From an uncultured Phycisphaeraceae bacterium (GTDB taxonomy: Bacteria > Planctomycetota > Phycisphaerae > Phycisphaerales > UBA1924), in the NCBI GenBank assembly GCA_964615815.1, contig CAZTQV010000013.1, positions 50,359 through 114,358 of the forward strand: 64,000 nt of DNA. Reading direction: 5' to 3'. This document shows positions 1-64,000 of this stretch, one piece after another (the first letter of the stretch is position 1; each line of letters opens with the position of its first letter). Made by a program: the position numbers and the translations under genes. The notes beneath the pieces were generated by a model. That model ran no database searches. It worked only from the letters and a program-made list of their open reading frames with translations, and was not told where the DNA came from.

Positions 1-545
1 GACTGGTACGACGGGCCCGAGTCCGTCCCCGCGTCGTAGGCGTAGAGGTCGAACACCAGCTCACGCGCCCACACGCCGCCCGGCCGCAGGTCCACGCCGT
101 GGATGCCCACGAACCAGTCCGGGCTCGGCGCGATCATCGTGACGAGCGTGACCAGCGGGAACCCCGCGTCGGCCGTGAAAAGCCCGTTGCGCACGCCCGG
201 CGAGAGCTGGATCCCGCGCAGGTTCAGGAACTGGTCCGCCCCGCCGAGCGCGATGTGCGACTGCACCTCCGTCTCGAGCGTGCCCGTCGCGCCCAGCTCG
301 GCCATCCGCTCGATGCCGTCGGTCGCGATGCCGTCCGGCTCCCAGAGCGAGACGCCCGCGGTGTGCGTCGCGCCGATGATCTCCGAGAAGTGCGGGTTGC
401 TCGGGAAGTTCGTCGGGTGCGTGACGACGCTCCACTCCGCGTCGAGCGTCATGCGGTACTCCACGGTCTGCTGGGCGAACGCGGGCGTGGCAACGCACCC
501 GAGCGCGATCACGCTCAGGCGGCACGGGGCGGCGGCTATCAACAT
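1..545 (-). CDS. Secreted Spondin_N-domain protein, N-terminal part only. The gene continues beyond the window start, so it has no stop here and is not in the ORF track.
   Basis: Manual reverse-complement translation from the ATG at 543-545 gives MLIAAAPCRLSVIALGCVATPAFAQQTVEYRMTLDAEWSVVTHPTNFPSNPHFSEIIGATHTAGVSLWEPDGIATDGIERMAELGATGTLETEVQSH... It begins with a signal peptide, followed by the Spondin_N pattern (RMTLDAEWS ... HP ... FP.NPHFS.IIGATH). GC3 bias fits the local coding pattern. Confidence 0.55.
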   Translation of the reverse strand, partial: MLIAAAPCRLSVIALGCVATPAFAQQTVEYRMTLDAEWSVVTHPTNFPSNPHFSEIIGATHTAGVSLWEPDGIATDGIERMAELGATGTLETEVQSHIALGGADQFLNLRGIQLSPGVRNGLFTADAGFPLVTLVTMIAPSPDWFVGIHGVDLRPGGVWARELVFDLYAYDAGTDSGPSYQ

Positions 546-676
546 GGCAAGGCTCCGGAACGGCGGCTATCCGAATCGCGACGACCGACCGGCCGCCGCG
601 GCCCGCGGGAAACGCACGAAAGGACCCCGCTATTCCGCAATTCTCGCGACAAGCCGCGATCGACTCAACCCACCCG

Positions 677-2179
677 TTACGGGCACCCCGCCGTGTACGC
701 CGCGAGGAACGCGCTGATGTCCGCGAAGGTGAACTGCCCCGCCGGGGCCGCGAGGTCGGCGACCGGGTCGGCGAAGCTGAACGCGCTCAGGAACATCGCG
801 ATATCGCCGAAGGTCAGCTCGTTGAACGGCACCGCGAGGTCCGCCGCGTTGCACGAGGTGGTCGCGAAGGCCACGCTGTCCACGAAAACCGATCCGCCCG
901 GGCTCGACGCCGGCTGGCGGAAGAGGAGCGTCACGCGGGCCTCGACGGCGCCGGCGGGCGCGGCGCCCGTGAGCTCGAAGCGCGACCAGGTGTCCTCGGG
1001 CGAGCCCGCGTCGGCGATCACGATCTCGCTCTCGCCCAGGAACTGAGGCGACCCGTACGCGGCCCCGGCCTCGCTGTAGAACTCGACCTTGAGCAGCGCC
1101 TCGTTCGCGGTGCCCGCGATCGAGTCTTCCGAGCGCGTCAGCGCCTCGCAGCTCGCGACGAACCGCTGCCCGCCGCGGATCGCAACATTCTGCGACGCGC
1201 CGGAGTAGTTCTCCGAGCCGCTGAACTGCCCGTACATCTTGAGCGACCGCTCGCCGTCGAGGGGCGTGCCCCAGTCGGAGAAGACATTGCCGATCGTGTC
1301 GCCGAAGCGGTTCCACGCGTTCATCGCGCCGTTGTCGTCCTCGAAGCCCGCGTCGACCAGCAGCGACACCGGAGGCGGCGGCGTCGCCTGGCGCTGCCAC
1401 ACGCGCACATAGTCGATGTCGAACCACGCGGGGAAGGGCGTCGTCCAGTCCGGGTTCCCCGAGTAATTGCCGCCCACGGCGAGGTTCAGCACGATGCTCT
1501 TGGGCGTCCAGGGGAGGCCGACCGCGGGCTCGTACACCGTCATGTGCTGCACGCCGTCGACATAGAAGCGGACCGTGCCCGGCTCCCACTCGGCCGCGTA
1601 GATGTGGTACCCCGCCTGGAAGTTCGCCCCGCTCTCGTAAGCCTGCGAGACATACTGGTGCGACGCGACATCCCACCCCCAGTGCACCGCGCTGCTGATC
1701 CGCCAGGGCAGGTCGCCGCGTGCCTCCATGATGTCGATCTCGCCGCCCGCGGGCCACGACGCGTTCCGCGGCAAGAGCCAGATCGCCGGCCAGAAGCCTG
1801 TTCCGTTGGGCACCTTCGCCCGCACCTCGAAGCGCCCGTGGCTCCACTCCTGCCAGGTCCGCACCAGGCCCGAGTTGTACTCGCGCCCGAAGTTCCAGTT
1901 GGGGTCGCGGTCCGCCCGCAGGCGCAGCGACCCGCCCGACACCGCGACCTGGTTCGGGTGGTAGTACTGCAGCTCGTTGTTGTTGCTGCCGGCCCAGTTG
2001 GCCACCTCCCACGCCCCTTGGTTGATCGAGGCACCGTCGAAGGTGTCCTGGAACACCGGGTAGCCCCAGCCCGGCGCGATCACCACCTGCCCCAGCGCCG
2101 GCGACGCGAGCAATGCACAGCCAGCACAGGCAGCAAGGGCGAAGGCGCCGGCGACGGACTTGGATCGTGGGCAGGGCAT
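677..2179 (-). CDS. Secreted GH16 beta-glucanase (laminarinase-like) with a central CBM-like domain and a C-terminal tandem FADIS module.
   Basis: Signal peptide MPCPRSKSVAGAFALAACAGCALLA. GH16 catalytic motif GGEIDIMEARG (ExDxxE). C-terminus ...LTFGDIAMFLSAFSFADPVADLAAPAGQFTFADISAFLAAYTAGCP. Confidence 0.85.
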   Translation of the reverse strand: MPCPRSKSVAGAFALAACAGCALLASPALGQVVIAPGWGYPVFQDTFDGASINQGAWEVANWAGSNNNELQYYHPNQVAVSGGSLRLRADRDPNWNFGREYNSGLVRTWQEWSHGRFEVRAKVPNGTGFWPAIWLLPRNASWPAGGEIDIMEARGDLPWRISSAVHWGWDVASHQYVSQAYESGANFQAGYHIYAAEWEPGTVRFYVDGVQHMTVYEPAVGLPWTPKSIVLNLAVGGNYSGNPDWTTPFPAWFDIDYVRVWQRQATPPPPVSLLVDAGFEDDNGAMNAWNRFGDTIGNVFSDWGTPLDGERSLKMYGQFSGSENYSGASQNVAIRGGQRFVASCEALTRSEDSIAGTANEALLKVEFYSEAGAAYGSPQFLGESEIVIADAGSPEDTWSRFELTGAAPAGAVEARVTLLFRQPASSPGGSVFVDSVAFATTSCNAADLAVPFNELTFGDIAMFLSAFSFADPVADLAAPAGQFTFADISAFLAAYTAGCP

Positions 2180-2321
2180 CGGGCACCTCCGGAGATATGG
2201 TCAAACAATCGGCCCAACAGACTATCTGCACGCGAACACCAACGGAAGCAGAATCCGCCGGGAAACGCCGCCGAATCGCCGCGTTTCGGGTTCTCCCTCT
2301 ATCGGTTCTCGGGCACAAGCG

Positions 2322-3317
2322 TCAGTCGGCGTGCGGCGTGAAGGTCGCCCCGCCCAGCCGGCCCGCCGCGGCGCGGGCTGCTTCGGGAGACGCGATCCGC
2401 GCGATCGTCGCGAGCGCGTCGGCGATCCAGCCTCGGCGAGCGGTCACGGTGACCGCGTCGCCGGGCGAAAGCGGGCGGGCGGACGCGGGATCGACGATGT
2501 GCGAGACCGCGTCGGTCCCCTCTCCGCCGGTGACCGACACAACGCGGTACGCATCGCCCGAGGTCGCGACGCCGGCGCGGGCGTCGCGTAGCGTGACCGA
2601 TCGCCCCGCGCCGTCCGTCGCGCGGATGGTCCACGCCTCCGCGCCCGGCGGCGGATCGCCGAGCGCGAGGTCGCCGCCGATCTCGACAAACGCCGAGGAA
2701 TAGCCGCTGTTCTTCAGCGTATCGAGCGCGACATCGGCGGCGAGCCCCTTGCCGATCCCACCGAAGTCCAGCCGCATACCCGCGCGGGCAAACCGCACGC
2801 GTCCGTGTGCCGCATCGAGCTCGAGATGCCCCATGCCGACGCGGGACGCCGCGTCAACCTGCTCATCCTCAGAAGGTGGCACGCCGGTGCGGGCGGCCTC
2901 GCGCCAGAGCGCTGTCACGGGGCCGATGGTGATGTCGAACGCCCCGTCCGACGCACGCCACGCCTCTCGAGACTTCGCGATGGCGTCGATCAGCATCGGG
3001 CTCGCGTCGTGCCAGGCACCCGGCTCGCGTTGCATCAGCAGCATCGCCTCGCTGTCGACGCGGTAGTCGGAGAGGGCTCGCTCGAGTTCGTCGATAACGC
3101 CGAACGCACGCCGCACCGCGGCCACGGGCTCCGTTTCGGCGTAGATGACGATTCGGACGCGGCTTCCCATCGCGAGCCTTGCGTACTCGAAGCGTTCGGC
3201 GGTAGTCTGTGGAGCCCGGTTCGGGGATGTCGTCGCGGCACAACCGAGGGTCATCAGGAGCGCGATCGCGGTGCCGAAAACGACGACGATGTGGCGGCTG
3301 GTGTGGGCGGCGGGCAT
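2322..3317 (-). CDS. apbE: ApbE family FAD:protein FMN transferase, probable lipoprotein.
   Basis: Conserved ApbE blocks FEYARLAMGSRVRIVIY, GGIGKGLAADVA and IRATDGAG. The likely start is the internal Met (MPAAHTSRHIVVVFGTAIALLMTLGC), which gives a signal peptide plus a Cys lipobox. The ORF track extends it to 3491. Confidence 0.65.
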   Translation of the reverse strand: MPAAHTSRHIVVVFGTAIALLMTLGCAATTSPNRAPQTTAERFEYARLAMGSRVRIVIYAETEPVAAVRRAFGVIDELERALSDYRVDSEAMLLMQREPGAWHDASPMLIDAIAKSREAWRASDGAFDITIGPVTALWREAARTGVPPSEDEQVDAASRVGMGHLELDAAHGRVRFARAGMRLDFGGIGKGLAADVALDTLKNSGYSSAFVEIGGDLALGDPPPGAEAWTIRATDGAGRSVTLRDARAGVATSGDAYRVVSVTGGEGTDAVSHIVDPASARPLSPGDAVTVTARRGWIADALATIARIASPEAARAAAGRLGGATFTPHAD

Positions 3318-4119
3318 CGTCGGGACGGTAGCGGTTTGTGCGCGCGGCGGGGTCGGCGGGTGTGCGCTTTCCGGGGTCGGCGAATGTGCGCGCACAGCCG
3401 CGAATGGCGCGCGCACGGATGCCGCGGCCGTGCGCACGATCCGCATCCCCGGCACGGTTGTGGAGTTCGAGTTTGTGCGCGTGGGGCGCACAGAAGGCCC
3501 GGACCTCTGGGTCGCGCGGCACGAGGTGACCTGGGATCTCTACGACATCTACCTCTACGCGCTCGATGTCCCGGAGGGCGAGGCCGACCCGGTGACGCGG
3601 CCGAGCAAGCCGTATGTGCCGCCGGACCGGGGGATGGGGCACGCGGGGTTTCCCGCGATGGGGATGACGCGGCGGGCGGCGGAGGGGTTCTGCGAGTGGC
3701 TCTCAGAGAAGATAGATATACCGGTGCGGCTGCCGACCGAAGATGAGTTTAAATATTATGCAACATTAGAAGAGGGTGAGGTCGGGTCGGAGTTTGCCTG
3801 GACGGAGGAGAACGCGGGCGGGGGAACGAAGCCGGTGGGGTCGCTCGCGGCGAACGGGCACGGCTTGCACGACACGCTCGGGAATGTTGCGGAGTGGGTG
3901 TCGGGCGAGGGCAAGCCCCGGGCGATGGGGGGGAGCTATCTCGATGGGGCCGAGGCCTGCACGCCCTCATCGGTGCAGGAGCAGGCGCGGAGCTGGAACC
4001 GGTCGGACCCGCAGATCCCGAAGAGCCGGTGGTGGCTCGCGGACTGTTCGTGGGTGGGGTTCCGGTTTGTGGCGGAAGTCGACGGCGACGCGGCGGAGGA
4101 GCACGGCGATGACGAGTGA
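3289..4119 (+). CDS. Formylglycine-generating enzyme (SUMF1/FGE) family protein.
   Basis: FGE-sulfatase signature LHDTLGNVAEWV...MGGSYL. Start taken at MWRLVWAAGIVG (signal-like); the track ORF 3145..4119 starts earlier. The start is uncertain because it overlaps the apbE 5' end. Confidence 0.6.
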   Translation: MWRLVWAAGIVGTVAVCARGGVGGCALSGVGECARTAANGARTDAAAVRTIRIPGTVVEFEFVRVGRTEGPDLWVARHEVTWDLYDIYLYALDVPEGEADPVTRPSKPYVPPDRGMGHAGFPAMGMTRRAAEGFCEWLSEKIDIPVRLPTEDEFKYYATLEEGEVGSEFAWTEENAGGGTKPVGSLAANGHGLHDTLGNVAEWVSGEGKPRAMGGSYLDGAEACTPSSVQEQARSWNRSDPQIPKSRWWLADCSWVGFRFVAEVDGDAAEEHGDDE

Positions 4120-5419
4120 CTGGACGCGGCGCGACTTCGTGAAGACGGCGGCGGTGGTCGGCGGGCTGTCGGCGATCACGGGACCGGCTTTCGCGCGTGC
4201 AAGGGCGGGGGTGTCGGAGCTGCGCGTCGGGGTCGTTGGCTGCGGGGGGCGCGGGACCGGGGCGGTGGTGCAGGCGCTGCGGGCGGACCCCGGGGCGGTG
4301 CTGTGGGCGATGGGCGATGTGTTTCCGGAGAAGATCGAGTCGTGCCGGGGGTACGCGGCGAGCGACCTTTCGGAGGATCACGACGAGCGGTCGGTGGCGC
4401 AGAAGACGACCGTTCCGGCGGAGCGGCGGTTCGGGGGGTTCGACGCGTACAAGGGCGTGATCGATTCGGGCGTCGATGTGATCCTGCTGACGACGCCGCC
4501 GGCGTTTCGGCCGGCGCAGCTCGCCGCGTCGGTCGCGGCGGGGCTGCATGTGTTCTGCGAGAAGCCGGTGGCGGTGGATGCGCCGGGCGTGCGGAGCGTG
4601 CTGGCCAGCGCGGCGGAGGCGAAGCGGCGCGGGCTGAGCCTGATGAGCGGGTTCTGCTGGCGGTACCAGGACCAGGTGCGGGAAACCTTTGCACGGCTGC
4701 ACGCGGGGGGCATCGGCGACCTGCACACGGTCCAGAGCACTTACAACACGACGGGGTGGGTGCCGGCGAAGGCTCGGGAGGTGGGGTGGTCGGACGCCGA
4801 GTTCCAGGTGCGGAACTGGCAGTACTTCCACCCGATCTCGGGCGACCATGTGGTGGAGCAGGCGGTGCACGCGATCGACTGGATCGCGTGGGCGATGCAG
4901 GACGCGGCGCCGGAGCGGTGCTTCGCGGTGGGGGGGCGGCAGACGCGGCCCGACACGGCGGAGACGGGCAATGTCTTCGACCACTTCTCGATCACCTACG
5001 AGTACCCGGGCGGGGCGCGGGCGTACCACACCTGCCGGCACTGGCCCAACACGCCTTCGGACAACTCGATGTACGCGCTCGGGTCCGCGGGGTCGTGCAC
5101 GATGAAGCCCTGGACGAACGAGCACCGGATCGAGGGCGCGACGCCCTGGAAGGGCTCGGCTGCGGGGAACGACATGTACCAGCGCGAGCACGATGTGCTG
5201 TTCGGCGCGGTGCGGTCTGGCGAGCCGGTGAACGACGGTGTGTTCATGGCGCACACGACGCTGCTCGCGATCATGGGGCGGATGGCGGCGTACACGGGCG
5301 GCGTGATCACCTGGGAGCAGGCGTTGGCGTCGGAGGAGGACCTGAACCCGGAGCCGTGGGCGATGGGCGAGCGGGCGACGCCGATGATCGCGGTGCCGGG
5401 CACGACGAGGTTCGCCTGA
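4109..5419 (+). CDS. Tat-exported Gfo/Idh/MocA family NAD(P)-dependent oxidoreductase.
   Basis: Twin-arginine signal MTSDWTRRDFVKTAAVVGGLSA. Rossmann motif RVGVVGCGGRGTG. The ATG at 4109 overlaps the upstream stop (ATGACGAGTGA). Confidence 0.85.
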   Translation: MTSDWTRRDFVKTAAVVGGLSAITGPAFARARAGVSELRVGVVGCGGRGTGAVVQALRADPGAVLWAMGDVFPEKIESCRGYAASDLSEDHDERSVAQKTTVPAERRFGGFDAYKGVIDSGVDVILLTTPPAFRPAQLAASVAAGLHVFCEKPVAVDAPGVRSVLASAAEAKRRGLSLMSGFCWRYQDQVRETFARLHAGGIGDLHTVQSTYNTTGWVPAKAREVGWSDAEFQVRNWQYFHPISGDHVVEQAVHAIDWIAWAMQDAAPERCFAVGGRQTRPDTAETGNVFDHFSITYEYPGGARAYHTCRHWPNTPSDNSMYALGSAGSCTMKPWTNEHRIEGATPWKGSAAGNDMYQREHDVLFGAVRSGEPVNDGVFMAHTTLLAIMGRMAAYTGGVITWEQALASEEDLNPEPWAMGERATPMIAVPGTTRFA

Positions 5420-6378
5420 TGGACCGGCGCGGCTTCATGGCGGGGCTCGCGGCGGCGGGGCTGGGGGCGGCGTTGGTCGCGCGGTCGCGGGGGGGCGAGC
5501 CTTCGCGCGAGGTGCTGCCGATTCGCACGGCGGTGAAGATCGGGATGATCGCGGGGGGGACGGGGCTGGTCGAGAAGTTCGCGATCGCGCGGGAGGCGGG
5601 GTTCGCCGGGGTGGAGCTGGATGCGCCGGCCGATCTTGATTCGGCGGAGGTCGCGGAAGCGAAGACGCGGACGGGGATCGTGGTGCCGGGGGTGGTGAAC
5701 TCGGTGCACTGGGCGAAGCCTCTCAACCATCCCGAGGCGTCGGTGCGGGAGGAGGGCGTCGCGGGGCTGGAGGCGGCGGTGCGCTCGGCGGCGGCGTGGT
5801 GCACGAAGACGGTGGCGCACGGGCCGACGGTGCTGCTGGTGCCGGCGGTGGTGCGGAAGGAGATGTCGTACGCGGAGGCGTGGCGGCTTTCGATGGAGGG
5901 GATCCTGCGTGTGCTTCCCTTGGCGCGGGAACTGGGCGTGCGGGTGGCGATCGAGAATGTGTGGAACGAGTTCCTCTTGAGCCCGGTGGAGGCGGCGCGG
6001 TACTCGGATGAGATCAACGAGCGGGCGGGGTGGGCCGGTGTGGGGTGGCACTTCGACATCGGGAATGTGTGGCGGTACGGGTGGCCCGAGCACTGGATCG
6101 CGGCGCTGGGCCCGAGGATCTGGCGCCTGGATGTCAAGGGGTACAGCCGGGCGAAGGCGGACGAGACGGGCAAGTGGTCGGGTTTCGGGGTCGAGATCGG
6201 CGACGGTGACCTCGACTGGGCGGCGGTGCGCACGGCGCTGCGGGGGATTGGCTATCGCGGGTGGGCGGCGGCGGAGGTGCGCGGCGGGGACGAGGCGCGG
6301 CTGCGCGAAGTGAGCGACCGGATGGATCGGGTGCTGGGGCTTGGTGGTTCGGGTTTAGATGAGGAGGCGCGGCCGTGA
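5419..6378 (+). CDS. Tat-exported sugar phosphate isomerase/epimerase (xylose isomerase-like TIM barrel).
   Basis: Tat motif MDRRGFMAGLAAAGLGAAL. TIM-barrel family blocks RVAIENVWNEFL and WHFDIGN. Its start overlaps the stop of the previous gene. Confidence 0.8.
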   Translation: MDRRGFMAGLAAAGLGAALVARSRGGEPSREVLPIRTAVKIGMIAGGTGLVEKFAIAREAGFAGVELDAPADLDSAEVAEAKTRTGIVVPGVVNSVHWAKPLNHPEASVREEGVAGLEAAVRSAAAWCTKTVAHGPTVLLVPAVVRKEMSYAEAWRLSMEGILRVLPLARELGVRVAIENVWNEFLLSPVEAARYSDEINERAGWAGVGWHFDIGNVWRYGWPEHWIAALGPRIWRLDVKGYSRAKADETGKWSGFGVEIGDGDLDWAAVRTALRGIGYRGWAAAEVRGGDEARLREVSDRMDRVLGLGGSGLDEEARP

Positions 6379-7649
6379 GCAGCGAGATGACGAGGCGTGA
6401 TGTGGTCAAGGCCGGGCTGGTGGCGGGCGCGGGGGCGCTGGTGGCGCCGGCGTTCGGGGCTCGGCTGAGCCGGAACGGGGCGGAGCGGATCCGCGTGGGC
6501 GTGATCGGGTGCGGGGGGCGCGGGACGGGGGCGGCGTGGAACGCTCTGGAGGCGGACGAATCGGTGGAAGTGGTTGCGTTGGCGGACCTCTTCGAGGATC
6601 GGCTGATGCGGTCGGCCGGGCAGCTGCGCGAGGAGTGGGGGGCGCGGGCGGATGTGGGGGAGGGGACGCGGTTCAGCGGGTTCGACGCGTACGAGAAGCT
6701 GCTGGCGCTGCGCGAGGTGGACATGGTGTGCCTGGCGACGCCGCCGCACTTCCGGCCGATTCACTTTGAGGCGGCGGTGCGGGCGGGCAAGCATGTGTTC
6801 ATGGAGAAGCCGGCGGCGGCGGACCCGGCGGGCGTGCGGCGGGTGATCGCGGCGGCGAAGGTGGCGGACGAGAAGGGGCTGAGCGTGGTGGCGGGGACGC
6901 AGCGGCGTCACCAGGACAACTACCTCGAGCTGATGAAGCGGGTGCGGGACGGGGCGATCGGGGAGCCGGTGAGCGCCCGGTGCTTCTGGAACCAGGGCGG
7001 GCTGTGGGTGCACGAGCGGAAGCCGGGGTACAGCGACATGGAGTGGCAGTGCCGGAACTGGCTGTATTTCTGCTGGCTCTCGGGCGACCACATCTGCGAG
7101 CAGCATGTGCACAACCTGGACGCGGTGAACTGGGTGATGGGTGGGCCGCCGGTGAAGTGCGTGGGGATGGGCGGGCGGCAGGTGCGTACGGACGCGAAGT
7201 ACGGGAACATCTTCGATCATTTCGCGATCGATTACGAGTACGCGTCGGGGGCGCACCTGACGAGCATGTGCCGGCAGATCGACGGGTGCCAGTCGCGGGT
7301 GGCGGAGTTCGTGCAGGGGACGCGGGGGCGTTCGACGAGCTGGCACGGGTACTCGAAGATCGAGGGTGAGACGGCGTGGGAGATGAAGGGCTCTGCGAAC
7401 CCGTATGTGACGGAGCACGAGGTGCTGATCGGGTCGATCCGGGGGGAGCGGAGCCGTGTGAACGAGGCGGTGCGCGTGGCGGAGAGCACGCTGACGGCGA
7501 TCATGGGTCGGATGAGCGCGTACACGGGCAAGGAGGTGACCTTCGAGCAGGCGATGGCGTCGTCGCTGGATCTGTCGCCGGCGGCGTACGCGATGGGTGA
7601 GCTGGAGACGGACCCGGTGCCGACGCCCGGGCGTACGCCTTTGGTGTGA
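6375..7649 (+). CDS. Tat-exported Gfo/Idh/MocA family oxidoreductase, paralog of 4109..5419.
   Basis: MSSEMTRRDVVKAGLVAGAGALVAPAFG Tat signal. RVGVIGCGGRGTG. Clear paralogy to 4109..5419 throughout. Confidence 0.85.
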   Translation: MSSEMTRRDVVKAGLVAGAGALVAPAFGARLSRNGAERIRVGVIGCGGRGTGAAWNALEADESVEVVALADLFEDRLMRSAGQLREEWGARADVGEGTRFSGFDAYEKLLALREVDMVCLATPPHFRPIHFEAAVRAGKHVFMEKPAAADPAGVRRVIAAAKVADEKGLSVVAGTQRRHQDNYLELMKRVRDGAIGEPVSARCFWNQGGLWVHERKPGYSDMEWQCRNWLYFCWLSGDHICEQHVHNLDAVNWVMGGPPVKCVGMGGRQVRTDAKYGNIFDHFAIDYEYASGAHLTSMCRQIDGCQSRVAEFVQGTRGRSTSWHGYSKIEGETAWEMKGSANPYVTEHEVLIGSIRGERSRVNEAVRVAESTLTAIMGRMSAYTGKEVTFEQAMASSLDLSPAAYAMGELETDPVPTPGRTPLV

Positions 7650-8605
7650 AGGGGGTCGTGATGGATCGCAGGGAGTTCGTGGCGAGTGTGGGGGCGGCGG
7701 GCGTGGCGGCGGGGCTCGGGTCGCGGGTCGCGGGAGCGGCGACGCAGCCGAAGATGCCGGGGCGCGAGGTGCGCGTCGGCGGCGACGGGCGTTTCGGGAT
7801 GCGCTTTGCGCCGCACTTCGGGATGTTCCGTCATCTGGCGGGTGAGGACGCGGTGGCGCAGCTGGAGTTCGCGGCGAAGGAGGGGTTCACGGCGTGGGAG
7901 GACAACGGGATGGCGGGGCGCTCCGAGGAGGAGCAGCGGCGGCTGGCGCGGGCGATGGACTCGCTCGGGCTGATGATGGGGGTGTTCGTCCTCAACCCCG
8001 GGACGGCGTGGGGGGCGACCTTCAGCCGGGGTGATAAGAACGACCGGCAGAAGTTCGTCGATGAGGCGAAGCGGGCGGTGGATGTGGCGGGTCGCGTGGG
8101 CGCGAAGTGGATGACCGTGGTGTGCGGGAAGCGGGAGGACCGGCTGGACCTGGACTACCAGACGGCGCACGCGGTGGACCAGTTGCGGGCGGCGGCGGAG
8201 ATCCTGGAGCCGGAGGGGCTGGTGATGGTGCTCGAGCCCCTGAATCCGCGGGATCATCCGGGGATGCTGCTGGCGAAGATGGGGCACGCGTATTCGATCT
8301 GCCGGGCGGTGAACAGCGCGTCGTGCAAGATCCTGTGCGACCTGTACCACCAGCAGATCACGGAGGGAAACCTGATCCCGAATGTCGATCGGTCGTGGGA
8401 CGAGATCGGGTACTTCCAGGTGGGCGACAACCCGGGGCGGAAGGAGCCGACGACGGGGGAGATCAACTACGCGACCGTGTTCCGGCACATCCGCGACAAG
8501 GGGTTCGAGGGCGTCGTCGGGATGGAGCACGGGAACGCCGGCGCGGGCGCGGAGGGCGAGCGGGCGGTGATCGCGGCGTACCGGTCGGTGGACCCGGGGG
8601 CGTGA
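7646..8605 (+). CDS. Tat-exported xylose isomerase-like TIM barrel protein (hydroxypyruvate isomerase-like).
   Basis: MDRREFVASVGAAGVAAGLG Tat signal. The track uses a GTG start at 7646; an ATG lies at 7661. Family block VVGMEHGN. Confidence 0.75.
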   Translation: MKGVVMDRREFVASVGAAGVAAGLGSRVAGAATQPKMPGREVRVGGDGRFGMRFAPHFGMFRHLAGEDAVAQLEFAAKEGFTAWEDNGMAGRSEEEQRRLARAMDSLGLMMGVFVLNPGTAWGATFSRGDKNDRQKFVDEAKRAVDVAGRVGAKWMTVVCGKREDRLDLDYQTAHAVDQLRAAAEILEPEGLVMVLEPLNPRDHPGMLLAKMGHAYSICRAVNSASCKILCDLYHQQITEGNLIPNVDRSWDEIGYFQVGDNPGRKEPTTGEINYATVFRHIRDKGFEGVVGMEHGNAGAGAEGERAVIAAYRSVDPGA

Positions 8606-8611
8606 TGGGCG

Positions 8612-9151
8612 TCAGGTGGTCGGCGGTGGGGGGTTGATCTCGCCCGGTGTCAGGTGCGGGGCGGCGTCGAGGTCGCGGGCGTCCATGAGGGCGGCGACGC
8701 GTTGGAGGGTGTCGAGGATGCGGTCGCGCTCGGATTGGTCGAGCTGCGCGAGGGCGGCTCGGAACTTGTCCTGCAGGGGCGAGGGCGAGGCGGCGAGGAG
8801 TTGGCGGCCGGCGTCGGTGGGGACGAGCAGCACGGAGCGGCGGTCGGCGGCGTTGGCGTCGCGGCGGACGAGGCCGCGGCGCTCGAGGCGTTGCACGATG
8901 CCGGTGACGGTGGCCTGGCTCAGGTGGACGGCGCGGGCGAGGGCGGTGGGGGAGACGGGGCCGGCGCGGACGACCTCGGAGAGGGCGGCGAGCTGGGGGC
9001 CGGTGAGGCCGTGAGCCTCGACGAGGCGGCGGGAGTGCAGGTCGACGGCGCGGATGATCTGCCTGATGGAGGCGACGATGCGTTCCTCCTGGGTGAGGGT
9101 GTCGTGCGCGGGGTGGTGGTCGGGGGAAGACCCGGGTGAGGGGTTTTTCAC
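8612..9151 (-). CDS. MarR family transcriptional regulator.
   Basis: Winged-helix MarR pattern LTGPQLAALSEV...PTALARAVHLSQATVTGIVQRLERRGLVRR. Transcribed divergently from the betaine-synthesis operon. Confidence 0.85.
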   Translation of the reverse strand: MKNPSPGSSPDHHPAHDTLTQEERIVASIRQIIRAVDLHSRRLVEAHGLTGPQLAALSEVVRAGPVSPTALARAVHLSQATVTGIVQRLERRGLVRRDANAADRRSVLLVPTDAGRQLLAASPSPLQDKFRAALAQLDQSERDRILDTLQRVAALMDARDLDAAPHLTPGEINPPPPTT

Positions 9152-9206
9152 GGGGAAAACGATACCTCGGTGCGGGGCGCGGCGGCAGGGGTTCGCCCCT
9201 ATAGTC

Positions 9207-9222
9207 GCTTTGAGTTCAAAGC
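9207..9222. promoter_or_regulatory. Perfect palindrome GCTTTGAGTTCAAAGC in the marR/GSMT divergent intergenic region. It is a candidate MarR operator, and a TATAGT -10-like hexamer lies just upstream.
   Basis: Read directly from the sequence: 7-bp arms with a 2-bp centre, sitting between divergent genes, one of which is a MarR regulator. Confidence 0.4.
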
Positions 9223-9284
9223 AACTGGCCAGTGAAGACTACTGAGGAAGAGGCGCGGCGGCGCGCCCCGAGAGGAGTACGACC

Positions 9285-10139
9285 GTGGCGGACAAGACCG
9301 GCGAGAAGTCGCTGCTTGAGTACAGGCCGCAGGAGTACGGCGAAGATCCGACTGCTGTTCGGGAATCGGATACCTACACGGACGAGTATGTCCGCGGGTT
9401 CGTGGAGAAGTGGGACGAGCTGATCGACTGGGATGCGCGGGCGGAGAGCGAGGGGTCGTTTTTCATCGAGCACCTGCGTGAGCGGGGCGTGAAGCGCGTG
9501 CTGGATGTGGCGACGGGCACGGGGTTTCACTCGATCCGCCTCCTCGAGGCGGGGTTCGATGTGGTGAGCGTGGACGGGAGCCCGTACATGCTCGCGAAGG
9601 CGTTCGAGAACGGGCGGAAGCGCGGGCATGTGCTGCGGACGCGGCACGCGGACTGGCGCTGGCTGAACCGCGATGTGCTGGGGCGTTTTGACGCGGTGAT
9701 CTGCCTGGGCAACTCGTTCACGCACCTGCACAACGAGCGCGATCGGACGAAGACACTGGCGGAGTTCTACGCGGCGCTGGTGCACGACGGGGTGTTGATC
9801 CTGGATCAGCGGAACTACGACCGCATCCTCGACGCCGGGTTCGCGTCGAAGCACAAGTACTACTACTGCGGCGACCAGGTGACGGCCGAGCCCGAGCACA
9901 CGGACGAGGGGCTGTGCCGCTTCCGGTACAGCTTCCCGGACGGGTCGCACTACCACCTGAACATGTTCCCGCTGCGGAAGGACTACACGCGCACGCTCAT
10001 GCGCCAGGTGGGTTTCCAGAAGATCGAGACCTACGGGGACTTCAAGGAGACCTTCCACGACAACGACCCGGACTTCTTCGTGCATGTGGCGGAGAAGAAC
10101 TACGACTCGCTCCCGCGTGAGGAAGGAGAGCAGGCTTGA
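9285..10139 (+). CDS. Glycine/sarcosine N-methyltransferase (GNMT-family SAM methyltransferase).
   Basis: VLDVATGTGFHSIRLLEAGFDVVSVDGSPYML SAM-binding motif. Overall similarity to GNMT/GSMT. GTG start. Sits directly upstream of an SDMT-type gene. Confidence 0.75.
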   Translation: MADKTGEKSLLEYRPQEYGEDPTAVRESDTYTDEYVRGFVEKWDELIDWDARAESEGSFFIEHLRERGVKRVLDVATGTGFHSIRLLEAGFDVVSVDGSPYMLAKAFENGRKRGHVLRTRHADWRWLNRDVLGRFDAVICLGNSFTHLHNERDRTKTLAEFYAALVHDGVLILDQRNYDRILDAGFASKHKYYYCGDQVTAEPEHTDEGLCRFRYSFPDGSHYHLNMFPLRKDYTRTLMRQVGFQKIETYGDFKETFHDNDPDFFVHVAEKNYDSLPREEGEQA

Positions 10140-10969
10140 GCGGCACCGACCAGGCCACGCAGACCGCGCGCGACTACTACAACAGCGCCGACGCCGACAC
10201 CTTCTACGCGGAGGTGTGGGGCGGCGAGGACATCCATGTGGGGCTCTACGAGAGCGCGGATGAGCCGATCCGCACGGCGAGCCGGCGGACCGTTGACCAC
10301 ATGGCCAACCGGCTGGGTCACCTCGACCCCAAGGCCGTGGTCCTCGACATCGGCGCGGGGTACGGGGGCGCGGCGCGGCGGCTGGTCCAGCGGTGCAGCT
10401 GCCGGGTGGTTTGCCTGAATCTTGCCGAGGCGGAGAACGAGCGGAACCGCGAGCTGAACATCGCGGCGGGCCTGGCGCCGAACATCGAGGTCGTTGACGG
10501 CAGCTTCGAGGACATCCCCGCGCCGGACGGCTCGTTCGACGCGGTGTGGTGCCAGGACGCGATCCTGCACTCGGGGAATCGTGCGAAGGTGCTCGGAGAG
10601 GTCAACCGAGTGCTGAAGCACGGCGGGAAGTTCGTCTTCACCGACCCGATGCGGGCCGATGACTGCCCGGAGGGCGTGCTCGACCCGATCCTCGCGCGGA
10701 TCCACCTGCCGGACCTCGGCTCGCCGGGGTTCTACATGGGTGAGGCGGAGAAGCACGGGTGGAAGAACCTGGGTTTCGAGGACCTGACCGGGCAGCTCGC
10801 CAACCACTACCGCCGCGTGCTCGAGACGCTCCAAGAAGAAGAGGAGCGGCTGAAGGGTAAGATCTCGCCCGAGTACATCGAGCGGATGAAGGCCGGGCTC
10901 GGGCACTGGATCAAGGGCGGGACGGATCGTCACCTGGCGTGGGGCGTGTTCCTGTTCCAGAAGCCATGA
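10136..10969 (+). CDS. Sarcosine/dimethylglycine N-methyltransferase.
   Basis: Signature ARDYYNSADADTFYAEVWGGEDIHVGLY, typical of SDMT/DMT enzymes of the glycine-methylation betaine pathway. SAM motif VLDIGAGYGGAARRL. Confidence 0.8.
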   Translation: MSGTDQATQTARDYYNSADADTFYAEVWGGEDIHVGLYESADEPIRTASRRTVDHMANRLGHLDPKAVVLDIGAGYGGAARRLVQRCSCRVVCLNLAEAENERNRELNIAAGLAPNIEVVDGSFEDIPAPDGSFDAVWCQDAILHSGNRAKVLGEVNRVLKHGGKFVFTDPMRADDCPEGVLDPILARIHLPDLGSPGFYMGEAEKHGWKNLGFEDLTGQLANHYRRVLETLQEEEERLKGKISPEYIERMKAGLGHWIKGGTDRHLAWGVFLFQKP

Positions 10970-12750
10970 GCGAGACCGACCCGCGTGATACGACTGCCGA
11001 GACGACGCCCGATGATGCGGCGCTGATCTACGAGGACACGCCGGAGCTGCCGAGCGTCAGCCTCGGTCCGCACTTCGAGATGCACCCGGTGGTGTTCCCG
11101 GCGGGGGCGCTGATCGTGCTCACGCTCGTCATCCTGGCGTTCGTGTTCCCCATGCTCGCCCCGGAGACGGAGCTCGTCGATGTCTTCGACGGCGTGCGAG
11201 AGTGGATCGGCGGCACCTTCGGCTGGCTGTATGTCGCCGCGATGACCGGTTTTCTCGTGTTCGCGACCTGGCTCGCGTTCGGCAAGTATGGCGGCGTGCC
11301 GCTGGGCCGGAACGACGAGAAGCCGGAGTTCAACCGGCTCACCTGGTTCGCGATGCTGTTCAGTGCCGGCATGGGGATCGGGCTGGTGTTCTGGAGCGTC
11401 GCCGAACCGGTGGCGCACTTCAACGACATGCCGCCGGGCTTCGCGCAGGGCCTCAACGAGAGCCGGCTTGCGATGGCCGTCACGATCTTCCACTGGGGCC
11501 TGCACCCCTGGGCGCTGTACGCCGTCGTCGCCCTCGCCCTCGCCTACTTCGGCTTCCGCCGCGGGCTTCCGCTTGGGTTCCGCTCGCTGCTGTATCCCAT
11601 CTTCGGCGATCGCGTCTGGGGCCGCTTCGGCGACGCCATCGACACGCTCGCGATCATCGCGACGCTGACGGGCGTGGCGACCTCGCTCGGGCTCGGGGCC
11701 CAGCAGGTCAACGCGGGGCTGGCGTTCCTGTTCGGCGTGCCGATTGGGACGCTCACGCAGGTCATCCTGATCGCCGCGATCACGGCGGTGGCCACGGTCT
11801 CCGTCGTGCTCGGTTTGGGCACGGGCATCCGCCGGCTCAGCGAGCTGAACATGACGCTGGCCGCGGTCCTGATGATCATGGTGATCCTGGGCAGCGGCGT
11901 GGTGGCGTTCCTGGGCTCGACGATCGAGAACACCGGTGCCTACCTGCAGCTCCTGCCGTTCAGCTCGTTCCGAACCGGCGCGAGCAGCCCGGACGGGCAG
12001 GCGTGGCTCAACGGCTGGACCGTCTTCTACTGGGCGTGGTGGATCTCGTGGTCGCCCTTCGTCGGCATGTTCATCGCGCGGATCTCGCGGGGGCGGACCA
12101 TCCGCGAGTTCATCGCCGGGACGCTGGTCGTCCCGACGGCCGTCGGCATCGTCTGGCTCACCGCCTTCGGCGCGACGACGCTGCGCGCCGATGTCACGCA
12201 CGACCGCCAGGTCGAGGCCTTCGCCGCGGGTGAAGTCGAGGTCAACCCCGACGCCGCGCTCGGCGAGTTCCCGGTGACCTACGGCGAGGGCGAGCCGACG
12301 GTGGAGCCCATGACGGCCGCGGAGTATCTCGACTCGGCCATCGTGCACGAGAACACGGGCGAGCCGCTCAGCTACGACGAGAAGCTCTCCACGGTGCTGT
12401 TCGTGCTCCTGGGCAACATCTTCGACCACGGCGTGCTGGCAAAGGTCGCCATCGGCATCGCGACCCTGTGCATCGTGCTGTTCTTCGTCACCTCGTCCGA
12501 CTCGGCCTCGCTCGTCATCGACATGATCGCCTCGGGCGGCAACCCCGACCCGCCGGTCGGCACGCGCCTCTTCTGGGCGGTCACCGAGGGCGTGGTCGCC
12601 GCGGCGTTGCTCGTCGCGGGCGGGCTGAAGGCGCTGCAGGCCGCGTCGATCACAGCGGCGCTGCCGTTCACGATCATCCTGATGCTGGCCTGCTGGGCGC
12701 TGGTCAAGGGGCTCCGCGAGGAGCGGCTGGACGCCCTGCCTACCTCGTAA
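10966..12750 (+). CDS. BCCT family (betaine/carnitine/choline) transporter.
   Basis: BCCT signature WAWWISWSPFVGMFIARISRGRTIREFI. 12 predicted TM segments. Start taken at MSETDPRD (ATGA overlap with the SDMT stop); the track ORF starts at 10939. Confidence 0.85.
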   Translation: MSETDPRDTTAETTPDDAALIYEDTPELPSVSLGPHFEMHPVVFPAGALIVLTLVILAFVFPMLAPETELVDVFDGVREWIGGTFGWLYVAAMTGFLVFATWLAFGKYGGVPLGRNDEKPEFNRLTWFAMLFSAGMGIGLVFWSVAEPVAHFNDMPPGFAQGLNESRLAMAVTIFHWGLHPWALYAVVALALAYFGFRRGLPLGFRSLLYPIFGDRVWGRFGDAIDTLAIIATLTGVATSLGLGAQQVNAGLAFLFGVPIGTLTQVILIAAITAVATVSVVLGLGTGIRRLSELNMTLAAVLMIMVILGSGVVAFLGSTIENTGAYLQLLPFSSFRTGASSPDGQAWLNGWTVFYWAWWISWSPFVGMFIARISRGRTIREFIAGTLVVPTAVGIVWLTAFGATTLRADVTHDRQVEAFAAGEVEVNPDAALGEFPVTYGEGEPTVEPMTAAEYLDSAIVHENTGEPLSYDEKLSTVLFVLLGNIFDHGVLAKVAIGIATLCIVLFFVTSSDSASLVIDMIASGGNPDPPVGTRLFWAVTEGVVAAALLVAGGLKALQAASITAALPFTIILMLACWALVKGLREERLDALPTS

Positions 12751-15700
12751 TCAGTTGCACCCGACCGCGAACGACTGCAGGAACGACGAGATATCCGCGA
12801 AGGTGAACTGCCCGATCGGCGCCGCGATGTCGGCGGCGGGGTCCATCGCGCTGAACGCGGCGAGGAACGCCGAGATATCCGCGAAGCTGAGCTGGCCGAC
12901 CGGGAAGGCGAAGTCGCTGCGGCAGGTGATGGCGACGACGGCCTCGTCGGCGTCGTAGAACATGCGGATCACCGCGTCCGCCGGCAGGGTGCCGACATAC
13001 TCGACGGTGTCGAACCGGCCCGTGAGGTTGGGCGAGGTGACGACGGTGTAGCGCGAGGGGCGGGGCGGGACGAAGCCGTCGATGGGCTCGAAGCGGATCG
13101 TGCCGCCGAGCTGCACGGGCAGGGTCGCGTCGATGCGGTCGTTGACTTCGACGGCGTTCGCCTGGGCGGTGTAGGTGGCGGTGGGGGCGAGGGTCAGGAT
13201 CGAAGCGGGCCCGGTGGAGCCGGCAACGATGGTGTTCACCGGGCCGGTGGTGGGGCTGGTGGCGGTGCCGGGGGCGATGCCACCCTCGATGACGATCGAG
13301 CCCACGAGGCGGCCGCGGCCGGTGAGCGACTGGCCCGCGCCGAGCGTCAGCGTGGCCCCGTCGAAGGCGAAGAGGCGGGCGTCGTTGAAGTCGCCGCTGG
13401 TGTCGGGGATGTTCAGCACGATGTCGCCCGTGCCGGTGATGGTGGTGTCGGCGGGGGCGTTCAGGCTCGTTGTGAAGATGCCGCCGCCCGTGGTGGTGTT
13501 GATGAGCAACGAGCCGTCGTTGACGAAGCCGCCGAGGATGTCGACCTCGGCGCCGTCGCGGATGCCGGCGTCTCCCGTGTTCTGCACATTCTCGATCGTG
13601 TTCGCGTTGCCCAGGAAGTGCACCGCGCCGCCGTTGCTGCTGGCGAGCGTGCCCCCGGAGAGGGCGGCGTTGAGGAGGACGGCGAACCCGCCGTCGTCGC
13701 CGCGGAGCTGGCCGTTCGCGGCCTGCGTCATCGTCCCCGTGATGCGCAGGTCCTGGCCCGCGCGGTCGCCCGTGATGGTGCCTTCGTTGATCCAGTTGCC
13801 GATCATTTGCCCCTTGCCGGAGATGGTGTGGCCGGGGCCGTGGGTCGCGGTGACGGGGCCGACGCCGTCGGTGCGGAGCTGCGCGTCGCCGAAGTCGGCG
13901 TTGCCGTCGCCGACATTCAGCTCGATGCGCCCCGTGCCCTCGATCGTGGTGTCTTCGGCGGCGTTGAGCACGCTGGTGAAGACGCTCTGCTCGGCGTTCA
14001 CGACGAAGAGGCCGTCGTTGACCAGCCCGCCGGACAGCAGGTCGATCCGGCCGCCGCTGCGGATGCCGGCGTCGCCGGTGTTGTGGATGTTGCTCACGGT
14101 GCTCGCGGTGCCCAGGGCGTACACGCCGCCGCCGCTGCCGTCGCTGGCGAAGGTGACTCCGTCGAGCGTGGCGCCCTCGATCGCGACGAACCCGCCGTTG
14201 ACCCCGTTCAGCAGCCCGTCGCTCCCGGGCAGCAGGCGGGCCGTGACGCGCAGGTCCTGCCCCGGGCGATCGGCCCGGATCTCGCCGCGCATGATCCAGT
14301 CGCCGCGCACGCGGCCCTTGCCGTAAATGACCTGCCCGGCCCCGAGCGTCCCGGTGATGTCGGTGCCCGTCGTCACGCGGGCGTCATCGAAGTCGGCGTT
14401 GGCGTCGTTGACATTGAGCTGGATCGTGCCGACGCCGTCGATCGCGGTGTCGTCGACGATCGTGAGCGTGGTGGTGAAGGGCGAGCTGTTGTCGTTGATG
14501 TCGATCGTGCCGTTGTTGGTCAGCCCGCCGCCGGCGACGCCGAGCGTCTGCCCGCCGTTGATGCCGACCGCGCCCTCGTTGGTGACGCCGTCGAGCGTGC
14601 TGGTGCCGCCGGTGGCGACGACCCGGCCGGCGTCGGCCTTCGTCAGCTTGCCGCCGGTGACGGTGACCGCGTTCAGCCCGAGCACGCCCCCGTTGATCGC
14701 CCGCAGCTCGCCGCTCGGCGGCTGCACGAGCTGGCCGCTGACGCGAAGTTCCTGCCCGGCGCGGTCGGCGAGAAAGGTGCCGTTGTTGACCCACGACCCG
14801 TTGATCAGCCCCTTGCCCGAGACGGTGTGGTTCGCGCCGTTGGTCGCGGTGACGCCGGTGTCGGTGAACAGCAGCGCGTCGCCCAGGTCGACATTGGCGT
14901 CCGCGACATTCAGGTCGAAGACGCCCCCGCCCGAGATCGTCGTGCTCGCGCTCACCCGCACGCGGGCCGAGAGCGAGCTCTGGAAGACATTCACCGTGAC
15001 CGTGGCGTTGTTCGTCACCGGCCCCGCGATGATCATCTCGCCCGTGTTGGTGGTCTCGACCACGCCGGACAGCGTCACGCCGTTGGTCAGCGTGCCCGCG
15101 CTCGAGCCGAACCGCACCCGCCCGCCGGTATCGGACGACACCGGCCCGCCGCGGATGATCGCCCCTTCGGCGATGCCCAGGATGCCCCCGCCCGTCGCCC
15201 GCAGCTCGCCCGTGCCCGAGCGCGTCACATCGCCCGACACGCGCAGCTCCTGGTCCGCGCGGTCCGCGAGGATCAGGCCCGCGTTCGTGAACACGCCCGA
15301 CACGATCCCCTTGCCCTTGATCGTGTGCCCCGCCCCGTGCAGGCCCGCGCCCGCGATGGTCAGCCGCGCGTCGGAGAAGTCAACATTCCCGTCGGCCAGG
15401 TTCAGCTCGACGATCCCCGACCCCGTCAGCATCCCGGGAGCGCTGCCGCCGATGTCCAGACGGTTGCTGAGCGCCCCCTGGTTCGCGTTCAGCACGATCA
15501 CCCCGTCGTTCACCACCGAGCCGCCGGGCACCGCGTAGGTCTGCGCGTTGTTGATCGCCAGCACAGCCTCCGGGTTCAGGATCGACAGACCCCCGACCGT
15601 GGGCGAGGTCCGCACCGTCACCGTGTACGCCCCGGCCAGCGAGATCTCCGCTGACTCCGAGATCGTGTCCGGCACGCCCATCGACCAACTCGCCGCGTCG

Positions 15701-15810
15701 TCGTAGAACCCGCCGCCGGCGTTGTTCCACGAGCTGACCTGCCCGTGCGTCGCCCCGGCAAGGGCGACCAAGAGCAGAGGGGCGGCGATGCGATGGGCTG
15801 AACGGACCAT
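12751..15810 (-). CDS. Giant secreted repeat protein A (~1019 aa). About 10 tandem modules of ~100 aa with the pattern GxGHTIxGKG...ADRxGQxLRxxG, plus a C-terminal tandem FADIS module.
   Basis: Signal peptide MVRSAHRIAAPLLLVALAGATHG. The ATG at 15810 was chosen rather than the longer track ORF. Internal repeats are visible in the translation. C-terminus CRSDFAFPVGQLSFADISAFLAAFSAMDPAADIAAPIGQFTFADISSFLQSFAVGCN. Confidence 0.8.
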   Translation of the reverse strand: MVRSAHRIAAPLLLVALAGATHGQVSSWNNAGGGFYDDAASWSMGVPDTISESAEISLAGAYTVTVRTSPTVGGLSILNPEAVLAINNAQTYAVPGGSVVNDGVIVLNANQGALSNRLDIGGSAPGMLTGSGIVELNLADGNVDFSDARLTIAGAGLHGAGHTIKGKGIVSGVFTNAGLILADRADQELRVSGDVTRSGTGELRATGGGILGIAEGAIIRGGPVSSDTGGRVRFGSSAGTLTNGVTLSGVVETTNTGEMIIAGPVTNNATVTVNVFQSSLSARVRVSASTTISGGGVFDLNVADANVDLGDALLFTDTGVTATNGANHTVSGKGLINGSWVNNGTFLADRAGQELRVSGQLVQPPSGELRAINGGVLGLNAVTVTGGKLTKADAGRVVATGGTSTLDGVTNEGAVGINGGQTLGVAGGGLTNNGTIDINDNSSPFTTTLTIVDDTAIDGVGTIQLNVNDANADFDDARVTTGTDITGTLGAGQVIYGKGRVRGDWIMRGEIRADRPGQDLRVTARLLPGSDGLLNGVNGGFVAIEGATLDGVTFASDGSGGGVYALGTASTVSNIHNTGDAGIRSGGRIDLLSGGLVNDGLFVVNAEQSVFTSVLNAAEDTTIEGTGRIELNVGDGNADFGDAQLRTDGVGPVTATHGPGHTISGKGQMIGNWINEGTITGDRAGQDLRITGTMTQAANGQLRGDDGGFAVLLNAALSGGTLASSNGGAVHFLGNANTIENVQNTGDAGIRDGAEVDILGGFVNDGSLLINTTTGGGIFTTSLNAPADTTITGTGDIVLNIPDTSGDFNDARLFAFDGATLTLGAGQSLTGRGRLVGSIVIEGGIAPGTATSPTTGPVNTIVAGSTGPASILTLAPTATYTAQANAVEVNDRIDATLPVQLGGTIRFEPIDGFVPPRPSRYTVVTSPNLTGRFDTVEYVGTLPADAVIRMFYDADEAVVAITCRSDFAFPVGQLSFADISAFLAAFSAMDPAADIAAPIGQFTFADISSFLQSFAVGCN

Positions 15811-15947
15811 TCTCTTCTCTCCCAAGTACTTGGACGGCCCCGGGGAGACCGCGCAGCACCCCCGGGAACCGGGAGGGTACAGCCGCGCGGGCCTCGATGA
15901 AAGCGGAAACAGCCGCGAAAGCGCGCCCCGAGCCCCGTTCCGGACCC

Positions 15948-18900
15948 TCAGGGGCACCCGCCGGCGAAGGCCGACAGAAACGCCGAGATATCGGCAAAGG
16001 TGAACTCCCCGGCGGGCGCCGCGAAGTCCGCGGCGGGGTCCCGGGCCGCGAACGCCGAGAGGAACACGGAGATATCCGCGAAGGTCAGCGAGCCCACCGG
16101 CAGGGCGAGGTCGGCGGAGCAGGTGACGACCGCGAGGACCCGCGTCGGCTCGACGAACACGCGGAACACCCCGCCCGGGGCCAGGTCGCCCGTGAACTCG
16201 ACCGCGTCGAACCCGCCCGTGATCGAGGGCGCCGTGATCAGCGGGAACTCAGCGCCGACGAACGGCACGAACCCGTCGATCGGTTCGAAGCGGAGTGTCC
16301 CGCCAAGCTCGACCGGAACGGTCGCCTCGATGCGGTCGTGTATGAAGATGAAGCTTGCCTGGACCTCGTAGACCGAGGTCTCCGTCAGCACAACGCCCGA
16401 ATCCGGACCGTTGCTGTCGGCGGTGATGATATCGGTCGGGGCATCCGCCGAGCCGGGCGAGAGCGCCCCCTCCACGCGGAACGAGCCGAGGAGTTGCCCG
16501 CGGCCGCTGATCGTCTGGCCCGGGCCAAGGGTGAGCGTCACGCCGGGGTCGGTGCGGAGCCGGGCGTCCTCGACAAGCCCGCTTCGTTTGCTCGTGTTGA
16601 GCACAATCCCGCCGTTTCCTTCGATGGTCGAATCCACCGTCGCGTCAAGGCTGGCTATGGAAATACCGGCGGTCGAGTTCACGACGATGATGCCGTCGTT
16701 GATCAACCCGCCGAGGATGTCCACAGACGCGAACTCTCGTACACCAGCTTCGCCAGTGTTGCGGATGTTCGCGATCGTGTTCGCTCTGCCCCTGAAGTCA
16801 ACGCCACCGCCCGTGCTGCTGGCGAGGGTGCCACCGGAAAGACTGGCATTGCTCAATGTCGCGCGGCCCCCGTTCTCCCCGCGGATGACACCCGTCGAGG
16901 TCTGCGTCATCGTGTCGCTGATGCGGAGATCCTGGCCCGGGCGATCGGCGACGATGATCCCCTCGTTGATCCATGTCCCGCTGATCTGGCCCTTGCCCGC
17001 GATCGTGTGGCCGGGTCCGTTGGTCGCGATCGCGGCATTGAGAAAGTCGGTTGTAATTTCGGCATCTTCGTAGTCTGAGCCGGCATCAGCGAGGTTAAGC
17101 TCGACGCGGCCGGTGCCGTTGATGGCTGCAGACTCCAGGAAATAGAGAGTTGTAGGACTTGCCTCGGCAGTCACATTGACCACGAACATCCCGTCATTGA
17201 TCATGCCGCCAGCGAGGAGATCGAGCCGCCTGCCCGCCACGATGCCTGAGACGCCGGTGTTATGGATGTTGTTGGCGCGACTTGGCAATTCCTGCCTACC
17301 GGCCGCATAGACGCCGCCACCGGCGTCGTCGCTTGCTAGGGTCAGGCCGTCAAGGTGTGCCTCAAAGATAATTACGCCACCGTTTATGGCGTTGAGTAAG
17401 CCGTCACTCCCCGACATCGAGTTGCTGAAGATTCGGCCACCGCCGGGGCGGTCGGCGCGGATCTCGCCGTGCACAATCCAATTGCCGATGACAAAGCCCT
17501 CGCCGAGGATGATGAGTTGCGAGGCACCGAGTGTTCCGGTCGTGCCATTCGCGACGCGGAGCTGGGAGCGTTCGTAAAGGCGGATGGCGCCGGCTCCATC
17601 GATGTTTGCGTTGTCGACCAGGGTGAGCGTGGTGCCGAACACCGAGCCGTCATCGCCAACATCGACGATGCCGTTGTTGGTCAATCCGCTGGCGATGACC
17701 AGCGTCTGTCCGTCCATCAGGCCCAGCGTGCCCTCGTTCGTCACGCCGACCAGCGTCGTCGGGCCACCTGTCGCGACGATGTGACCGCCTTCGTCCGTGG
17801 TGAGCGAGCCGCCGGTCAGCGTGAGGTTGTTCAGCCCGAGGACGCCCCCGTTGACCGCGCGGAGTTCGCCCTCGCCAGACTGCACGACCTCGCCGCGTAC
17901 ACGCAGTTCCTGGCCAGGGCGATCGCTCAAAAATGTGCCTTCGTTGATCCACGACCCGTCGATCCGCCCTTTGCCGGAGATGGTGTGGCTCGCCCCGTTG
18001 GTCGCGATGACCCCGGAATCGGTGTAGATGTAGGCTTCAGAGAACTCGTCGCTGCTGTCCGCGACATTCAGATCAATCTTTCCGCTTCCGGAAATCGCCG
18101 CAGAGGTGCGGATGCGGATCGCCGAAATCGACGAACTCTGAAACGCATTCACGGAAACCGTCGCGTTGTTCGTCACCGGCCCCGCGATGATCATCTGGCC
18201 CGCGTCGGTCGTTTCGACGACACCCGAAAGCACGACACCATTGGTCAGCGTGCCGGTACCCGAGCCGAACCGGATTCGTCCTCCCGAATCCGACGATACC
18301 GACCCGCCGCGGATGACCGCCCCATCGGCAACGCCCAGGACGCCGCCGTTGGTCGCGCGAAATGCGCCCGATCCGAAGCCCCGGACATTGCCGCCGATGC
18401 GCAGTTCCTGGCCCGGCCGGTCCGCAAGGATCAGCCCGCTGTTGGTAAAGACGCCGAGGACGGTCCCCTTGCCCTTGATCGTGTGCCCCGCCCCGTGCAG
18501 CCCGTTCCCGCTGATGCGGACCCGCGCACCGGCGAGATCATCGCTCGCGTCGCCCAGGTTCAACTCCAGAACGCCCGTGCCTGTCAGCATCCCGTCGATG
18601 CCGCCACCGCCGATGTCGAGCAGGCTGCTCAGCGGCCCCTGGTCCGCGTTCAGGACGATCAGGCCGTCGTTCACCACGGACCCGTTCGCCACGCCGTAGG
18701 ACCGGTCGCTGTTGATCGCCAAGACCGCACCCGGGTTGCGGATCGCGAGCGATCCCGCCGTGGGTGAGGTCCGCACCGTCACCGTGTACATGCCCGCGAG
18801 CGAGATCTCGGCCGATGCCGAGATGGTGTCCGGCACGCCCATCGACCAACTCGATGCATCGTCGTAGAACCCCCCGCTCGGGTTCGTCCACGAGCTGACT

Positions 18901-18998
18901 TGCCCCGCCGCCGAGCCCGCAACGAGCACGGACGCGGCGAACACGATCCGTCGTGGGAAGGGACTCGGGCGGGACGATCGGGTCGCGGGGTGGTTCAT
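15948..18998 (-). CDS. Giant secreted repeat protein B (1016 aa), tandem paralog of 12751..15810.
   Basis: The N-terminal ~300 aa are about 80% identical to protein A (QVSSWTNPSGGFYDDASSWSMGVPDTISASAEISLAG...). It has the same repeat architecture. C-terminus CSADLALPVGSLTFADISVFLSAFAARDPAADFAAPAGEFTFADISAFLSAFAGGCP. Confidence 0.8.
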   Translation of the reverse strand: MNHPATRSSRPSPFPRRIVFAASVLVAGSAAGQVSSWTNPSGGFYDDASSWSMGVPDTISASAEISLAGMYTVTVRTSPTAGSLAIRNPGAVLAINSDRSYGVANGSVVNDGLIVLNADQGPLSSLLDIGGGGIDGMLTGTGVLELNLGDASDDLAGARVRISGNGLHGAGHTIKGKGTVLGVFTNSGLILADRPGQELRIGGNVRGFGSGAFRATNGGVLGVADGAVIRGGSVSSDSGGRIRFGSGTGTLTNGVVLSGVVETTDAGQMIIAGPVTNNATVSVNAFQSSSISAIRIRTSAAISGSGKIDLNVADSSDEFSEAYIYTDSGVIATNGASHTISGKGRIDGSWINEGTFLSDRPGQELRVRGEVVQSGEGELRAVNGGVLGLNNLTLTGGSLTTDEGGHIVATGGPTTLVGVTNEGTLGLMDGQTLVIASGLTNNGIVDVGDDGSVFGTTLTLVDNANIDGAGAIRLYERSQLRVANGTTGTLGASQLIILGEGFVIGNWIVHGEIRADRPGGGRIFSNSMSGSDGLLNAINGGVIIFEAHLDGLTLASDDAGGGVYAAGRQELPSRANNIHNTGVSGIVAGRRLDLLAGGMINDGMFVVNVTAEASPTTLYFLESAAINGTGRVELNLADAGSDYEDAEITTDFLNAAIATNGPGHTIAGKGQISGTWINEGIIVADRPGQDLRISDTMTQTSTGVIRGENGGRATLSNASLSGGTLASSTGGGVDFRGRANTIANIRNTGEAGVREFASVDILGGLINDGIIVVNSTAGISIASLDATVDSTIEGNGGIVLNTSKRSGLVEDARLRTDPGVTLTLGPGQTISGRGQLLGSFRVEGALSPGSADAPTDIITADSNGPDSGVVLTETSVYEVQASFIFIHDRIEATVPVELGGTLRFEPIDGFVPFVGAEFPLITAPSITGGFDAVEFTGDLAPGGVFRVFVEPTRVLAVVTCSADLALPVGSLTFADISVFLSAFAARDPAADFAAPAGEFTFADISAFLSAFAGGCP

Positions 18999-19258
18999 CG
19001 GATGCCCTCGGGGTGCGTGCGAACCCCGAACATAGCGAAAGGGTCACCCAACGCGTCCCCAAAGTCTCCGGAAAGGCCGAGAAAGGCCGGGGAGGTCCGA
19101 TCGATCGGCCTATGGACGGGTCCAAGGAATACGGAGTTTTTCGCCGCCCCTATACAGGACCGATGAGGCGGGTATTATTCCGGTGTTCGCTGTCCGAGTT
19201 TCGGGACGACCCCGATCTGGGCAGCGCAGAACGCGACCAGAACGCGAGAGGAGAGGCC

Positions 19259-21390
19259 ATGGCCCTCGCCCCATTCAGCGTCCGCGACGACTTCGACCCC
19301 GTCTCCTACGACACCTGGCGCTCCGCCGTCGAGACCGAACTCAAGGGCGCCGACTTTGACCGCCGCCTCGTCTCCCATCTCTACGAGGGCATCGACCTCC
19401 AGCCCGTCTACACCGCCCGCGACACCGAGCGCCGACCCGCCCCGGGCCACGCCGGCCGCGCCCCCTTCACCCGCGGCTCCCACGCCGTCGGCGGCGCCCT
19501 TTGCGGCTGGGACATCCGCCAGGAGTTCGCCGAGCCCGAGCCGGATCTCCTGAACGCCGCCGTCCTCCGCGACCTGACCGGCGGCGTCACCAGCATCCAC
19601 ATCCGCCTCGACGCCGCCACCCGCGCCGGGCTCGACCCCGACGCCCCCGGCGCTTCCGGCCTCGTCGGGCACGACGGCTGCTCGATCGTCACCCTCGACG
19701 ACCTCGACGCCGCCCTCAACGAAGTCCGCCTCGACATCGCGTCGGTCAGCCTCGAAGCCGGCGCGTCGTTCACCTCGGCCTCCTCTCTCCTCATGGCGTT
19801 GTGGGCACGCCGCGGGCTCGGCTCTGACCAGGCCCGCGGCGCCCTCAACGCCGATCCTCTGTCGGTTCTCGCCCGCGATGGCCACCTCCCCGTGCCCACG
19901 CCCCAGGCCCTCGCCCAGATGGCCCGCCTCGCGAGGCACACCGCCGCCCACTACCCCCGCGTCACCGCCGTCCGCGTCGGCTCCGCCCCGTATCACCACG
20001 CCGGCGCGACCGCCGTGCAGGACCTCGCCTTCAGCATCGCCACCGGCATCGAGTACCTCCGCGCCCTCACCGACGCCGGCCTCGAGATCGAAGCCGCCGC
20101 TAGGCAGCTCCTCTTCAGCTACGGCGTCGGCTGCAACTTCTTCCTCGCCGCCAGCAAGCTCCGCGCCCACCGCCGTCTCTGGTGGCGTGTCATGAGCGTC
20201 CTCGGCGCGAGCGACGACGCCTGCCGGGCCCGCATCCATGTCAAGCCCAGCAAGCGCGTCCTCACCCGCCACGACCCGTGGGTGAACCTCCTCCGCAACA
20301 CCGCGACGACCTTCGCCGCCAGCGTCGGCGGCGCCGAGATCGTCACGACGATGCCCCTCGACGCCGCCATCGGCCTGCCCGACGAGTTCAGCCGGCGCAT
20401 CGCCCGCAACACGCAGGTGATCCTGCAGGAGGAAAGCCACCTCCACGCCGTCGCCGACCCCGCCGGCGGCAGCTGGTTCGTCGAGTCGCTCACCGACGAG
20501 CTCGCCGCGAAGGCCTGGACCATCGTCCAGGAGATCGAGCGCGAGGGCGGCATGGCCCGCGCCATTGAGTCCGGCTGGGTCGGCTCCCAGCTCGACGCCG
20601 CCCTCATCCCGCGCCTGCGCAACATCGCCACCCGCAAGGACAGCGTCACCGGAGTCAGCGCGTTCCCCCTCGCCGGCGAGAAGCCCCTCCAGAAGCGCGA
20701 GCCCGTCGCCTGGGAGGTCCGCGACCGCGCCGTCAACCGACTCCTTGCCCGCACCACCGTCGCCGAGGCCGACCAGGCCCTCGCTGTCCTCGCCGAGGAT
20801 GTCGCCACCGACAACGCCCACACCGTCGCCCACGCGGTCAAAGCCGCGGCCGCGGGCGCGACCGTGGGCGAAATCGAGTCCGTCCTCCGCACCGGCGCAG
20901 AGCCCGTCCACATCACGCCCATCCACCCGCACCCCTACGCCGAGGCCTTCGAAGAACTCCGCGACGCCTGCGACCGCTACGAGGCCATGTGCGGCCACCC
21001 GCCCCGCGTCTACCTTGCCGCCTTCGGCACACCCGCCGAGCACACCGCCCGCGTCGGCTTCAGCCACGGCTTCTTCGAGGCCGGCGGCTTCGAGGTCGCC
21101 GAGAGCCCGCCCCTCGACAAGCCCGACGCGATCGAGGCCGCCGAGGAAGCCTTCGGCCACTCCGGCGCCTCCATCGCCGTCATCTGCTCGAGCGACCAGA
21201 AGTACCCGGAGCTCGTCCCCCTCGCGGCCAAGGTCCTCCGCCGCGGCGGCGCGAAGCATGTCGTCCTCGCGGGCCACCCGGGCGACCACGAAGAGGCGTA
21301 CCGCGCCGCCGGCGTGGACACCTTCATCTATCTGAAGTGCGATGTCGTCGGAACACTCACCGCGCTCCTGCGCGACGAGGGGGTGATCTC

Positions 21391-21394
<4 letters not shown>
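19259..21394 (+). CDS. mutA: Methylmalonyl-CoA mutase small (beta) subunit.
   Basis: Start [14 protein letters not shown], preceded by GAGAGGA. MCM beta-subunit architecture, followed by a C-terminal B12-domain-like segment. Translationally coupled to the next gene (GTGA overlap). Confidence 0.8.
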
Positions 21395-23564
<2,170 letters not shown>

Positions 23565-23568
<4 letters not shown>

Positions 23569-24578
23569 CCGAAAGAGGACGACCACGACGAGAGATCAGC
23601 CTCGACGACCTCAAGCGCGGCGTCCTCGCCGGCGAACGCGCCGCCCTGGGCCGCGCCATCACGCTCATCGAATCCACCAGCCCGAAGCACGCCGAGAAAG
23701 CCCGCGACCTCCTCACCCGCCTCATGCCGAAAACCGGCGGCTCCATCCGCCTCGGCATCACCGGCGTCCCCGGCGTCGGCAAGAGCACCTTCATCGACGC
23801 CCTCGGCACCATGCTCACCCAGGGCGGCCTCCGCGTCGCCGTCCTCGCCGTCGATCCCTCCTCCGGCGTCAGCGGCGGCAGCATCCTGGGCGACAAGACC
23901 CGCATGGCCCGCCTCGCCACCGACGACCGAGCCTTCATCCGCCCGAGCCCCTCCGCCGGCACCCTCGGAGGCGTCGCCAGCCGCACCCGCGAGACCATCC
24001 TCCTCTGCGAAGCCGCCGGCTTCGACGCCGTGCTCGTCGAAACCGTCGGCGTCGGCCAGTCCGAAACCGTCGTCGCCGGCATGACCGACCTCTTCCTTGC
24101 CCTCATGCTCCCGGGCGCCGGCGACGAACTCCAGGGCATCAAGCGAGGCCTCCTCGAGCTCGTCGACATCATCGCCGTCAACAAGGCCGACGGCGACACC
24201 ATCAAGAGCGCCGAGCGAGCCGCCCACGAGTACCGCATGGCCCTCCACATGACCCGCCCGGGTCAAGGCCAGCCAACCCCCGTCCACAAGTGCAGCGCCA
24301 AGACCGGTGACGGCCTCACCGAAGTCTGGCAAAGCGTCCGCGACCTGCACACCAGGCTCACCAAGACGGGCACCCTCCGCCTCAAACGCCGCGAGCAGGA
24401 CCTCGCCTGGATGTGGAGCCTCATCGACGAGGGCCTCCGCCGATCCCTCCGGACCGACCCCCGCGTCGCCGCCGCCCTCCCCGCGATCATCGCCGCCGTC
24501 CGTGAGGGATCGACCCCACCCACCACCGGGGCCGATGAGGTTCTGACACTGTTCTCGGGCGATCACGCCACCGCCTGA
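23565..24578 (+). CDS. meaB: Methylmalonyl-CoA mutase-associated GTPase MeaB/ArgK.
   Basis: P-loop [12 protein letters not shown], plus NKAD and the overall MeaB pattern. Start overlaps the mutB stop. Confidence 0.9.
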
Positions 24579-24602
24579 TCCGGGCTCCACACGGAAAACT
24601 CG

Positions 24603-27600
24603 GTGCGCCCGAACGGGCTCGACCGCCACCATCCGGCGGGGCCCCACCCACCGAACCGATATCGCTCCGGCATGAGCGACCGCCCGCAAGACCAGCGGCC
24701 CACCGACGCCGAGCAACGGCGGTTGGACGCCCTGCGCGAGCTCCGCATCATGGATTCCGGCGGCGAGGATCTCTTCGACGACCTCGTCCAGATCGCCGCC
24801 AGCACCTTCGGCGTCCCCATCGCCGCCCTCTCCCTCATCGACGGCCAGCGCGAGTGGTTCAAGGCCGCCACCGTCGAGCCACAGGGCGAGCTCCCACGAA
24901 ACCACGCCGCCTGCGTCATCGTCGTCGACGAGCGCCAGACCGTCGTCGTCCCCGACACACTCACCGACCCGCGATTCTGCGACCTCCCACAGGTCCGCCA
25001 CGGCCGCGTCCGCTTCTACGCCGCCGCGCCGGTCGCCACCGCGGAAGGTCTCGTCATCGGCACCATCTGCCTCAAGGACTTCCGCCCCCGCCCCTTCACC
25101 GCCTCCGACACCCAGCGCCTCGAAGCCATCGCAAAGCTCGCGGGATCCATGCTCGAGTCCCGCCGGAAGAACCTCGTCGCCGACGAGGAACTCACCCGCG
25201 TCGGCACGATCCTCCGCGAGTCCATCCACGGCCTCGTCGTCTTCGAGCCCGAGTACGACCCACTCACCAACGCTGTGGTTGATCTGCGATACCGCGAGAT
25301 GAACCCCCGCGCTGCCCATACCCTCGGGCTCGATCCCGCCGAAGTCCTGGGCCGTCGCCTCACCGAGGTCTTCCCAGCCACCAAGGGTCGCCTGCTCGAA
25401 GAGCGCATCGCCATCTTCAACGAGCGAAGAGTCGAGCAACTTCGCGAACGCTACAGCGACGACCGATACTCCGGCGTCTTCGACCAGCAGGTCTTCCGCG
25501 TCGGTGACTGGCTCGTCGTCACCTTCAACGAGATCTCCGACGCCGAGCTCGCACAAAAGGCCGCCGACGAAGCCGACGCACGACTCGCCGCCGCCGCCGA
25601 AGCATCCGGCGTCGGACTCTGGGACGCTTTCCCCGCGACCGGCGAATGCCAGTACAGCGACACCTGGTACACCCAGCTCGGCTACGAGCCCGGCGCCCTC
25701 CCACCGACGGCGCAGACTTTCTTCAGCCTCGTCCACCCCGACGACCTGCCCACCATCGAACGCATCGGCGAAGAGCTCGCCCGCGGCGAAAGCACCGACT
25801 TCGACATCACCATCCGCATGCGCCACGCCGACGGACACTGGGTCCGCATCCGCGACAAGGGCGCCGTCGCCGAAACAGACGACCAGGGCGGCGTCCACCG
25901 CATCGCCGGCGTCCACATCGATGTCTCCGCCGAGTACGAGGCCTACGAACGCCTCGAAAACGCAACCCACGCCGCTCGCATCGGATTCTGGGACTGGTAC
26001 CTCGACAAGGACCGCGTCGTCTATCACCCGAGCTGGTTCGCGCTCCTCGGCCGAGACCCCGCCGACCACCCTCAGCACCTCGACACCTTCGCGACGCTCG
26101 TTCACCCGCACGACCTCGGGGGCGTCCTCGAGCAGGTCGAGGCCTATGTCGCGGGCGAAACCCGCGTGCTCGACGCCACCTTCCGCATGAAGCACGCCGA
26201 CGGACACTGGGTCCACATCCGAAGCCGCGGCGGCGCCGTCGAGCGAGACCACGCCGGCCGCCCCACCCGCGTCAGCGGCGTGCACATCGATGTCAGCTCC
26301 GAGGTCGAGGCCCGAGACCGCCTCCGCCTCCTCGACCAGGCCGTCATGGCCGCCGACGACTCCGTCGTCATCACCACCGTCACCGCCGACGGCCGCCGCG
26401 GCGATGTCGCCTTCGTCAACCCCGCCTTCGAAAGACTCACCGGCTACCGCTTCAACGAGGTCCGCGGCCGCAGGCTCGAACAGTTCCTCGCCGGGCCCGG
26501 CACCGACCCGCACGAGGTCGCCGCCATCAGCGAGGCCATCGCCGCCGGCCGCTCCTACCACGGCGAGGTCCTCAAGTACCGCCGCGACGGCTCGCCCTTC
26601 TGGGTCGATGTCCATGTCGCCCCCGTCCTCGACGAACGCGGCGTCACCACCCACTGCATCACCATCCACCGCGACAGCACCGAACGACGCCGCGACCGCG
26701 ACCGCCTCGCCAGCGCCCTCCGCCGAGCCGAGGAAGCCAGCCGCGCCAAGAGCACCTTCGTCGCCACCATGAGCCACGAGATCCGAACGCCCCTCAACGG
26801 CGTCCTCGGCCTCGCCGAGCAGCTCAACGACACGACGCTCGACCCCGACCAGGAATCGCTCCTCTCAGGCGTCATGGAGTCCGCCCGACTCCTCCGCACC
26901 CTCGTCGACGACATCCTCGACTTCTCCAAGATCGAGGCCGGCAAGATCGAACTCGAGGACATCCCCTTCCAGCCCGCCACCATCGCCGGCCATGTCGAGA
27001 CCCTCCTCACACCCGCCGCCACCAAGAAGGGCCTCGCGTTCGAGACGAAGCTCCACCCCGGTCTCCCCGCCTGGGTCCTGGGAGACCCCACCCGTCTCCG
27101 CCAGGTCCTCATCAATCTCGCCGGGAACGCCATCAAGTTCACCGAGCAAGGCTCCGTCACCCTCCGCGTCGAGCCCGCCGCCTCGGGCGAGCAGCACAAG
27201 CTCACCTTCAGCGTCACCGACACCGGCCCCGGCATCGCCCGCGCCAAGGTCCTCGAGCTCTTCACACCCTTCACCCAGGCAGACGCCGGCACCACCCGAC
27301 GCTACGGCGGCACCGGCCTGGGCCTCGCCATCTGCAAGCGACTCGTCGATCTCATGGAAGGCCAGATCGAAGTCGACAGCACGCCCGGCCACGGCACGAC
27401 CTTCCGCGTCACCGCCGAGTTCCCGCCAGCAGAAGCCCCCCGCGCCGCCGCCGACGCCGCCGAGTTCGACGGCGTCACCGAAAGACCCCTCGAAGGCATC
27501 CGCGTCCTCGTTGTCGAGGACAACCCCATCAACCAGCGCGTCGCCGTCGGCCTGCTCACCAAGCACGGCGCCATCGCCTGCACCGCCGACGACGGAGACC

Positions 27601-28316
27601 AGGGCGTCCGCCGCTGGCACGCCGGCACCTACGACGCCGTCCTCATGGACGCCCACATGCCCATCCTCGACGGCATCGAGGCCACACGCCGCATACGCGA
27701 CATCGAAGCGCGCGAGGGCCGACCCCGCACACCCGTCATCGCCCTGACCGCGAGCGCCCTCGAGGAAGACCGCCGCCGCTGCATCGCCGCCGGCATGGAC
27801 GCCTTCGTCGGCAAGCCCATCGACACCCGCGAGCTCATCGCCCGCCTCAGAGAATTCACCAACGCCCCCGGAGCCCCCGTGCAGCAGACCGCGCCGATCG
27901 TCATCAGGAACGAGCCGGAGGCCCCGATCGACGACCTCCCCGTCATCGACACCGCGCTCACGCTCCGAGGCTGCGTCGACGACGCCGAACTCGCCGCCGA
28001 ACTCCTCGACGAGTTCCTCGCCCGCGCCGCCGACACACCCACACTCATCGCGGAGGCGCTCGCCCAGGAGCAGTTCAACGCCGCCGCTGGCGAAGCTCAC
28101 CGCATCAAGGGCGCCGCCGCCAGCCTCGGCCTCCGGAGGCTCCACGCCGCAGCCGGCGCACTCGAACGCGCCGCCCGCGCGAACGACCGCACCGCCTCCG
28201 CAGCCGCCCTCGGCACCTTCGCCACCACGCTCTCCAAGACCTGCGAAGCCATCCCCGCCGCGATCGAAGCGATCAACCCCGGCGCCGCCCGCACCGACGA
28301 AGCCTCCGCCGCCTGA
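24603..28316 (+). CDS. Hybrid sensor histidine kinase: GAF, multiple PAS/PAC, HisKA, HATPase, receiver and Hpt domains.
   Basis: HisKA H-box [15 protein letters not shown]. HATPase G-boxes DTGPGI and GGTGLGLAI. Receiver domain [14 protein letters not shown]...FVGKPI. Hpt motif [12 protein letters not shown]. An alternative start at MSDRPQDQ lies about 70 nt downstream. Confidence 0.85.
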
Positions 28317-28351
28317 TCAAGCTCGATCAGATCGGGCCGCGACCGGTCAAC

Positions 28352-29029
28352 TCACCGACGCCGACGCGAAGCCATCAGCCCCGCCGCCGCCAGCACACCC
28401 GCCGACCCCGGCGAGGGCAAAAGCAGCGTCGCGCGGATCCGCACATCGTCCAACGCCTGCCCGTTCGTGCTCGCGAACGCCCCGATGCTCCACCGCAGCT
28501 CGTACTGCTGACCCGCGAGCAGCACCCCGCTCGTCCCACCGCTGAAGGTGATCGAGCTCGAGCTCACCTCGTTCGGGTTCAGGATCTCCACGATGAACTC
28601 GAACTCCGTGTCCTGGTCCACCTGGATGAACAGGAAGTTGTTGGGCACGCCCCCGGGACCGATCGCGATGCTCTGCTGAGCGCTGAACACATTCGCGCTC
28701 AGGTTGTCGATCCGCGACTCGGCGAACGCGTCCACCACGATCCGCGACACCCCGTTCTCCGCGTTGTCCACCATCGCCGAGAACGACGCCGACCCCGAAA
28801 CCTCGCCGTCGGCGTTCACCAGCCCGCTGTCCGTGCCGCCCGAGGCAAAGCTCCCGTTCAGCGTCGTGAACCCCGCCCCGCTGCTGTCAAAGAACTCCCC
28901 GTTGCTCGTCAGCATCGAACTCTCCGCCGTCCCCACGAGGTTCCCCCCCATGAACGACGCCGTCTGACCGCTCGCAACGCCCGACGCCACCGCCAACGAC
29001 AGGACCACAACACGCGCGCTCATCATCTC
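28352..29029 (-). CDS. Small secreted protein with a PEP-CTERM-like (PxPG variant) C-terminal sorting signal.
   Basis: Signal peptide MMSARVVVLSLAVASGVASG. C-terminus LLLPSPGSAGVLAAAGLMASRRRR (Pro motif, hydrophobic helix, Arg cluster). Confidence 0.7.
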   Translation of the reverse strand, partial: EMMSARVVVLSLAVASGVASGQTASFMGGNLVGTAESSMLTSNGEFFDSSGAGFTTLNGSFASGGTDSGLVNADGEVSGSASFSAMVDNAENGVSRIVVDAFAESRIDNLSANVFSAQQSIAIGPGGVPNNFLFIQVDQDTEFEFIVEILNPNEVSSSSITFSGGTSGVLLAGQQYELRWSIGAFASTNGQALDDVRIRATLLLPSPGSAGVLAAAGLMASRRRR

Positions 29030-29051
29030 TGCTCTCCTCCCGTGCACTCGA

Positions 29052-29762
29052 TCACCGCCGACGCCGACAGGCCACAACGCCCGCCGCGATCAACACGCCC
29101 CCCGCCCCTGGCCCCGGCAGGAACAAGGTCCCCCGAAGCTCCGCCTCGTTGAACAAACGACCGATGTCCGTGCTCGCCGAAATCCCGAAGCTGAACCCGA
29201 TCCGCACCGTCTGCCCGGCCGTGAACACACCCTCGCTCGGCACATCCAGCAGACTCAGGCTCACCTCGCCCCCCGTCGCCCCCGGCGTCACAAGCTCCGT
29301 CTCCCACCGGTACGCCGTCTCCTGCCCGATGATCAGCGTGAAGAAGGTGTCCGACCCACCGATCGACGCCGAGGTAAACGCAAACGACAGCAGCGACGGA
29401 TCCAGCACCTCGATCTCGCTCATCGCCGAGATCAGGAAGTCCACCCGCGCGACCCCGTTCTTCGCCGACACGACCTGCGCATCGACCGAGGTCTGCGACC
29501 CCGCCCGCGCCGCCGCCGTGACCAGCCCAGAGTCCGTGCCGCCCCCCGCCGACGCCCCGTTCGCCGTGAACCCGCCGGTGAAGAAGTCCTGGTCGAAGCT
29601 CCCGTCCGTCCCGGCGATCTGCGTCTCGCTGATCCCCGTCGCGTTCACATCCACGAACGACGCCTGACCTGAGGCCGTTCCCAATGCACCCGCTACAGCC
29701 GCAAACGACACCACCGCGCCGAAGGCGCGCGTGCCGACACCGATACCGCTCTGCTTCCCCAT
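29052..29762 (-). CDS. Paralogous PEP-CTERM-like (PxPG variant) secreted protein.
   Basis: C-terminus LFLPGPGAGGVLIAAGVVACRRRR. Paralog of 28352..29029 (shared GGTDSGLV block). Confidence 0.7.
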   Translation of the reverse strand: MGKQSGIGVGTRAFGAVVSFAAVAGALGTASGQASFVDVNATGISETQIAGTDGSFDQDFFTGGFTANGASAGGGTDSGLVTAAARAGSQTSVDAQVVSAKNGVARVDFLISAMSEIEVLDPSLLSFAFTSASIGGSDTFFTLIIGQETAYRWETELVTPGATGGEVSLSLLDVPSEGVFTAGQTVRIGFSFGISASTDIGRLFNEAELRGTLFLPGPGAGGVLIAAGVVACRRRR

Positions 29763-29917
29763 GCGATCCCTCTCTCTGCGTCCCTGTCTCCACCGTCGCC
29801 GGCGTGTTCATTCCGAACAGACCGCAGTCTGCCAGAATGCCAACCCAAACGCCAGCTTTTTCCCAACTTCCCCCCGCCGACCCCAAAATCCCCCTTCTTA
29901 TCGGGCCCCCACCCCGC

Positions 29918-31336
29918 TCACCCCACCGCCTCGATCCGCTCCAACCCCCCAAGGTGCTTCCGAAGCACCTCCGGCACCGTCACGCTCCCGTCCGCGTTCT
30001 GGTGCATCTCCAGGATCGGGATCAAGATCCGCGGGCTCGCCGCCACCGTGTTGTTCAGGCTGTGGCAGAAGGTCGTCGCCCCCTTCCCCGCCTCGCCCCC
30101 AGCCCGATACCGCATGTTCAGCCGCCGGCACTGAAAGTCATACAACCGGCTCGCCGAGTGCGTCTCCCCAAAGTCCCCCACAGGCCGCCCGTCCGCCCCC
30201 GCCTCGCCCCGCCCCGGCATCCAGCACTCCACATCCACCATGTCCGCGTTCTTCGGCCCAAGGTCCCCCGTGCAGCACTGCAAAAGCCGGTGCGGCAGCC
30301 CCAGCTCCTTCAGAAGCTCCTGCACGAAGCCCAGCATCTTCGCGTGCCACTCCCGGCTCGCCACCTCATCGTTCTTGCAGATCACCACCTGCTCCACCTT
30401 GTCGAACTGGTGGATCCGGTACAGCCCCGCCGTGTCCTTCCCCGCCGCCCCCGCCTCGCGCCGGAAACAAGTGCTCACCGTCACATAGGTCAAGGGCAGC
30501 GACGCCTCATCCAGAATCTCCCCCTGGTGCAGCCCCATCAGCCCCACCTCGCCCGTCCCCGTCAGGTACAGGTCATACCCACCCCCCCGCGCCGTCTCCT
30601 CCACCAGGTACGCCTGCTCCCGCCCATGCGGGAAGAACCCCGTCCCCTCCATCGCGCTCTCGCGCACGATCACCGGCACGCTCATCGGCGTGAACCCGTG
30701 CCGCTCCACCATGAAGTCAATCGCGAACCGCAGCACCGCCTGGTGCAGCCGCATCCCCATCCCCGTGAGCACATAGCTCCGAGACCCCGCCAGCTTCACC
30801 CCGCGCGGAAAGTCCACCAGCCCCAGCGACTGGCACAGCTCCAAGTGCGTCTTCGGCGCAAACCCCCGCTGCGACTCAAAGCTCTTCGACCAGTCCCACC
30901 CCTCCGGGCCCCACCGGCTGATCTCCACATTCTCCGCCGCGCTCGCCCCGACCGGCACATCCCCGTCCGGCGGCAGCGGGATCTCCAGCAGCAGCGCTTC
31001 CAGTTCCGGCGACAACGCCTGCGCCTTCGCCTCCAACTCCTGGATCCGAGCCTTCAGCGCCGCCGGCCCCGCCTTGACCTCCTCGATCTCCTTCTCGATC
31101 GCCGCCCGCTCGTCCCCCTCGGCCTTCTTCAGCCGCCCCATCAGCTGACCGATCTTGGGCCCCGTCTCCTTCGCCAGCTTGTTCTGCTCCGCCTGCAGAC
31201 TCTCCTGCTCCGCAAGCACCCCCCGCCGCTCCGCGTCCAGCGACAGCACCCGGTCGATATCGACCGCCATGCCCTTCTTTCGGGCCCCCTCGCGATACCA
31301 ATCAGGTTCCTCACGAAGCCGCTTCAGATCGATCAT
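29918..31336 (-). CDS. serS: Seryl-tRNA synthetase.
   Basis: Coiled-coil N-terminus followed by the class II catalytic core (TPMSVPVIVRESAMEGTGFFP, FRREAGAAGKDTAGLYRIHQFDKVEQ, GEAGKGATTFCHSLNNTV). Confidence 0.95.
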   Translation of the reverse strand: MIDLKRLREEPDWYREGARKKGMAVDIDRVLSLDAERRGVLAEQESLQAEQNKLAKETGPKIGQLMGRLKKAEGDERAAIEKEIEEVKAGPAALKARIQELEAKAQALSPELEALLLEIPLPPDGDVPVGASAAENVEISRWGPEGWDWSKSFESQRGFAPKTHLELCQSLGLVDFPRGVKLAGSRSYVLTGMGMRLHQAVLRFAIDFMVERHGFTPMSVPVIVRESAMEGTGFFPHGREQAYLVEETARGGGYDLYLTGTGEVGLMGLHQGEILDEASLPLTYVTVSTCFRREAGAAGKDTAGLYRIHQFDKVEQVVICKNDEVASREWHAKMLGFVQELLKELGLPHRLLQCCTGDLGPKNADMVDVECWMPGRGEAGADGRPVGDFGETHSASRLYDFQCRRLNMRYRAGGEAGKGATTFCHSLNNTVAASPRILIPILEMHQNADGSVTVPEVLRKHLGGLERIEAVG

Positions 31337-31467
31337 GGCGGCAAGTGTAGAGCCCCCCGCCCCCCGCCGTCGTCCCGCCCGTCATCGCCGCCATCGCGGC
31401 GACCATCCCCGGGCATCCCCTGTCAATCCGGGATCTGTATCCACCACATCAAGCCATGCTTAGCGGC

Positions 31468-31513
31468 CGATAACCGCCACGAACCCCCGCTCACGCACGA
31501 TAATCGCCACAAT
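31468..31513. promoter_or_regulatory. Two 16-bp direct repeats, CGATAACCGCCACGAA and CGATAATCGCCACAAT, whose starts are 30 bp apart in the serS / PEP-CTERM divergent intergenic region. The second is followed by the palindrome GCCACAATCGGGTGGC.
   Basis: Read directly from the sequence. 14 of 16 positions are identical. The region is A/T-enriched relative to the 70% GC background. Confidence 0.3.
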
Positions 31514-31608
31514 CGGGTGGCACCGGGCAAACCCTGTGGCCTCTTCCCTCTGCACCAACGGGCGCGGCCCGTCCGGTCATCGAGCAGAGTTTGAGAGTGA
31601 GGTCCCCT

Positions 31609-32280
31609 ATGTCGTTCCGTCTTGCCCTCCTTGCCGTCGCCGGCGCCGCCACCGCCGCGTCCGCCAGCATCGCCATCGACTCCTTCTCCGACGGCTTCCT
31701 CGACGACTCCGTCCGCACCAACTCCACCGTCATGCTCCCCGCCACCGGCGCCATCGGCGGCATGCGCATGGTCTCCTGGGAAATCGTCTCCAACCCCCAG
31801 AACACCCGCCTCAGCATCTCCACCGCCTTCGATTCCCCCGGCCTCTCCGTCGATATGGGCGCCGGCAACGCCTCCATCATCAACCTCGGCTATGGCGGGC
31901 TCGACGCCGCCGCCCTCAACCTCAACGCCGCCTCCCAGACCGACATCGTCTTCGACTTCGCCACCATCGACCTCTCCCTCGACCTCACCGTCACCCTCAT
32001 CACCTCCGACGGCATGGGCGGCGTCGCCGGCTCGGCCTCGACCGTCGTCGACCTCCCCGCCGGCGTCAACCAGTCCTTCAGCGTCTCCCTCGCCTCGCTC
32101 GCCGTCTCCGGTGCCTTCGACGCCGCCGACATCGACGCCATCGAGATCGCCTTCAACGACCGCGACCGCCTCGCCAACCGCGACTTCTACCTGAACAATG
32201 TCGTCTTCATCCCCGCCCCGGGCGTCCTCGCCCTCGCCGGCCTCTCGGGCCTCATCGTCGCCCGCCGCCGGACCCGCTGA
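31609..32280 (+). CDS. Third PEP-CTERM-like (PxPG variant) secreted protein.
   Basis: RBS GAGAGTGAGG. Signal peptide MSFRLALLAVAGAATAASA. C-terminus VFIPAPGVLALAGLSGLIVARRRTR. Confidence 0.7.
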   Translation: MSFRLALLAVAGAATAASASIAIDSFSDGFLDDSVRTNSTVMLPATGAIGGMRMVSWEIVSNPQNTRLSISTAFDSPGLSVDMGAGNASIINLGYGGLDAAALNLNAASQTDIVFDFATIDLSLDLTVTLITSDGMGGVAGSASTVVDLPAGVNQSFSVSLASLAVSGAFDAADIDAIEIAFNDRDRLANRDFYLNNVVFIPAPGVLALAGLSGLIVARRRTR

Positions 32281-32342
32281 CTCCACCGGGGCCCAGAGCC
32301 CCGTCTCGCCGGCCGTTCTCCTCCAGCCGGACTTGCTCGTCG

Positions 32343-32375
32343 CCCGCCGCGGACACCCTCGGCGGGTTCTTTTTT
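32343..32375 (+). terminator. Rho-independent terminator downstream of 31609..32280.
   Basis: CCCGCCG - 10-nt loop - CGGCGGG stem followed by TTCTTTTTT. A T-run like this is rare in this GC-rich window. Confidence 0.55.
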
Positions 32376-32489
32376 GCCTGAGCCCCGCCCTCAACCCCGC
32401 GGGCCGCACCCTCCGCCAGCCAAACGGGTACGCTGATCCACGGTCCGCCGCGACGGGACGAGGGGCCGATACCGAATCACCGGGCGGGC

Positions 32490-34178
32490 GTGACCGATCG
32501 CTCCCACTTTCGCTCACCCGTCATGCCGGGCCTGCTGATGTCCACCCTCCAGCTCAGACTGACCTCCGGCCGCGGCCGACCCATCAAGCTCGGCAAGGAG
32601 CCGATCTCCATCGGCCGCCACCCCGACAACCGCCTCCGCGTCAAGGACGACCTCGCCTCCCGCCACCACTGCATCATCGAGCCCGCCCCCGATGTCGGCC
32701 CTGGCTGCTACCGCCTCAAGGACCTCCAGAGCCGCAACGGCACCAAGCTCAACGGCATGAAGGTCACCGAGAGCGTCCTCTCCGTGGGCGATGTCATCCG
32801 CATCGGCGCCATCGAGTTCGCCGTCGAAGAGCGCGGCTCCGAGAACGGCCCGAGCCTCTCCAGCAAGCGCAAGGTCTCCGTCGACGGCGTCCCCAACGCC
32901 GACACCCCCTGGGTCCAGGAGATCCAGGAAATCCTCGACGCCTTCGCCAGCCGAGGCACAGACGACGAAAGCCCCGTCCTCATCGACGCCCGGGGGCAGG
33001 ACACCAAGGCCATCGCCGGCTCCGGCGAGGGCCCACGCGCCCTGCGAGACCTCCTCCGCGTCGCCAGCCGCACCACCGCCACCGACATCCATGTCGAGCC
33101 CAAGACCGACGCGGTTCATGTCCGCATGCGCGTCGACGGGCAGATGGTCTGGATCACCGAGCTCCCCTCCCGCGTGGGCGAGCTGCTCATGGGCGTCCTC
33201 AAGACCGCCTGCCACATGCAGGCCGCCGCCCGCGACGCCATACAGGAGGGCCACTTCTCCTGCCGCTTCGCCAACCGCCGCGTCGAGTACCGCGTCAGCT
33301 TCACACCGTCGGTCTACGGCCAGAAGCTCGTCGTCCGCGTCCTCGACCAGCGGGGCGTCCCCACCAGCATCGAGGACCTGGGCCTCGTGCCCTACATGAC
33401 CGAGAAGATCAAGAAGGTCACCAACCTCGACGCCGGCATGCTCCTCGTCTGCGGGCCCACCGGATCCGGCAAGACCACCACACTCTACAACTGCCTCCGC
33501 GAGATCGACCGCGACGCGCGCAATGTCATCACCATCGAGGACCCCGTCGAGTACCAGCTCGAGGGCGTCACCCAGATGCCCGTCGACGACGGCCGCGGCA
33601 ACACCTTCCACTCCATGCTCCGCTCCGTCCTCCGACAGGACCCCGATGTCATCCTGCTGGGCGAGATCCGAGACGACGAGACCGCCCGCACCGCCATGCA
33701 GGCCGCCATGACGGGCCACCTCGTCTTCTCGACCGTCCACGCCAAGGACACCGTCGCCGCGATCTTCCGACTGCTCGACCTCCGCGTCGAGCCCTACCTC
33801 GTCGCCAACTCCGTCTCCCTCGTCCTCGCCCAGCGCCTCGTCCGCACCCTCTGCCCCCATTGCAAGACCGAGGTCCCCGTCCCCCCGGGCCTCGCCGGCC
33901 GCATGGGCCGCTACGGCAAGGGCGTCACGAAGTCCTACGCCCCCGTCGGCTGCAAGAACTGCCTGAAAACCGGCTTCCGAGGCCGCGAAGCCCTCTTCGA
34001 GCTCCTCGATGTCTCCGACGACCTCCGCGACATCATCCTCTCCAACCCCAACATCCAGGCGATGAAGAAGATCATCAACGAGGGCCAGTTCACCACCCTC
34101 GCCGAGTTCGGCTGGAAACTCGTCGCCGAGGGCCACACCAGCGTCGAAGAAGTCGACCGCGTCGCCGGCGGCAAGTGA
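32490..34178 (+). CDS. FHA-domain-fused GspE/PilB-type secretion ATPase (type II secretion / type IV pilus family).
   Basis: N-terminal FHA domain (ISIGRHPDNRLRVKDDLASRHHCII...LQSRNGTKLNG). Walker A GPTGSGKTT. Asp-box and His-box blocks typical of GspE. C-terminal tetra-Cys CPHC...C..C. The real start is probably MPGLL or MSTLQL, 30-50 nt inside the track ORF. Confidence 0.85.
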   Translation: MTDRSHFRSPVMPGLLMSTLQLRLTSGRGRPIKLGKEPISIGRHPDNRLRVKDDLASRHHCIIEPAPDVGPGCYRLKDLQSRNGTKLNGMKVTESVLSVGDVIRIGAIEFAVEERGSENGPSLSSKRKVSVDGVPNADTPWVQEIQEILDAFASRGTDDESPVLIDARGQDTKAIAGSGEGPRALRDLLRVASRTTATDIHVEPKTDAVHVRMRVDGQMVWITELPSRVGELLMGVLKTACHMQAAARDAIQEGHFSCRFANRRVEYRVSFTPSVYGQKLVVRVLDQRGVPTSIEDLGLVPYMTEKIKKVTNLDAGMLLVCGPTGSGKTTTLYNCLREIDRDARNVITIEDPVEYQLEGVTQMPVDDGRGNTFHSMLRSVLRQDPDVILLGEIRDDETARTAMQAAMTGHLVFSTVHAKDTVAAIFRLLDLRVEPYLVANSVSLVLAQRLVRTLCPHCKTEVPVPPGLAGRMGRYGKGVTKSYAPVGCKNCLKTGFRGREALFELLDVSDDLRDIILSNPNIQAMKKIINEGQFTTLAEFGWKLVAEGHTSVEEVDRVAGGK

Positions 34179-34323
34179 CCCTCGTGTGAAGTCCCGATTC
34201 TGAAGTCACATCTAGATTGCCCAGTGTCGCACCACGCGCCCCTTCCGCTTCTAAACGGGAAGCCATCGGTCCCGTCCCGGACGCGTCGTCCGTGTCGGCA
34301 CCGATCAACGGAAGAGAAGAACC

Positions 34324-35199
34324 ATGTGGCCATCCCGCGCTCTCGCCGCATCCGCGGCGCTCGCTGTCGTTCCATCGCTCGCCGCTGCCCAGGGAGGGAC
34401 CATCCCGTCGGTCCAAGGCGACCGCGATGTTTGCATCCAGGGCTGCTACGCGGCGTTTGTCCCCGGCACGCCCGCGTTCGAGGAGTGCATCGCCCTGTGC
34501 AACCTTGACTTTGTGGTGGACCTGACCGCTGTGCTCGATCAGGACTTCGGCATCCGTCCACCCATCCCGTGGCTGTTCCGCGCCGACCCGCCCTGGGCGA
34601 ACGGCGTGCCCGGCTATCTGCTCGACCCCACACCGACGCCGATGATCCCCGTCGATCCGGACTTCGCCGTGCTCGGTCTCGGCGCGTTCGACCTCAACGC
34701 GGCCCGCGCAGGCGACCTCACGCTCTCGGATATCTTCGGTCCCGGCGCGACGCCGTTTCTTCAGATCGTCCCCGCCACCCAGGCCGGCTGGACCAGCGTC
34801 CGCATGGAACTGGACGACTTCAACGGCAAGGTCACCGATGTCCCCGAGCAGGACATCGCTCCGGACGACTTCGGCCAGTACCTCCGCATCGACCTCACGC
34901 AGAGCCTTCAGGACTATCCCGATGCTCAGCCCGTCGCCGTCCGCATCGAGGCCGAGTCGCCGAGCTTCGTGAACAACGACAACCCCAGCGGCGTGATCAT
35001 CATCATCGGCACCATCCTGCCCACACAGGCCGCCGCCGCCGACCTCGCGTCACCGATCGGCCTGCTCACCTTCGCCGACATCTCCGAGTTCCTCGCGAAG
35101 TTCACCAACGAAGATGGCCTCGCCGATCTCGTCGACCCGTTCGGCGCCTTCACTTTTGCCGACATCAGCGCGTTCCTGAGCGCGTTCAACGACGGATGA
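34324..35199 (+). CDS. Secreted protein of unknown function ending in the tandem FADIS C-terminal module.
   Basis: Signal peptide MWPSRALAASAALAVVPSLAAA. C-terminus LASPIGLLTFADISEFLAKFTNEDGLADLVDPFGAFTFADISAFLSAFNDG. Confidence 0.7.
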   Translation: MWPSRALAASAALAVVPSLAAAQGGTIPSVQGDRDVCIQGCYAAFVPGTPAFEECIALCNLDFVVDLTAVLDQDFGIRPPIPWLFRADPPWANGVPGYLLDPTPTPMIPVDPDFAVLGLGAFDLNAARAGDLTLSDIFGPGATPFLQIVPATQAGWTSVRMELDDFNGKVTDVPEQDIAPDDFGQYLRIDLTQSLQDYPDAQPVAVRIEAESPSFVNNDNPSGVIIIIGTILPTQAAAADLASPIGLLTFADISEFLAKFTNEDGLADLVDPFGAFTFADISAFLSAFNDG

Positions 35200-35236
35200 T
35201 CACGGCCGGCCAGCCCAGAAGCGGGCCGGCCGGCCT

Positions 35237-37792
35237 TTACCCGCGCAGCACACTCACCACAACACGCGCGAGTTCGCGCCAACCGAGCACGCGCGACCCT
35301 AGCTTCGCACGCGCCGCGCCGAGCGCGAAGGCGTGCTCCCACTGGCGGTACAGGACGCCGTACGCCCAGCGCGTCGAGCGCTTCGGGTCGTACAGGTTGG
35401 TCGCCTCACTGGTCATGCCGTTGAGCTCGATCACGCTGAAATCGCCTGATTTCAAGGCACTTTCGCTCGTCGCCCGCACATCGAAGCGCCCGAAATCGTG
35501 CGGCTCCCCGTTCGGCCCGCGGAAGTTCCGCGACAGCTCATCGACCGCGGCCTCGAGCTCCGGCGTGATCAGGTCGGCACCGTCCTCGAAGAGGCAGCCC
35601 TTGATGTGGTTGCCGGTTTCGGTGAGCCGCACGCGTTCGCCGGCGCTTGGGACCCAGTTGTCGAAGCGGGTGCCGAAGCGTAAGGCGTGCGTGGGCAGTT
35701 GTTTGCGGTAGCGGGGGTGGCGTTCGACGAGGGTTCGAAGTGTCGCCTTGCCGTCGCCGGTGACCTCGGGGAGGGTCTTGCGGGTGATCGCGAAGATGAA
35801 GCCTTGGGGGGCCGCGGCGGAATCTTCGCAACCGACGGTGTCGAGCCTTCGTATCCAAAAAATGCCCGTTTCGACGGGGCCGGGGTGGTATTCCTGGAGC
35901 ATCGCGGGGGCGGGGATGCGGTGGAAGGCTTGGTCGAGTTCGTCGTCGGTGCGCACGAGCGTCACATCGCGGCCGCGCTCGCCGGCGTCGGGCTTGACGA
36001 TGATCGGGAAGCTACCGAGATCGTGCGCACGGGTGTCCGAGTCGTGCGCGCGCCGCATGCACGCGCGCGCACGATCGGCACGGAATCCGGGGTTCTCGTG
36101 TGGGTCGATGACGACATGCGGCAGGACCCGCGGATCGTCCCCGAGCCCGCGCAGCATGCCCGATTTGGACTCGCCGCGGAGCCCCTCGGCGGGCCCGACG
36201 CCCGGGTTGGCGGCGGTCCAGATCAAGGGCGACTTATATCGTATTGACAAGCGGATGATCTGCGGGAGCAGAGGGACATACATAATGTACGAAGGCCACC
36301 ATTCGTGGTGGAGCCACTTGCTTATGTTGGTCCTCAGGCGGATGCGGCCCGTGCGGGTGGGCAGGGCGCGGGTGATCCGCAGCGCGATGATCGAGAGCAC
36401 GAGGTAGGCGAGCCAGCCGAAGCCGTTGGCGGCGTCCGCGAGCGGGGTCGAGAAGATCGCCTGCGCGATCGCGAGGGCGGCGGCGGTCCAGAGGAGGTCG
36501 GTGAAGACGCGGCCGACGGCGCGGAGGCGGCCGGGGCGGGACCACGCGCTCTTCGGCGTCAGGCGGCGGGCGATGAGGACGGCGAGGTAGGCGACGGCGA
36601 AGTCGAGGCTGAGGCTCGCGATGAGCCAGCCGAGGATCGCGCTCGTTGTTTCGGGGCGGTGGCGGGCACAGAGCGCGGCGATGGGGACGACGGCCCACCA
36701 GGGCCAGTCGCGGGCGCTGCGGGCGATGGCGTCGAGGATGGCGAGGGGGCCCGTGTGCTGCGGCACGGGGTCGAGGTCGGCGGCGTAGGTCTGGGGCGCG
36801 ATGCCGGGCGTGTCGTGGCGCTCGAAGAAGGGCGTGAGGATGGCGACGGTCTCGCGCGGCTGGAGGAAGGGGAAGAAGTGGCTGTACGGCGTCATGCAGA
36901 GGCGGCTGGTGGGGATGATCTCTTGGTGGCGCTCGGCGGCCCAGTCGGCGACGAGGAAGTCGTGTCGGCCGTGGAGGATGAGGGTCGGCGTGTCGAGGCT
37001 GGCCATGATGGCCCGCAGCGGCCGCTGGTCGGTGTCGAGGAAGTTTCGGATGAAGGCGTGGCGGAGCTCGCGCGGGCCCAGGAGGCCGAAGTGGGGGATG
37101 GCTTCGGGCAGGGCGGCGAGTGCGGCGTATCCGGCGGCGTACTTGAGCTTCTCGAAGTAGAAGGAGCCGGAGCCTTCGGTTTCCTCGGCGCCGATGGAGC
37201 CGAGCATGGTGAGGGAGGCGACGCGCTCGGGCTCGAGCTCGATCATGTGCAGCGCGACGCCCCCGCCCATGGACCAGCCGAGGGCGTGGACGCGGTCGAT
37301 GCCGAGGTGGTCGAGGAGGGCGAGTGTGTATCGGGCGTGGGCGCGGATGGAGTAGTCGGGGATCCAGGGGTCGGAGTGTCCGAAGCCCGGGAGGTCGAGG
37401 GTGAGGGTGTCGTAGCCGGCGGCGTTCAGGAGGGGGGCGACGAGGTCGAAGTTGTCGATCGAGCCGGGGGAGCCGGGGGGGCGGGGGGCGGGGGGGGGGC
37501 GATCAGCCGGGTCGCTTACGCTCGGGGCTCCATGGGAGAAGCGGTCGTTGTTTCCCTCGCTTGCGCTTCGGGCTCGTTGGGAGGCGTTCGTTGCCTTGCG
37601 GTGGTCGTAGGCGATGGTGATGGGGGGGTGGTTTGGGAGTTCGCCTTTGGCGCTGTAGGCGGAGACTTTGGTGGTGGGGTAGGGGGAGGGTGTGGGGGTG
37701 GCGCTGCGCGTGGTGAGGTGGGAGAGCGCGAGGAGGAGGGCGTAGGCGACGGCGGCGATGGTGAGCGGGATGCGCCGGCGGGTGCGTGTCAT
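35237..37792 (-). CDS. Fusion protein: signal anchor, alpha/beta hydrolase, polytopic membrane segment, C-terminal ATP-grasp-like domain.
   Basis: Nucleophile elbow GWSMGG and the HGRHDFLV block indicate a hydrolase fold. 4-5 hydrophobic helices lie in the WPWWAVVPIAAL...LVLSIIALRI region. C-terminal ATP-grasp hallmarks: FPIIVKPDAGERGRDVTLV and VIELNGMTSEATN. A G7-C-G6-C-G10 homopolymer region at 37475..37499 lies inside the coding sequence. Confidence 0.65.
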   Translation of the reverse strand: MTRTRRRIPLTIAAVAYALLLALSHLTTRSATPTPSPYPTTKVSAYSAKGELPNHPPITIAYDHRKATNASQRARSASEGNNDRFSHGAPSVSDPADRPPPAPRPPGSPGSIDNFDLVAPLLNAAGYDTLTLDLPGFGHSDPWIPDYSIRAHARYTLALLDHLGIDRVHALGWSMGGGVALHMIELEPERVASLTMLGSIGAEETEGSGSFYFEKLKYAAGYAALAALPEAIPHFGLLGPRELRHAFIRNFLDTDQRPLRAIMASLDTPTLILHGRHDFLVADWAAERHQEIIPTSRLCMTPYSHFFPFLQPRETVAILTPFFERHDTPGIAPQTYAADLDPVPQHTGPLAILDAIARSARDWPWWAVVPIAALCARHRPETTSAILGWLIASLSLDFAVAYLAVLIARRLTPKSAWSRPGRLRAVGRVFTDLLWTAAALAIAQAIFSTPLADAANGFGWLAYLVLSIIALRITRALPTRTGRIRLRTNISKWLHHEWWPSYIMYVPLLPQIIRLSIRYKSPLIWTAANPGVGPAEGLRGESKSGMLRGLGDDPRVLPHVVIDPHENPGFRADRARACMRRAHDSDTRAHDLGSFPIIVKPDAGERGRDVTLVRTDDELDQAFHRIPAPAMLQEYHPGPVETGIFWIRRLDTVGCEDSAAAPQGFIFAITRKTLPEVTGDGKATLRTLVERHPRYRKQLPTHALRFGTRFDNWVPSAGERVRLTETGNHIKGCLFEDGADLITPELEAAVDELSRNFRGPNGEPHDFGRFDVRATSESALKSGDFSVIELNGMTSEATNLYDPKRSTRWAYGVLYRQWEHAFALGAARAKLGSRVLGWRELARVVVSVLRG

Positions 37793-37817
37793 CGGTCAGC
37801 GTGTGGCGTCGGGCCGG

Positions 37818-39236
37818 TCACAGGGAGAAGGTGTGCATGGCGTCCGCCTCGGGGCGGATGCGGTCGGCGGCGCTGGGTCTCGGGCGGAGGACCTTGGTCT
37901 GGAAGTCGTCGACGAGGACCTCGGCTGGTGTGGGGGCGTCGGCGAGGGGGGCGAGGGTGTCGCGGGCGTAGCCGCCGGCGAGGCTGATGCCAAGGGCGTC
38001 GCCGACGCGGACGGGGGGCATGAGCCGGCCCTCGGCGAGGGCGTCTCTGGCGGAGTAGGAGGGGCCGACGACATCGGACCACTGCATGCCGCGGGTGTCC
38101 ATGCGTTCGACGCCGGGCTTGGGGGGCTCGAGGTCGGGCGGGACGGAGATGGGCCAGACGGCGACGAGGCCTTGGCGTGTGGAGGGTCGTCTGCCCGGTG
38201 AGACGCCGGCGTCGGTGAGGACGATGACGCGGTCCTCGGCGGGCTTGATGTCGCGGACGCCGACGAGGAGGTGTCCGGCGGCGGCGGCGATGGCTCGGCC
38301 CGGCTCGACGATGAACGCGATGTCCTCGGCCTCGCCCTTGGGCCAGTCCTTGATGAGGGGCGCGAGGGCGGCGGCGTAGTCCTCGGGCGAGGGGGTGTCG
38401 GCGGGGGCCTCGTCGTCGGTGCGGCGGGGGCGGGGGCTCGGGGCGAAGCCTCCGCCGAAGTCGACGAGGTCGATGGAGTGTCCGGCGCGGGCGAGCTGGC
38501 CCGCGGTGTGGCGGAGGCGTTTGACGCCGGCGGCGAAGCGGTCGGGGGAGATGATGCCCGGGCCGAGGTGCATGTGGAGGCCCGTGAGGCGGAGGCGGGA
38601 GTCGTCGCGGTAGCGGTTGAAGAGCTCGAGCGCGAGGGCGAGGGGGAGGCCGAACTTGCCGGTGGGCGCGGGGGGCGCTTCGGGGTTGGCGGTGAGGTCG
38701 TCGAAGGCGTCGAGCTCGGGGTCGAGGCGGAGGGCGACGCGGCAGGAGATGCGCAGGCCGCCTGCGATGCGGGCGATGCGTTCGAGCTCGTCCTCGGATT
38801 CGGCGACGAGTCGGCCGACGGGTCCTCGGTAGTAGGGGGGCTTCTGGTCGACGGTGGCGCCGGCCTGGAAGAGTGGCGAGTAGAGGCCGTCGAGTGCGGA
38901 GCGGATGTCCTCGTCGGTCTTGCCGGGGCCGGCGAAGAGGACCTTGTTGAAGGGCGTGGTGGAGAGCCAGGCGCGTTCGAGTTCGACGCCGCTGGTGGCG
39001 GTCATGCCGGCGCCGGCCTTGGCGAGTATGCGGAGGCAGCCGATGACGGGGCAGGCGCGGAGGGCGAAGTGGACGCGGCAGTTGAGCGGGCTGAAGGCGT
39101 CCTCGAAGCGTTGGTAGCCGGCGCGGAAGGCGGCGGCGGAGTAGACGAGGGTGGGGGTGCCGTGGCGGTTGACGATGTCTGCGGCGCGGACATTCTCGCA
39201 GTAGAGCTCGCCCTGGCGGTAGGAGAAGTGGTCCAC
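37818..39236 (-). CDS. Diaminopimelate-decarboxylase-like protein (PLP fold III) with degenerate active-site motifs. Probably non-catalytic.
   Basis: Aligns to the LysA family (GTPTLVYSAAAFRAGYQRF, DFGGGF, EPGRAI), but the PLP-lysine motif FAxKAC reads HFALRAC, the HIGSQ motif reads HLGPG, and the CESGD motif reads YSARD. Confidence 0.75.
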   Translation of the reverse strand: MDHFSYRQGELYCENVRAADIVNRHGTPTLVYSAAAFRAGYQRFEDAFSPLNCRVHFALRACPVIGCLRILAKAGAGMTATSGVELERAWLSTTPFNKVLFAGPGKTDEDIRSALDGLYSPLFQAGATVDQKPPYYRGPVGRLVAESEDELERIARIAGGLRISCRVALRLDPELDAFDDLTANPEAPPAPTGKFGLPLALALELFNRYRDDSRLRLTGLHMHLGPGIISPDRFAAGVKRLRHTAGQLARAGHSIDLVDFGGGFAPSPRPRRTDDEAPADTPSPEDYAAALAPLIKDWPKGEAEDIAFIVEPGRAIAAAAGHLLVGVRDIKPAEDRVIVLTDAGVSPGRRPSTRQGLVAVWPISVPPDLEPPKPGVERMDTRGMQWSDVVGPSYSARDALAEGRLMPPVRVGDALGISLAGGYARDTLAPLADAPTPAEVLVDDFQTKVLRPRPSAADRIRPEADAMHTFSL

Positions 39237-39323
39237 GGGGGGATGGTAACCGGGGGAGGCGGGGGAGGCGTGTAGAGGGGGGGAGCGGCAAACGGCAGAC
39301 GGCAGACGGCAGACGGGATTCGT

Positions 39324-40694
39324 CTAGAACTGCTGGCTCGTGAGGGTGAGGAGGGGGATCATGATGCTCATGATGAGGGAGCCGATGAAGGCGAAGAGGG
39401 CGACGATGAGGAGGGGCTCGATCGCGGCGAGGAGGCGGGCGGTGAGGGTGTCGAGGCGCTCTGCCATGTCCTTGCTGAGCTCTTCGAAGGCGCCGTCGAG
39501 GTCGCCGGCGCGGTCGGCGGCGACCAACAGAGTGCGCGTGGCGAGGGGGAGGGTGGTCATGCGGCTGATGAGGGTGCGGAGGATGCCGCCCTCGACGAGG
39601 CGGGCGCGGAGCTGGTCGAGTTCGCGGCGGAGCTTGGGGTGGTTGACGGCGTGGACGGAGACGCCGAGGGATTCGGCGAGGTTGACGCCGGAGCGGCTCA
39701 TGGCGGCCATGACGGAGAAAAAGCGGGCGAGTTCCTGGGTGAGGATGACTTCCTTCAGGAGTGGCACGGAGCGGGCGACGCGGCCCAGGGCGGCGCCGAT
39801 GGCGGCGCGGGCGGCGTAGGCGAGGGCCCCGAGGACGGCGAGGCCGAGGAGCACCGGGCCCCATTGGTCGCGGAGGAACTGGCCCAGGCCCATGACGAAG
39901 CGGGTGTAGGCGGGGAGGTCGAGGCCGGCCTCTTCGAGCGAGGCGCCGATCATGGGGAGGATGACGGTGAGAAGGAGGACGCCCGCGAGCAGGCCGACGG
40001 TGGCGACGATGGCGGGGTAGATCAGGAGCGTGATGGCCTTGTTGCCGATGGCCATGCGGCGGCGGATGGTGCGGGCGAGCTGTTCCGATGCGGCGGCGAG
40101 GTCTCCGGTGCGTTCGGCGGCTCGGTAGACGGCGACGGTGACGCGGTCGAAGCCGCCGGCGGTGGCGGCGGCGTCGGCGAAGCTGGAGCCGGCGGCGACG
40201 CGCTCGCGCATGCGGTCGACGCGGGACTGCTGGGCGGGCTTGACGACGCTGGCGGCGACCTCGAGGGCGTCGACGAGGGGGACTCCCCGAGACACGAGCT
40301 GGGCGAGCTGTTCGTTCAGGGCGGCCTGGTCGGACGGGCTCATCGCCTTCTCGGGGGCGAGCCACGCGGGGACTGGCCAAGTTCGGAGGACGACGAGGCG
40401 GTCGCGCTTCAGCGTCTCGCCCAGGGCGCGGGAGGAGCGGGCGCGGCGGACGCCCATGGAGCGGGCGCCCGCGGGGTTCGCGGCGAGGTAGAGGAACGCC
40501 TTGGGGTTCGCGGCACGGGACACGGGTGGATGGTACTTCGGCTGGGGGTCGGGGTTGCGGTGAGTCGGGAGGGGGCCTGGGTCTGGGTTCGGGGCTGGAT
40601 GTTGGTGTGTGTACGGTACGCGGCTTTCGGCGGGGAGGGAGGTACCATCTGGTATGACACACGCTGCTGCGCCGACTGTGACGCCTTCCACCAC
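39324..40694 (-). CDS. Type II secretion / type IV pilus platform protein, GspF/PilC family.
   Basis: Two GspF repeats (GVPLVDALEVAA..., GVNLAESLGVS...) and three TM segments (LLIYPAIVATVGLLAGVLLLTVILPMI, LIVALFAFIGSLIMSIMIPL). The true start is likely an internal Met (MGVRRARSS), around 40450. Confidence 0.8.
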   Translation of the reverse strand: MVEGVTVGAAACVIPDGTSLPAESRVPYTHQHPAPNPDPGPLPTHRNPDPQPKYHPPVSRAANPKAFLYLAANPAGARSMGVRRARSSRALGETLKRDRLVVLRTWPVPAWLAPEKAMSPSDQAALNEQLAQLVSRGVPLVDALEVAASVVKPAQQSRVDRMRERVAAGSSFADAAATAGGFDRVTVAVYRAAERTGDLAAASEQLARTIRRRMAIGNKAITLLIYPAIVATVGLLAGVLLLTVILPMIGASLEEAGLDLPAYTRFVMGLGQFLRDQWGPVLLGLAVLGALAYAARAAIGAALGRVARSVPLLKEVILTQELARFFSVMAAMSRSGVNLAESLGVSVHAVNHPKLRRELDQLRARLVEGGILRTLISRMTTLPLATRTLLVAADRAGDLDGAFEELSKDMAERLDTLTARLLAAIEPLLIVALFAFIGSLIMSIMIPLLTLTSQQF

Positions 40695-40716
40695 GAACGA
40701 CGGACTGCCCCGGACG

Positions 40717-41757
40717 ATGCGGGCGCTCGTGAAGCATCACGCGGGGGAGGGGCTTCGGTTCGAGGATGACCACGCGGTGCCGGCGGTGGGGCCGCGGGAG
40801 GTGTTGGTGCGGGTGAAGAAGGCGGGGATCTGCGGGACGGACCGGCACATCTGGGAGTGGGACGACTGGGCGGCGGGGCGGATCCCGGTGGGGATCGTGA
40901 CGGGGCACGAGTTCGCGGGGGAGGTGGCGGCGGTGGGTTCTGCGGTGACGCGGTGCTCGGTCGGCGACCGCGTGAGCGCGGAGGGGCACATCACGGCGGG
41001 GCTTGATTACAACAGCCGGGTGGGGAACGCGCACATCGCGCGGGATACGAAGATCCTGGGCGTGGACCGCGACGGCGTGTTCGCGGATTTCGTGTGCGTG
41101 CCGGAGGAGAACATCTGGCCGATCCACCCGCAGATCCCGGACCGCGTGGCGGCGGTGTTCGATCCGCTTGGGAACGCGGTGCACACGGTGATGGCGGCGG
41201 ATGTGAGCGCGAAGAGCGTCTTGATCTCGGGCGTCGGGATCATCGGGCTGATGGCGGTGACGGTCGCGCGGGCGGCGGGCGCGGCGCGGATCTTTTGCAC
41301 CGATGTGAACCCGAAGCGGCTCGCGCTCGCGAAGCGGCTGGGCGCGGTCGAGGCGTTCGACGCGAGCAAGGGGTCGGACTGGATCGAGAAGGTGCGGGGG
41401 GCGTGCCACGACGGGGAGGGCGTGGATGTGCTGCTCGAGATGTCGGGCTCGTCGGGCGGGCTGAACGATGGGTTCCAGGCGCTGCGCAACGGCGGGACGG
41501 CGGCGCTGCTCGGCCTCCTGCCGAAGAGCCCGACCTTCGACTTCAACAAGCATGTGATCTTCAAGGGCTGCACCGTCCTCGGCATCAACGGGCGGCGGAT
41601 GTGGGAGACCTGGTACCAGATGGAGGAGCTGCTGCTGGGTGGGCGGCTGGAGCTGGACGAGATCATCACGCACGAGTTCCCGGTGGAGCAGTACGAGAAG
41701 GCGTTTGGGACGATGATTTCGGGGGAGGGGATTAAGGTGCTTTTGGATTTTGCGTGA
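40717..41757 (+). CDS. tdh: L-threonine 3-dehydrogenase (Zn-dependent MDR family).
   Basis: MRALVKHHAGEGLRFED...GICGTDRHIWEWDDWAAGRIPVGIVTGHEFAGEV...GVGIIGLMAVTVARAAGAARIF matches Tdh along its full length. Start chosen at MRALVK, inside the track ORF. Confidence 0.9.
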   Translation: MRALVKHHAGEGLRFEDDHAVPAVGPREVLVRVKKAGICGTDRHIWEWDDWAAGRIPVGIVTGHEFAGEVAAVGSAVTRCSVGDRVSAEGHITAGLDYNSRVGNAHIARDTKILGVDRDGVFADFVCVPEENIWPIHPQIPDRVAAVFDPLGNAVHTVMAADVSAKSVLISGVGIIGLMAVTVARAAGAARIFCTDVNPKRLALAKRLGAVEAFDASKGSDWIEKVRGACHDGEGVDVLLEMSGSSGGLNDGFQALRNGGTAALLGLLPKSPTFDFNKHVIFKGCTVLGINGRRMWETWYQMEELLLGGRLELDEIITHEFPVEQYEKAFGTMISGEGIKVLLDFA

Positions 41758-41786
41758 GGTGAACGCCATAGGTACCGGGAGTCGCC

Positions 41787-42056
41787 ATGACAAATTGGCT
41801 GCCGCCGCAACAGGGCGAAACGGTCATCCTCGGCGACACCACGAACGAGGCTGGGCGGATGGCGTGGCTTTGTTCGCAGTACCTCGTCAAGATTGTGGTT
41901 CTGCCGCAGCTTATGACATGTATCTACAAAGCACCCGATGGGCAGTTGTGGATCGAGGAGTATCCCCACGCGGAACGGCATGGTGGCGGCCCGATGCGGC
42001 TCCGACTCGTCGATCGGGCGCAGGTTAAGGCGATGTTGATCGCGGAGATCTCCTGA
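41787..42056 (+). CDS. Hypothetical small protein in the lower-GC islet.
   Basis: ORF only. Codon usage is less GC-biased than neighbouring genes. Followed immediately by structured repeat copy 1. Confidence 0.3.
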   Translation: MTNWLPPQQGETVILGDTTNEAGRMAWLCSQYLVKIVVLPQLMTCIYKAPDGQLWIEEYPHAERHGGGPMRLRLVDRAQVKAMLIAEIS

Positions 42057-42063
42057 TACGAAC

Positions 42064-42166
42064 GGGCGTCGTCGGCACGGCTTGCCGCAGAGCCGGTCAA
42101 GCCGTGGCACCCGGCGTCTGGTGTGGGCCGGCACTACGCGACGCGGGGCGTCGCATAGTGGCACCG
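42064..42166. repeat. Structured intergenic repeat of ~103 bp, copy 1, containing two hairpins: CACGGCTTG-N13-CAAGCCGTG and GCGACGC-GGGG-GCGTCGC.
   Basis: About 90% identical to 43831..43933. A 33-bp core also occurs at 43053..43085. Confidence 0.6.
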
Positions 42167-42295
42167 CGCGAGATCGTGGTTGCTTGGCCTCGGTCGCCGG
42201 CTGCCGAATCTGTGAAGGTAAGGCAGACGAGCTATGCGCCGTTATCGCATCGGCACGGTACGATCCTGCGGTTGTTCACCTGAGGGCTGGCTGAG

Positions 42296-43006
42296 ATGCG
42301 ATACTTGGTCTTGTTGGTTGCGATATTGGTGCTGATGTCGGTGGTTTCCTGTCGGTCGGTGGAGACAAACGGTGCGTCTGCTTCCGCTGAACCTGAAGCG
42401 GTTGCGGGCAATGTAGTTGCGTCCCCTGCGTCGCAGTGGGCTTCGAGCCTCGTTCGATGGCGGGTCTCTGCGACTAACGAGGGCGACGGCGAGCTTGTGG
42501 GTCGCAGTGCAACCGCAAGTGCTCATGATGGTCTTGCGGTCATCGTTGACAGAGTGAGGCACGACAATGAATTGGTTGTGTCGCAGTATGTGGTGGATAT
42601 TGATGCAGACGGGACCGTCGAGGAAGTTCTCGAGTCGGTCGAGTTGTATCGCGTGTCGGGTGATGAGTACGAACTGTATCGACGGCTTGCAGATGAGCTG
42701 TGCGCGGCGTGCGATGGCATCAGTGTCCGTCCATTAGAGATAGTGGGCAATATAGTTGTGCACAGCAACTACGAGTGTGATAGATACATTGTTGTTGATT
42801 CAGTTGCTGCAATAAATGTAATGATAAATCGCGCTGCGTTTCCGGGCTTTGAAGCATACATTGAATCCCGAATAGCTCGGTCCATTGCAAAGAGCGAGTT
42901 GTCGAGAATAAGCTACCAAACAGTTCGACAGAATTGTGGCCAAATTGAGGGCGCTTTGTTAGATGTGTTTGACGAGCTGCAAATGGCCGCGGCGCAGGCA
43001 GAGTGA
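42296..43006 (+). CDS. Hypothetical lipoprotein in the lower-GC islet.
   Basis: Lipoprotein signal MRYLVLLVAILVLMSVVSC. GC content is clearly below the window average. No recognisable domain. Confidence 0.5.
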   Translation: MRYLVLLVAILVLMSVVSCRSVETNGASASAEPEAVAGNVVASPASQWASSLVRWRVSATNEGDGELVGRSATASAHDGLAVIVDRVRHDNELVVSQYVVDIDADGTVEEVLESVELYRVSGDEYELYRRLADELCAACDGISVRPLEIVGNIVVHSNYECDRYIVVDSVAAINVMINRAAFPGFEAYIESRIARSIAKSELSRISYQTVRQNCGQIEGALLDVFDELQMAAAQAE

Positions 43007-43032
43007 TGCTGGGGTTCGTGCCTCGGCCATGA

Positions 43033-43090
43033 GCGGCTTCCTCGGCGCGGATTGTCGCAGAGCCGGTCAAGCCGTGGCACCCGGCTCGGC
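43033..43090. repeat. Partial copy (core TGTCGCAGAGCCGGTCAAGCCGTGGCACCCGGC) of the structured repeat.
   Basis: A 33-nt block nearly identical to the core of copy 1. Lies between the lipoprotein ORF and the membrane-protein ORF. Confidence 0.5.
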
Positions 43091-43185
43091 CGCGGGCGGG
43101 CTGCATCGCTTTGGCACGAGTCGGGTGTACGCTGAGCGCGGTGCCAAGTGTCGCGAGTGTGGTCGCGCTTTGAAAGGGATGTATC

Positions 43186-43803
43186 TTGAATGGCCGAGGG
43201 TGCCCGTCGCCGCGGGGTATCCGTTTCCAGCTATGCACGCCTGAAGAGGCTGTCGCGAATGGTGCGAGCTATTCGAGTTGGTCGTTGCGTCCGGCGCTCG
43301 TGTGGTGGTTCTTTGGCATCCTGCTTGTGGTGATTCCTTGGGGCATTGAGTATGGCGGCTGGTTGCCGGCAGTGTATCGGAGTCCAGACGAGATCGAGGC
43401 CGATGCGCCTGTTCGAAATCATCTCTTCGTAGGTCTCATCGCGTTCTATGTCATCGCCTTTGGTGGTGGTGCGCTGCGTGCGGCGACTTACGAGCACATC
43501 GTGGTCGAGAATGACCGGTGTCACCTGCGTTGGAAGTTCACGCCGTGGGTCACCTGGAAAAGCAGGCGGTTCCGGGTGCCCGTTCCGGTCATGCTTGTGC
43601 GTGCTTCATCGCAGTTCGGGAACATTGGATATCGTGAAGTTGGCGTGTTGGTGTGCTTTCGCGCCCATGATGCCAATGTCTGCGTCGCGGGGTTCAAGAC
43701 GGAAGGCGAAGCGCGGGATTGGATCGGGCGGGTGCCGCAATCGCGTATCCGCGTGGATGAAGTCGTTCGTAGCTGGATGGTCAGTACGGTCCCGTTTCCG
43801 TAG
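43186..43803 (+). CDS. Hypothetical membrane protein (2 N-terminal TM helices plus a soluble domain) in the lower-GC islet.
   Basis: Hydrophobic segments LVWWFFGILLVVIPWGI and LFVGLIAFYVIAFGGGAL. Lower GC. No known domain. Confidence 0.45.
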   Translation: MNGRGCPSPRGIRFQLCTPEEAVANGASYSSWSLRPALVWWFFGILLVVIPWGIEYGGWLPAVYRSPDEIEADAPVRNHLFVGLIAFYVIAFGGGALRAATYEHIVVENDRCHLRWKFTPWVTWKSRRFRVPVPVMLVRASSQFGNIGYREVGVLVCFRAHDANVCVAGFKTEGEARDWIGRVPQSRIRVDEVVRSWMVSTVPFP

Positions 43804-43830
43804 GTTGTGCGACGCCGCTTTGTGGCAAGT

Positions 43831-43933
43831 GGGCGTCGTCGGCACGGCTTGGTGCGGAACCGGTCAAGCCGTGGCGCCCGGTGTATGGGGTGGGGCGGCA
43901 CTACGCGACGCGGGGCGTCGCATAGTGGCACCG
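43831..43933. repeat. Structured intergenic repeat, copy 3 (full length).
   Basis: GGGCGTCGTCGGCACGGCTTGGTGCGGAACCGGTCAAGCCGTGGCGCCCGG...GGCGGCACTACGCGACGCGGGGCGTCGCATAGTGGCACCG. About 90% identical to copy 1. The loop differs while the stem is kept. Confidence 0.6.
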
Positions 43934-43943
43934 GGGGTTGTGA

Positions 43944-44024
43944 ATCAGAGCCGCGATCGTGAGATCGCGGGGTTTGTGCGCCGGTCGTGGGGGCGGACCG
44001 CGATCTCACGATCGCGGCTCTGAT
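43944..44024. repeat. Perfect 27-bp inverted repeat (ATCAGAGCCGCGATCGTGAGATCGCGG / CCGCGATCTCACGATCGCGGCTCTGAT) separated by a 27-nt GC-rich spacer. Sits at the 3' end of the Hsp70 gene and is a probable bidirectional terminator / REP-like element.
   Basis: Read directly from the sequence. The left arm recurs verbatim at 48934..48960. Confidence 0.6.
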
Positions 44025-44100
44025 TGGGAGTGGCTCTGATTGGAGTGGTGCTGGTTGGGAGTGGCTCTGATTGGAGTGGTGCTGGTTGGGAGTGGGTCTG
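44018..44100. repeat. Tandem direct repeat: about 2.6 copies of a 31-bp unit (CTCTGATTGGAGTGGTGCTGGTTGGGAGTGG).
   Basis: Read directly from the sequence, immediately after the inverted repeat and before the Hsp70 stop codon at 44108. Confidence 0.55.
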
Positions 44101-44107
44101 GTTGGGG

Positions 44108-46042
44108 TCAGTCGTCTTTGAGTGTCGCGGTGATGGCGACTTCCTGGAGTTTGATGCTGGCCTGGTCGAGGGCGTCTTTGGCCTTGGCGAAGGCGTTGGC
44201 GTCGACGGATTGCCAGTTGTTCTTGGCGTCGGCGACGAGCTTGGCGAGGTGGTCGCGTTTGGTTTCGAGGTCGGTGCGGTAGGCGGGGTCGAGGGCGTTC
44301 TTGTGCTTGTCGAAGCGGTCGCCGATCCATTTCAGGTCGAGCTCGGAGTTCGTGATGAGGTCGACGATGCGGTGGCGGGTCATGTCCTCCTTGGCGTGGG
44401 CGTAGCTCTCGGCCTCGATGCGTTCGACCTCGGACTCGGTGAGGCCGTGGTTGGGGATGATCTGGAGCTGGGCTCGTTTGCCGGAGCGTTTCTCGGTGGC
44501 GGCGACCTTGAGGACGCCGTTGGCGTCGACGAGGAACTCGACCTCGAGCTGAGGGATGCCGGCGGGCATGGGGGGGAGGCCCGCGAGGTGAAACTCGCCC
44601 AGGCTGCGGCAGTCCTCGGCCATTTCGCGTTCGCCCTGGAGGACATTGAGCTTGATGGAGGTCTGGCCGTCGACGGCGGTGGTGAAGGTCTCGGTGGCTC
44701 GGGCGGGGACGGAGGAATTGCGGACGATGAGCTTGGCGACGGCGCCGCCGCGGGTCTCGAGGCCGAGGGAAAGTGGGATGACATCGAGGAGGAGCGTGGC
44801 GGCGGGTGCCTTGCCGGCGCCGGCGAGGATGGCGCCCTGGACGGCGGCGCCGAGCGCGACGACGGTGTCGGGATCGAGTGCGGTGTAGGGCTCGACGCCG
44901 AAGATGTCGGCGACGGTGCGTTGGACGAGGGGGATGCGTGTGGAGCCGCCGACGAGGACGGCGCGGTCGACGCTCCCGTTGTCGAGTTCTGCCTTGGCGT
45001 CTCGGAGGGCGCGTTCGCAGGCGGCGCGGGTGCGGTCGACCCAGGGCTGCATGAGCTCTTCGAGCTCTGCGCGGGTGACGGTGCGGCGGTAGGGCTCGCC
45101 GGATTCGGTGGCGATCTCGACGGTGGTGGTCTCGTCGGTGCTGAGCTTGTGCTTGACGGCGCGGGCGAAGCCGGCGATGGCGCGGCGGGTCGTTGGGGGG
45201 AGATTCGCGAGGTCGGCACCGAGCCCCATCTCGGTGAGGAAGAGTTTGACGAGCGCGAAGTCGATGTCGTCGCCGCCGAGGCGGGTGTCGCCCGCGGTCG
45301 ACAGGACCTGGAAGAAGCTCGGGTCGTCTCCGGCGGCCTCTCCGGGGATGATCCTGAGGATCGAGACATCGAAGGTGCCGCCGCCGAGGTCGTAGACGGC
45401 GACGGTCTGCGGCTCGGCGTTGCGGTCGGCGGAGCGGGCGAGGCCGATGCCGTAGGCGAGGGCGGCGGCCGTGGGCTCGTTGACGATGCGGGCGATGTCG
45501 AGCCCGGCGAGCCGGCCGGCGTCGCGGGTGGCCTGGCGTTGGGCGTCGTCGAAGTAGGCGGGGACGGTGACGACGGCGCGGCGGATGTCGCGGCCGAGGG
45601 CGCGTTCGGCGCGGCGCTTGAGGGCGGCGAGGATCTCGGCGGAGACTTCCTGGGGGGAGACGACCTTGGGCGGAGAATCGGGATCGAGCGGCAGAGCGAC
45701 GCGGGCGGTGTCGTGCTCACCGGAGACGACCCGGAAGGAGAGGTAGGGCAGGTCGGGGGCGGCGTCGGCGAGGCTGCGGCCCATGAGGCGCTTGACCGAG
45801 GCGACGGTGGTGAGGGGGAACTCGGGGGCGCGGTCGGCGGCGTCGGGTCCGAGAACGGTGCGGAAGCCCCGGGGCGACCCCGGGTCGGGCTCGTAGCGCA
45901 CGACGGAGGGAAGTATCGGGCTCTCGGCGTCGTTGGCGAGGACGCGGGGCCCCTTCTCGTCGGCGATGGCGACGAGGCTGTTGGTGGTGCCGAGATCGAT
46001 GCCGATGATGGGCTCGGGCTGGGTTGGCTCTTGGGTCGTCAT
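44108..46042 (-). CDS. Hsp70 family chaperone (DnaK/HscA-like).
   Basis: N-terminal actin-like ATPase motifs [22 protein letters not shown] and [10 protein letters not shown], followed by a substrate-binding domain and a C-terminal helical lid. Confidence 0.9.
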
Positions 46043-46192
46043 TGGCGGACGCTAGGGGGGAACCGGGAGTCGGTCGGCCCGGTAGGGATGCAGAGCGTGG
46101 GGGTCCGCTAGGATCCGTCCTTGCACAGAACACGATGTCCGGGCCCGTGGCCGGCTTTCCGGCGGGGTCTCAAGGTCAGGGGAGTATCAGGT

Positions 46193-47551
46193 ATGCCGAC
46201 GATGACCGGTTTCGCGACGCGTGGTTCCCGTTCGATGGGGCTCCGGGCGCTGGCGTGCGTGGCGGCGCTGGTGGCGGGTGGGTCGGCCCTGGCGCAGGAC
46301 GCGGGGAAGGCGATCATCGAGCGGGCCGCGGACGCGGTGAAGGCGATGCGGTCGTTCGAGGCGAAGGCGACGATCGAGGGGGTGGGGGGGTACGCGGCGT
46401 TCATGCCGCAGGGCGAGGCGACGGTGCGGATGGTGCGGGCCCGCGAGGAGGGGAACCGGCTGTTCGACGAGCGGGTGGACGGGAAGATCAAGTCGCGGGG
46501 TGACGGGGAAGAGGTGAACGAGATCACGGTTCGCCGGACGGGCGATATGACGGTGTATGTCGACCACGAGCAGAAGGTGGTGCAGGAGCGGGCGGGGGCG
46601 AACACGATGACGCCGGACGGGTCGCTCGACGACTATGTGCGGCTGTCGGAGATGGCGAAGGACGAGCCGTTTACGCGTGAGCTCGAGGCCGAGCAGTGGG
46701 AGATCGAGGAGAGCCAGGAGATCGGCGGGGTGCCGGTCGATGTGGTGTATGTGACCTACGCGATGGACACGAGCCGTCGGGCGCGGCCCACGGCGACGCA
46801 GTCTTACACGCACGCGCGGTGGTACATCGCGAAGGGCGACAGCCTGCCGCGTCGGGTGGACCGGATCGCGGCGGCGGGGGGGCTGAGCTTCACGCTGCGG
46901 GCGACCTACACGGATGTGAAGACGGACACCGGGCTGACGGTGGACTCACTGAAGATCGAGACGCCCGAGGGGTACACGCGGCAGGACCTGACGGTGCGCG
47001 AGGTGCAGCGGCCGGGCGGGCCGGAGCGTGTCGTCGAGCCGCGGGATGTCACGACGCGTCCGACGGAGCCGGCGAAGCCCGCGCAGCCGCAATACCCGGC
47101 GGCGCCGGAGTTCACGCTGGCGACGGCTTCGGGCGAGACGGTGACGAAGGAGTCGCTGAAGGGCGAGGTCAGCGTGTTCTACTTCTGGGGGACCTGGTGC
47201 GTGCCGTGCCGGGCGTACAGCCCGCTGGTGAGCGGGCTCGTGGAGAAGTTCGAGGGCGAGCCGGTGGGGGTGTACGGGCTGGCGGTGCGTGAGCGTTCGG
47301 CGGAGGCTCCGAAGGCGTACATGAGCGAGAACGGCTACAAGCACACGCTGCTGCTGGGCGACCCCGAGGGGCGGAGCATCGGGGCGGACGAGGCGGCCCG
47401 GGCCTTCAAGGTGCGGGTGTACCCGTCGATCGCGCTGATGGGCAAGAACGGGGAACTGGTGGACTTCTGGCGTCCGCAGAGCGGCGTGGAGCCCACCGCC
47501 CTCGTCGGCGAGGTGGAAGAGGCGATCCGCGGCTACCTCGCGAATCACTGA
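46193..47551 (+). CDS. Secreted two-domain protein: N-terminal LolA-like / unknown domain plus C-terminal TlpA/ResA-type thioredoxin.
   Basis: RBS GGGGAG 8 nt upstream of the ATG at 46193. Signal MGLRALACVAALVAGGSALA. Thioredoxin motif WGTWCVPC. TlpA-like context. Confidence 0.75.
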   Translation: MPTMTGFATRGSRSMGLRALACVAALVAGGSALAQDAGKAIIERAADAVKAMRSFEAKATIEGVGGYAAFMPQGEATVRMVRAREEGNRLFDERVDGKIKSRGDGEEVNEITVRRTGDMTVYVDHEQKVVQERAGANTMTPDGSLDDYVRLSEMAKDEPFTRELEAEQWEIEESQEIGGVPVDVVYVTYAMDTSRRARPTATQSYTHARWYIAKGDSLPRRVDRIAAAGGLSFTLRATYTDVKTDTGLTVDSLKIETPEGYTRQDLTVREVQRPGGPERVVEPRDVTTRPTEPAKPAQPQYPAAPEFTLATASGETVTKESLKGEVSVFYFWGTWCVPCRAYSPLVSGLVEKFEGEPVGVYGLAVRERSAEAPKAYMSENGYKHTLLLGDPEGRSIGADEAARAFKVRVYPSIALMGKNGELVDFWRPQSGVEPTALVGEVEEAIRGYLANH

Positions 47552-47564
47552 GCGGGGCACAGGA

Positions 47565-47594
47565 CCAAATCGCAAATGGCCAAAGGGCCAAATG
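47565..47594. other. A-rich CCAAA-iterated motif (CCAAATCGCAAATGGCCAAAGGGCCAAATG) at the 3' flank of rlmN. A related copy lies at 48885..48917.
   Basis: Read directly from the sequence. Local AT-rich anomaly. Two copies bracket one gene. Confidence 0.4.
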
Positions 47595-47611
47595 CTTGAG
47601 GCGGTGTGCCG

Positions 47612-48787
47612 TTAGGGGCTCGTGGTGAGATCCACGAACTTCCGTCGGCGGATGTGGGCGGCGCCGAGTTGGCCGCAGGCGCCCATCATGGCGCGGCCCT
47701 TGGTGCGGCGGCGTTTGACGAAGATGCCGTCCTCGGTGAGCCAGCGCATGAAGTCGTCGACCGACTCCTCGGTGGGGGCGGGCCAGGGGGAGTCGCGCCT
47801 CGGGTTGTAGGGGATCAGGTTCACGAGGCCCTTGGGCGAGCGGACGCCCGGGATGCCCTTGAAGGGCTCGAGGTAGTCGGCGAGCTGGCGGGCGTGCTCG
47901 CGCTGGTCGTTGACGCCCGGGATGAGGACATACTCGAAGCAGATCTTGCGGCTGCCCGACCGCTCGAGCCCCAGCAGCGCCTCCCGCAGCGCCGCCATCG
48001 GCATCGCGCGGTTGACGGGCATGAGCTCGTCGCGGACCTCGTCGTTCGGGGCGTTGATGGAGATCGCGAGGCCCAGCCTTCGCCAGCCCTCGCGTTTCAC
48101 GACCTCATCGAGCTTGCGGAGCCCGTCGATGCGCCCGACGGTCGAGACGGTGATGCGGGACATCGCCACCCCGCCCCCGTTGTGATCCGCCAGCACCCCG
48201 ATCGCCCGGATGACCTCGTCGATGTTGTCCATGGGCTCGCCCATGCCCATGAAGACGATGTTGTCGATGTTCGCCCCGAGCTGGTGCGTCGCCGCCCACC
48301 ACTGGCCCACGATCTCCTCGGCCCGCAGCGAGCGGATCAGCCCCATCTGCGCTGTCTCGCAGAACTGGCAGTTCATCGCGCACCCCACCTGGCTCGAGAC
48401 GCACAGCGTGTGCGTCCGCGTGCCGGTGCGGCCGACCATCGGGATCACCACGCTCTCGATGTCGAGGTGCTGGACGCGCTGGTCCTTCGCGAGGACGCCC
48501 AGCGGGTGGGCGTCGGCGGCGCGGGGCGTGGGGCGCGTGGGGGCGGTCCAGTCGGGGCCGGGCATGCCGTCGAGGCGCTGGACGAACTTGGTCGTGATGC
48601 CCTCCGGCACCTCCTCGTCGAGGCGGTCGACGATCGGCGCGATCTTCGTGCGAGCGATGATGCGGCCCCGGTCGGCGGCGGCCTCGGTCTTGCCCTCGCG
48701 GAAGATCTCCTGGTAGGCGCGGCGGGCCTGGCCGGGCCCCGCGCCGAGGCGTTCTTGCGCGGCGCGGGTGAACTCGGCGAGGGTCAT
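47612..48787 (-). CDS. rlmN: 23S rRNA/tRNA m2A methyltransferase RlmN (radical SAM).
   Basis: Radical-SAM CxxxCxxC in SSQVGCAMNCQFCETAQMG. RlmN blocks VSTVG, GVNLIPYNP and the C-terminal Cys. Start set at MTLAEFTRAAQERLG; the track ORF extends to 48913. Confidence 0.85.
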   Translation of the reverse strand: MTLAEFTRAAQERLGAGPGQARRAYQEIFREGKTEAAADRGRIIARTKIAPIVDRLDEEVPEGITTKFVQRLDGMPGPDWTAPTRPTPRAADAHPLGVLAKDQRVQHLDIESVVIPMVGRTGTRTHTLCVSSQVGCAMNCQFCETAQMGLIRSLRAEEIVGQWWAATHQLGANIDNIVFMGMGEPMDNIDEVIRAIGVLADHNGGGVAMSRITVSTVGRIDGLRKLDEVVKREGWRRLGLAISINAPNDEVRDELMPVNRAMPMAALREALLGLERSGSRKICFEYVLIPGVNDQREHARQLADYLEPFKGIPGVRSPKGLVNLIPYNPRRDSPWPAPTEESVDDFMRWLTEDGIFVKRRRTKGRAMMGACGQLGAAHIRRRKFVDLTTSP

Positions 48788-48884
48788 GCCGAGGGGGTCG
48801 ATGGGGGTGGTGGGGGTGGGGGGTGAGGATGGAGACGGGCCCGTGGTCACGGGGCGATGGTAGGGGGGGAGGGGGAGGGCACAT

Positions 48885-48917
48885 GGCCACATCGCAAAGG
48901 GCCAAAGGGTCAAATGG
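48885..48917. other. Second copy of the CCAAA-iterated motif (GGCCACATCGCAAAGGGCCAAAGGGTCAAATG), just upstream of rlmN.
   Basis: About 85% identical to 47565..47594 and in the same orientation. Confidence 0.4.
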
Positions 48918-49341
48918 AGCGGGGACGGGCCGGATCAGAGCCGCGATCGTGAGATCGCGGTCGGGCGGGCGGCGGCGGGGGGGAGACCGCGATCTCCCGC
49001 TGGCGGGGCGGAGTTGGGGGGGGTGGGGGGTCGGTTTCGGCGGCGGCGAAGGCGGGTTCGGTCGGCTCGGGGGCGTCGGCGACGCCCGCGAAGCGAAACT
49101 GGGCGAAGTCGGCCTCGGGGGCGATTTCGAGGGTGCCGGCGAGGGCGGCGGAGAGGTGGTCGGGGGCCGCGGTCAGGACGATCCAGGCGGCCCCGCCCGC
49201 GAGCGTGAGCACGGGGGCGACCGCGACGGCCCGCAGCACGACCCGGCGGTATCGCGGGGCGGCGTGGGCGAGGATCGGGACGAGGCCGAGGGCGAGAGCC
49301 GCGAGGCCGGAGAGGACGATGGCAAGATCGGGCGCGGGCAT
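48910..49341 (-). CDS. Hypothetical small membrane protein (weak call).
   Basis: N-terminal hydrophobic helices (LAIVLSGLAALALGLVPIL, VAPVLTLAGGAAWIVL). The C-terminal part overlaps the palindromic element, so the real extent is uncertain. Confidence 0.3.
   Translation of the reverse strand: MPAPDLAIVLSGLAALALGLVPILAHAAPRYRRVVLRAVAVAPVLTLAGGAAWIVLTAAPDHLSAALAGTLEIAPEADFAQFRFAGVADAPEPTEPAFAAAETDPPPPPTPPRQREIAVSPPPPPARPRSHDRGSDPARPRSI
48934..48995. repeat. Second copy of the 27-nt left arm ATCAGAGCCGCGATCGTGAGATCGCGG. Here it forms a different hairpin, GAGATCGCGGTC - 22-nt G-rich loop - GACCGCGATCTC.
   Basis: Read directly from the sequence. The arm is identical to 43944..43970. Confidence 0.55.
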
Positions 49342-49436
49342 AGCGCCTCCTGGCGTGGTTGAGGGCCGCTGGAGTGGACTGGGTCACCCGCGGCCGTCGG
49401 TGGGCCGGGGATGAAGCGTCGGGATGTATCGGACGC

Positions 49437-49955
49437 TCACGCGGGTGGGTTGAGGGGGTTTGATGAGGAAGTTGCGGAGACGAGTGGGGCGTTCCAGAGG
49501 GCTTTGAGCATCCGGACGCCCTCGTCATTTACGGAGAGCGAGCGTTTCGTCCCATCCGCTCGGCGAAACACTGTCGGGAGCAGTGCGCCGGTCGCATTGA
49601 CCGCGGGGCCAACGGGCCACCGGACTTCGCTGTCCTCGCGCGCGAACTCGATGTCGCTCGTCGGACGGATGAAGCGGACCACACCGGCGCGGGCCCAGAC
49701 CGAGCCGAGCGCGTGCGGACCCGCGCCGCCCTTGACCATCGTCACCGCGGATGCCACCACCATCAGGGTCACCAACGCCAGATCATCCCACGCCACCGAC
49801 GGGCCGCCGGTGGGACGCCACTGCAACGCGAAAAGAAACGCGGCCGCGACCAGCAGCAGGACGGCAAAGACAACACTGCCCCGCGACCCATGCCGCACCC
49901 GCGGCCAGATCAGCTCCCACTCGCCGGGCGCGAAGTTGTCCGGTTCCGTCGTCAT
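49437..49955 (-). CDS. Membrane protein with 2 TM helices plus a C-terminal PH-like domain (bPH_2 / YdbS-like architecture), paralog 2.
   Basis: VVFAVLLLVAAAFLFAL and LALVTLMVVASAVTMV helices followed by a ~90-aa soluble domain. Shares FGSVWA.RG and ALWNAP blocks with 49952..50557. Start and stop overlap (ATGA). Confidence 0.5.
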   Translation of the reverse strand: MTTEPDNFAPGEWELIWPRVRHGSRGSVVFAVLLLVAAAFLFALQWRPTGGPSVAWDDLALVTLMVVASAVTMVKGGAGPHALGSVWARAGVVRFIRPTSDIEFAREDSEVRWPVGPAVNATGALLPTVFRRADGTKRSLSVNDEGVRMLKALWNAPLVSATSSSNPLNPPA

Positions 49956-50557
49956 CGGTTCTGCGTACCGCTGCTGTACGGTGCGGTTGGTGCTGATGCC
50001 GGTGGGGCGTTCCAGAGGGCTTCGAGGCGGCGTGTGCCTCGTGCGTTGAGTTCAACGGTGCGTGTCTCGCCCGTCAAGATCGTGAAGCCCGGAGGAAGGG
50101 GGCGCCCGGAATCATGATCCATGATCGTGAACCTGTTCGGTTTCATCCCGAGCAGCAATCTGCGCATGCCCCGGTGGTCCTCGGCGTCCGCGTCAAAGTC
50201 GGCGTGCGTGTGCGCCCGCTCGAACAGGCTCTCGCCTTCAAATCCGAGAAATAGAACACGGCCGCGCGTCGCCCACACAGAGCCGAACACGCGGGGCGTC
50301 AGCCCCGAGCGCCACACGCCGAACACGATCAGCGAGACGAAGAGTCCGCCGAACACATTCTTCTCGAGCGAATCCGGCACGAGCTTCTTCAGGTCTCCCG
50401 TTGCCGCGAGCGACACGATGCCTGTGACCGCGATCGCCATTGTCACAAGAAGAAGGCAGAGCCACAGCTTCGAGCCGTGGCCCAGGCGGGGCGACATGAG
50501 CTGCCAGCCTTCGCAGCGGAGCTCGGCCTCGCGCTGCTTGAGCTGCCGGGGCGTCAC
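49952..50557 (-). CDS. Membrane protein with 2 TM helices plus a PH-like domain, paralog 1, immediately downstream of flotillin.
   Basis: LWLCLLLVTMAIAVTGIVSLAA and LFVSLIVFGVWRSGL helices. Shares conserved blocks with the paralog. Its start overlaps the flotillin stop. Confidence 0.5.
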   Translation of the reverse strand: MTPRQLKQREAELRCEGWQLMSPRLGHGSKLWLCLLLVTMAIAVTGIVSLAATGDLKKLVPDSLEKNVFGGLFVSLIVFGVWRSGLTPRVFGSVWATRGRVLFLGFEGESLFERAHTHADFDADAEDHRGMRRLLLGMKPNRFTIMDHDSGRPLPPGFTILTGETRTVELNARGTRRLEALWNAPPASAPTAPYSSGTQNR

Positions 50558-52194
50558 TCCTCTGGGTCCCGCGTCGTCATCGAATCCAGCATCGTCCCGA
50601 TCAGCGCCACCGTCTCCGCGTTGCCGGCAACACCGCCCCCGTTGCCGGCGCCGCCCGTCACCATCACCCGCGGCGTGATCTGGATCCCGCTGTCGCCCAC
50701 GATCCGCAGGAGTTCGACGAGGGCCGCGTTGCCCTTGCCGATCTGCTCGGCGATGAGCCGGTACGCGTCGGCCTGGGCCTGGGCCTCGATGGTGATCGCC
50801 TGGGCCTCGGCCTCGGCCTCGATGATCCGCCGCTGCTGCGATTGCTCGGCGATCTGCACCTCGTAGCTGGCGGTCGCGAGGCGCTTCTCTTCCTCGGCCT
50901 CCTGCTCGGTGCGGGTCAGCTCCTTGCGCTGCTCGGCCGCCTTCTGCTGCTCCTGGAAGGTGATCTGCTCCTGCACCGCGATCTCGCGGTCCCGCTGGGT
51001 CTTCAGGAGGTCGCCCAGGCTTTCCTCGTCGCCGACATCGCCGATGCGGACGGCAGAGATCTCGACGCCCACATCCGCCATCTCACGCCGGATCATCTCC
51101 AGCGACTGACTCTCCTGGATCGACCGCTGGTTCACATAGTCGAGCGCCTTCACCGCCTCGGCGTTGTTGCGGAACACCGCGCGGACGGTCGAGTTCAGCC
51201 GGTCGAGCAAAGGCGTCCCGTCCGAGCCGAGCTCGGCCACCACGATCGGCGCGTTCGCCGGCGAGATCTTGTACTCGATCCGCACATCGACGGGGAAGGT
51301 AAACCCGTCCGATGTCCGCACCGTGATCGCCCGCTGCTCGAAATCGGCTTCGACACCGTTCCGGGTATTCTGCGCCTGGGCGGCCGTGAAGCGGATGATC
51401 GTCGTCTTCGTCGAGATCGAGGTGATCTGGTACGCGCGGGTGTTGACGGGATACTTACCGGGCGGCAAGGGGTCGGCCCGCACGCCCTTCTCGCCGGGCC
51501 GGGCCAGCAGCACCGGCTGGTCGCCCTCGAGGACCGTCCGCTCCAGCGTCGGCTCCGTGCCGAAGTTGCTCTTCAAGACGGCCACCGTCGCCGAGTCCAC
51601 ATCGGTCGCGTCCACCATCTCGACATTGAAGAGCGCCGTGTTCACGCGGTACTTGCCGGGCGTCAGCACATTGCTCTGCGGCCCCTTGCGTCCCTTGCCT
51701 TCGCCGAGGAAGTGGTTCGCGTCCTCGAGCATCTTCTTGAACGCGTCCTTGTCCACCTCCGGCGCGAAGAGCTGCCCCGCATCCAACGGCAGGCCGTCCC
51801 GCGCCTCGACCAGCCCCACCTTGTCCGCCGGCACCTCGATCAGGTCCACCGTCGAGACTTCGTAGATCACCGGCCAGTACCCGAAGTGCCACCCCGGCGG
51901 CAGGATCTCCGCCTGCACGCCCATCTGGCCGTCGGTCGCAATGATCCGCCCGCCCGGCAGCCGGTCGCCGAGCGCGTTCTTCGTCACGATGCCCACCCGG
52001 TCCGCCGCGACATACACCAGCGACGAGAACGGCACGAAGGCCGCGATGACGACGACGCCCGCGAGGATCCCGGGAATCCTCAGCCCCGCCGGGGCCCGGA
52101 ACGACGCGATGATGAGCGTGAGGCCCAGGAAGACCCCGAGCAGCAGTACGGCGATGGTCATAGCTTCCCCCCTGCGGTACGGATATGCGGACAA
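50554..52194 (-). CDS. Flotillin-like SPFH/band-7 family membrane protein with a long coiled-coil (EA-repeat) C-terminal region.
   Basis: N-terminal TM segments, an SPFH domain, and a Glu/Ala/Gln-rich coiled-coil ([55 protein letters not shown]) typical of flotillins such as YqiK/FloT. Confidence 0.85.
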
Positions 52195-52289
52195 CTCCCG
52201 ACCGCATCATACGGGAAATCGGCCCCTTGATTTCAGGTGGCGCTACCATCCCGGCCCGCCCGGGACCGGGCGGCACCTGGAGCTCCGCG

Positions 52290-53711
<1,422 letters not shown>

Positions 53712-54794
53712 GTGGAGCGAGCGATGGCGAAGAAGCGGAGTCTCATCGTGCGCCTGCTGATCACGGGCGTCGTCGGCTTCGGGCTGATCGCCTTCGGCTT
53801 CGGCGCGGGCGCCGTGTTCGGCGGCGTCACGGTCATCAACCGCGGCCATGTGCCGTGGCTGTACGACTCCGCGGTGGCCTTGGGCCGGCAGGAAGCCCAG
53901 AAGCCCGAAGGACGGAACGCCGCGGTCCTGTACTGGAAGTTTTGGTTCCTCAACACCGAGTTCGATGACGACGTCCGCGAGCTCATGTTCCTGGAAGTAG
54001 ACCCCGCCGACCCGGCCCAGCCCGACGCGGCCACGCTCGCACGCCTGGAGTTGGGCTCGGTGCAATGGACGGTCGCGCAATTCATCGAATACTCCGGCTA
54101 CGAGCACTGCGACTTTGAGATCCAGATGGAACAGGGCTTCGAGGCGACCGCCCAGCATCTTGGGTTCATGCGGAACACTTTCCGCCTCCTCATGCTCGAC
54201 GCGTACCGCTGCGCGCTCGCTGGGGAGTCGGAGGCAGCCGTCGAGCGGCTCGTCGCGGGTCTCAATATCGGCCGCCAGCTCGAAGACGACGGTCTCCTGA
54301 TCTCCTCGCAAGTTTCGATGCGCATCGCGGGCGATGTCATCCGCTGGACGCAGCGGATCTATCGCGACGCCTCGCTCGACGAGGCCGACGCCCGCGTCCT
54401 TGCCGAGGCCATGCGGGCGCGGGCCGCGTCGGACTTCGCGACCCGTAGCGCCATCGAGGGCGAGAAGCTGATGGGCGCCGTCAACATCGCGCTGGTGTCG
54501 CGAAAGGACGAGGACACGCCCGCCGTAACAGAGTTTGGCCTCCTTTCTACCGGCCGGGGCGAAGAGCTCCACGCCGAGATGTCGCGATACTTCGACGCCG
54601 TGCTCGCCGTGTGGGACCGCCCCGACTGCGGAGAGGAACTCGCGAAGCTCACCGTCGCCGCAGAAGCGGGCGAGTACGGGACCGGGCCTCAGATACTGGC
54701 CGGGATCTACCTGAGTGCATGGACGCGGCTCGAGGAAACCAGACTCGCACTCAGCATCACCGCCGACGACCTCGAAGGCGCCGCGACGCCGTAA
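53712..54794 (+). CDS. Hypothetical membrane-anchored protein.
   Basis: N-terminal TM segment LIVRLLITGVVGFGLIAFGFGAGAVFGGV followed by a ~300-aa soluble domain with no recognisable signature. Confidence 0.45.
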   Translation: MERAMAKKRSLIVRLLITGVVGFGLIAFGFGAGAVFGGVTVINRGHVPWLYDSAVALGRQEAQKPEGRNAAVLYWKFWFLNTEFDDDVRELMFLEVDPADPAQPDAATLARLELGSVQWTVAQFIEYSGYEHCDFEIQMEQGFEATAQHLGFMRNTFRLLMLDAYRCALAGESEAAVERLVAGLNIGRQLEDDGLLISSQVSMRIAGDVIRWTQRIYRDASLDEADARVLAEAMRARAASDFATRSAIEGEKLMGAVNIALVSRKDEDTPAVTEFGLLSTGRGEELHAEMSRYFDAVLAVWDRPDCGEELAKLTVAAEAGEYGTGPQILAGIYLSAWTRLEETRLALSITADDLEGAATP

Positions 54795-54811
54795 CAACGG
54801 CCGCCGCAGCC

Positions 54812-56824
54812 TCAGTCCGTCGCCACCGCCGCCACCTTCGTCCCGCTCTCTCCCGGCGCCGTCAGCGTCACCGGCTCGCGTTCCGCGACCGGGATCGTCG
54901 GCTCGCGCACGAACAGGACGAACCCCCACAGGCACACCGCCATGAAGGCCGTGTACGCGCCGACCCAGCCCACGAGGCTCCGCACCTGCGGGTCGAGCTT
55001 CTCCAGCGGCTTGTTCGCCTTCTCCAGCAGGTTGATGACCTTCGGGCGGGCCAGGGTCCAGCCCTTCTGCGCGAAGACGACCGTCCACGCCCACACCCAC
55101 AGCGCCACCGGCGGCACCACCCAACGCGCGTAGCGGTACGCGACGATCAAGGGCCGCCACTTGCCCTTCACCTCGGGCCAGTCCGGGCGTGGCGGGATGA
55201 CGGGCCATTTCGGGGGCAGCCCCTCGGCGTGGGGCTTCTTCGCCTTCGCCGGCTTCGGCGCAGCCGCACCCGAACCGGTCGCCGAAGCCGCCTTCGCCGC
55301 TTCGGACGCGGGTGCCGCCCGAGGCGCCGGCGGGCGCATCCCGGCCGCCGGCGGCGGCAGCGTCTCGTGCTCGTCGAGCGGCGCGGGCTCCGGCGGCGGC
55401 GTCATGTCTTCCAGGAAACCATCGAGATCGTCGTGGTCCTCGTCCGCCGCGTGGATCACCCCGTCCAGCCCCTCGCTCGCGAGCCGCGCGAGCTCCTGAT
55501 CGAGGTCCTCGATCCCCCCCGGCTCCGCGTCTGCCGCCGCATCCTCAACACTCGCGACCGCCGCCGCCAGCTCCGCCTCGACCGATTCTTCGGCTTCGGG
55601 CTCAGGCTCGGCTTCCGGCTCGGGGTCCGGCTCGGCCGCCTGCGGCTCAGGGGCCGGCTCAGGCTCGGGTTCAGGAGCCGGCACAGGCTCGGCGTCGGCG
55701 ACCGGTTCCGGCCCCGTCTCCGGCTCTATCTCCGGCTCTGTCCCCGCCTCGGCTTCGCCAACGGGCTCGGCCTCCGGCTCCGGGTCTGCAGCCTCGACCT
55801 CGGCCGCCACCTCCGCCTCAGTGGCGTCCGCCTCGGGCTCCGCGCCGTCCGCTGGTGCCTCGTCGATCGCGTCCGCGTCGCCGTCATCGTCGACCGCCGC
55901 CATCTCCTCAGCAAACCGCGACGGCGGCAGGTCCGGCAGCTCCCGCCGCGCCTCGCTGTCGATATCCCGGATCGCCGAGGACAGCTCCGCCTGCAGGGCC
56001 GCGATCTCTTCGGGCGTCCGCACCGGCGGCGCATCCGCCGCGCCGGCACCCGGGCCCAGGTCCAGCCCCGCGAAGGGGTCGGCGTCGGCAGACTCGTCCG
56101 AAGAAGCGTCTGCTTCGGGCGTCGCATCATCCTGCGCCGCCCCACCCGTCAGCGCCGCGATCTCCGCATCCGACAGCACACCCTCGGGCTCCGCGTCGTC
56201 GACAGGCGAAGTGTCATCGACCGCGTCCCCCTCCGCGTCATCCTCACCCACACCGTTGTCGACTTCCCCGAGCTCCCCGACCCCCGACGCCGGCTCCGGT
56301 ACCGGCATATCCATCGCCGGCGCGCCGTCCGCCGCGGGATCGCCCCCCGTCATCGCCGCGAATTCCCCCGACTCCCCGCTCGCCTGCCCCCGCATCGCGT
56401 TCTCGAGATCGCGCGCCAGCCGGTCCGCGTCCGCGCTCGCCGAGGGCGTGCCCGCCCCCCAGTCATCGTCGTCGTCGTCCTCGAGCCACGCCGACTCCGG
56501 CTTCGCAGCGGCCTCGGCCACCGGCTCCGCGGCGCTTTCCACGCCCATCGGGACCGCCGCGTCGGACGGCGCCGGTGCCGGCTCATCCCCGCGCTCCGCC
56601 CGCGCCGCCGCGTCCTCCGCCGTCTCCCGCCGCTCGGCGTAGCTCGCCGTCCGGTTCGCCCGGCTGTCGACGCGCGCGACAGCCTTGTCTACCGCCGTGA
56701 GCAGCTGCTCGATCCTGCGGTCGAAGTCAATCTCCGGCCGCGCATTGGAAGATCCGCGATTCGGCATCTCCAAGGGATCATCGGTACGGGGCAGGACCCA
56801 CTCAAGCTTCTCGGGCGTTTGCAC
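54812..56824 (-). CDS. Highly acidic Ala/Glu/Asp/Pro-rich low-complexity protein with C-terminal transmembrane helices.
   Basis: Long tracts such as EAEPEPEAEPVGEAEAGTEPEIEPETGPEPVADAEPVPAPEPEPEPAPEP. Two C-terminal hydrophobic helices (WVVPPVALWVWAWTVVF, LVGWVGAYTAFMAVCLWGFVLFV). Confidence 0.55.
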   Translation of the reverse strand: MQTPEKLEWVLPRTDDPLEMPNRGSSNARPEIDFDRRIEQLLTAVDKAVARVDSRANRTASYAERRETAEDAAARAERGDEPAPAPSDAAVPMGVESAAEPVAEAAAKPESAWLEDDDDDDWGAGTPSASADADRLARDLENAMRGQASGESGEFAAMTGGDPAADGAPAMDMPVPEPASGVGELGEVDNGVGEDDAEGDAVDDTSPVDDAEPEGVLSDAEIAALTGGAAQDDATPEADASSDESADADPFAGLDLGPGAGAADAPPVRTPEEIAALQAELSSAIRDIDSEARRELPDLPPSRFAEEMAAVDDDGDADAIDEAPADGAEPEADATEAEVAAEVEAADPEPEAEPVGEAEAGTEPEIEPETGPEPVADAEPVPAPEPEPEPAPEPQAAEPDPEPEAEPEPEAEESVEAELAAAVASVEDAAADAEPGGIEDLDQELARLASEGLDGVIHAADEDHDDLDGFLEDMTPPPEPAPLDEHETLPPPAAGMRPPAPRAAPASEAAKAASATGSGAAAPKPAKAKKPHAEGLPPKWPVIPPRPDWPEVKGKWRPLIVAYRYARWVVPPVALWVWAWTVVFAQKGWTLARPKVINLLEKANKPLEKLDPQVRSLVGWVGAYTAFMAVCLWGFVLFVREPTIPVAEREPVTLTAPGESGTKVAAVATD

Positions 56825-56958
56825 CCAAGAACCCGCCCAAACGGCACTTACGACCCCCCGATCGGGGCAATCGCCGGGCCCCGGTTCAGGCGTGGTCCGA
56901 TCCGCCCACGCCCACGCGAAACCTCAGATAGGGTGGTACCTTCCCCCGGGCCCACAAC

Positions 56959-57696
56959 ATGCACCGCATCCTCATCGATCCCGATACCCTCGCCGCCCTC
57001 CAGGCCGGAACCCTCGCCGAGATCGAGGGCGACGAGGCCCAGCACGCCGTCCGCGTGAAGCGGGTCCGCCCGGGCGAGCCCGTCGAGCTCATGGACGGCG
57101 CCGGCCGCCGCGCGCCGGGTGAGGTCGCGGAGGCCATCGCCGAGCGCCGCGAAACCCGCCTCGTCGTTCGTATCCAAGAGGTCATCACCGAACCCCCCCT
57201 CACGCCCCGCGTCGAGGTCTGGTCCGCCGCCCCCAAGGGCGACCGCCTCGAAGCCATGGTCGACGAACTCAGCCAGATCGGCGTCGCCGCCTGGGTCCCC
57301 GTCGAGAGCGCCCTCACCGCCCGCGAGCTCACCCCCAAGCGCGCCGAACGCCTCCACCGCGTCTGCCGCGAAAGCCTCAAGCAGTGCGCCCGCGCCTGGA
57401 CCATGCAGATCGGCGACCCCGTCGTAGCCGGCGCCGCGTGGACCGACCCCGACGCCCGCGTCCTCGTCGCCGACGCCTCGGGAAAGCCCTTCGACCCCGG
57501 CATGATCACCGGCGCCACGACCATCCGCCTCGTCGTCGGCCCCGAGGGCGGCTGGACCCAGGACGAACTCGCCCAGGCCCGCGCCGCGGGCGCTGCCACG
57601 GTTTCCCTCGGGCCCCACATCATGCGCATCGGCACCGCAGCGGTGGCCGGGGCCGCCGTCATCATCGCCGCGGGCCCCCGCACCCCGCGCCAATGA
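56959..57696 (+). CDS. rsmE: 16S rRNA (uracil1498-N3)-methyltransferase RsmE.
   Basis: PUA-like N-terminus and SPOUT C-terminus (LVVGPEGGWTQDEL, LGPHIMRIGTAAV). Confidence 0.85.
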   Translation: MHRILIDPDTLAALQAGTLAEIEGDEAQHAVRVKRVRPGEPVELMDGAGRRAPGEVAEAIAERRETRLVVRIQEVITEPPLTPRVEVWSAAPKGDRLEAMVDELSQIGVAAWVPVESALTARELTPKRAERLHRVCRESLKQCARAWTMQIGDPVVAGAAWTDPDARVLVADASGKPFDPGMITGATTIRLVVGPEGGWTQDELAQARAAGAATVSLGPHIMRIGTAAVAGAAVIIAAGPRTPRQ

Positions 57697-57703
57697 TCCA
57701 CGC

Positions 57704-58915
57704 ATGAACACCCTGAAGACCCTCGTCGCCGCGGCCCTCCTCACCGCAAGCGTGTGCGTCTCCCCGGCAAACGCCCTCGACCCCGACTCCCGCCAACTCG
57801 CACGCGAGACCATCGACAAGGCCATCGACTACCTCCGCTCCCAGCAGGACGCCCAAACCGGCGGCTGGGCCGTCAACCCGCAGGGCCCCACCTTCCCCGC
57901 CATCAGCTCCCTCGCCCTCACCGGCATGCTGCTCGACCCGCGCATCGACCCCACCGACCCCGATGTTCGCCGAGGCATCGACTTCGTCCTTAGCTACCGC
58001 CAGCCCGACGGCGGCATCTACGACCAGGTCCTCCCCTCGTACAACACCGCCATCTCCATCAGCATGCTCAGCATGGTCCACGAGCCCGACGCCGCCTCCG
58101 CCATCCAAAGCGGTATCGGCCTGCTCCGCCGCGTGCAGTGGGGGGCCTACGACCTCGACAACGAAACCATGCCCGAAGCCCCCGACTGGGAAGAACCCAT
58201 CGACGAGTCCCACCCCTTCTACGGCGGCATCGGCTACGGCAACAACGGCCGCCCCGACATGAGCAACACCCAGTTCTTCCTCCAGGCCTTCGAGGACGCC
58301 GGCGTCAGCTCCGAGGACCCCGCCGTCCAGCGCGCCCTCGTCTTCCTCCGCCGCACACAGATGCACGGCGAGATCAACGAGCGCGACTACGCCGAAGGCA
58401 GCCGCCAGGGCGGCTTCATCTACGCGACCGTCCCCAACGCCGAGAGCGTCGACCAGTTCCAGGGCCAGAGCCAGGCCGGCACCATGGTCGAGACCCTCGC
58501 CGACGGCCGCGAAGCCGTCCGCCTCCGCGCCTACGGCAGCATGACCTACGCCGGCTTCAAGAGCCTCATCTACGCGGACCTCGCCGCCGACGACCCGAGG
58601 CTGGAAGCCGCGCTCGGCTGGATCCGCGAGCACTTCACGCTGGAAGAAAACCCGGGCCTGGGCGACCAGGGCCTCTACTACATGTACCTCACGCTGGGCC
58701 GCGCCCTCGACGCCTGGGGCGAGAGCGAGCTCGAGCTCGCCGCTCCTCCGGGCCAGGCCCGCTCCGTCCGCTGGCGCGAGGCCCTCATCGCCAAGCTCGC
58801 CGAACTCCAGGAAGACGACGGGAGCTTCGCCGTCCGCTCTCCCCGTTGGATGGAAGACAACGAGGTGCTCATCACCTCGTACGCCCTCATCGCCCTCCAG
58901 CACGCCGCCCGCTGA
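57704..58915 (+). CDS. Secreted prenyltransferase/squalene-oxidase-repeat (terpenoid cyclase-like alpha/alpha toroid) protein.
   Basis: Signal peptide MNTLKTLVAAALLTASVCVSPANA. Repeated QxxDGGW/F-type motifs (QQDAQTGGWA, RQPDGGIY, QEDDGSFA). Confidence 0.65.
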   Translation: MNTLKTLVAAALLTASVCVSPANALDPDSRQLARETIDKAIDYLRSQQDAQTGGWAVNPQGPTFPAISSLALTGMLLDPRIDPTDPDVRRGIDFVLSYRQPDGGIYDQVLPSYNTAISISMLSMVHEPDAASAIQSGIGLLRRVQWGAYDLDNETMPEAPDWEEPIDESHPFYGGIGYGNNGRPDMSNTQFFLQAFEDAGVSSEDPAVQRALVFLRRTQMHGEINERDYAEGSRQGGFIYATVPNAESVDQFQGQSQAGTMVETLADGREAVRLRAYGSMTYAGFKSLIYADLAADDPRLEAALGWIREHFTLEENPGLGDQGLYYMYLTLGRALDAWGESELELAAPPGQARSVRWREALIAKLAELQEDDGSFAVRSPRWMEDNEVLITSYALIALQHAAR

Positions 58916-58985
58916 TTCAGCTCCGCCCCACCCCCCCACCCCCCCACCGCCCCGCCTCACACGCTGACGACACAAGGATCAGAAC

Positions 58986-60545
58986 ATGACCGACGCCACC
59001 TCCGCCCCCGCCTTCAGTGAGCCCATCGCCGCCCTCCGCGATCACCTGCTCGAGATCCAGAAGCTCAGCAGCATCGCGCAGCTCGTCAGCTGGGACCAGG
59101 AAACCTACATGCCCTCCCGGGCCGCCGGCTTCCGCGCCGAAGAGTCGGCCCTCCTCAGCACCCTCATGCACGAACGCAAGACCAGCACTCGCGCCGCCGA
59201 GCTCCTCGACGCCGCCGAGGGCTCCGCCCAGGCCAAAGACGACGACCGCATCGCCGCGATGATCCGCGAGGCCCGCCGCGACTACGAGAAGGCCAGCAAG
59301 CTCCCCGGCTCCCTCGTCAGCGAACTCGCCGAAACCGGCAGCCGCGCCCAGGAAGCCTGGAAGTCCGCCCGCAAGAGCAACGACTTCAAGGCCTTCCAGC
59401 CTTGGCTCGAGAAGATGATGACCCTCACCCGCCGCAAGGCCGAGTGCTACGGCGTCCCCGAGGGCGGAGAGCTCTACGACGCCTTGCTGGATGAGTACGA
59501 GCCCAACGCCCGCGCCGCCGAGATCGAGGCCGTCTTCAACCCCCTCGCCGACCGACTCAGCACCCTCGTCGCCGACCTGCTCGACAACGGCACACCCCCC
59601 GACGAGTCCCCCTGCAAGGTCAACATCCCGGAAGCCGCCCAGCACGCCCTGGGCCTCCGCGTCATCGAGGCCCTCGGCTTCGATATGCCGGGCGGCCGAC
59701 TCGATGTGACCACCCACCCCTTCTGCTCAGGAATCGCGCCGGGCGACACACGACTCACCACCCGCTACCGCGAAGACAGCTTCACCGACGCCCTCTACGG
59801 CACCATGCACGAGTGCGGCCACGGCCTCTACGAGCAGGGCCTCCCCAAGCTGGGTGCCGACGGCGAACGCACCGCCTGGTACGGCACGCCACTCGCCGAC
59901 TCGGTCAGCCTCGGCATCCACGAAAGCCAGAGCCGCATGTGGGAGAACCTGCTGGGCCGCTCCCGCCCCTTCTGGCGCTGGGCCAAGCCCATCGTCGACC
60001 AGCTCTTCAACAACGCCCACGCCGAGTTCGACGCCGAGGCCCTCTACCACGCCTGCAACACCGTCGAGCGCAGCTACATCCGCGTCGAAGCCGACGAAGC
60101 CACTTACAACCTCCATGTCATGCTCCGCTTCGGCATCGAGCGCGCCCTCATCAAGGGCGACCTCGCCGTCAAGGACCTCCCCGGCGTCTGGAACGAACGC
60201 TTCGAGAAACTCCTCGGCGTCCAGGTCCCCGACGACACCCGCGGCTGCCTCCAGGATGTCCACTGGAGCTTCGGTCTCATCGGCTACTTCCCCACCTACA
60301 CACTCGGCAACCTCTACAGCGCCCAGTTCTGGGAAGCCATCAACGAGACCTACCCCGACCTCGACACCCGCCTCGCCAAGGGAGACTTCGCCCCCGTCCT
60401 CGACTGGAACCGCGAACACATCCACCAGCACGGCCGCCGCTACACCGCCGCCGAACTCTGCGAACGAGCCACCGGCAAACCCCTGAGCCCCGACCCCCTC
60501 CTCCGCCACCTCGAAGGCAAGTACCGAGCCATCTACGGCCTTTAA
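58986..60545 (+). CDS. M32 family carboxypeptidase (Taq-type metallocarboxypeptidase).
   Basis: HEXXH zinc motif HECGHGLYEQG. M32 blocks DSVSLGIHESQSRMWEN and GYFPTYTLGNLYSAQ. Confidence 0.9.
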   Translation: MTDATSAPAFSEPIAALRDHLLEIQKLSSIAQLVSWDQETYMPSRAAGFRAEESALLSTLMHERKTSTRAAELLDAAEGSAQAKDDDRIAAMIREARRDYEKASKLPGSLVSELAETGSRAQEAWKSARKSNDFKAFQPWLEKMMTLTRRKAECYGVPEGGELYDALLDEYEPNARAAEIEAVFNPLADRLSTLVADLLDNGTPPDESPCKVNIPEAAQHALGLRVIEALGFDMPGGRLDVTTHPFCSGIAPGDTRLTTRYREDSFTDALYGTMHECGHGLYEQGLPKLGADGERTAWYGTPLADSVSLGIHESQSRMWENLLGRSRPFWRWAKPIVDQLFNNAHAEFDAEALYHACNTVERSYIRVEADEATYNLHVMLRFGIERALIKGDLAVKDLPGVWNERFEKLLGVQVPDDTRGCLQDVHWSFGLIGYFPTYTLGNLYSAQFWEAINETYPDLDTRLAKGDFAPVLDWNREHIHQHGRRYTAAELCERATGKPLSPDPLLRHLEGKYRAIYGL

Positions 60546-60937
60546 ACGCTCCCCGGTAGGACGGGCTTCCAGCCCGTCTCCCCCTAAGCAAACCACCCAC
60601 ATCTGACCCAGGTCCGCAAACCCCCACCCCACCCGCGTAGCCCGGAGGGCCGCCCAACGCTTCCATCCCGTCCCCGCCCCCCGTTTCCGTTGGGGCAAAC
60701 CGGGGTCGATGAGGTACCCTGAGTGTTCTCCGGGGGACGAGGCGCAGCAGGGGGCCGATTCTGAGCCGGGCCGCGGACAGTTCCGACCAGGGCTTCGAGG
60801 CACACGCCCCGCCCGCCGTCCTGCGCACACCCGGCTCCGGCTACGGCGCCGCCGAAACACCCGCCGACCTCCTCGCCGAAGCCGAACGCGCCGTCAAGGA
60901 CCGCTACCGCATCGAGCACCTCGCCGGCGCCGGCGGC

Positions 60938-63118
60938 ATGAGCCGCGTCTTCAGCGCCCGCGAAGCCGGCACCGGTCGCCGCGTCGCCATCAAGCTCCTC
61001 CGCGTCCGCGACCCCTCCCCCCGCCTCGACCCCACCCTCCGCCTGCACCACCGCCTGGTCAACGAGGCCCGCTCCATGAGCCGCCTCGACCACAAACACC
61101 TCTGCAAGGTCCTCGATGTCTCCATCCAGGGCGACATCCCCTACCTCGTCATGGAATGGGCCGACGGCGTCGACCTCCGCGCCGCCTGGCAAGACCAGGA
61201 CCGCCGAAACCGACTCGCCCTCTTCTTAAAGGTCGTCGACGCCATCGCCGCCGCCCACCACGAGGGCGTCGTCCATGGAGACTTGAAGCCCGACAACATC
61301 CTCGTCAACCGCCGAGGCGAGCCCACCATCGTCGACTTCGGACTCGCCCGCTCCGAACGCGACGGACCCATGGGCCTCGCCGGCCCCGGCGGCACCCCCG
61401 GCTACGCACCCCCCGAGTCCTTCGAAACCGGCGCCCCCATCGCCCCCGCCACCGATGTCTTCAGCCTGGGCGTCCTCCTCTTCGAGCTCCTCACCGACCA
61501 GACCCCCTGGCCCGACGACCTCGCCCCCGCCATCCTCGTCGAGCAGATGAAGCGCTCCGACCCACCCCTCCCCGAGCAATTCCGCCCCGACACACCCGCC
61601 GACCTCCAACGCATCTGCCTCGCCGCCCTCGAACGCGAACCCGCCCGCCGCTACGCCTCCGCCGAGGAAATGGCCGCCGACCTCCGCCGCTCACTCCGCC
61701 GCGAAGGCGTCCTCGCACGCCCCTCCGTCCTCGTCCGCCGCTTCGACGCCCAGGTCCGCCGCACCATCGAAGCCACCCGCGAATGGCTCCGCCTCGGCCT
61801 CATTAGCCCCGAAGCCGCCGGCCAGATGCTCACCCGCCTCAACGCCATGGAGCGAGCCGAAAGCCCCTGGGTCGCCGACGCACGCAAAGCCACCTGGACC
61901 GCCGCCTCACTCCAAACCGGCGGCACCCTCATCGTCCTGGGCCTCGTCGCAGGCCTCGGCCTCTCCGGCCCCTTTGCCGGCTCCGCCCTCGCCCTCGCCC
62001 TCGTCTGGACCCTCGCCCTGGGCCTCACAGCCCTCGGCGTCCGCCTCGTCCGCCGTCAAGAACAACGCATCGGCTCCGCGCTGCTCTGGGCCGCCCTCCT
62101 CGCCGCACCCGCCGCCGCATGGCTCACCGTCGACCGCGCCCTCGGCCTGGGAGGCCAACCCGCCCTCCCCGCCAGCGCCATGCGATGGCTCTCCGGCCTC
62201 ATCGGCGGAAACCCCGTCCTCGGCCCCACCGACGCACAACTCGCCGCCATCTCCCTCGCCGGACTCATCGCCGCCCTCATCGCCCGCTGGGCCGCCCGCT
62301 CCAGCGCCTTCACCCTCGCCGCCGTCGCCTTCGCCTTCACAGGATGGATGTCCCTCTCCGAAGCCGTCCACGCCGCGCCCGGCGTCATGGTCCTCGCCTT
62401 CGGCGTCGCCCTCATCGGCCTCGGCCTCAGCCTCGACTGGGAAGAACAACGCGCCGACGAACGCGTCGGCGCCGCCCGCGGCCGCCCAAGAGACGCCCGA
62501 ATGGTCCTGGGCGTCGCCGCCCTCGCCACCCTCGCCGGCTCACTCGTCTGGCCCGCCGTCCTGCCAGAGGTCCTCTTCGGCCCCGCCGCCCAAACCCCCA
62601 CCCCCCAAGGCGCCAACCTCAGCGCCTGGGGCGCCGGCCTCCTCCTCGGCGCCATCGCCCCCGCCCTCCTCAGCTTCATCTGCGCCCAGAGAGCCACCCC
62701 CATCCGCGCCCGCGTCGCCTCCCTCGCCCGCTGGCAGGCCGCCACCCAGACCATCCTCGCCCTCGCCCTCCTCGAACTCGGCGCCGCCCTCGGCACCCCC
62801 ATCGCCGACCCACTCCTCTGGTTCGCCGCCCTCCTCGCCGCCTCCGCCCTCGCCGTCTACATCGGCGTCCGCCTCAAATGGCGAGGCGTCCTCTTCGCCG
62901 GCCAACTCGGCCTCGCCGTCTGGACCGTCCGCCTCTTCGCCAGAGCCAACGGCCCCGCCGAAACCGCCGCCCTCGCCGCCACCATCATCACCCTGGGCCT
63001 CGCCCTGATGCTGGTAGCCTGGCAAGCCCCCGCCTGGCGAGAACGAGCCAAACTCCGCCGCTGGGCCAAACGAAGAAAAGAAAGCGGCGAAGGCTGGAGC
63101 TCCAAGAGCTGGGGCTAA
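60938..63118 (+). CDS. Ser/Thr protein kinase with a C-terminal polytopic membrane domain. Conserved coding clearly extends upstream of the first ATG, to about 60713.
   Basis: Kinase motifs HGDLKPDNILV, DFGLA and GTPGYAPPE. 8 or more C-terminal TM helices. Upstream in-frame sequence encodes KDRYRIEHLAGAGG (beta1 strand / G-loop), but it contains no ATG, GTG or TTG back to the in-frame TGA at 60710-60712. Confidence 0.8.
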   Translation: MSRVFSAREAGTGRRVAIKLLRVRDPSPRLDPTLRLHHRLVNEARSMSRLDHKHLCKVLDVSIQGDIPYLVMEWADGVDLRAAWQDQDRRNRLALFLKVVDAIAAAHHEGVVHGDLKPDNILVNRRGEPTIVDFGLARSERDGPMGLAGPGGTPGYAPPESFETGAPIAPATDVFSLGVLLFELLTDQTPWPDDLAPAILVEQMKRSDPPLPEQFRPDTPADLQRICLAALEREPARRYASAEEMAADLRRSLRREGVLARPSVLVRRFDAQVRRTIEATREWLRLGLISPEAAGQMLTRLNAMERAESPWVADARKATWTAASLQTGGTLIVLGLVAGLGLSGPFAGSALALALVWTLALGLTALGVRLVRRQEQRIGSALLWAALLAAPAAAWLTVDRALGLGGQPALPASAMRWLSGLIGGNPVLGPTDAQLAAISLAGLIAALIARWAARSSAFTLAAVAFAFTGWMSLSEAVHAAPGVMVLAFGVALIGLGLSLDWEEQRADERVGAARGRPRDARMVLGVAALATLAGSLVWPAVLPEVLFGPAAQTPTPQGANLSAWGAGLLLGAIAPALLSFICAQRATPIRARVASLARWQAATQTILALALLELGAALGTPIADPLLWFAALLAASALAVYIGVRLKWRGVLFAGQLGLAVWTVRLFARANGPAETAALAATIITLGLALMLVAWQAPAWRERAKLRRWAKRRKESGEGWSSKSWG

Positions 63119-63540
63119 CGGTCCGCCGACGACCACCGCACCATACCTCTTCGGTGGGATGGCCTTCTAGGCCGTCCGCGCCGCCTATCTCCTCCCCCGC
63201 CGCCGAAGGGTGGGGCGGGGGAGGTGGCATCGCGCAGCGATGACGGACGGGGTAAAGAACAACAAAGCGCAGCGCTTCCTCTGCCTAATTCTCCTCCCAA
63301 GCGCAGCGCCTCCCCCACCTTTCCAAGCCTCGTCACTCACCAACCGCCCATCATTACCACAAGCCACCGCCAAACCGAAGACAATCGGGTGCCGCGGCCG
63401 ATCTGGCCATGCGGATCAGCCCTCGCTGGGGTCTACGACAGCTCGCCGCAAGACTCTGAATACTTCCAGCAACACGCTACAACTCTGTCAGTGCCATGCC
63501 TTTAAAGCCAGCAGAATGCAATCGTGCCATCACCATGTAA

Positions 63541-63774
63541 TTACCTCACTCGCCGACAGGTCCACAAAACGCTGCGGAGATAAACGAACGCCTCTTCGAC
63601 AGAACGATGCCTCACTTCCATGTGACGCCGACCGCGCTCAAATGTAAACACAAACCAATATGGCGGCTCCTCAACAAGACATACGGCGCCCTCTTTTTCA
63701 CCCCCGAAGCTATATAGGTATTCTGCAAAACCTTCTTCGGATAATAATCTCTCCATTTCATCATATTGCATCAT
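63541..63774 (-). CDS. Hypothetical small protein encoded in an AT-rich (foreign-like) segment.
   Basis: The 77-aa ORF has A/T-rich codon usage unlike the rest of the window. No recognisable domain. Local GC drops to about 45-50% over 63500-63800. Confidence 0.25.
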   Translation of the reverse strand: MMQYDEMERLLSEEGFAEYLYSFGGEKEGAVCLVEEPPYWFVFTFERGRRHMEVRHRSVEEAFVYLRSVLWTCRRVR

Positions 63775-64000
63775 TATAGTTCTCTAGCGATAAGTTTGAT
63801 CGCGCCGCATTCTATCCATTCCTGAATGGACTTGGTAGCCCTCCGTTGCATCGCATTCCCGGCTTGGCTAAACGCCCTAGCCGTCAGCGAGCAGTAGAGC
63901 TCTACCGGCCGCACTCCGGTCGCCTCAAACATACAGCGGCCGGGTGCCGTTGTCGATCCGGCTCAGCGGGTCGGCCACGACCAAGCAAACCCCACACGCC

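Follow-up and report, generated by a model that had tools for sequence, protein, structure and literature searches.

A dockerin-like C-terminal module with remodelled calcium loops in four secreted proteins of an uncultured Phycisphaeraceae bacterium

Four carrier proteins and their shared tail

The window, which is the whole 64-kb stretch of DNA that was analysed, encodes four proteins that end in the same two-segment module. The first is a secreted, beta-glucanase-like GH16 enzyme of 500 residues (677..2179, minus strand), which matches PF00722 (Glyco_hydro_16) with an E-value of 1.9e-21 and whose fellow cluster members are annotated as 'beta-glucanase (GH16 family)'. The second, giant repeat protein A, is translated from an open reading frame at 12751..15957 on the minus strand. 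Its start is most likely the ATG at 15810 (MVRSAHR...) rather than the upstream GTG at 15957, and counted from this ATG the gene spans 12751..15810 and encodes 1,019 residues, with a signal peptide followed by internal repeats of about 166 residues and the dockerin tail. Giant repeat protein B (15948..18998, minus strand, 1,016 residues) is its tandem paralog, with 59% identity over the full length of B and the same motif period of about 166 residues. A Pfam scan assigned neither of the giants to a family, and the exact protein sequence of B is present in the public collection at NCBI. The fourth carrier is a secreted protein of 291 residues (34324..35199, plus strand) whose N-terminal domain is without a known family (no Pfam family was found for residues 1-236); its gene order is identical on an independent Logan contig. 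As read off the translations, all four proteins start with a signal-peptide-like N-terminus that ends in Gly or Ala followed by Gln. The four carriers had been introduced as unrelated proteins, and outside the module this is true of all pairs except the two giants.

In giant A the module comprises 57 residues (CRSDF...AVGCN, 12754..12924, minus strand) directly before the stop codon at 12751-12753, so that positions 12751-12930 cover the 3' end of this gene on the minus strand, with two loop+helix segments. The 57 residues of the module in giant B (CSADL...GGCP) are found at 15951..16121 on the minus strand, with the stop at 15948-15950, and the 58 residues of the GH16 enzyme (CNAADL...AGCP) at 680..853, also on the minus strand, with the stop at 677-679. 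The module of the 291-residue protein (AAADLAS...AFNDG, 55 residues, 35032..35196, plus strand, stop at 35197-35199) is devoid of cysteines; it has neither the Cys of the N-terminal flank nor the terminal Gly-Cys-Pro (GCP), and its chain ends in NDG, while the chains of giant A, giant B and the GH16 enzyme end in GCN, GCP and GCP, respectively. Translation of the four open reading frames reproduces exactly the tails that were quoted in the preliminary description, including its statement that three of the four copies are bracketed by cysteines.

The four modules are 64-68% identical in pairwise comparison over 55-58 residues, with 25 invariant columns in their alignment. A search of all six translated frames of the window with a hidden Markov model built from them retrieved the four known copies, with E-values from 5e-29 to 8e-32 (the latter for giant A), and no further one, and the motif [FLIVM][ST]F[AG]D[IVL] is confined to the eight expected places. 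At the DNA level, the four copies differ at many synonymous sites, including switches between TCG and AGC serine codons, which indicates that it is the protein sequence that has been preserved and that the similarity does not stem from recent copying of DNA; on these grounds, recent gene conversion among the copies was rejected.

The remaining genes of the window have housekeeping or regulatory functions. They encode ApbE, GFO/IDH/MocA oxidoreductases, MarR, methyltransferases, a BCCT transporter, a methylmalonyl-CoA mutase with MeaB, a hybrid histidine kinase, SerRS, an FHA-T2SSE ATPase, T2SSF, DnaK and others. The preliminary description had raised the prospect of a co-occurring partner gene for a cohesin-like receptor or a processing peptidase. 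Pfam scans of every plausible open reading frame in the 64-kb window, with relaxed E-values for the hypothetical ones, did not detect a cohesin, nor does the window encode any other obvious receptor or processing enzyme.

Family membership, distribution and position

The NCBIfam collection contains a curated model, NF041540.1 'dockerin_GC' (GC-type dockerin domain-anchored protein), which describes a domain of 67 positions and has a cut-off of 29 bits. This model matches all four tails, with E-values from 6e-11 to 4e-6. The modules of giant B (42.5 bits), giant A (34.6 bits, residues 1012-1067 of 1068) and the GH16 enzyme (32.9 bits, residues 446-499 of 500) score above the cut-off, and that of the 291-residue protein slightly below it (27.1 bits). 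The alignment runs end to end over profile positions 1-67, from the Cys of the N-terminal flank through the terminal Gly-Cys. By sequence, the four tails are almost certainly members of this curated, lineage-specific family of GC-type dockerins. The module had initially been proposed as a novel tag without a named family, a proposal that does not survive the match to an already described one, and since the curated model already exists there is nothing new at the family level. A search of a full-text literature library returned no paper that names NF041540 or GC-type dockerins. Relatives with canonical calcium loops (40-58 bits) and relatives with the variant loops described below (36-50 bits) are recognised alike by the model. 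There is no essential difference between the family and the tails in the window; the form with remodelled loops has no separate name.

As an independent curated model matches all four tails, their similarity is not a matter of chance or low complexity. The module is rich in alanine and the window has a GC content of 68.9%, and one could therefore think of a fortuitous Ala/Phe-rich tail in a GC-rich genome, or of a recent duplication of DNA. Such an artefact is extremely improbable and in effect already refuted by the E-values of the curated model, by thousands of homologs with the same architecture and by the synonymous divergence between the copies, to which a confidently predicted fold can be added.

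These homologs come from scanning 1.84 billion representative proteins exhaustively with HMMER, which gave matches to the module in 2,934 clusters with E<=1e-3 (521 of them with E<=1e-10). A word-indexed homolog search with the profile of the module gave merely 16 short fragments. Scanning one genome per species resulted in 75 loci, a sample that was seeded by sequence patterns and covers a few percent of each genome, and nearly all of these loci are from metagenome-assembled genomes (MAGs) of Phycisphaerales/Phycisphaeraceae. An exception lies on a 3.7-kb contig that was assigned to Oleispira, probably by a binning error. The module is abundant in individual genomes, with at least 31 copies in the DNA fetched from the MAG DAIQNV01 and four copies per 64 kb in the window. 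The cargo is diverse and extracellular, with FG-GAP, DUF7453, beta-helix, reprolysin, M14, S8, amylase, LTD, PA14 and Ig domains, and a hydrophobic run is present near the N-terminus of 87 of the 93 full-length members. In this widespread aquatic lineage, each genome has dozens of secreted proteins with the tag, among them hydrolases, peptidases and giant repeat proteins.

The location of the module within these proteins is strongly biased. Of the 169 domain matches in the proteins retrieved, 152 extend to the last residue and 147 have the tail GCP; at the genome loci, a stop codon follows directly after the module in 175 of 183 matches. This agrees with what had been described for the window, namely a strictly C-terminal module of two repeats on secreted proteins, as the stop codon adjoins the module in all four genes and their N-termini resemble signal peptides. 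The preliminary description had proposed an HMM search to check whether the module is always C-terminal and restricted to one clade; both hold with few exceptions. In the rare protein P0111, the module is located straight after the signal peptide and is followed by a Cys-rich region of 240 residues, and a few members have three segments rather than two. Both the N-terminal placement and the three-segment versions show that the module is an autonomous domain.

A strictly terminal tag that is confined to one lineage and is carried there by dozens of unrelated secreted proteins in each genome could also be a sorting or secretion signal. An export or processing machine would then recognise the folded domain together with its Gly-Cys-Pro and remove or modify the module, with no permanent docking. 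Type IX C-terminal domains (CTDs) and the signals for exosortases and rhombosortases are recognised and then removed or modified in this manner. Such signals consist of a motif with a transmembrane helix and a basic tail, or of a beta-sandwich CTD of approximately 80-100 residues. In the window, however, neither a transmembrane helix nor a basic tail is found behind the module, as had been noted before, and the chains stop one or two residues past the Cys. No CTERM model and no T9SS/Por_Secre_tail model in NCBIfam or Pfam gave a match. Of the known sorting signals, LPXTG, PEP-CTERM, GlyGly-CTERM and the T9SS CTD can thus be discarded. A sorting signal of another kind, in favour of which is the almost invariable GCP at the chain end, is the main rival to docking but seems unlikely, considering the dockerin-like sequence and predicted fold of the module, the N-terminal copy in P0111, the three-segment versions, and the well conserved module of the 291-residue protein despite the loss of the terminal GCP.

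A predicted dockerin-like fold with remodelled calcium loops

Most relatives from other genomes have a canonical EF-hand/dockerin loop of 12 residues in each segment (D1, [N/T]3, D5, G6, [N/D]9, F10, F11, D12), followed by I/V-S-A-F-L-x-A-F. Taken singly, these canonical GC modules show sub-threshold matches to Pfam Dockerin_1 over both segments (E 1e-3 to 3e-2), with 15-19 bits against PF00404, which is below the gathering score of 22.9 bits, and sub-threshold matches to EF-hands as well. They match Ruminococcus dockerin structures with phmmer, and the hits of the canonical profile in the PDB are mostly dockerins, with 2y3n_B at the top (E 3.9e-4), then 5k39, 6kg9, 8ajy, 2b59, 3kcp, 1daq, 1ohz and others. 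The copies in the window, on the other hand, have no match to PF00404 in the Pfam scan, match no Pfam family including EF-hand when searched alone, and have no sequence match in the PDB.

The two forms are nevertheless closely related. Comparison of the variant and the canonical GC profile with hhalign gives a probability of 99.6% and an E-value of 5e-24, with a one-residue gap per loop at an inserted proline, and hybrids were found in which the first loop is variant and the second canonical. Confident structure prediction of the module yields two segments, each a loop and a helix, in a three-helix fold of the dockerin type; the helices are 12-13 residues long and none precedes either loop. 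The closest structural matches in a comparison of the predicted structure are protein-protein docking modules with a dockerin-like fold; a Foldseek search of the 62-residue model against the PDB had no match. In sequence, by way of its canonical relatives, and in predicted fold the module of the window is dockerin-like. A pair of EF-hands was rejected as a classification, given that no helix lies ahead of the loops and that the window copies have no EF-hand match.

The variant loop, present in the window copies and in 138 of the 150 best database matches, has 13 residues with the pattern D1-L-A3-x-P5-[F/A/I]-G7-x-[L/F]-[T/D/N]10-F-[A/S/F]-D13, in which Ala at position 3 is conserved at 93-95% and Pro at position 5 at 100%. 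The canonical D-x-[NT]-x-D-G-x-[LF]-[ND]-F-F-D is thereby rewritten as D-L-A-x-P-x-G-x-[LF]-T-F-A-D. The window loop lacks the EF-hand side-chain ligands of positions 3 and 5, which are replaced by Ala and by a hydrophobic residue, respectively; position 9 is weakened, usually to Thr, and a proline is inserted. With the ligands at positions 3 and 5 lost and Thr at position 9, I infer that canonical coordination of Ca2+ by the window-type loop is unlikely. The preliminary description had pointed both to a dockerin-like layout and to a mismatch with the calcium-binding consensus of dockerins. Both observations are right, and they are reconciled by the relatives with canonical loops. In the form found in the window, the calcium ligands that define dockerins are thus lost, the predicted fold is kept, and an invariant proline is gained.

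A second conserved element is a pair of cysteines, one before the first loop and one in the terminal GCP. The pair is complete in 158 of 161 modules with variant loops and in 103 of 105 with canonical ones, and the 291-residue protein is the sole member seen without both. Contact between the two termini, termed an 'intramolecular clasp', has been described for dockerins (PMC3821032), and a disulfide between the two cysteines would join the termini as a covalent version of this clasp. Considering the conserved pair together with the known contact, such a disulfide clasp is a reasonable inference by analogy. The fold in this lineage is expected to be independent of calcium and held by the hydrophobic, proline-containing loop and the disulfide. 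A literature search on calcium-independent dockerins gave nothing relevant; should the variant indeed fold in the absence of calcium, cohesin-dockerin biology would gain a natural counter-example that is also useful to protein engineering.

Genome-specific signatures, a putative partner and comparison with known systems

The loop type and the tetrapeptide that precedes the helix are near-uniform inside a genome and different between genomes. This signature is TFAD in 56 of 60 cases in DAIQNV01, DFFD in 20 of 20 in JBPOFX01, NFLD in 12 of 12 in JASBRY01, NFFD in 40 of 46 in NVSM01, and TFAD in six of eight in the window. At the signature positions, the segments within a protein agree with each other far more often than shuffled pairs do (for example 0.92 vs. 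0.45), in statistics that are not corrected for phylogeny and draw on loci sampled by sequence patterns. The positions are located at the loop-helix junction, and in type I dockerins the residues that recognise the cohesin are at this junction. A single co-evolving partner would be expected to cause such a joint change in dozens of paralogous tags and in both of their halves.

The reading that I prefer, with a probability of roughly 60%, is that the module, with its dockerin fold and probably a disulfide clasp, anchors the secreted cargo of a genome to a shared partner specific to that genome, and that in this lineage calcium is probably not required. The folded module would hold its cargo non-covalently to one extracellular partner per genome, which may be a cohesin-like receptor or another component of the envelope; the cargo here would be the GH16 glucanase, the two large repeat proteins and the small protein of unassigned family. 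A docking tag for the cell surface, as suggested in the preliminary description, thus gives the best functional reading, though a putative and still unproven one.

The signatures do not distinguish this docking from a sorting signal, as concerted genome-wide signatures are equally expected for the substrates of one sorting enzyme, and the few or no cohesins reported in such genomes would also suit the latter. A different alternative dispenses with a cohesin-like receptor, the module either binding a non-protein ligand of the planctomycete envelope or of the substrate (a polysaccharide, peptidoglycan or a metal, for instance), or merely stabilising or oligomerising its cargo. The scarcity of cohesins in dockerin-rich Phycisphaerae MAGs and their absence from the window would be in line with this, as would the resemblance of the canonical relatives to EF-hand calcium binders. 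A generic ligand, however, leaves the concerted signatures across copies and segments unexplained, and the closest structural matches are modules for protein-protein docking. Furthermore, the lost calcium ligands of the window variant indicate that metal binding is not the conserved function. I consider such a ligand or a mere stabilising role improbable.

A more far-reaching version of the docking reading, which I put forward tentatively and would not bet on at even odds, is that the D-L-A-x-P-x-G...T-F-A-D form could be a natural, calcium-independent and disulfide-clasped dockerin, and as such the tag of a lineage-wide, cohesin-poor, 'planctosome'-like display system of Phycisphaerales, with a receptor that co-evolves in each genome with the four-residue signature in both halves of the tag. 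Further work is merited by the remodelling of the calcium loops and by the genome-specific signatures, and the latter offer a handle for a receptor search by covariation or co-folding screens.

Among known systems, the type I and type II dockerins of cellulosomes (PF00404; PDB 2y3n, 2vn5, 6kg9, 3ul4 and 1ohz) consist of two tandem loop-helix segments of approximately 22 residues, as do the modules in the window, and the symmetry of the two segments resembles that of dual-binding-mode dockerins such as 2vn5. The 12-residue loop of the cellulosomal dockerins, D-x-[ND]-x-[DN]-G-x-x-[DN]-x-x-D, is satisfied by the canonical GC relatives elsewhere but not by the window copies, and the bracket of Cys and Gly-Cys-Pro and the obligatory position at the end of the chain are features of the GC type and not of classical cellulosomal dockerins. 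The hosts differ as well, those of the GC type being aerobic or marine planctomycetes and not cellulosome producers. With pairs of EF-hands (PF13833, PF00036) the canonical relatives share a perfect D-x-N-x-D-G-x-x-N-x-x-D loop; an EF-hand pair has an entering helix, though, whereas the module in the window is without one, which is the 'F-hand' layout of dockerins.

The nearest counterpart with respect to the host is the hypothetical 'planctosome' displaying M12B and M14 peptidases, which Andrei and co-workers (2019, ISME J, PMC6461901) proposed for Nemodlikiaceae (CL500-3 Phycisphaerae), whose MAGs contain 25-42 dbCAN dockerins and 0-2 cohesins each. Their dockerins were called by generic dbCAN/InterPro models and may or may not be of the GC type, and the 'planctosome' is a computational model (PMC6461901) that assumes calcium-dependent binding, of which the window variant is probably incapable. 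The likeness extends beyond the Phycisphaerae as hosts and the dozens of dockerin-bearing secreted proteins per genome, as the cargo proposed in PMC6461901 (M12B reprolysin-like and M14 peptidases and an LTD protein) belongs to families that are also found on the proteins with a GC module.

Secreted giants with a dockerin tail

Giant A and giant B, the two large secreted repeat proteins that end in a GC-type dockerin (the two-segment loop-helix tail of NCBIfam NF041540), are tandem paralogs on the reverse strand (window 12751-18998) and share 59% identity. Both are composed of repeats of about 166 amino acids in which G-K-G ... DR[AP]GQ[ED]LR motifs recur, and apart from the dockerin tail neither matched a Pfam or NCBIfam family. 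The long open reading frame of giant A that starts with GTG overlaps the end of giant B and probably does not reflect the real gene; a better start is the ATG at 15810, after which comes a signal peptide.

Gene neighbourhoods in the window

The 291-aa protein, whose module lacks both cysteines, is encoded 146 nt downstream of a gene for an FHA-domain T2SSE/PilB-like ATPase (both genes at 32490-35199, forward strand). An independent Logan contig (L076, 2138-4814) shows the same order, ATPase followed by the 291-aa gene. A T2SSF gene lies at 39324-40694 on the reverse strand.

The GH16 gene is adjoined by a gene for a Spondin_N-domain protein (3-545, reverse strand; PF06468, E 1e-39), whose C-terminal end falls beyond the window start, where a GC-type dockerin tail would not be visible. 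A GFO/IDH/MocA oxidoreductase (6375-7649, forward strand) shows a weak twin-arginine (TAT) signal match at its N-terminus, and the gene that comes next encodes a xylose-isomerase-like TIM barrel. Together with GH16, these two genes may form a periplasmic sugar-oxidation set.

Modules in other genomes

Among the loci, a single GC-type module appeared to be internal, 117 residues before the end of its open reading frame (L010, 6001-6510). A run of masked bases (N, read as X) interrupts the end of this frame and creates the apparent internal position, which stems from the assembly and not from biology. Four database proteins are atypical in architecture (P0017, P0054, P0108 and P0111): the loop-helix segment occurs three times rather than twice in P0017 and P0108, and in P0111 (317 aa) the signal peptide is directly followed by a complete Cys...GCP module and then by a Cys-rich region of 240 aa without a Pfam match.

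Only one locus is labelled neither Planctomycetota nor unclassified, a 3.7-kb contig (L049, JAESQF010000003.1) with two canonical modules from a MAG named 'Oleispira sp.'. Misbinning, and not horizontal transfer, is the probable reason for this label, as the contig is short and stems from the NORP study, which also yielded Phycisphaerales MAGs.

In some genomes that are otherwise canonical, that is, with calcium-type loops, hybrid modules occur (L025-L027, L038, L054 and L063), in which the first segment has the variant loop A-E-P-F-G and the second retains N-N-D-G. In evolution, these hybrids may be intermediate between loops of the calcium type and of the proline type, the latter being the type of the window copies.

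Follow-up and report, generated by a model that had tools for sequence, protein, structure and literature searches.

Diaminopimelate decarboxylase, LysA (EC 4.1.1.20; TIGR01048; structures 3n2b, 2p3e, 1twi and 2yxx), is a two-domain enzyme of fold-type III architecture. In the T. maritima enzyme (TmDAPDC), Lys46 is the Schiff-base lysine and proton donor, Asp65 pairs with this lysine and with the pyridinium N, and Ser182 of the HxGS motif binds phosphate (PMC8277567). The active sites are built with residues of both subunits, the Cys-Glu dyad coming from the second subunit (PMC8277567). The eukaryotic antizyme inhibitors AZIN1/2 are inactive paralogues of another fold-type III PLP decarboxylase, ODC, which selection has preserved as binding proteins (PMC3170320, PMC4066113). 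The exosortase-A-associated PLP-dependent decarboxylase (TIGR03099) is also a LysA-like fold-III paralogue, with an envelope-related gene context. No pseudoenzyme derived from LysA is described in the literature searched, and nothing directly relevant was found there on ATP-grasp/DedA/TANGO2 or on non-catalytic fold-III proteins.

The window (the whole stretch of DNA analysed, 64,000 nucleotides) encodes a LysA-like protein with a degenerate active site (Table 1). The open reading frame is read from 39236 to 37818 with a GTG start (coordinates checked by translation), and the start agrees with the N-terminus of aligned homologues, MxxFxYRQGELYCE. The protein is soluble and has no signal peptide. 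It consists of a TIM barrel and a C-terminal beta-sandwich, as is typical of the fold-type III PLP decarboxylase superfamily, and both Pfam models are matched above their gathering scores (PF02784, Orn_Arg_deC_N, 1.4e-29, 103.7 bits; PF00278, Orn_DAP_Arg_deC, 1.3e-7, 32.2 bits). It is aligned end to end with LysA structures by phmmer (3n2b, 4e-37; 2p3e, 2.8e-34), and identity to LysA over the full length is 26–36%. The AF2 model (pLDDT 91.7) is matched by Foldseek to LysA and DOKDC structures with TM scores of 0.75–0.87. The full-length correspondence with diaminopimelate decarboxylase proposed in the initial annotation is thus borne out by sequence search and model alike. The protein falls below the cut-offs of two family models: it scores 199.3 bits against NCBIfam lysA TIGR01048 (equivalog cut-off 297.9) and 90.6 bits against TIGR03099 (cut-off 478), of which it is not a member.

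Table 1. Positions in the window of the LysA-like gene, its neighbours and the sites discussed
Feature	Position	Strand	Remarks
LysA-like gene (fold-type III PLP decarboxylase fold, degenerate active site)	37818..39236	minus	472 aa
Arg60 codon, site of the Schiff-base/proton-donor lysine	39057..39059	minus	120-sequence alignment and LysA structures
Thr79 codon, site of the conserved Asp (TmDAPDC Asp65)	39000..39002	minus	signature alignment
Family-specific insertion, residues 115-141, LDGLYSPLFQAGATVDQKPPYYRGPVG	38814..38894	minus	invariant or near-invariant across the family
HLGPG (223-227), replacing HxGS(Q/P)	38556..38570	minus	His223 kept; phosphate-binding Ser replaced by Pro226
GGGF (261-264), glycine loop	38445..38456	minus	G261-G263 invariant in all family members and canonical LysA
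EPGR (311-314)	38295..38306	minus	kept in the window protein (alignments)
YSARD (394-398), replacing C-E-(S/T)-x-D	38043..38057	minus	Asp398 kept
Partner gene	35237..37792	minus	851 aa; begins 25 nt past the stop codon of the LysA-like gene
Alpha/beta-hydrolase domain of partner, residues ~100-330	36803..37495	minus	Pfam Abhydrolase_1, 96.9 bits
Transmembrane region of partner, residues ~360-480	36353..36715	minus	3-4 hydrophobic helices
ATP-grasp ('carboxylate--amine ligase') domain of partner, residues 486-851	35240..36337	minus	fold and motifs
GspF/PilC-like gene, two T2SSF domains	39324..40694	minus	upstream of the LysA-like gene, 87 nt gap

Active-site residues were compared at eleven signature sites (window numbering 60, 79, 223, 226, 311, 314, 350-351, 394, 395, 398 and 423). 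Canonical LysA reads KDHSER(RP)CEDY at these sites, without exception in a sample of 55 sequences and almost always in the full-length canonical proteins among the best matches when 1.84 billion representatives were searched exhaustively. The window protein reads R-T-H-P-E-R-R-Y-S-D-Y, with five of the eleven residues gone. In alignments with LysA structures and with 120 sequences, FALRAC lies opposite (Y/F)A(V/L)KA(N/C), HLGPG opposite H(I/V/L)GS(Q/P) and GPSYSARD opposite GP(I/V/L)CE(S/T)xD, giving K to R60, S to P226, C to Y394 and E to S395. The residues of the LysA active-site lid are also missing. Common to the protein and LysA are the glycine phosphate loop (GGG), the stacking His (H223), the Glu and Arg of EPGR (E311, R314), R350, D398 and the phosphate Tyr of GAY type (Y423). 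The three motif changes named in the initial annotation (Lys to Arg in FAxKAC, HIGSQ to HLGPG, CESGD to YSARD) hold in these alignments, as does the retention of GGGF and EPGR. Its proviso that the Lys, His and Cys motifs might merely be shifted is answered by the same alignments, in which they are in register with canonical LysA. No substitute conserved Lys is found near position 60; K72, in helix 65-73, varies between orthologues. A fourth catalytic residue, the Asp paired with the lysine, has been replaced by Thr79, a change overlooked in the earlier reading.

The degenerate decarboxylase machinery characterises an entire conserved family and is no chance event in a single genome. The complete signature is present in none of 39 relatives, and neither the Asp at position 79 nor the catalytic Cys is kept by any family member. 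The Schiff-base position is occupied by Asp in 13 members, Gln in nine, Lys in eight, Arg in five, Ala in two and other residues in the rest. The residue depends on the clade (K, R, Q/S, D, A or E), and the same partner gene is retained throughout. Such variation among orthologues with the same partner argues against a conserved PLP-aldimine chemistry. The lysine was apparently replaced after an earlier loss of the Asp partner and the Cys-Glu dyad. One clade has E311 changed to Q/R and Y423 to D; another has R314 changed to W and the C-E region deleted, so EPGR too is altered in sister clades (E to Q/R, R to W). The initial annotation had allowed for a distinct fold-III subfamily with these substitutions as the norm and a known activity; a subfamily does exist, but the Schiff-base position itself is variable in it and no known activity goes with it.

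The family (39–44 members) is monophyletic with a Phycisphaerales LysA as sister in a neighbour-joining tree without bootstrap values, and in this tree its clade is nested among the 'long' LysAs of Phycisphaerales type. The 'long' subgroup already bears insertions at the same two places. The LysA-like paralogue is best explained as a duplication of such an insertion-bearing 'long' LysA, a type that occurs in Phycisphaerales as well as in several further phyla. In the family one insertion has become an invariant, family-specific version of 27 residues with the strictly conserved pattern LDGLYSPLFQAG..V....PPYYRGPVG (invariant or near-invariant: Y119, S120, P121, G126, P133, Y136, R137, G138, P139 and G141). 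It is modelled with pLDDT 95–98 and is a candidate new interaction surface. Constraint has moved: the family is relaxed at more than 20 sites where canonical LysA is at least 95% conserved, and residues 115-141 are invariant. All members have an intact, full-length reading frame, and dN/dS is 0.12 against the closest relative, an orthologue with 89% identity. Essential catalytic residues are thus lost family-wide relative to an active parent, under purifying selection evident from dN/dS, the invariant insertion and the intact frames, which is the pattern expected of a pseudoenzyme. The window has no second lysA copy. Canonical LysAs are present in Phycisphaerales MAGs, and the three from Phycisphaerales/Planctomycetota whose context was examined (P0030, P0027, P0295) lie in assemblies other than the family-carrying ones.

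Loci were searched for in 185,579 species genomes with a family-only alignment and the insertion motifs. The insertion motifs occur at only 14 loci, all in Phycisphaerae-type MAGs. The partner gene lies directly downstream on the same strand in 14 of 14, with spacing from a 4-nt overlap to a gap of about 240 nt. The upstream gene differs: a GspF-like gene adjoins the LysA-like gene only in the lineage of the window (also on the short metagenome contigs L001 and L002) and in one other genome, JBCDIT01, an rlmN-like radical SAM gene takes this place in seven other loci and a fabH-like gene in another. GspF is a lineage-specific neighbour outside the conserved unit, and the three-gene unit with GspF suggested earlier is not conserved. 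The radical SAM gene was rejected as a functional third gene: it has RlmN-type motifs, on which its putative assignment is read, and was taken as conserved synteny. The pdxH-like and dnaB genes downstream were set aside in the same way (6 of 14 loci, absent from the window). With rlmN upstream and pdxH-like and dnaB genes downstream kept as synteny only, gene order passed down within a single class could account for some of the pairing. Open reading frames that seem to fuse the LysA-like and partner genes in L014 and L016 were judged to be upstream frame extensions and no fusions, since in L016 the two tblastn matches lie in different frames.

The partner protein has an N-terminal hydrophobic anchor, an alpha/beta-hydrolase domain, three to four transmembrane helices and a C-terminal ATP-grasp ligase domain, as the initial annotation had it (a hydrolase/TM/ATP-grasp fusion). 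The hydrolase triad Ser174 (GWSMG), Asp278 and His305 is invariant in five orthologues. The HG oxyanion-hole motif after the core beta-strand is broken in the window protein, orthologues reading (V/I/L)L(L/I)HGSPG; a frameshift was rejected as the cause, no alternative frame encoding an HG motif. Hydropathy and the positive-inside rule leave the topology ambiguous between 1+3 and 1+4 helices, and with it the side of the hydrolase domain. Residues 486-851 have the ATP-grasp fold, the ATP-binding Lys and the Mg-binding acidic and E-x-N residues of the superfamily, with K600, D771, R773, E789 and N791 unchanged in all 50 homologues compared. The domain is intact and must face the cytoplasm. Neither Pfam nor NCBIfam has a family model that matches it above threshold. 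Identity to the RimK/LysX/Ddl/cyanophycin-synthetase group of carboxylate-amine ligases is 9–19% (top matches 15–17%); unlike that group, it has an N-terminal module of its own (HHEWWP...NPG..GG.GESK) and is fused to transmembrane helices and a hydrolase. The family is widespread in Planctomycetes and always membrane-tethered, either in the hydrolase-TM fusion or, in other Planctomycetes, by fusion to DedA/VTT membrane domains; the latter fusions are consistent with a membrane-associated substrate.

The residues lost are the Lys and the Asp paired with it, the phosphate-binding Ser and the Cys-Glu dyad. To judge from sequence, the LysA-like protein therefore in all likelihood neither decarboxylates DAP nor forms an internal aldimine. 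It is encoded next to a membrane ligase/hydrolase and not among lysine-biosynthesis genes, and its function is best explained as tied to the gene directly downstream. Since it is always encoded directly upstream of the membrane hydrolase/ligase gene, it is probably, though far from certainly, a non-decarboxylating LysA paralogue acting as non-catalytic helper of the encoded protein. It would dock on the cytoplasmic ATP-grasp domain as a subunit that binds a ligand, confers specificity or regulates, with what is left of the DAP/lysine/PLP pocket and the new insertion as its surfaces. The role of the ligase would be to join an amino or diamino acid to an acceptor associated with the membrane, and that of the hydrolase domain to process this product or take it off again. 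A subunit role for the ATP-grasp ligase had been suggested earlier and fits the strict two-gene pairing; the contact between the proteins is presumed in it, adjacency of two genes being no proof of a physical complex. A more specific picture is offered tentatively and is rather doubtful in its entirety: a two-gene envelope system of Phycisphaerae in which the dead LysA would be a recognition or sensing subunit for DAP/lysine-type ligands, the new-family ATP-grasp domain would ligate these on the cytoplasmic side to a membrane acceptor (a lipid or lipid-linked cell-wall precursor), and the hydrolase would trim or release them.

It is unlikely that the protein is instead still an enzyme with a new chemistry, in which PLP or another phospho-ligand would be bound non-covalently and the protein would act on what the ATP-grasp ligase consumes or produces; a ligated diamino acid, for instance, might be bound, isomerised or decarboxylated with no internal aldimine involved. 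The pocket residues kept in the window protein (H223, E311, R314, R350, D398, Y423, the invariant GGG loop), the Lys kept by eight members, strongly purifying selection and the pairing with two catalytic domains speak for it. In orthologues with the same partner, however, position 60 may be K, R, Q, S, D, A or E, and two clades have altered E311 and Y423, or R314 together with the C-E deletion. A shared catalytic mechanism should leave one set of pocket residues common to the whole family, and there is none. In the part of the family that keeps the Lys, some PLP chemistry, residual or altered, may persist, and His223, Glu311, the GGG loop and Tyr423 might allow non-covalent binding of PLP or another phospho-ligand and some catalysis.

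A regulatory dead subunit that heterodimerises with a genuine LysA and tunes DAP/lysine flux, in the manner of antizyme inhibitor or a 'prozyme', is quite improbable. Dead paralogues are known to regulate fold-III decarboxylases (AZI; PMC3170320), and LysA active sites draw on both subunits (PMC8277567), so that a heterodimer would be inactive or altered. The LysA-like protein itself comes from the LysA type of its own organism and still has the fold through which dimers form. Left unexplained, however, are its strict association with the membrane ATP-grasp/hydrolase gene at all 14 loci and the new conserved insertion, and no family locus shows linkage to lysA or dap genes. Antizyme inhibitor acts as a decoy for antizyme. 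The analogy with it drawn in the earlier reading stands as far as a dead fold-III decarboxylase paralogue goes; it does not extend to the decoy mechanism, which nothing indicates, the locus having no antizyme-like gene and an ATP-grasp/hydrolase membrane protein as conserved partner. Antizyme inhibitor differs also in its parent (ODC, not DAPDC), in the domain of life and in its independent origin.

An accessory role in a type II secretion or type IV pilus-like machine, suggested by the upstream GspF, is very improbable and largely refuted by comparative context. The GspF/PilC-like gene closely precedes the LysA-like gene in the same orientation, nothing resembling a terminator separates the two, and a gene for an FHA-GspE-like ATPase lies 1 kb past the partner gene. 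Elsewhere, however, rlmN-like, fabH-like or other genes stand in place of GspF, and the LysA-like gene has no conserved tie to GspF or to further T2SS genes. The GspE-like gene, which is convergent, does not occur at the other family loci. The GspF-like protein itself scores 184 bits against an equivalog cut-off of 424. A decaying pseudogene or annotation artefact without function, to which the lost catalytic residues and the score under the lysA cut-off might point, has next to no probability and is refuted by conservation (full-length frames in all members, the low dN/dS, GC3 of 0.93, a confident AF2 model, the invariant insertion).

If the two-gene envelope system outlined above is real, the protein would be the first bacterial pseudoenzyme derived from LysA and would give a first functional handle on an unmodelled ATP-grasp family, elsewhere fused to DedA/VTT lipid-transporter-like domains. 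The substrate of that family may have to do with peptidoglycan or the lipids of the envelope, which is unusual in this phylum. The pseudoenzyme pattern is unusually clear here, the lysine being swapped variously by clade (R, Q/S, D/A/E) as the insertion turns invariant. Family members are labelled 'diaminopimelate decarboxylase' in JGI/IMG, so metabolic reconstructions can err on lysine biosynthesis: those of Phycisphaerae MAGs may score the pathway as complete or count two lysA genes. The GspF-like, LysA-like and partner genes of the window are co-directional, as in the initial annotation, with the strand of the LysA-like gene now specified as minus; the gaps given there as 26 and 88 nt are each one nucleotide shorter (25 and 87 nt).

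The LysA-like protein clearly belongs to the fold-III decarboxylase superfamily. The Pfam domains Orn_Arg_deC_N (1.4e-29) and Orn_DAP_Arg_deC (1.3e-7), both of fold-type III decarboxylases, are present. Alignments by phmmer run end to end with the LysA structures 3n2b (4e-37), 3vab (8e-35) and 2p3e (2.8e-34). The AlphaFold2 model (46 homologues) has a mean pLDDT of 91.7 and a pTM of 0.91; in the PDB its top Foldseek hits (TM 0.75-0.87) comprise only DAP decarboxylases and D-Orn/D-Lys decarboxylase. GC3 of the ORF is 0.93, at a window GC of ~70%. The top NCBIfam model is lysA (TIGR01048), at 199.3 bits, under the curated cut-off of 297.9. By this equivalog score and by four classes of catalytic residues the protein falls outside LysA, and it is, judged from its sequence, very probably not a DAP decarboxylase.

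Motif equivalences were taken from pairwise phmmer alignments and a 120-sequence alignment; all motif coordinates were confirmed by translation. FALRAC aligns with YA(V/L)KAN (Lys to Arg60), HLGPG with H(I/V)GSQ (Ser to Pro226), and GPSYSARD with GP(I/V/L)CE(S/T)xD (Cys to Tyr394, Glu to Ser395). Both kinds of alignment thus bear out the three degenerate motifs of the initial annotation (Lys, HIGSQ, Cys), as well as its retained GGGF (261-264) and EPGR (311-314). Its list of losses was incomplete, having overlooked Asp to Thr79. In T. maritima DAP decarboxylase (PMC8277567), Lys46 serves as internal aldimine and in carbanion protonation (here R60), Asp65 and Glu246 hold the pyridinium protonated (T79, E311), His179 stacks on PLP (H223), Ser182 and Tyr343 bind phosphate (P226, Y423), Arg249 and Arg285 bind the distal carboxylate (R314, R350), and Glu315 of the other subunit binds the distal amino group (S395). 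No replacement lysine was found near position 60; K72, in the model's helix 65-73, varies among orthologues.

Features of the window discussed in the text
Feature	Coordinates	Strand	Remarks
LysA-like gene	37818-39236	minus	GTG start, 472 aa
Partner gene	37792-35237	minus	851 aa; hydrolase, TM helices and ATP-grasp ligase; follows LysA-like gene
Alpha/beta-hydrolase domain of partner	partner residues ~100-330	minus	Abhydrolase_1, 1.9e-27
Disrupted hydrolase region of partner	37472-37597	minus	partner residues ~66-107
GspF/PilC-like gene	40694-39324	minus	two T2SSF domains; upstream of pair
FHA-domain GspE/PilB-type ATPase	32490-34178	plus	T2SSE 1.4e-104 and FHA; convergent to pair
RlmN-like radical SAM orthologue	47612-48913	minus	8.4 kb from pair
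Hybrid sensor kinase	24603-28316	plus	1237 aa; GAF, multiple PAS, HisKA, HATPase, receiver, Hpt

The LysA-like family is small and restricted. Close relatives were found in Planctomycetota/Phycisphaerae metagenome bins only (5.8 billion proteins searched). Among 1.84 billion cluster representatives, searched exhaustively by HMM, just four degenerate ones from the family were recovered (P0010, P0044, P0357, P0359); essentially all other full-length top matches examined carry the canonical signature, besides P0378. The latter (419 aa) lacks the family insertion, has the signature R-A-A-P-E-R-E-F-A-R-Y versus canonical K-D-H-S-E-R-R-C-E-D-Y, and apparently degenerated independently.

In a neighbour-joining tree of 94 sequences (55 canonical LysA, 39 relatives of the window protein), which carries no support values, the 39 relatives form one clade inside the 'long' LysA group, with the Phycisphaerales LysA P0030 as sister. 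The canonical Phycisphaerales/Planctomycetota LysAs whose genomic context was traced (P0030, P0027, P0295) lie in assemblies other than those carrying the family. The eleven-position signature K-D-H-S-E-R-(R)P-C-E-D-Y is identical in 55/55 canonical LysA. None of the 39 family members keeps Asp79 or the Cys, and all but one lack the Glu of the Cys-Glu motif; this region is deleted in a 417-aa sub-clade. The Schiff-base position is occupied by D (13), Q (9), K (8), R (5), A (2), otherwise E or S. At more than 20 positions, among them lid residues H183/T188 and Y354 of RPxxY, the family has relaxed a conservation that is at least 95% in canonical LysA. Newly invariant residues lie nearly all within the insertion 115-141, LDG(L/I)YSPLFQAG.TV.G.PPYYRGPVG (pLDDT 95-98). 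The insertion found at the equivalent place in canonical 'long' LysAs, LDGRxSPLAG....RGPIG, is looser, which supports descent of the family from that LysA type.

A scan for two insertion motifs, with 185,579 species represented by a single genome each, gave 14 confirmed loci, all in Phycisphaerae-type MAGs. The partner orthologue directly follows the LysA-like gene on the same strand in 14/14. Pairing is independent of residue 60 (R in JBCDIT01, K in PAKY01, S in CP060234, D in JAHDXL01); in JAHDXL01 there is a 4-nt overlap between the genes of the pair. A radical SAM gene, read here from its motifs as rlmN, lies directly upstream in seven other loci and shares 52-57% identity with the window orthologue. 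Downstream of the pair, 6/14 loci have a pdxH-like gene and dnaB, which are absent there in the window. These neighbours are treated as inherited synteny, the ancestral order being probably rlmN / LysA-like / partner / pdxH-like / dnaB, into which ~8 kb (ADH, DnaK, peroxiredoxin-like genes and others) was probably inserted in the window lineage. One locus with the pair and the Phycisphaerae-type pdxH-like/dnaB synteny (RHKP01000018.1) is filed under the name 'Cyanobacteria bacterium CYA', probably through an error of binning or labelling.

With a hydrophobic anchor at its N-terminus and three or four more hydrophobic helices (~360-480), the partner is an integral membrane protein. Comparison of its ATP-grasp domain gave 14.7 for LysX/ArgX, 13.8 for cyanophycin synthetase 2, 13.7 for DcsG, 13.4 for D-Ala-D-Ala ligase, 12.9 for RimK and 12.3 for glutathione synthetase. 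The ATP-binding Lys600, together with Asp771, Arg773, Glu789 and Asn791, is invariant across 50 homologues, so that the ATP-grasp assignment made initially holds and the domain looks active. Hydrolase residues Ser174 (GWSMG), Asp278 and His305 are invariant in five orthologues. All orthologues, the 76%-identical L014 among them, have the HG oxyanion motif (V/I/L)L(L/I)HGSPG, but it is disrupted in the window's partner, which has a ~28-residue low-complexity insertion in the region ~66-107. A frame change was ruled out, as no alternative frame restores the motif. An independent Logan contig backs the partner sequence as far as residue 89. The hydrolase may be impaired in this genome, though the triad is intact; given the disrupted region, this copy may not be fully typical.

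The ATP-grasp family is covered by no Pfam model. Most homologues in other Planctomycetes are ~540-aa fusions with a DedA/VTT membrane domain, indicating that the ligase family is habitually membrane-tethered. In Frigoriglobus tundricola CP053452.2 (L011 7105-9593) and Phycisphaerae bacterium RAS1 (L012 7249-9614) the fusions are of ~530 aa; they overlap a TANGO2-family gene at its stop codon and come after a DinB_2 gene, and no LysA-like gene lies beside them. The three-gene arrangement is conserved in Planctomycetes and apparently undescribed; literature searches found nothing on the ATP-grasp/DedA family. Only the hydrolase-TM-ligase version has the LysA-like companion.

The Schiff-base position holds K, R, Q, S, D, A or E among orthologues that have the same partner, so the shared function cannot depend on an internal aldimine. 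The N-terminus of the LysA-like protein is that of a normal LysA, without a signal peptide, and the protein should therefore be cytoplasmic, as must the ATP-grasp domain, which needs ATP; hydropathy and charge are compatible with a periplasmic or cytoplasmic hydrolase domain. The LysA-like protein is therefore on balance best read as a subunit without catalysis of its own that serves the ATP-grasp/hydrolase membrane enzyme in ligand binding, specificity or regulation. A membrane lipid or lipid-linked wall precursor would be a candidate substrate of the ligase and hydrolase, going only by the tethering to membranes and the fusions with DedA. In the most economical history, drawn from the tree, the lineage's own LysA would have been duplicated and decarboxylase function lost early (Asp, Ser, Cys, Glu); the now unconstrained lysine would then have drifted, with selection moving to the insertion.

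That the retained pocket hosts a new chemistry independent of an aldimine is unlikely. Heterodimerisation of a dead subunit with a true LysA is improbable. A secretion-system accessory is very improbable. On the window's minus strand no terminator-like site interrupts the stretch from GspF through the LysA-like gene to the partner, making co-transcription possible; the three-gene arrangement proposed initially is not conserved, GspF adjoining the pair, outside the window's lineage, in JBCDIT01 alone. Secretion/pilus genes (GspE/PilB-type ATPase, lone GspF/PilC-like) are split around the pair in the window's lineage only. A decaying pseudogene is hardly credible, dN/dS being 0.12 against an 89%-identical orthologue.

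The protein is conceptually similar to antizyme inhibitor, an inactive ODC paralogue (PMC3170320, PMC4066113), but differs in parent enzyme, partner and origin. Literature searches gave no described LysA-derived pseudoenzyme. The pairing with an ATP-grasp/hydrolase gene is new and the evolutionary pattern clean, in a family confined to uncultured Phycisphaerae whose function we infer. Members (P0015, P0018, P0043, P0050, others) are named 'diaminopimelate decarboxylase' in JGI/IMG and 'hypothetical proteins' at NCBI; the former is likely a systematic mis-annotation affecting pathway reconstruction.

The hybrid sensor kinase has no relation to the pair. Segment 42001-44000 has a GC of 0.60 versus ~0.70 elsewhere in the window and may be a small foreign insertion; its ORFs 42296-43006 (plus) and 43521-44330 (minus) have no Pfam match. 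In the matching Logan contig an Imm27-family immunity protein gene adjoins ADH.

Follow-up and report, generated by a model that had tools for sequence, protein, structure and literature searches.

Most of what is known of orphan-immunity arrays comes from Proteobacteria, Bacteroidota and Firmicutes, and to our knowledge the acquisition of their genes is understood only for arrays with an attached recombinase. Arrays of attC sites without an integrase (CALINs) need no IntI nearby, and the GTAG and CGTC superfamilies of REP palindromes are high-copy elements, with tens to hundreds of copies per genome. In integron cassettes and CALINs, the ORFs look promoter-less and are of mixed origin, and a homogeneous structured repeat stands behind each of them, always in the same orientation. 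Immunity genes that lack a full-length toxin are retained in orphan rhs-CT/rhsI and cdiA-CT/cdiI modules, where repeats have been proposed as the drivers of recombination; the repeat is there the coding sequence of the conserved toxin core (PxxxxDPxGL or VENN region) and the array follows the main rhs or cdiA gene. PATEs, derived from IS200/IS605, have similar same-strand hairpins bracketing their cargo and a conserved short motif beside the hairpin foot. Polyimmunity loci are composed of tandem, co-oriented and structurally unrelated immunity genes with no interrupting toxin genes, their content differs between close relatives, and Imm27, the primary immunity protein of RHS-borne Ntox10 toxins, is among the catalogued families (Zhang, Aravind et al. 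2012, PMC3482391). The rAID-1 loci of Bacteroidales are orphan immunity arrays whose genes are co-directional and skewed in GC from the host, and whose intergenic sequences are repetitive (Ross et al. 2019, 10.1101/471110). REP, BIME and REPIN elements are GC-rich extragenic stem-loops of 30-50 nt in which the top of the stem varies while its base and the tail are conserved; they occur singly, as dimers or as inverted pairs, mostly after genes, and are common to related genomes; head-to-tail dimers are under-represented among them, and it is known that REPs are transcribed and that they make the mRNA upstream of them more stable (Di Nocera et al. 2013, PMC3733652).

The locus described here was found in a Phycisphaerales bacterium, in a window of 64 kb, which is the whole stretch of DNA that was analysed. 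Between the housekeeping genes tdh and hsp70, at 41.76-44.1 kb (window numbering), there is a low-GC islet of three co-oriented ORFs on the + strand, and the same hairpin repeat stands after each of them, as two 103-nt copies and one decayed copy (Table 1). On balance it is considered probable that the islet is a small heterogeneous polyimmunity (orphan-immunity) locus whose repeats act as DNA-level junctions of gene modules and whose products are predicted to neutralise toxins. It adds a modest new case to kinds of locus that are already known, and it is not an integron.

Table 1. Features of the first and the second low-GC islet, in window numbering
Feature	Position	Strand	Length	Description	Model R1 (bits)
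ORF1	41787..42056	+	89 aa	predicted Imm27-family immunity protein; start 29 nt past tdh stop	
Repeat copy 1	42064..42166	+		head-to-tail dimer; starts 7 nt past ORF1 stop	72
Copy 1, hairpin 1	42076-42106			arms CACGGCTTG/CAAGCCGTG plus inner CCG/CGG; loop CAGAGC; tail GCACCCGG	
Copy 1, hairpin 2	42132-42160			13-bp stem, GGG loop; tail GCACC	
ORF2	42296..43006	+	236 aa	lipoprotein-like (signal peptide and Cys19); complete orphan	
Repeat copy 2	43034..43086	+		monomer, 5' arm decayed (CGCGGATTG)	60.9
ORF3	43186..43803	+	205 aa	2-TM protein; homologue of putative Rhs-associated immunity protein	
Repeat copy 3	43831..43933	+		head-to-tail dimer; hairpin 1 43843-43873, hairpin 2 43899-43927	61.8
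Inverted repeat	43943..44025		28 bp, perfect; 27-nt spacer	between repeat copy 3 and hsp70 stop; right edge of islet	
Tandem array	44016..44106		31-nt unit (16-nt sub-period)	abuts hsp70 stop codon	
Hairpin-family unit	63383..63423	-		weak, degenerate; tail GGCACCCGA; downstream of second-islet ORFs; E 0.04-0.13	16.5
Second islet	63541..63932	-		two overlapping ORFs, toxin/immunity-like; 20 kb from first islet	
Second-islet ORF	63541-63774	-	77 aa	GC3 0.47; putative immunity	
Second-islet ORF	63774-63932	-	52 aa	weak match to C-terminal half of TNT toxin domain, E 0.016 (below threshold)	
Hairpin-family unit	63938..63991	-		diverged; loop CTGAGC, tail GGCACCCGG; directly upstream of second-islet ORFs, co-oriented	17.2 (in window)

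The GC content at 41.5-44.5 kb is 0.50-0.64 against 0.693 +/- 0.033 elsewhere in the window (z -1.7 to -5.8), and GC3 of ORF1, ORF2 and ORF3 amounts to 0.74, 0.54 and 0.67 against 0.85-0.95 in core genes, a codon signature which marks all three ORFs as foreign. In relatives with 83-86% Tdh identity the order T2SSF-tdh-X-hsp70-redoxin is kept, but X is another single gene in each and repeats are absent; a third relative encodes a protein of 1114 aa in the tdh-hsp70 slot, and the genes found there in L071, L072 and L074 are unrelated; the slot is variable. A preliminary description of this DNA had reported the drop in GC and the three ORFs and had named an association with horizontally acquired genes in one of its alternatives; the drop and the ORF boundaries are confirmed, and acquisition is supported by the GC3 contrast together with the other genes in the relatives' slot. 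The islet sequence is 100% identical in independent short-read assemblies of the same organism, which break exactly where repeat k-mers are shared. The two samples are identical in sequence, so that no single cassette was seen to be present in one and absent from the other. At the right edge, the 28-bp inverted repeat folds strongly (z -9.2 / -13.5), is absent at the same position in the relatives L071 and L072, and its arm has GGCTCTGATT in common with the unit of the neighbouring tandem array.

ORF1 matches the Imm27 family (Pfam PF15590) with 38.2 bits and an E-value of 1.3e-9, above the gathering score of 27.3, and is predicted from this match to be an Imm27 immunity protein. The sole homologue of ORF3 is P0003 of the contig L068, to which it is 52% identical over the full length and which begins 6 nt past an ORF ending with an RHS core domain (TIGR03696, 67.6 bits) and a variable tail of about 200 aa; this Rhs linkage is best explained if ORF3 belongs to the membrane immunity proteins that accompany a family of Rhs toxins. 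The homology ends at the ORF borders, which makes the repeat part of the array rather than of the donor locus, and a search for a toxin-CT remnant upstream of ORF3 gave no similarity to the 3' end of the L068 toxin. No homologue of ORF2 other than itself was present among 5.8 billion clustered and 1.84 billion representative proteins, its AF2 single-sequence model (pLDDT 46.7) was unusable, and it is by position that ORF2 is presumed to be an immunity protein. All three ORFs had first been described as devoid of recognisable domains, which is true of the orphan ORF2 but not of ORF1 or of ORF3; the main point, that these are putative polymorphic-toxin immunity genes, had been overlooked. No toxin domain was detected at 41.7-44.1 kb or in the flanking genes.

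The repeats lie 7-40 nt past the stop codons, in the orientation of the ORFs and 100-130 nt ahead of the next one, and no repeat is found upstream of ORF1. The structured repeat after each ORF and the identity of about 90% between full copies, both claimed before, are borne out by 91% identity of copies 1 and 3 over 103 nt and by the additional partial copy. Hairpins 1 and 2 are variants of one unit, CGGCAC-stem-loop-stem-GTGGCACC, and the unit of the family as a whole consists of GGCAC, a stem, a CNGAGC loop, the return stem and GTGGCACCC(GG). In the folding analysis (z-scores of -2 to -5.8) both hairpins form as had been described, but the stem of hairpin 2 is longer than was stated, with 13 bp (CACTACGCGACGC/GCGTCGCATAGTG) around a GGG loop and one C.A mismatch on the + strand; pairing is better on the antisense strand. 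A 16-mer of the repeat core occurs 3 times against 0.19 expected, and a 34-mer of hairpin 2 twice against 0 expected. The copy previously placed at 43053..43085 is identical to copy 1 in loop, 3' arm and tail (the identical core being given as 30 nt), but with its decayed 5' arm the hairpin at 43034-43086 is not intact; the tail of this copy doubles as the 5' arm of a second local hairpin extending to about 43130.

Selection on the structure, as proposed earlier, is weakly supported: none of the 9 differences between copies 1 and 3 affects the 44 stem positions (p=0.005), but 10 family members show no significant covariation. Changes of the G.U and of the A.C type show no strand bias, which fits an element acting at the DNA level. 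It is very unlikely that the repeats act chiefly as RNA, that is as factor-independent terminators, as stabilisers of the mRNA 3' end of each immunity gene or as a small-RNA family. Such a role would agree with their place shortly after the stop codons, with their orientation, with the high stability of the hairpins and with the mRNA-stabilising REPs, whereas it is contradicted by the better antisense pairing of hairpin 2, by G.U-type changes being no commoner than A.C-type ones, and by family members in L031 and L066 that stand upstream of divergent genes and antisense to genes; moreover, a terminator needs no sequence conservation in loop or tail. The sRNA or terminator family suggested in the preliminary description also finds no support in a comparison with Rfam 15, where the repeats had no match and only chance-level miRNA/sRNA matches far below the gathering score arose elsewhere. 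An intrinsic terminator was rejected, since no terminator-like site was called at any copy and no U/T tract follows the hairpins (tails GCACCCGG / GCACCGCG). No tRNA was found.

Members of the repeat family are also present in other Phycisphaerales-like genomes (L001, L031, L051 and L066). In L001 a direct dimer with the same flanks and the same CAGAGC loop follows two low-GC3 genes, hairpin 2 being swapped for an unrelated stem; L031 and L051 have inverted pairs and L066 two copies. The members in L031, L051 and L066 adjoin native genes, ordinary intergenic regions included, so the element is not confined to immunity cassettes, and loop length and spacing differ within the family. The window contains 5-7 units, all significant ones within the first islet and every one of them in this or in a second low-GC islet. 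Repeats occupy 3/3 intergenic regions inside the islet and about 0/45 outside it (p=6e-5), and 6/10 tail motifs fall within 4.7% of the window (p=2e-6). Ubiquity of the repeat at gene ends is not borne out: the roughly 61 kb of core DNA in the window is free of units, and so are 75 kb of relatives. An exact match to the 22-mer core occurs once in the whole JTS-AC57 MAG and in none of the other species representatives, exact scans missing diverged copies, and the copy number of the family appears low. Since the islet copies are far more alike than any of them is to copies elsewhere, they were propagated locally as the array grew.

The second islet (63.4-64.0 kb) is bracketed by two co-oriented units, although each unit and the TNT match are individually weak, and it may comprise a 5'-truncated toxin fragment and an immunity gene. 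The unit at 63938..63991 reaches 26.8 bits (E 2e-4) in two independent assemblies with a stem G in place of the window's T, and the spacing of its loop/arm/tail signature, 25 nt, is the same as in the first islet.

When compared with the described systems, the islet agrees with polyimmunity loci in having at least two tandem, co-oriented genes assigned to immunity families (ORF1 by Imm27 and ORF3 by its Rhs-linked family), with no toxin gene interrupting the array, no adjacent cognate toxin and a content that varies between close relatives (L071, L072, L074). It differs from them in comprising three genes only and in its gaps of 239 and 179 nt, each filled with strong hairpins, in place of short polycistronic spacers; Planctomycetota are not among the phyla listed for extended loci, and no XerC/D gene is adjacent here (PMC3482391). 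The two or more co-directional, GC-skewed downstream genes and the repetitive intergenic sequences of rAID-1 are likewise present, but the repeat sequences are unrelated and the host belongs to another phylum; membership in rAID-1 itself was rejected, as the upstream gene is tdh and no recombinase was detected among the gene-like ORFs scanned in 64 kb (10.1101/471110). From orphan rhs-CT and cdiA-CT modules the islet is distinguished by a non-coding, palindromic repeat and by a window without an rhs gene, and assignment to an rhs-CT/rhsI module was abandoned because ORF3 is not preceded by a 5'-truncated toxin CT or core.

The integron attC-like character proposed earlier fails. R''(RYYYAAC) and R'(GTTRRRY) cores are missing from the ends of the copies (GGGCGTCG... 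and ...GTGGCACCG), and the sole near-match, GTCAAGC, lies inside the 31-nt hairpin and not at a site boundary. In place of one imperfect hairpin of 57-141 nt there are two independent ones of 31 and 29 nt (one, decayed, in copy 2), the distance from repeat to ORF is 100-130 nt, and a complete integron was dismissed as the window has no IntI or attI. The REP/BIME likeness, also put forward in the preliminary description, fits best: the repeat consists of two head-to-tail units of a REP-like extragenic palindrome of a previously undescribed family, a short element repeated in this genome and in other Phycisphaerales-like genomes, inverted pairs included. Unlike described REPs it has a 3' GTGGCACCC tail and a CNGAGC loop and lacks an unpaired GTAG/CGTC tag (PMC3733652); its units in the window are confined to foreign islets, with head-to-tail dimers and no RAYT gene. 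Placement in the GTAG/CGTC superfamilies was rejected, with GTAG in 0/12 units, CGTC in some at no fixed position, and GTGGCACCC as the conserved end. The bracketed second islet recalls PATEs, but neither a TnpA/TnpB gene nor a defined target tetranucleotide is found here, and mobility of the repeats is hypothetical.

Two further explanations have to be weighed against gene-module junctions in a polyimmunity locus. The repeats could be the recombination sites of a dedicated cassette system, with insertion and excision of gene-sized toxin/immunity cassettes by an unlinked enzyme that reads the hairpin in its folded state; this enzyme might be a tyrosine recombinase like those of integrons and of rAID-1 in Bacteroidales, or an HUH/Y1 single-strand transposase of the IS200/IS605, PATE or RAYT kind, and the CNGAGC loop and GGCACCC tail would be its recognition and cleavage determinants. 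It is in keeping with such a system that unrelated ORFs of differing composition are each followed by a ~90%-identical structured repeat in the same orientation, that loop and tail are conserved while stems are swapped wholesale (hairpin 2 of the window against that of L001), that two direct units bracket the second islet like IS200/IS605 ends, that the homology of ORF3 covers a gene-sized unit, and that rAID-1, with its skewed GC and integron-like intergenic repeats, offers a precedent (10.1101/471110). However, a scan of ~40 gene-like ORFs from all of the 64 kb yielded no recombinase, integrase, transposase or RAYT gene, attC cores are absent, no pair of empty and occupied sites was observed, inverted pairs beside native genes also occur, and the varying loop length and spacing of the family would be awkward for a fixed recombination site. 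This explanation is regarded as rather unlikely, and its fullest form, in which an unlinked HUH/Y1-type enzyme or tyrosine recombinase of Phycisphaerales recognises the hairpin units and uses them to capture and shuffle gene-sized toxin/immunity cassettes, as decidedly doubtful.

It is just as doubtful that the repeats are selfish, REP/MITE-like palindromes which do nothing for the islet, spread by a mechanism of their own and persist where insertion is tolerated, in the long and weakly constrained intergenic DNA of foreign islets, the periodicity being a by-product. Dispersal of the family over several genomes in varied orientation, with inverted pairs typical of REP/BIME/REPIN, would be expected of such elements, and so would the decay of copy 2 and the lack of covariation and of strand bias; against this, no unit of the window lies outside the two foreign islets, all have the orientation of the ORFs (p about 1e-5 to 1e-6), and stems are spared from substitutions. 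The islet copies are, in addition, nearly identical including the spacer and have a dimer architecture which is rare for REPs, and this argues for local co-propagation with the genes and not for independent insertions.

According to the favoured polyimmunity reading, the three unrelated acquired genes would protect the cell against contact-dependent polymorphic toxins of the Rhs type, the cognate toxin being absent. The palindrome would provide a DNA-level junction, or portable homology, at which gene-sized modules may be joined, exchanged and lost, presumably by recombination between repeat copies, and the strong hairpins, once in place, may incidentally insulate the 3' end of each gene. Points against this explanation are the size of the array (only three genes), the role given to ORF2 by position only, and the fact that no enzyme can be named from the window. 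The lack of single-cassette polymorphism between the two samples, the family members beside native genes in L031, L051 and L066, the missing repeat upstream of ORF1, the non-significant covariation and the weakness of the second-islet units and TNT match also count against it.

The islet would thus represent an orphan-immunity strategy in a lineage of Planctomycetota, with no recombinase in the window and a REP-like palindrome closing each gene, and a REP-like element tracks foreign DNA of toxin/immunity type at two loci of one genome. If the link is not causal, two 'hypothetical' genes still become putative immunity genes and a new repeat family of Phycisphaerales, with a covariance model, is obtained; if it is causal, the locus is a concrete case of REP-like hairpins as capture junctions of accessory genes. 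Should a cassette enzyme be involved, the system would resemble integrons or rAID-1, with a REP-type single-strand hairpin as its basis, and REP-like elements, so far function-less, would be tied to the acquisition of interbacterial defence genes.

The low-GC islet between tdh and hsp70 fits the published definition of a heterogeneous polyimmunity locus (PMC3482391), namely tandem, co-oriented and unrelated immunity genes, without a toxin, varying among relatives. Its three genes had previously been taken for orphans without recognisable domains, which proved wrong for two of them. ORF1 scores 38.2 bits with Pfam Imm27, above the gathering score of 27.3; proteins of this family are listed as the primary immunity partners of Ntox10 toxins, which are borne on RHS proteins (PMC3482391). 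In a set of 5.8 billion clustered proteins ORF3 has a single relative, 52% identical over the full length. On its contig (L068) this relative begins 6 nt 3' of an ORF which reads ...RFRHYRPRLGRWIQPDPAGYIDGPSVYLFVLSAPTTWVDPLGL, continues with a variable tail of about 200 aa and carries the RHS repeat-associated core domain (NCBIfam TIGR03696, 67.6 bits, cutoff 32.5); a cognate Rhs immunity gene canonically lies in just this place. The homology between ORF3 and this relative starts at about codon 4 and stops at the stop codon and, being confined to the gene, indicates that the hairpin repeat found downstream did not travel with ORF3 from an Rhs locus and belongs to the array. The variable C-terminal domain of the L068 Rhs toxin is glycine-rich and hydrophobic, possibly a membrane-active toxin, in keeping with a 2-TM immunity protein. 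Near the end of the same contig a tRNA/tmRNA-like 3' end (GGTTCGAGTCCACTACCGCCCACCA), not called by ARAGORN, may be an att-site fragment of an island bearing the Rhs locus. ORF2 encodes a lipoprotein-type signal peptide and in an exhaustive HMMER search of 1.84 billion representatives matched only itself, plus one borderline sequence (E 8.8e-4) limited to the N-terminal ~80 residues. Its single-sequence structure model was unusable (pLDDT 46.7), and its role as an immunity protein is assumed from position. Sequence searches of the PDB with ORF1 or ORF3 gave no match, and PADLOC returned none for any ORF of the islet.

With GC at third codon positions (GC3) of 0.74, 0.54 and 0.67, compared to 0.85-0.95 in surrounding genes (tdh 0.90, hsp70 0.91), ORF1, ORF2 and ORF3 are all compositionally foreign, and unlike one another. 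Mean GC of the window is 69.3% (sd 3.3%, 500-nt bins), and the six bins spanning 41.5-44.5 kb reach 0.61, 0.63, 0.50, 0.62, 0.64 and 0.62 (z -1.7 to -5.8); outside the islet only the bins at 17.0-17.5 kb and 63.5-64.0 kb, the last one, fall below 0.62. The former dip (0.598) lies in the second of two adjoining large paralogous ORFs (1068 and 1016 aa), with internal repeats of ~500 nt and no Pfam match. Whatever the gene orientation, GC skew has strongly positive values between about 35.5 and 47.5 kb, its sign flips at both ends (35.5 kb; 47.5-49.5 kb), and the islet falls within this block. In the two closest relatives with long contigs (L071 and L072, Tdh 86% and 83% identical) the order T2SSF-tdh-X-hsp70-redoxin is kept, with just one, unrelated gene in slot X: L071 has a lipoprotein-like ORF of 210 aa there, and L072 an ORF of 224 aa whose GC3 is 0.69; in a third relative (L074) the slot holds a 1114-aa beta-helix protein. 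The slot is variable among relatives. The repeat is absent from all three of these slots, and its covariance model (R1) gave no significant match in 75 kb of the relatives' DNA. Between the last repeat copy and the hsp70 stop, two perfectly matching 28-bp arms flank a 27-nt spacer (fold z -9 to -13); this inverted repeat is missing at the equivalent position in L071 and L072 and could be a bidirectional terminator or other palindromic element. A tandem array adjoining the hsp70 stop codon (31-nt period, 16-nt sub-period, about 3-6 copies) has GGCTCTGATT in common with the outer end of this inverted repeat, and its unit occurs nowhere else in the window.

Features of the window and of related sequences (positions on the sequence named)
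Feature	Sequence	Position	Strand	Remark
Paralogous ORF pair	window	12751-18998	-	
ORF1	window	41787-42056	+	
Repeat copy 1	window	42064-42166		starts 7 nt after stop codon
ORF2	window	42296-43006	+	
Repeat copy 2 (partial)	window	43034-43086		starts 40 nt after stop codon
ORF3	window	43186-43803	+	
Repeat copy 3	window	43831-43933		starts 27 nt after stop codon
28-bp inverted repeat	window	43943-44025		
Tandem array	window	44016-44106		
Second islet	window	63383-63991		L075 10200-10411
Degenerate unit	window	63383-63423		3' of second-islet ORFs, co-oriented; R1 16.5 bits, weak
Unit of second islet	window	63938-63991	-	
Tandem paralogues	L001	1091-3826	-	before hairpin dimer
Inverted pair	L031			between divergently transcribed native methyltransferase and MFS transporter genes; GC3 0.94
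Inverted pair	L051			after native lipoprotein gene with own T-tract terminator
Two single copies	L066			~9 kb apart; one antisense, between two genes
Rhs toxin with variable C-terminal domain	L068	1-881		
tRNA/tmRNA-like 3' end	L068	2190-2225		

The sequence-level observation of the preliminary description was correct overall: the three ORFs were recovered at the same positions and the hairpin repeat is real, with copies 1 and 3 being 91% identical over 103 nt and a further, partial copy (copy 2) present, which has a 30-nt identical stretch in common with copy 1. The 16-nt core of the repeat occurs 3 times in the window (0.19 expected) and the 34-nt second hairpin twice (0 expected). The window is reproduced with 100% identity by two independent short-read assemblies of the organism, and these end exactly at k-mers common to the copies (42101, 42137, 43925), which is how assemblers behave at true repeats; they show no polymorphism for the presence or absence of a cassette. 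Both hairpins are versions of a single unit, CGGCAC-(stem-loop-stem)-GTGGCACC, in its generic form GGCAC-hairpin-GTGGCACCC, so the 103-nt repeat is a head-to-tail dimer. The unit pattern was found 4 times in the window against 0.66 expected, all within the islet. Hairpin 1 reads CACGGCTTG-CCG-CAGAGC-CGG(T)-CAAGCCGTG, and hairpin 2 has a 13-bp stem (CACTACGCGACGC/GCGTCGCATAGTG) and a GGG loop, with a single C.A mismatch on the plus strand which becomes a G.U pair if read on the minus strand. In copy 2, what is left of hairpin 1 is the loop, the 3' arm and the tail, the 5' arm being mutated. From a repeat copy to the following ORF there are 129 or 100 nt. A 16-nt inverted match (81%) between the copy 2 tail region (43076-43091) and a GGCACCCGG motif on the minus strand within ORF3 (43565-43580) may be due to chance.

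A search of the window with R1, run with all filters off, gave significant matches to the three islet copies only (72, 62 and 61 bits), and two weak ones in a second low-GC stretch at the window end (GC 0.53-0.64). The better of these scores 17 bits in the window and 26.8 bits (E 2e-4) in two independent Logan assemblies; at position ~63950 (~10296 in L075, the Logan assembly overlapping the window end), inside the stem, the window has T and both assemblies have G, an allele which restores pairing. This unit has CCG/CGG as its inner stem, CTGAGC as its loop and the GGCACCCGG tail, with the 25-nt spacing of the first islet, and lies directly upstream of, and in the same orientation as, two overlapping minus-strand ORFs. 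One, of 52 aa, resembles the C-terminal half of the TNT toxin domain, though below threshold (E 0.016), and the other, of 77 aa, has GC3 of 0.47 and no existing record on look-up. The units and the TNT match of this second islet are each weak signals. About 67 nt past the end of the window, both independent assemblies run out in C-rich sequence of low complexity. The unit is present in 3/3 intergenic regions of the first islet and in about 0/45 outside (Fisher p=6e-5), and 6 of the 10 GGCRCCCGR motifs of the window fall in the two islets, i.e. in 4.7% of its length (p=2e-6).

Among 185,579 species-representative genomes a 22-mer of the common core had one relevant match place, in a Phycisphaerales MAG (L001), where two paralogous low-GC3 genes (0.67, compared to 0.92 for the neighbour) lie in tandem and hairpin 1 starts 3 nt beyond the stop of the second. 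The second hairpin of L001 keeps the GCAC...GTGGCACCCGG flanks and the CAGAGC loop, but its stem is entirely different. The tandem paralogues encode an N-terminal TM segment, a zinc-ribbon-like CPxC...CPxC motif and a large domain without Pfam match. Scanning metagenomes with an 18-mer gave 62 matches, the complementary 5' arm being present in only three (L031, L051 and L066). The remaining metagenome and genome matches (62 + 2 in total), including actinomycete L002, were dismissed as chance, mostly in coding DNA, and so were two viral-contig 18-mer matches lacking the 5' arm; plasmids gave no blastn match to the element.

It had been proposed that the structure of the repeat is under selection, and covariation gave no significant support: in 10 aligned hairpin-1-type units 91% of cells pair, compared to 90.5% in shuffled controls, with one pair showing a double change. 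Single-sided stem changes comprise 6 G.U, 4 A.C and 6 other mismatches, that is no strand preference. The better argument for structural constraint is that the hairpin 2 stem has been replaced wholesale between L001 and the window while its flanks and loop stayed the same, and that stems are spared between copies 1 and 3, none of whose 9 differences falls on any of the 44 stem positions (hypergeometric p=0.005). Nothing was found on the repeats by an Rfam scan (E up to 10) or a tRNA scan. The sigma-70 promoter/terminator scan called no promoter and placed no site and no T-tract terminator on the repeats, its sole terminator-like call (42289-42310) overlapping the ORF2 start. Taken as a whole, the results speak more for a palindrome at the DNA level, its loop and tail being sequence-specific, than for a strand-specific RNA; that the repeats act purely at the RNA level is considered highly improbable. 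Other readings were discarded as well: a sigma-54 -24/-12 element at TGGCAC has the wrong spacing to TTGC (by eye), a dif/Xer site (11-6-11) does not agree with a hairpin 1 loop ranging from 6 to 9 or more across the family, and an Rhs-core or other coding remnant was rejected as six-frame translations are without Rhs-like motif and the repeat shares no homology with the sequence on either side of the Rhs-linked homologue of ORF3.

The inverted pairs and dispersed copies in L031, L051 and L066 are the behaviour of REP/BIME-type extragenic palindromes, and the repeats belong to a REP-like family. They differ from tagged REP families in that the GTAG tag is found in 0/12 units and CGTC in some only, at no fixed position, and head-to-tail dimers, the arrangement of the window, are reported as rare for REPs (PMC3733652). 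A purely selfish REP/MITE insertion is rated as rather improbable. The islet copies are far closer to each other than to other family members, which indicates that they multiplied locally, along with the genes. The nearest functional analogue is the rAID-1 clusters of Bacteroidales, in which integron-like repeats lie between orphan immunity genes of skewed GC; these are defined, however, by a 5' XerD-like recombinase (10.1101/471110), and no such gene is present at the islet. The integron attC likeness suggested earlier was rejected on three tested defining features. Among ~40 gene-like ORFs scanned across the 64-kb window there was no integrase, transposase, RAYT or full-length toxin, domain-matched ORFs being of housekeeping types; a dedicated hairpin-recognising enzyme would have to be encoded elsewhere in the genome, which is thought unlikely, if slightly less so than the selfish insertion. 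The account given some preference is that the palindrome would serve as a junction, or as homology, where gene-sized modules are added, swapped or lost, any hairpin insulation of gene 3' ends being a side effect. The chief difference from described polyimmunity loci is in the long, hairpin-filled spacers. The islet is read as a small array of orphan immunity genes interspersed with palindromes of a new REP-like family, and otherwise made of known kinds of things.
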